Positions 1 to 10,719 of a stretch of 10,719 nt of DNA are shown one piece after another. Origin of the DNA: a bacterium (lineage in GTDB: Bacteria; Arandabacterota; Arandabacteria; Arandabacterales; JALGWA01); contig JASFEA010000108.1 of assembly GCA_050125095.1 (NCBI GenBank), forward strand, positions 1 through 10,719. Reading direction: 5' to 3'. Position numbers and translations under genes: made by a program. Numbering within the stretch: the first letter of the stretch is position 1; every line of letters starts with the position of its first letter. The notes below the pieces were generated by a model that was given only the letters and a program-made list of their open reading frames with translations, was not told the origin of the DNA and did not search any database.

Positions 1-56
1 CCATTGCTCATTCTCCCTCACTGGGGTCGAGTTATATTACTCTCGTCATATATTAG

Positions 57-90
57 ATTATAGTTTAGTAAATATACGGGAGTCAGTCAA
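57..90 (-). promoter_or_regulatory. sigma70-like promoter for a gene starting at the left edge of the window
   Basis: Minus strand TTGACT(90-85)-N17-TAAACT(67-62), plus an overlapping perfect TATAAT (62-57). Downstream are an SD-like AGGGAG (~13-18) and an ATG at 4-2 running off the window. Confidence 0.55.
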
Positions 91-108
91 GGTTTTTCCC
101 GGCCCAGG

Positions 109-137
109 TTGACATTGCCTCCCGAATCATAGAGAAT
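109..137 (+). promoter_or_regulatory. sigma70-like promoter of mscS
   Basis: TTGACA(109-114)-N17-GAGAAT(132-137), about 100 nt upstream of the mscS ATG. Confidence 0.5.
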
Positions 138-241
138 GGCCCTGCATCTAATCTCTTATGGGACAGCCATATCGGGGCTTAATGGGAGCACGAGGCCCGA
201 ATCGGCAGGATATTCACTACACTTCAGGGGAGGGTTAGAAT

Positions 242-1060
242 ATGGATAGCATCATGGAGTTTATCAGGGCCAACGCCGCCATATACGGGGTCAGAATCAT
301 CACGGCGGTCATCGTATTCGCCATAGGCTGGCCTCTGGCCAGGGTGATTGCCGGCATTTTGGCCAAGATTATGCGGAAGGCCCATATCGATCCGACTCTG
401 GTGGGTTTTGTAAGAACGCTTGCGTATTTCGGCCTGCTCATCTTCGTGATCATAGCGGCCCTTGACCGGCTGGGCGTGCAGACCACGTCCCTGGTCGCTA
501 TTCTGGGCGCCGCCGGCCTGGCGGTGGGTCTTGCTCTGAAGGACACGCTTGCGAATTTCGGGGCAGGTGTTCTCATTATCCTTTTCAAGCCCTTCAAGGT
601 CGGTGACTTTGTCGACGCCGGGGGCCAGATGGGCACGGTGATGAGGGTCTCTGTGTTCAACACGATCCTGGGGAGCCCTGACAACCGCAAGATCATATTG
701 CCCAATTCGATGGTTCTTGCCACGGCCATCACCAATTTCAGCGATATCGAAATGCGGCGTATCGATATGGAGTTCGGCATCTCTTACGAAGACAACATCA
801 GGACCGCCAAGGACATCCTCATGAGGATAGTCACCTCCGACGAGCGCGTCCTCAAGGACCCGGCGCCCGTCGTGGCCGTCTCGGAGCTCGCCGACTCGAG
901 CGTTAACCTCGTCTGCCGTCCCTGGACCAGGCCCGAGGACTACTGGGGCGTGCGATTCGACACGATTGAGAAGGCCAAAGCCGAACTCGAGGCGGCCGGC
1001 ATCACCATACCGTTCCCGCAGCGGGACGTTCATATGTTCGAAGAGAAGAAAGCCGCCTGA
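242..1060 (+). CDS. mscS: Small-conductance mechanosensitive channel, MscS family (272 aa)
   Basis: Three N-terminal TM segments, pore helix 'SLVAILGAAGLAVGLALKDTLANFGAG', 'KPFKVGDFV', 'PNS', 'RRIDMEFGISY', C-terminal 'GITIPFPQRDVH'. SD GGGGAGGG at 227-234. Confidence 0.95.
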   Translation: MDSIMEFIRANAAIYGVRIITAVIVFAIGWPLARVIAGILAKIMRKAHIDPTLVGFVRTLAYFGLLIFVIIAALDRLGVQTTSLVAILGAAGLAVGLALKDTLANFGAGVLIILFKPFKVGDFVDAGGQMGTVMRVSVFNTILGSPDNRKIILPNSMVLATAITNFSDIEMRRIDMEFGISYEDNIRTAKDILMRIVTSDERVLKDPAPVVAVSELADSSVNLVCRPWTRPEDYWGVRFDTIEKAKAELEAAGITIPFPQRDVHMFEEKKAA

Positions 1061-1065
1061 GGAAC

Positions 1066-1244
1066 GGGGTCAGGTCTTGAAATGCACAGTGCATTTCAAG
1101 ACCTGACCCCTGCTTTCCCGGCACCCCCGGCAGAAGTGTAAAAGGCGTTCCGCCGAGGCATCGTGTTGTAAAGAAGCCACCGGTGGAACGCCAAGCAACC
1201 CGCAGGGCTTGCCACTGTGCATTTCAAGACCTGACCCCTGCTTT
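1066..1244. repeat. REP/REPIN-like palindromic intergenic element (GGGGTCAGGTCTTG...CAAGACCTGACCCC type)
   Basis: Perfect 22-1-22 palindrome at 1066-1110. The 28-mer GTGCATTTCAAGACCTGACCCCTGCTTT occurs at both 1089-1116 and 1217-1244. 1066-1091 and 1213-1238 are a perfect 26-bp inverted repeat. Lies between the convergent mscS and porin stop codons. Confidence 0.85.
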
Positions 1245-1273
1245 TGCTGGCCGCCGTCTTCTGACCTCTTAAT

Positions 1274-2470
1274 TTAGAATCCCGTGACGACTCCCAGCAC
1301 CACCCTGTTCTTGTGGGTGGTGAAGCTGTTGGTCCACTCCGCCATGAGGCGTATGTTCCTGGCAAGCAGGTATGTGTAGCTGGCGGTCAGTGTCTCGTAG
1401 TCCAGCTTGTTGAGCTGCGAGTCGACGCCGTTATAGAGCAGCACCAGGTAGTGCCGCGACTTCATGCGGTCACGGGCGCAGACAAGCTCGGCGACAAAGC
1501 CGTCGGTGGAGATGTCCGTGACGTCCTCCTGAACCAGGGGACTGGTGTCCTTGCGGCTGAGGTACTGGAGGGTGAATTCAAAGGGGCCTCCGGCCACATT
1601 GCAATCGACTCCCCAGTAGGTCACCTCGTTGGTGCCCGTCCTGCCTTCCATTTCCACGCCTTCCTTGCCGTAATAGAAGAAAGCGCCGGCGCCGCCGTAG
1701 TCGGTTATGGACTGGAATACCCTTAAGCCCCCGTTCTTGTACCTGTCGTTGTCGAAGTGCCCTGTTTCCTCATCCGCCTCGGGCTTGCCGTTTCCGTTCA
1801 CCAGCATACCTACCAGGTCGGTGCCCGTGCGGTCGATGCCGTAGGTGAGCATGAATCCCCGGTCATATGTGAGGTTGATTGCCGAGTAGCCGACCGAGAC
1901 CTTGTAGATCACGTAGTCTTCATAAGTCAGCCTGAGCTCGCGCTTCATCAGGGGGTCCGAAGTCTGGAACTGGCCCAGCATGATGTCGAAGGGAGCGCCG
2001 CCGATGTCGTTGAAATGAACGTAGGCGTCCTCTATCCCTGCGACCTCGCCGCGCTCCGACATGTAGAAGTAGAAGTAATAGCCGATGTTCTTATACACCG
2101 ACCCGCCGGACATTATCTTCATGCCCCAGGGTATCTGAAAGTCCGTATCGGTATCGGCCCCCTCTCTGTAGACTCCATAGGCGTCGAAACGAATCGACAG
2201 CGGGAAGGTCCTGGGGAGCCAGAGCATGTCGTCGCCCGCCGTGACGTAGTCGCGTTCCTTTTCCTCCTCAGGGATGTAGAAGCCGTTGCCCGCGAACTCA
2301 TCTCCGAAGTCCTTGAGCTTTGGGAAGGGCGCGTGGCACGTGCTGCAGGAGATCTTGTAGCGCCTGGCGAAAGCCGGGATGGCCTCCGCGCCCGGCGGCG
2401 TCAAGAGCGTTATTGTCGCGAACGCCATTACGGCCAGTGCGAGAGCCAGGATACATCTTCTGCGGAGCAT
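1274..2470 (-). CDS. Cyc2-like fused monoheme cytochrome c / outer-membrane beta-barrel porin (398 aa)
   Basis: Signal peptide ending AEA, then 'IPAFARRYKISCSTCHAPFPKLKDFGDEFAGNGF', which fits the Cyc2 N-terminal pattern (PxFAR..CxxCH..PxL..FG..F). The remainder is aromatic/Gly-rich amphipathic beta strands ending in C-terminal Phe (VVLGVVTGF). SD-like AAGGGGG upstream. Confidence 0.8.
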   Translation of the reverse strand: MLRRRCILALALAVMAFATITLLTPPGAEAIPAFARRYKISCSTCHAPFPKLKDFGDEFAGNGFYIPEEEKERDYVTAGDDMLWLPRTFPLSIRFDAYGVYREGADTDTDFQIPWGMKIMSGGSVYKNIGYYFYFYMSERGEVAGIEDAYVHFNDIGGAPFDIMLGQFQTSDPLMKRELRLTYEDYVIYKVSVGYSAINLTYDRGFMLTYGIDRTGTDLVGMLVNGNGKPEADEETGHFDNDRYKNGGLRVFQSITDYGGAGAFFYYGKEGVEMEGRTGTNEVTYWGVDCNVAGGPFEFTLQYLSRKDTSPLVQEDVTDISTDGFVAELVCARDRMKSRHYLVLLYNGVDSQLNKLDYETLTASYTYLLARNIRLMAEWTNSFTTHKNRVVLGVVTGF

Positions 2471-2522
2471 GGCTTAACCCCCTTCTGTTTCAGTGGATGT
2501 CGATCGCTCATTCATAGATCGC

Positions 2523-3869
2523 TCAGTCGTATACCTCTATATATGTCGAGGCCCTGTTTATCTCGATTACCTCGCTCTCCTCCTCGGGGACTTCGAGGAA
2601 GTCGGCGACGGGCTTCACGAGCTTCTGGTAATTCAAGACGGCGCTGAATTCAACCCGCCCGAGGGCTATGTCGTCCGGGAGCTCCCACGTGAAGCTCTCG
2701 ATCTTGGTCTCTCGCGGGCCTATGCGGTAATCGACGCCGAGGGACGCCGTGTTCCATTGCATTATGGTCATGCGCCCCTGCGGGTCGAAGTAGGGCATTC
2801 TGTAAATACGATCGCCCACCGGCACGCCGTCGCGCGCGACGCCTTCGAAACCGGGCATGCCGAGAGGCAGCCCCATGTCCTGGTAGGCCAGGACATCGGC
2901 GGCGATGGTGTACTCCTCTCCCTCGAAGCCTTTGGGGTCGACAGGGATATGGTATGTATTGCCGTCCACGTCCGTGGCCGTGACGTGAAGCCACATTATT
3001 CGATCTTCCACGGACCCGGTCGGCACCTTGTGGCCGGCCTTTGCATTGAAGAGCTGGACGGAGAGCAGCACTACCCCGCCGATCTCCACCTCGCGCTCGT
3101 CCGGGTGCATGCGCAGCTCCACAGCGCTCGCGAGCTTGCCGGGGTCATGGGCTCCGTGGAAGAGGTGCTGGCCCACCAGGTCTTCCCCGGCCATCTTCGC
3201 GCTCCTGCCGCGCGCCCGCGGTATGTGGCAGCGGTGGCACGGCACCTTCTCCGCGGCGTAGGGGCCCTCGCTCCACTCGATCTGGGTGGACTTGACCCAT
3301 ACGCCATAAGGACTCATTTCGTTGTGGCAGGTGCCGCAGAACTCGGCCGTCTGGATAAACTCGCTGTACTCGGTGTCGTGATGCGGCGATGAGCGTCCCG
3401 GCTTGGGGCCGTACTTGATGCGGCCGGGGCTGGATATGTAGTTGAAGTTGTAGGGCACTTCACCCGCGAAACCCGTGATGGTGTGGCAGACTTCGCATGA
3501 CACCGACTCGTTGGCCCTCGAGTTTTCCTCGGGTCTCGGCGGAGGGACGTCTCCCGCCAGATAGGCGATGGGGGTGTGGCACCCGTTACAGTCCGCCTTG
3601 ACGCCGGCGACCATATCGTCCACTTCCGAGTGGGGCACGGCGAGATTGAAGTACTCGATCTCGTCCCAGTGATGCGTGTACGCCTGGGACATCATCGCCT
3701 GCCTCCACTGCTGGTAGAAGTCCGTGTGGCAGCTTTTGCAGACGCCGGGTTTCTCGAAGTCGTCGTATTCGCGCGTGCCGAGGGCATCAACGCCATGTGG
3801 CCCGACCTGGGACATGATGATCGAGGCGGTGAGCATCGTGAATAGCAGAATGATTACAGGGGTGCGCAT
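2523..3869 (-). CDS. Secreted pentaheme c-type cytochrome (c554-like N-terminal heme domain plus ~230-aa heme-free C-terminal domain), 448 aa
   Basis: Five CxxCH motifs (CKSCH, CNGCH, CEVCH, CGTCH, CHRCH). Hydrophobic signal peptide MRTPVIILLFTMLTASIIMS. Start moved to ATG 3869 because of the SD AAGGAGG at 3874-3880. Contains 'GHKVPTG...R.MWLHV'. Confidence 0.9.
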   Translation of the reverse strand: MRTPVIILLFTMLTASIIMSQVGPHGVDALGTREYDDFEKPGVCKSCHTDFYQQWRQAMMSQAYTHHWDEIEYFNLAVPHSEVDDMVAGVKADCNGCHTPIAYLAGDVPPPRPEENSRANESVSCEVCHTITGFAGEVPYNFNYISSPGRIKYGPKPGRSSPHHDTEYSEFIQTAEFCGTCHNEMSPYGVWVKSTQIEWSEGPYAAEKVPCHRCHIPRARGRSAKMAGEDLVGQHLFHGAHDPGKLASAVELRMHPDEREVEIGGVVLLSVQLFNAKAGHKVPTGSVEDRIMWLHVTATDVDGNTYHIPVDPKGFEGEEYTIAADVLAYQDMGLPLGMPGFEGVARDGVPVGDRIYRMPYFDPQGRMTIMQWNTASLGVDYRIGPRETKIESFTWELPDDIALGRVEFSAVLNYQKLVKPVADFLEVPEEESEVIEINRASTYIEVYD

Positions 3870-3897
3870 ATTGCCTCCTTGCATTAAGGTCCCCGGA

Positions 3898-3925
3898 AGC
3901 ATAGCACACGGCCTTGATTTCTCAA
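3898..3925 (-). promoter_or_regulatory. sigma70-like promoter (extended -10) of the cytochrome/porin unit
   Basis: Minus strand TTGAGA(3925-3920)-N16-TATGCT(3903-3898), with TGn directly before the -10. Confidence 0.5.
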
Positions 3926-4025
3926 AATGGTAAAGCGATTGCCGGTGCAGCGGGATCGGTGCGGGATGAGAAGAGGGTGCGGTAGCCGGCTCCGGGCACT
4001 CTGCAGCGTGAGGCTTTCTGCGGCG

Positions 4026-6110
4026 TCAGGCCTTCTTCTTACGCTCTTCGATTATCTCTTCGGCCAGCTTGAACGGGACGGCTTCGTAGTTCTCGAAGTG
4101 CATCGTGAACTCGCCGCGGCCGCTGGTTATGGTACGGAGTTCGGAGGCATAGCCGAACATCTCCGCGAGCGGGACCCTTGCTCGCATGATTGAGACCTTG
4201 GCCTTGTTCTCCAGCTCCCCGATCTTCCCCCGCTTGGAACAGAGGCTCGACGTCACCGCTCCCACGTATTCCTCCGGGGCAGCGACCTCCACACTCATGA
4301 TGGGCTCGAGAAGCTCGAGGCCGGCCTTCTTGCATGCTTCCCGGAAACCGGTTCTCGCGCAGACGCGAAAGGCCTGGTCGGAGGAGTCTACTTCATGGAA
4401 TGACCCGTCGAGAATCGTGGCCTTGATGTCGACCATGGGACAGCCGGCATACGGGCCTTCGGCCATGGCGTCGACTATGCCGCGCTCCACGGCGGGTATG
4501 AACTGGCTGGGGATCCGGCCGCCCTGGACCCTGTTCTCGAAGCGGAAGCCTATGCCGGGTTCCCCGGGCTCGATCCGCATGATCACGTGGGCGTACTGGC
4601 CGTGGCCACCTGTCTGCTTGACGTGCCTGTAGTCGTGCTCGACGGGCCCTATTATGGTCTCGCGGTAGGCAACCTCCGGCTTACCGACCTCGACGCCGAC
4701 ATTGAACTCGCGCTTGAGCCGATCGACGATGACCTCGATATGTAGCTCGCCCATGCCGGATATAATAACCTCGCCGGTCTCCTCATGGGTCTTTACCGTG
4801 AAGGTCGGGTCCTCCTCCGAAAGGCGTGCCAGCGCCCGCCCGAGCTTGTCGCGGTCGGCGCGGCTCACCGGCTTGACGGCCATGTCTATTACCGGGGCGG
4901 GGAACTCGATTGACTCGAGCACAATGGGGTGATCCATGTTGCAGATGGTGTCCCCGGTATATGTGTCTGATAGCCCGACCACGGCGCCGACATTGCCGGC
5001 CGGGAGCTCGTCGATGACCTGTTGCTTGTTGGCGTGCATGAGGAAGAGCCGCCCGATGCGCTGCCTTCGGTCGCGCGTCGAATTGTAAACGAACTCGCCG
5101 GACCTGAGTGTCCCGGAATAAACGCGCACATAAGTGAGCTTTCCCATGTGCTTGTCCGACATGATCTTGAAGGCCAGCGCCGCCAGCGGCGCACCGTCAT
5201 GCGGGTGTCGCAACAGCTCCCGGCTGCTCTCGGTATGCGTGCCGATGACGGGCGGCAGATCGACCGGCGATGGCAGGTAATCGATGATTGCGTCAAGGAG
5301 CCGCCTCACCCCTTTGTTCTTAAAGGCCGCACCGCACAGCACGGGGATAATGCGCCCGTCAATGGTGGCCTTGCGCATGGCGCTGACCACTTCTTCATGC
5401 CCCGGCGTTTCGCCTTCGATGAACTTGCCCATGAGACGATCGTCCTGCTCGCTGATGCGCTCTATCATCACGGCTTCGGCCTCCCGCGCGCGCACCACAT
5501 AATCATCGGGTATGGCTTCCTCGCGAAGCTCTATGCCGTCGGCTGTATCGTCGTAGTATATGGCCTTCATGTCCACCAGGTCGATGAGCCCCCTGAAGGC
5601 CTCTCCCTCTCCTATGGGGATAACCACGGGTACGGCATTGGCGCCGAGCTCTTCTTTTATCTCTTTGACCACTCCATTGAAATCCGCGCCGACGCGGTCC
5701 ATTTTGTTTATGAACGCGATGCGGGGCACAAGGTATTTGACCGCCTGCCGCCAGACCGTCTCGGACTGGGGCTGAACGCCGCCGACGGCGCAGAAGAGCG
5801 CCACGGTGCCGTCCAGTACCCTGAGGGAGCGCTCGACCTCGGCGGTGAAATCGACATGGCCCGGAGTGTCGATGATATTGACTCTGTGGTCCTTCCAGTA
5901 AGTCGTGGTAGCGGCAGACGTGATTGTTATTCCGCGCTCCTTTTCCTGGGCCATCCAGTCCATCTGGGCCTCGCCGTCGTGCACCTCGCCCATCCTGTGG
6001 CTCTTTCCCGTGAAGTAGAGAATGCGCTCGGTGACCGTGGTCTTGCCCGCGTCGATGTGGGCCATCAGGCCGATGTTGCGGATCCTGCTTATGTCGAAAT
6101 TCGCAGCCAT
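4026..6110 (-). CDS. fusA: Translation elongation factor G, stand-alone copy (694 aa)
   Basis: G1 [10 protein letters not shown]2 ERGITI, G3 DTPGHVDF, G4 NKMD, 'GMGELH', domain IV 'KQTGGHGQY' and 'GSFHEVDSS', domain V 'LLEPIM...VPLAEMFGY'. Full EF-G length. Confidence 0.97.
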
Positions 6111-6175
6111 TGTACCGCCATGGTTATGTTCGTTATCTGTCGGGCTAAGCGCCTCTCGCAGGTAATTGCGCTAAA

Positions 6176-6205
6176 ACTATAACTCAGGCGGGTAAAAAGC
6201 AACAA
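6176..6205 (-). promoter_or_regulatory. Possible sigma70-like promoter of fusA
   Basis: Minus strand TTGTTG(6205-6200)-N18-TATAGT(6181-6176) in an AT-enriched intergenic gap. Confidence 0.35.
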
Positions 6206-6241
6206 GAACTCTGGCAGGACAGGTACTATTCATCTGAAGTG

Positions 6242-6454
6242 CTATTCGTCTGTGTGGGCATAGGAAGCGCTGCCGACCGCGGCTGTCTCGCGGTGCAGCG
6301 GATCGAACCTCTGCAGCACGGCCTGGCGCTCCTGGCGCACGCATTCCGGACAGAGCCATCCGCCCTCCACGAACTCGGCGCATTGCTTGCAGAGCGGTTT
6401 GCCGCATATCTCGCAGTCCATCGTCTTAGGGCGTTCGTGCACTTCACAGTACAT
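6242..6454 (-). CDS. Small B-box-type zinc finger protein (70 aa)
   Basis: C-x2-H-x7-C-x2-C-x4-C-x2-C-x9-C-x2-C (CEVH...CEIC...CKQC...CPEC). ATG at 6454 is preceded by the SD-like AGAGGT at 7 nt. Confidence 0.8.
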   Translation of the reverse strand: MYCEVHERPKTMDCEICGKPLCKQCAEFVEGGWLCPECVRQERQAVLQRFDPLHRETAAVGSASYAHTDE

Positions 6455-6525
6455 TACAAATACCTCTAGCGGGACTGGATCCATCTTCAGCTCTTTGGGG
6501 TTCCCTGCTCGGGTCACCGCTATAT

Positions 6526-6553
6526 GTATCGGCCGGTCGGTTTGCGGACTTTA
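6526..6553 (-). promoter_or_regulatory. sigma28 (FliA/SigD)-like promoter upstream of the zinc finger gene
   Basis: Minus strand TAAA(6553-6550)-N16-GCCGATAC(6533-6526), against the consensus TAAA-N15-GCCGATAA. Followed by AT-rich ATATAG. Confidence 0.55.
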
Positions 6554-6630
6554 AGGAAGATGTCCAGCCGGCGCGAAGATGGGGCGCGGACACGAAGATG
6601 TCGCCGGCGGTTGCGGCTAAGCTGTTGGCG

Positions 6631-7344
6631 CTAAAGGCCCAGGAACTGTATGGCCAGCCCGCTGAGGGTTATGGCGGCTCCCGCCAGGGCGTGCGAGTAG
6701 CGCTCCAGCTGCTTTATCGGGAGCCGCGAGATGCCCAGCGAGCATGCCATGACTATGCCGAGCATTGTGGATATGGTTACGACGCCGAACACGCCGGCTA
6801 CCAGCACGACCCCGGTGAAGCTGCTCTTGGCGGCAGGGTACATGAGGAGGGGTATCAGGGGCTCGCACGGCCCCAGAACGAATATGGTGAAGAGCACCCA
6901 TGGCGTCACGTTCTTCTTGCCCTGCTCCTCATGGGCATGGGTGTGGCCGTCGGTGTGGACATGCTCGTGGCTGTGAGCGACTCCGCATGAGTGGAAGTGC
7001 TTGTGTTCATGCGGCCGGTTCCTTATGGCCCGGCGGAGCCCCCAGGCGAAATACACGAGGCCGAAAGCTATGAGCAGCCAGGCCGCGAGGTTGCCCCGCA
7101 CGCCCTCCAGGGCCTCCAGCCGCGTAACGCCTATGCCGGCGGCGATGCCGATCATGCCGAGCAGTATTGAGCCGGCGATATGCCCGATTCCGCAGAGTGT
7201 GGTTATATATGCGGTCTTCGCAAGAGACCAGTTTCTCGCCCTGCCCATGACTATGAAGGGAAGGTAGTGGTCGGGCCCGAACAGGGTATGGAAGAAGCCG
7301 ATGGATGCGGCCGTGATTGTCAGTACCGCCAGTTCCTGTGACAC
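6631..7344 (-). CDS. His-rich nickel/cobalt transporter-like membrane protein (UreH/RcnA/NiCoT-related), 237 aa
   Basis: TM1 motif 'GFFHTLFGPDHYLP', 'GIGHIAGS', His-rich loop 'HEHKHFHSCGVAHSHEHVHTDGHTHAH', 'GPCEPLIP', about 6 TM segments. Start placed at GTG 7344 behind the strong SD GGAGGAGGAGGT. Confidence 0.8.
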   Translation of the reverse strand: MSQELAVLTITAASIGFFHTLFGPDHYLPFIVMGRARNWSLAKTAYITTLCGIGHIAGSILLGMIGIAAGIGVTRLEALEGVRGNLAAWLLIAFGLVYFAWGLRRAIRNRPHEHKHFHSCGVAHSHEHVHTDGHTHAHEEQGKKNVTPWVLFTIFVLGPCEPLIPLLMYPAAKSSFTGVVLVAGVFGVVTISTMLGIVMACSLGISRLPIKQLERYSHALAGAAITLSGLAIQFLGL

Positions 7345-7420
7345 GCTCTGAACCTCCTCCTCCTGCGGGGTCGCCGGGACCGCCGGGGGGGATCGCAGAA
7401 ACCCGGCCTGCCGCCGGGAC

Positions 7421-7455
7421 ATACATACTGTATGCATACGGCCCTGTGTCCGCAA
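7421..7455 (-). promoter_or_regulatory. sigma70-like promoter with overlapping palindromic operator for the Ni/Co transporter gene
   Basis: Minus strand TTGCGG(7455-7450)-N17-TACAGT(7432-7427). The imperfect 8-1-8 palindrome ATACATAC-T-GTATGCAT (7421-7437) and the perfect GTATGCATAC (7430-7439) cover the -10. Confidence 0.55.
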
Positions 7456-7541
7456 GGGTTTGTTGGGAGGTCATGGGGGCAGCGGTATTCACGGCGCCAG
7501 GACGGGTCCGAGTGGCACTAGTGAAAGATAGCGCCCGCGGC

Positions 7542-7838
7542 CTAGGCGACTTTCATTTTGATGTCAAGGCCCCGGAGGCGGGCTTCCTCTACGATCCTGC
7601 CGCCGGAAACCGCTGCTTCAACGGGCACGACGCCTTTTCCCACCTCGCCGCGAACGGCCAGGATGGCGATGATGGAGGCGTGCCAGCCGGTGAGGCGCTG
7701 CATGGCGCTGAAGCCCGTCGACTCGTCATATCGGTCGACGAGCTCGACTGTCGCGGAGGCCTCCCCGCCGCCCTTCTTGCCCCTGCCTCTCACGCGCATT
7801 ATGCAGATGTCGCGGACACCGGCCTCGGCATGGGGCCA
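7542..7838 (-). pseudogene. 5'-truncated C-terminal remnant of a saccharopine dehydrogenase / lysine 6-dehydrogenase family gene
   Basis: Frame reads '...GVRDICIMRVRGRGKKGG...ELVDRYDESTGFSAMQRLTGWHASIIA...GVVPVE...EEARLRGL', typical of the family C-terminus. In-frame TGA at 7841-7839, and no room for the N-terminal Rossmann domain before the divergent kinase gene. Confidence 0.7.
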
Positions 7839-7941
7839 TCAAGCGCCCGTCAAGTTTCCCGCCCGGCCCTAAGCTCCCGTAGGCAGTTTTTGTAAAGATT
7901 TGCAGGCCGCGAGCCGAAAAAACTGGGGAGGGATCAGTGCT

Positions 7942-10293
7942 ATGGAAAAAGGACGGATACTTGTAGTCGGGGACGAAGGTCTGCCCGGCAGCAGGCTCTT
8001 CGGCGCGCTGGAGAATGCCGGCTACCAGGTGGCCGGCGTGGCTGCGTCGACGCATGAGGGCATACTCCAGACATCGGAGCTCCAGCCCGACATAGTGCTT
8101 CTCGACGCCGGAGTCGGCGGGACCATGAAGGCCACCGACGCCGCCAAGCAGATTCGGGCCTGCTTCGACACCCCCGTTCTATACCTTGCCGGCCCGGCGG
8201 ACCGCGAGATGCTCAAGGAAGCCGGGGTGCCCTCTCCCTTCGGTTATGTAACCAAGCCCTTCAATGAGCGGGATCTTACCACGGCCATCGATGTCGCCCT
8301 CTACAACTTCCAGATGGAGAAAAAGATCAAGGAGCGCGAGCAGTGGTTGGAGACGACGCTCAAGAGTATAGATGACGCAGTAATCGCCACGGACATCAAG
8401 GGTCATATTACCTTCATGAACCCGGTGGCCGACCTGCTGACGGGATGGCCGGAGGCCGAGTCGCTTGGAAGAGACGTCTCGGACGTGTTTCATGTCATCG
8501 CAGAGGTGAGCCGCCAGCCTGCGGAGAACCTGGTCGCCAGGGTCCTCATAGAGGGGAGACCCACCGGGGCCGTCAAGTCGGGCGTTCTGATCGCCAGGAC
8601 CGGCACGGAGGTGCCGGTGGAGAGCAGCGCCGCCCCCATGCTGGACGAGCAGGCCAACCTTACCGGCGTCGTGCTCGTCTTCAGGGACATAACCGAGCGC
8701 AAGCTCGCCGAAGAAAATCTGAAGAATGAGCGCGACCGGGCGCAGAAATACCTGGATATCGCAGGCGTGATGATGGTCGCGCTTAACAGAGATGGCGAGA
8801 TAACCCTGGTCAACCGCCGCGGCCTCGACATTCTGGGGTACTACGAGGATGAACTGCTCGGCAGCAACTGGTTCGAGATATGCGTGCCCGAGAAAATAAG
8901 AGACAGGCGCAGGGCCTACTTCGAACGACTCATGCTGGGGCAGGGCGAAGCCGCAGAGCATGATGAGAATCCCGTAGCCACCAAGTCCGGCGAAGAGAGA
9001 ATAATATCCTGGCACGACACCGTGATCAGGAACCCGGCCGGAGAGGTCGTGGGTACGCTCAGCTCGGGCGAGGACATCACCCAGCGCAAACTGGCGGAAA
9101 AAGAGAAGAACGGGCTCCAGAAACAGCTGCAGCAGTCCCAGAAGATGGAGGCCATCGGCGTCCTCGCCGGAGGCGTGGCGCACGACTTCAACAATCTGCT
9201 CACGGTAATACAGGGCAACTCCGAACTGGCCGCCCTTAAGGCGGGCGGTGAGGAATCCCTGGTAAAGAACATCGAGCAGATCCAGCAGGCGGCGGAGCGC
9301 GCTGCGAACCTCACGGGCCAGCTACTCCTGATGAGCCGCCGGCAGCCTATGGAGTTCGGCGATGTGAATGTGAACGAGTCGGTCCGTAACCTGCTCAGGA
9401 TGCTGGAGCGGCTGATAGGCGAGAATATAGCCATAGAGACGGAGCTCGCCTCCGACCTCTGGAAGGTGAGGGGAGACACCGGCAATGTCGAGCAGGTGAT
9501 ATTGAACCTCGCCGTAAATGCGCGGGACGCCATGCCCGAAGGCGGTACGCTTACCGTGAGAACACAGAACGTGACGCTTGAAGAGAGGGACTCGAGAAAT
9601 TTCGCCGATTTCAAGCCCGGCAGATTCGTTTGCCTCTCGGTGGAAGACACGGGCACCGGAATGGACAAGTCGACGGTCGAGCATATCTTCGAGCCCTTCT
9701 TCAGCACCAAGGAGGCCGGCCGCGGAACCGGGCTGGGCCTGTCGGTGGTGTACGGTATAGTCAGCCAGCACGAAGGCTATATCGACGTCCACAGCAAGCC
9801 CAATGAGGGAACGCTCTTCGAGGTGTTCCTGCCGGCGCTGCTTAAGACCGCAAGCGCGGAAGCGCCCGGGGAAGTTCCGGCGCATGGCCCCCGCGGAAAA
9901 GGCGAGCGCATATTGCTGGTTGAGGACGAGGCCGGCGTAAGGGACTTCGCGGGACTTGCGCTGAGGTCAAGCGGCTATCATGTAACTGAAGCAGTGAGCG
10001 CCGAGGAGGCCGTCGAGGTCTTCACCAGGAAGCAGGGCAGGTTCGACCTCGTGTTCAGCGACGTGGTCCTGGCGGGGAAGAGCGGCGTGCAGCTTGCCGA
10101 GGAAATAAGATCGCTGAGTCCGTCGACGCCGGTACTGCTCACAAGCGGATACACCGACGACCGGTCGCAGCTCGCCGAGATCAGAAAACGGGACCTTCCG
10201 TTTCTGCAGAAACCCTACGCCCTTGGAGACCTTCTTGTGGCCATAGGCGGGGCCATTCGCGAGGGAGACGGAATTCCGAGCCGCCACGGTTAG
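7942..10293 (+). CDS. Cytoplasmic hybrid sensor histidine kinase/response regulator (REC-PAS-PAS-HisKA-HATPase-REC), 783 aa
   Basis: N-terminal receiver (PDIVLLD...TKPF); two PAS/PAC domains (…FRDITERK, …GEDITQRK); H-box 'GGVAHDFNNLL'; N-box 'NLAVNARDAM'; G1 'DTGTGM'; F 'FEPFFSTK'; G2 'GTGLGL'; C-terminal receiver (LLVEDE, FSDVV, TSGY, QKPY). ATG 7942 with SD GGGGAGGG. No TM segment seen. Confidence 0.95.
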   Translation: MEKGRILVVGDEGLPGSRLFGALENAGYQVAGVAASTHEGILQTSELQPDIVLLDAGVGGTMKATDAAKQIRACFDTPVLYLAGPADREMLKEAGVPSPFGYVTKPFNERDLTTAIDVALYNFQMEKKIKEREQWLETTLKSIDDAVIATDIKGHITFMNPVADLLTGWPEAESLGRDVSDVFHVIAEVSRQPAENLVARVLIEGRPTGAVKSGVLIARTGTEVPVESSAAPMLDEQANLTGVVLVFRDITERKLAEENLKNERDRAQKYLDIAGVMMVALNRDGEITLVNRRGLDILGYYEDELLGSNWFEICVPEKIRDRRRAYFERLMLGQGEAAEHDENPVATKSGEERIISWHDTVIRNPAGEVVGTLSSGEDITQRKLAEKEKNGLQKQLQQSQKMEAIGVLAGGVAHDFNNLLTVIQGNSELAALKAGGEESLVKNIEQIQQAAERAANLTGQLLLMSRRQPMEFGDVNVNESVRNLLRMLERLIGENIAIETELASDLWKVRGDTGNVEQVILNLAVNARDAMPEGGTLTVRTQNVTLEERDSRNFADFKPGRFVCLSVEDTGTGMDKSTVEHIFEPFFSTKEAGRGTGLGLSVVYGIVSQHEGYIDVHSKPNEGTLFEVFLPALLKTASAEAPGEVPAHGPRGKGERILLVEDEAGVRDFAGLALRSSGYHVTEAVSAEEAVEVFTRKQGRFDLVFSDVVLAGKSGVQLAEEIRSLSPSTPVLLTSGYTDDRSQLAEIRKRDLPFLQKPYALGDLLVAIGGAIREGDGIPSRHG

Positions 10294-10305
10294 CGCCCGC
10301 CCGCC

Positions 10306-10719
10306 TTACTTCTCTTTCACTCCTGCTTTTATACCACCCCAGGTCCCGGGCTCTGTCGATACCGCGCAGTTGATGGTCGCTGTGAGCATGTCATAGAAGA
10401 GGGAGTCCCCGTTATCAGGGTCGGTCGCCGCCAGCGAGTACGGGTACGCCCCGTCGGGGAGGTCAGCGCCTCCGCCGTCGGCGCCGTCCCAGAGAATGGT
10501 GTAAAAGCCGCTGGCCTGGACGCCGTAGACCAGAGTGCGAATCACCGCGGTCGTGTCCGGGTTCCACACTTCGAGCAGCACCGCCGATTGCACGGGCAGC
10601 TGATATCGGATCTCGGTCACACCGCTCGGCACGTTGCAGAACGGATCGGGAATGTTCTGAAACACCTCGAAGTGGTCCGGGGGCTGGGCGCAAACGGTAT
10701 GCGCCATTCCGGCCGCGAG
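10306..10719 (-). CDS. Secreted FlgD Ig-like domain protein with C-terminal TWGxIK tail (5' end outside the window)
   Basis: 'FQNIPDPF...TEIRYQLP...VIRTLV...SGFYTILWDGADGGGADLPDGAYPYSL' fits the FlgD_ig/T9SS-CTD-like pattern. The frame is open to the window edge (LAAGMAHTVCA-Q looks like the end of a signal peptide). Ends 'AVSTEPGTWGGIKAGVKEK'. Confidence 0.75.
   Translation of the reverse strand, partial: LAAGMAHTVCAQPPDHFEVFQNIPDPFCNVPSGVTEIRYQLPVQSAVLLEVWNPDTTAVIRTLVYGVQASGFYTILWDGADGGGADLPDGAYPYSLAATDPDNGDSLFYDMLTATINCAVSTEPGTWGGIKAGVKEK

Follow-up and report, generated by a model that had tools for sequence, protein, structure and literature searches.

Introduction

Cyc2 proteins combine a cytochrome and a porin in one outer-membrane polypeptide, and the members that have been assayed, from Acidithiobacillus ferrooxidans, Mariprofundus PV-1 and Ghiorsea bivora as well as Leptospirillum Cyt572, are reported to be Fe(II) oxidases (PMC8406198, PMC7029218, PMC13692758). 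They are made with a signal peptide and have, close to the mature N-terminus, a single CxxCH that lies in an A-x-P-x-F-A-R-x-Y context and is followed by PxL, and a 16-strand OprP/OprO-like barrel, at a size of about 390-480 aa (389 aa for the Ghiorsea protein). According to Keffer et al. (2021), the motif AxPxFAR[Q/K][T/Y] sits 5 aa upstream of the heme site, and Cyc2 authors describe the heme as plugging the periplasmic mouth and thereby limiting the reaction to small solutes that enter the pore. For one Cyc2, a potential of -130 mV has been reported. Through FeGenie, cyc2 is widely used as a marker gene for microbial iron oxidation, and surveys take a match in KSB1, Calditrichota, Krumholzibacteriota, Eisenbacteria or allied lineages as the sign of a potential iron oxidiser. 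In one such survey the FeGenie matches in Krumholzibacteriota, KSB1, Calditrichota and Eisenbacteria MAGs are described as mostly cluster III (PMC9769843), and pores of the kind analysed here are already named 'Cyc2 cluster III' homologs in published surveys, which also report that relatives of Fe(III) reducers have Cyc2 homologs.

Pentaheme cytochromes are found in other settings. The penta-heme c552 of T. tepidum (5ZE8) is described as low-potential, and it belongs with ExtKL and Gsu2801 to a 'PHC' family proposed for cable bacteria. In Geobacter sulfurreducens, the extHIJKL porin cluster encodes a periplasmic pentaheme cytochrome, ExtKL/MccSep, beside an outer-membrane beta-barrel gene. ExtI is a larger heme-less porin. 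ExtKL/MccSep itself is reported to reduce polysulfide and to consist of a cap and an Ig stem; a preprint defines MccSep by a heme-ligating Cys and a catalytic Sec/Cys, and its reported occurrence is mainly in Desulfobacterota and Nitrospirota. Electron conduits of another type, including MtrCAB, MtoAB/PioAB and Geobacter Pcc, often come with a linked surface cytochrome; they are described as heme-less barrels of 20-plus strands that sheathe a membrane-spanning deca- or octaheme wire (PMC8406198, PMC10654088).

This paper describes a two-gene locus in a stretch of 10,719 nucleotides (the window; contig JASFEA010000108.1, assembly GCA_050125095.1), in which a Cyc2-like heme pore is paired with a pentaheme cytochrome. 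A sequence-only reading had proposed that the pair is a candidate electron conduit in a probably uncultured lineage, and the hosts are indeed uncultured.

Results

The pore resembles Cyc2

Both genes of the pair are located on the minus strand, the cytochrome gene first and the pore gene second. The pore gene has the following features.

1274..2470, minus strand: Cyc2-family fused monoheme cytochrome-porin, 398 aa (open reading frame, homologs and AF2 model)
2381..2470, minus strand: putative signal peptide, residues 1-30, ending ...PPGAEA/IP (inspection and model helix)
2357..2383, minus strand: Cyc2 motif A-I-P-A-F-A-R-R-Y, residues 30-38 (motif as defined in Keffer et al. 2021)
2333..2347, minus strand: the only heme-binding motif, CSTCH, residues 42-46 (C42, C45 and H46 do not vary in A1, an alignment of 60 sequences)
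2315..2323, minus strand: PKL, the family's PxL, with P at +4 from the heme His (P50 invariant, L52 in >=90% of A1)
1280..2197, minus strand: predicted 16-strand beta-barrel, residues 92-397 (model strand list)

The signal peptide, MLRRRCILALALAVMAFATITLLTPPGAEA/IP, was judged by inspection from an A-x-A site and a hydrophobic stretch that is modelled as a helix (residues 2-22), and the N-terminal context reads AEA/IPAFARRYKIS-CSTCH-APF-PKL-KDFGDEF. The AF2 model (pLDDT 88.3, pTM 0.85) contains 16 strands, and its best PDB folds in Foldseek were OmpK36, OprP 2O4V (TMq 0.59, E 4.9e-11), OmpU and OprO 4RJW (TMq 0.59). Thus, the beta-barrel with a single CxxCH in a Cyc2 context that had been read from the sequence is borne out by the CSTCH and PKL motifs and by the OprP/OprO-like model. 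Searches of the pore against Pfam and NCBIfam gave no match, and a PDB sequence search returned nothing meaningful.

Among 8000 candidates scored, 4773 proteins match the pore at E<=1e-3, and 2624 of 6941 candidate proteins match the cytochrome; with thousands of protein matches to each, both genes are far from chance open reading frames. Exactly one CxxCH is present in all 120 closest pore homologs and in 98 of the 150 listed representatives; the other 52 have none, and nearly all of these are fragments whose alignment begins downstream of the heme segment. The close homologs likewise all have PxL at +4/+5 (120/120). The length of 398 aa exceeds the minimum of 365 aa given by Keffer et al. 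(2021). Between the motif Y and the heme-site C there are 3 residues; the published distance of 5 aa may be counted differently. The pore differs from Cyc2 by an Arg at the [Q/K] position of the motif; of the 120 closest homologs, 115 have the motif in register, and 96 of these share the Arg. The strict screen PxFAR[Q/K][T/Y] was passed by 11/120 closest homologs and 50/98 heme-bearing representatives, compared with 107/120 and 73/98, respectively, when R/H was allowed. The 10 most distant full-length representatives bear MAG labels only (Brocadiaceae, Deltaproteobacteria, Gammaproteobacteria), with no known iron oxidiser among them, and two related loci, with one full-length Cyc2-like gene each, bear MAG labels of the survey mentioned above (PMC9769843). 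Judged by its sequence and predicted fold, the pore is a relative of the iron oxidase Cyc2, and its N-terminal segment is predicted to carry one c-type heme.

The partner is a pentaheme cytochrome

2523..3869, minus strand: pentaheme c-type cytochrome, probably 448 aa (the open reading frame is open to 3902, giving 459 aa)
3726..3740, minus strand: heme motif 1, CKSCH (Cys and His invariant in alignment A3)
3576..3590, minus strand: heme motif 2, CNGCH (sequence and alignment A3)
3483..3497, minus strand: heme motif 3, CEVCH (sequence and alignment A3)
3324..3338, minus strand: heme motif 4, CGTCH (sequence and alignment A3)
3225..3239, minus strand: heme motif 5, CHRCH (sequence and alignment A3)
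2526..3140, minus strand: C-terminal beta-rich half (about residues 255-459) with very high conservation; may be an Ig-like domain like that of c552/ExtKL

The secreted 5-heme cytochrome of the sequence-only reading stood as to its five CxxCH motifs and its signal sequence, which has no lipobox Cys, and was corrected as to its start, which probably lies 33 nt downstream of that of the open reading frame. Every cysteine of the protein lies in the five motifs, and there is no in-frame stop codon. The cytochrome matches Pfam Cytochrome_C554/C7, and a family profile (A3, 32 sequences) found the T. tepidum penta-heme c552 (5ZE8) in the PDB at E 2.5e-9, in two stretches that cover motifs 1-3 and then 4-5, all five being colinear. 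The two proteins are also close in length (435 aa for c552 and 448 aa here), whereas their sequence similarity is distant and the C-terminal stretch of the profile could not be aligned significantly to 5ZE8. Strands are predicted at residues 261-458 with a local pLDDT of up to 94 in a model that is poor as a whole (pLDDT 58.9), and many columns of this half are invariant in the family alignment; a beta-rich C-terminal half is shared with the proposed PHC family, the members of which have an Ig-like domain. NCBIfam ExtKL (NF040886) scores the cytochrome at 44.5 bits over residues 133-316, a weak homology that is far below the family cutoff of 250. In contrast to ExtKL/MccSep, the cytochrome has neither the heme-ligating Cys nor the catalytic Sec/Cys, and it occurs in other taxa. 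From these profile matches, the partner is a distant relative of the T. tepidum penta-heme c552 and ExtKL, in keeping with the earlier remark that it is unlike the small c4-type cytochromes. Across phyla, many His, Asp, Glu, Arg and Lys residues of the cytochrome are invariant, and its mean pairwise identity is 0.67 versus 0.59 for the pore.

Locus layout

3898..3925, minus strand: promoter-like hexamers TTGAGA-16 nt-TATGCT with upstream TG (consensus match at 9/12 positions)
3874..3879, minus strand: Shine-Dalgarno AGGAGG, 4 nt upstream of the ATG at 3869 (read from the sequence)
2471..2522, minus strand: intergenic gap of exactly 52 nt, with GAAGGGGG as ribosome-binding-like site 7 nt upstream of the barrel ATG

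The most likely start of the cytochrome is the second ATG (3869), because AGGAGG is found 4 nt upstream and the homologs, most of the listed ones being 446-450 aa, align starting at that Met; the upstream ATG (3902) falls within the -10-like hexamer. The promoter-like element that had been noted is present as hexamers but is statistically weak, since 3 sites of this quality occur in 1000-4200 against 1.2 +/- 1.2 expected in shuffles by a score that counts consensus match only, and the promoter type used by the host lineage may differ. The 52-bp gap was confirmed to the nucleotide, and no terminator-like site was found in it on the minus strand. Rfam and tRNA scans of the whole window gave no matches. 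The GC content of the module (0.587 and 0.618) is inside the range of the genome (0.602 +/- 0.024), and by this measure there is therefore no sign of recent transfer. Three short RNA contigs (1212-1362, 1433-1583 and 1768-2009; 100% identical) cover the barrel gene and its 3' end only; they originate from two runs on one wetland sample in one study, with DNA carry-over as a possible source.

The pair is a strict two-gene unit

The conserved synteny and co-occurrence that the sequence-only reading had put forward for checking were both found. Related loci were collected with a tight alignment (A2) that retains close relatives and leaves the named canonical Cyc2 genes outside the set. In 79 of these 80 loci, which span at least 8 phylum labels, the cytochrome is the next gene upstream and shares the strand of the pore gene, and the 80th ends at a contig edge with no room upstream. 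None of the other neighbours is common to more than 14/80 loci. Among the 18 genomes of the window's phylum, the same 3 contain both genes. Moreover, pore and cytochrome co-diverge (Pearson 0.64 over 2278 pairs; 0/999 Mantel permutations as high). The pore and the pentaheme cytochrome are a strict two-gene unit, of which 185,579 species genomes contain at least 196 loci, with thousands of metagenome proteins in addition. In the literature searched, no account of a fixed Cyc2-pentaheme pairing was found; supplements and figures may still hold one.

This arrangement differs from that of the Cyc2 rus operon, in which cyc1, rusticyanin and cox genes are found in place of a fixed pentaheme partner. 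It also differs from the Mtr, Mto, Pio and Pcc systems, since the barrel with its 16 predicted strands would be too narrow for a wire and carries its own heme motif, and since the 80 loci have no conserved third gene or linked extracellular cytochrome gene. In three related genomes, a sister Cyc2-like subfamily has its pore paired with a di-heme cytochrome c peroxidase.

One 964-aa protein (P0411) was considered as a pore-cytochrome fusion and rejected as a frameshifted read-through of two neighbouring genes; a signal peptide lies inside it, and its tail is of low complexity. A search for longer fused forms found no genuine fusion, which is weak evidence of absence. Prediction of a complex of pore 30-398, cytochrome 33-459 and 4 hemes gave a score of 0.00 against a mark of 0.32, and is evidence neither way.

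Host genomes and oxidases

Many carriers of the pair are uncultured sediment and wetland bacteria, and heterotroph-like FCB-group lineages are among them, a host range unlike that of the assayed Cyc2 proteins. In the genome of the window's host (91% complete), no heme-copper oxidase, cytochrome bd, RuBisCO or NrfD-type module was found, and the context genes (rubredoxin, rubrerythrin, flavodiiron-like) look anaerobic. For these reasons, an energy-yielding aerobic iron oxidation chain is not visible in the gene content of the host. The genome does encode a CCP_MauG di-heme peroxidase away from the pair, and a hexaheme protein of 885 aa, which has MtrC/MtrF-like and T9SS-tail matches below the cutoffs, is a candidate surface cytochrome. 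Only 5 host open reading frames have two or more CxxCH motifs, and none of them matches a quinol dehydrogenase of the NapC/NrfH/CymA type.

A heme-copper oxidase is absent from 18 of 50 pair-bearing genomes, of which 10 have only a quinol-fed bd oxidase and 8 have neither (genome completeness not given). Because the host and these 18 carriers have no heme-copper oxidase, classic aerobic Cyc2 iron oxidation is, as far as gene content tells, not a general explanation of the pair.

Discussion

The pore and the pentaheme cytochrome very probably act together as an electron-transfer unit. As to the direction of flow, we tentatively favour an inward, Fe2+-fed current, at somewhat less than an even chance. 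Both genes would then encode one dedicated outer-membrane redox module, in which a small dissolved reductant, most probably Fe2+, would enter the narrow pore and donate its electron to the heme at the periplasmic mouth. The soluble periplasmic pentaheme would dock at this mouth, collect the electrons and pass them to a periplasmic or inner-membrane sink of the host, which may be an oxidase where present and otherwise a periplasmic reductase, for example the di-heme peroxidase of the host. By analogy, inward flow is suggested by the assayed Cyc2 proteins, all reported as Fe(II) oxidases, by a heme plug that would admit only small solutes, and by the sister subfamily, the partner of which is an electron consumer; the CCP_MauG peroxidase of the host offers a possible sink. 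Arguing against inward flow, an aerobic iron oxidation chain is not visible in the host and 18/50 carriers appear to have no heme-copper oxidase, while a low-potential c552 and the terminal reductase ExtKL would fit outward flow or catalysis better. Moreover, the conservation of the pentaheme, which exceeds that of the pore and includes many invariant polar residues, would suit an enzyme better than a relay.

The reverse direction has a low but appreciable probability. Electrons from the quinol pool or periplasmic dehydrogenases would pass through the pentaheme and the pore heme to a small soluble acceptor (chelated Fe(III), a small quinone or similar), providing fermenting or anaerobically respiring heterotrophs with an electron sink. 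The anaerobe-like host without O2 reductases, the 8/50 pair-bearing genomes with neither oxidase family (completeness not given), the candidate surface cytochrome of the host and the surveyed Cyc2 homologs in relatives of Fe(III) reducers are consistent with such a vent, as are the low potential cited for c552 and the -130 mV reported for one Cyc2, by which Cyc2-type hemes would not be confined to high potentials. However, no NapC/NrfH/CymA-type quinol dehydrogenase was seen among the 5 open reading frames of the host with two or more CxxCH, and the NrfD module was not found in its 91% complete genome. Insoluble acceptors would be beyond the reach of a single heme at the periplasmic mouth, none of the assayed Cyc2 proteins is reported as a reductase in the accounts cited here, and the peroxidase-paired sister subfamily argues for inward flow.

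It is unlikely that the pentaheme does the catalysis itself, as a terminal reductase or oxidase for small S, N or O species like ExtKL/MccSep and NrfA/MccA-type cores, for which the heme pore would serve as dedicated substrate channel and electron relay. The weak homology to c552 and ExtKL, the latter reported as polysulfide reductase, and the unusual conservation across phyla with its many invariant His, Asp, Glu, Arg and Lys would fit catalysis, whereas the heme-ligating Cys and Sec/Cys of MccSep are missing, each of the five motifs reads CxxCH and the CxxCK of NrfA is absent, and the model is too poor (pLDDT 58.9) to reveal an open heme coordination site. That an ordinary porin decorated with a heme and a periplasmic cytochrome unrelated to it are co-inherited neighbours with separate functions is very improbable: adjacent genes co-diverge anyway, but both proteins are secreted c-type cytochromes, their presence and absence match perfectly in 18 genomes, and in 79/80 loci of many phyla the two genes stay adjacent, in the same order, on one strand and closely spaced while all other neighbours change.

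Irrespective of direction, a c552/ExtKL-like pentaheme is the fixed partner of one large Cyc2-like subfamily, the two genes forming a unit. The published strict screen for the motif misses most of this subfamily, owing to an Arg in the place of Gln/Lys, and the subfamily is also present in genomes without a visible cytochrome c-fed oxidase. The meaning of 'cyc2-positive' thereby becomes testable. For biochemistry, the pair offers a minimal six-heme, two-protein outer-membrane electron module, and the c552/PHC cytochromes gain a link to an outer-membrane partner.

Returning to inward flow, a broader proposal can be made, which we regard as speculative and unlikely to hold. Cyc2-like heme pores would be general outer-membrane 'electron inlets' with dedicated periplasmic partners (pentaheme or di-heme peroxidase) and not iron-oxidase markers as such. 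In (facultative) anaerobes of iron-rich, redox-oscillating sediments, electrons of dissolved Fe2+ would then feed periplasmic reductases that remove peroxide or other oxidants, giving protection against Fenton chemistry rather than lithotrophic energy gain. If this were true, many 'cyc2-positive' survey genomes would not be those of iron-oxidising lithotrophs.

Organization of the locus

The window spans an entire 10.7-kb contig (C108), part of a draft genome of 3.35 Mb with 91% completeness, and it carries a cytochrome gene and a barrel gene in tandem, among flanking genes that are ordinary and unrelated to the pair.

Features of the window (coordinates, strand, description)
242-1060, plus: MscS, flanking gene
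1274-2470, minus: barrel ORF, 398 aa
2333-2347, minus: heme motif CSTCH of the barrel protein, single, in the context AEA/IPAFARRYKIS-CSTCH-APF-PKL-KDFGDEF
2471-2522, minus: intergenic gap, 52 nt
2523-3902, minus: pentaheme cytochrome ORF, 459 aa, five CxxCH and no other cysteine
3925 to 3898, minus: promoter-like TTGAGA-16-TATGCT with TG, 9/12 consensus match
4026-6110, minus: EF-G, flanking gene
6631-7455, minus: DsbD_2-like membrane protein, 274 aa
Also in the window: PAS hybrid histidine kinase, flanking gene

The elements from which the sequence-only reading had assembled a two-gene electron conduit, i.e., the promoter-like site, the five-heme cytochrome, the 52-nt gap and the single CxxCH of the barrel protein in its IPAFARRY..CSTCH..PKL context, were all recovered. 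The region holds three promoter-like sites, this one included, where shuffling predicts 1.2 +/- 1.2. The second ATG (3869) is the most likely start of the cytochrome: AGGAGG precedes it by 4 nt, and the homolog alignments begin at this methionine; the upstream ATG falls inside the -10-like hexamer, which fits the downstream start. Most of the cytochrome homologs listed have 446-450 aa. No terminator-like site was seen on the same strand in the 52-nt gap. Two metatranscriptome runs from a single wetland sample contained three short contigs matching the barrel gene and its 3' end at 100% identity, a weak hint that this gene is expressed, and no contig from these runs covered the cytochrome gene or the junction.

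The DsbD_2-like protein (27.9 bits) has a His-rich loop (HEHKHFHSCGVAHSHEHVHTDGHTHAHEE) and resembles a metal transporter more closely than a protein of cytochrome biogenesis. Directly 3' of the MscS stop (1066-1110) there is a perfect 22-bp palindrome, and a third copy of its arm is found 30 nt past the stop of the barrel gene (1213-1244). The arm has 185 matches on 82 contigs genome-wide (at most 2 mismatches); it resembles a family of REP-like extragenic palindromes and may double as a terminator where the two genes converge.

The pore protein is a Cyc2 relative with an arginine signature

Pfam and NCBIfam searches with the barrel protein returned no family, and a sequence search of the PDB returned nothing. 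The family is nevertheless very large, with 4773 proteins matching at E<=1e-3 among 8000 candidates scored, and an exhaustive search matched 1988 cluster representatives, of which 97 reached E<=1e-30. A confident AlphaFold2 model (pLDDT 88.3, pTM 0.85; 60-sequence alignment) shows 16 beta-strands in addition to a signal helix and a short helical stretch surrounding the heme site, and Foldseek matched it to 16-strand porins in the PDB, with OprP (2O4V) and OprO (4RJW) in the top eight, which bears out the proposed beta-barrel fold.

Keffer et al. 2021 (mBio, PMC8406198) defined Cyc2 by a signal peptide, one CxxCH, an upstream AxPxFAR[Q/K][T/Y], a downstream PxL, a 16-strand OprO/OprP-like porin and a minimum length of 365 aa. 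The earlier assignment of a Cyc2-defining architecture holds for the signal peptide, the single CxxCH, PxL, the porin and the length, and the sequence deviates at one residue of the upstream motif, AIPAFARRY, where Arg occupies the [Q/K] position. Of the 120 closest homologs, 115 have the motif in register, and 96 of these carry Arg there; judged from these alignments, it is a property of the subfamily. The strict screen PxFAR[Q/K][T/Y] is passed by 11 of these 120 homologs and by 50 of 98 heme-bearing representatives. Because so few close homologs pass, the curated Cyc2 tree, reported to have been built with this screen (PMC8406198), would have dropped most of the subfamily, whereas FeGenie calls, being HMM-based, may retain it. 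A survey of hydrothermal vents lists FeGenie Cyc2 homologs from MAGs of Calditrichota, Eisenbacteria, Gemmatimonadota, Krumholzibacteriota and KSB1, with cluster III making up ~75% of its Cyc2 hits (PMC9769843). Two of the related loci described below bear MAG labels of that study (matched by label only), with one full-length Cyc2-like gene each.

The pentaheme partner is distantly related to cytochrome c552

The cytochrome matches Pfam Cytochrome_C554/C7 and scores 44.5 bits against the NCBIfam 'ExtKL (seleno)protein' model, far under the cutoff of 250. The one solved structure that it matched is the penta-heme c552 of T. tepidum (5ZE8), at E 1.1e-5 with the single sequence and E 2.5e-9 with a 32-sequence profile; in the profile alignment the five heme motifs are all colinear. 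The protein is strikingly conserved, with 68-87% identity to 31 aligned homologs and long invariant stretches; its AlphaFold2 model is poor (pLDDT 58.9). A paper on cable bacteria groups c552, ExtKL and Gsu2801 as a 'PHC' family consisting of a pentaheme domain and an Ig-like domain (PMC11976967). According to a 2025 preprint, ExtKL/MccSep is a periplasmic polysulfide reductase whose active site contains a heme-ligating Cys and a selenocysteine (10.1101/2025.11.18.688581). Unlike ExtKL/MccSep, the cytochrome of the window has neither residue and is therefore not that enzyme.

The gene pair is conserved across phyla

Loci were sought with a tight barrel alignment in one genome per species (185,579 species). 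Of the 225 candidate stretches 196 encode a relative, and the best 80 of these were examined, being picked by likeness to the barrel and thus not a random sample. Their labels are KSB1, Calditrichota, Krumholzibacteriota, Latescibacterota, Eisenbacteria, Gemmatimonadetes, Fibrobacteraceae, Neomarinimicrobiota, Zhuqueibacterota and 'Cytophagia'. A pentaheme gene lies directly upstream of the barrel gene on the same strand in 79 of the 80, with a spacing that is usually 0-282 nt; the remaining locus (L039) shows no upstream gene because its sequence begins 47 nt before the barrel gene. The two-gene synteny that the sequence-only reading had proposed to check extends across genomes. When all flanking ORFs were clustered, the barrel family was represented in all 80 loci, the cytochrome family in 78, and no real neighbour family beyond the pair in more than 14 of the 80; the third-largest cluster (67 loci) consisted of antisense shadow ORFs over the two genes. 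A ~271-aa secreted protein with a CTCH motif lies close to the pair in 12 of the 80 loci, and a ~279-aa membrane protein, by eye CcsA/ResC-like (cytochrome c biogenesis), in 11. A 964-aa metagenome protein (P0411) that appeared to fuse pentaheme and barrel was rejected as a frameshifted gene call across an adjacent pair; the signal peptide of the barrel is kept internally and the tail is Arg/Gly/Pro-rich.

Within the phylum of the window (18 genomes), a close barrel ortholog and the pentaheme occur together in the host and two others (G011, G016), and both are absent from the other 15, including both genomes of the same genus (83% and 93% complete). Over the window and 67 loci in which both genes are nearly full length, the pairwise identities of barrel protein and pentaheme are correlated (Pearson 0.64; none of 999 Mantel permutations reached this value). 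A FastTree phylogeny of the concatenated pair required 10 phylum-label changes against 19.9 in shuffles (0 of 200 as low), and places the pair of the window beside that of L062 in a supported Krumholzibacteriota/Eisenbacteria/Latescibacterota clade. Composition gave no sign of recent transfer for the pair. On the basis of this co-occurrence, co-divergence, label-clustered tree and composition, the two-gene unit appears to be old, passed on vertically for the most part and lost at times.

Redox gene content of pair-bearing genomes

Searches of the host genome found no heme-copper oxidase, cytochrome bd, RuBisCO or NrfD-type module, each family being found in 4 to 9 of 14 control genomes, and only five ORFs with at least two CxxCH. 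The genes around its other redox genes encode rubredoxin, rubrerythrin, flavodiiron-like proteins and cytoplasmic bifurcating-type molybdoenzymes, a context that looks anaerobic from gene content. These observations all count against a classical aerobic chain. The genome does have cytochrome c maturation genes and a di-heme peroxidase.

One of the five multiheme ORFs (C105, 6562-9219) encodes an 885-aa secreted protein with six CxxCH and sub-cutoff matches to MtrC/MtrF domain II/IV, Big_7, FlgD_ig and a T9SS C-terminal sorting domain, a candidate multiheme cytochrome of the cell surface that would be exported by the type IX system. The protein cut by the contig end of the window (10306-10719, minus strand) has a C-terminal FlgD_ig-like domain (36.3 bits), and may be another T9SS cargo since FlgD_ig co-occurs with the T9SS sorting tail on C105.

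A heme-copper oxidase family member was found in 32 of 50 pair-bearing genomes surveyed among the 80 (completeness not given). In at least five of the 32 (G028, G050, G051, G062, G064) the sole matches are 699-770-aa frames (E 1e-54 to 1e-64), whose size and score suggest NO reductases. The 18 genomes without a heme-copper oxidase comprise 10 with cytochrome bd and 8 with neither, and they too count against a classical aerobic chain. Oxidases of the bd type take electrons from quinol and not from periplasmic cytochrome c.

Direction of electron flow

We tentatively favour an inward flow, in which Fe2+ would feed the pore and the pentaheme would serve as electron collector. Assayed Cyc2 proteins have been reported as Fe(II) oxidases (PMC8406198, PMC7029218, PMC13692758), and the Cyc2 heme has been modelled as a plug at the periplasmic mouth (PMC8406198), so that the substrate would be a small solute entering the pore; both count for this direction. 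The Cyc2 proteins of PV-1 and Ghiorsea were produced in E. coli carrying a ccm plasmid. So does a distant Cyc2-like subfamily in three related genomes of the phylum (loci on G012:C78, G003:C3 and G015:C67), because its partner is a peroxidase, which consumes electrons. These sister proteins (419-428 aa, motif AIPAFARKHGFNCNMCH...KLNDFG; ~25-29% identity to the barrel by tblastn) are encoded by genes that directly follow, on the same strand, the gene of a di-heme cytochrome c peroxidase of 354-371 aa (CCP_MauG, E ~1e-60), an arrangement suggesting that the dedicated periplasmic partner differs among Cyc2-like pores.

An outward electron vent is rather unlikely; the reported Cyc2 potentials, which span -130 mV (Ghiorsea) to +208 mV (PV-1; PMC8406198), do not discriminate between the directions. 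It is unlikely, too, that the pentaheme is an enzyme for which the pore is channel and relay. That the two proteins are unrelated neighbours is highly improbable beside their near-invariant pairing.

The pore type itself is already known, and is counted in surveys as 'Cyc2'. No description of its fixed pairing with a c552/ExtKL-like pentaheme was found in the literature, where figures and supplements may hold one. As far as known, five points are new: an oxidase-free host, together with 18 of 50 pair-bearing genomes lacking a heme-copper oxidase; an Arg signature that fails the strict Cyc2 motif screen; the profile link of the cytochrome to 5ZE8; its lack of the MccSep active-site residues; and a peroxidase-paired sister subfamily of Cyc2-like pores.
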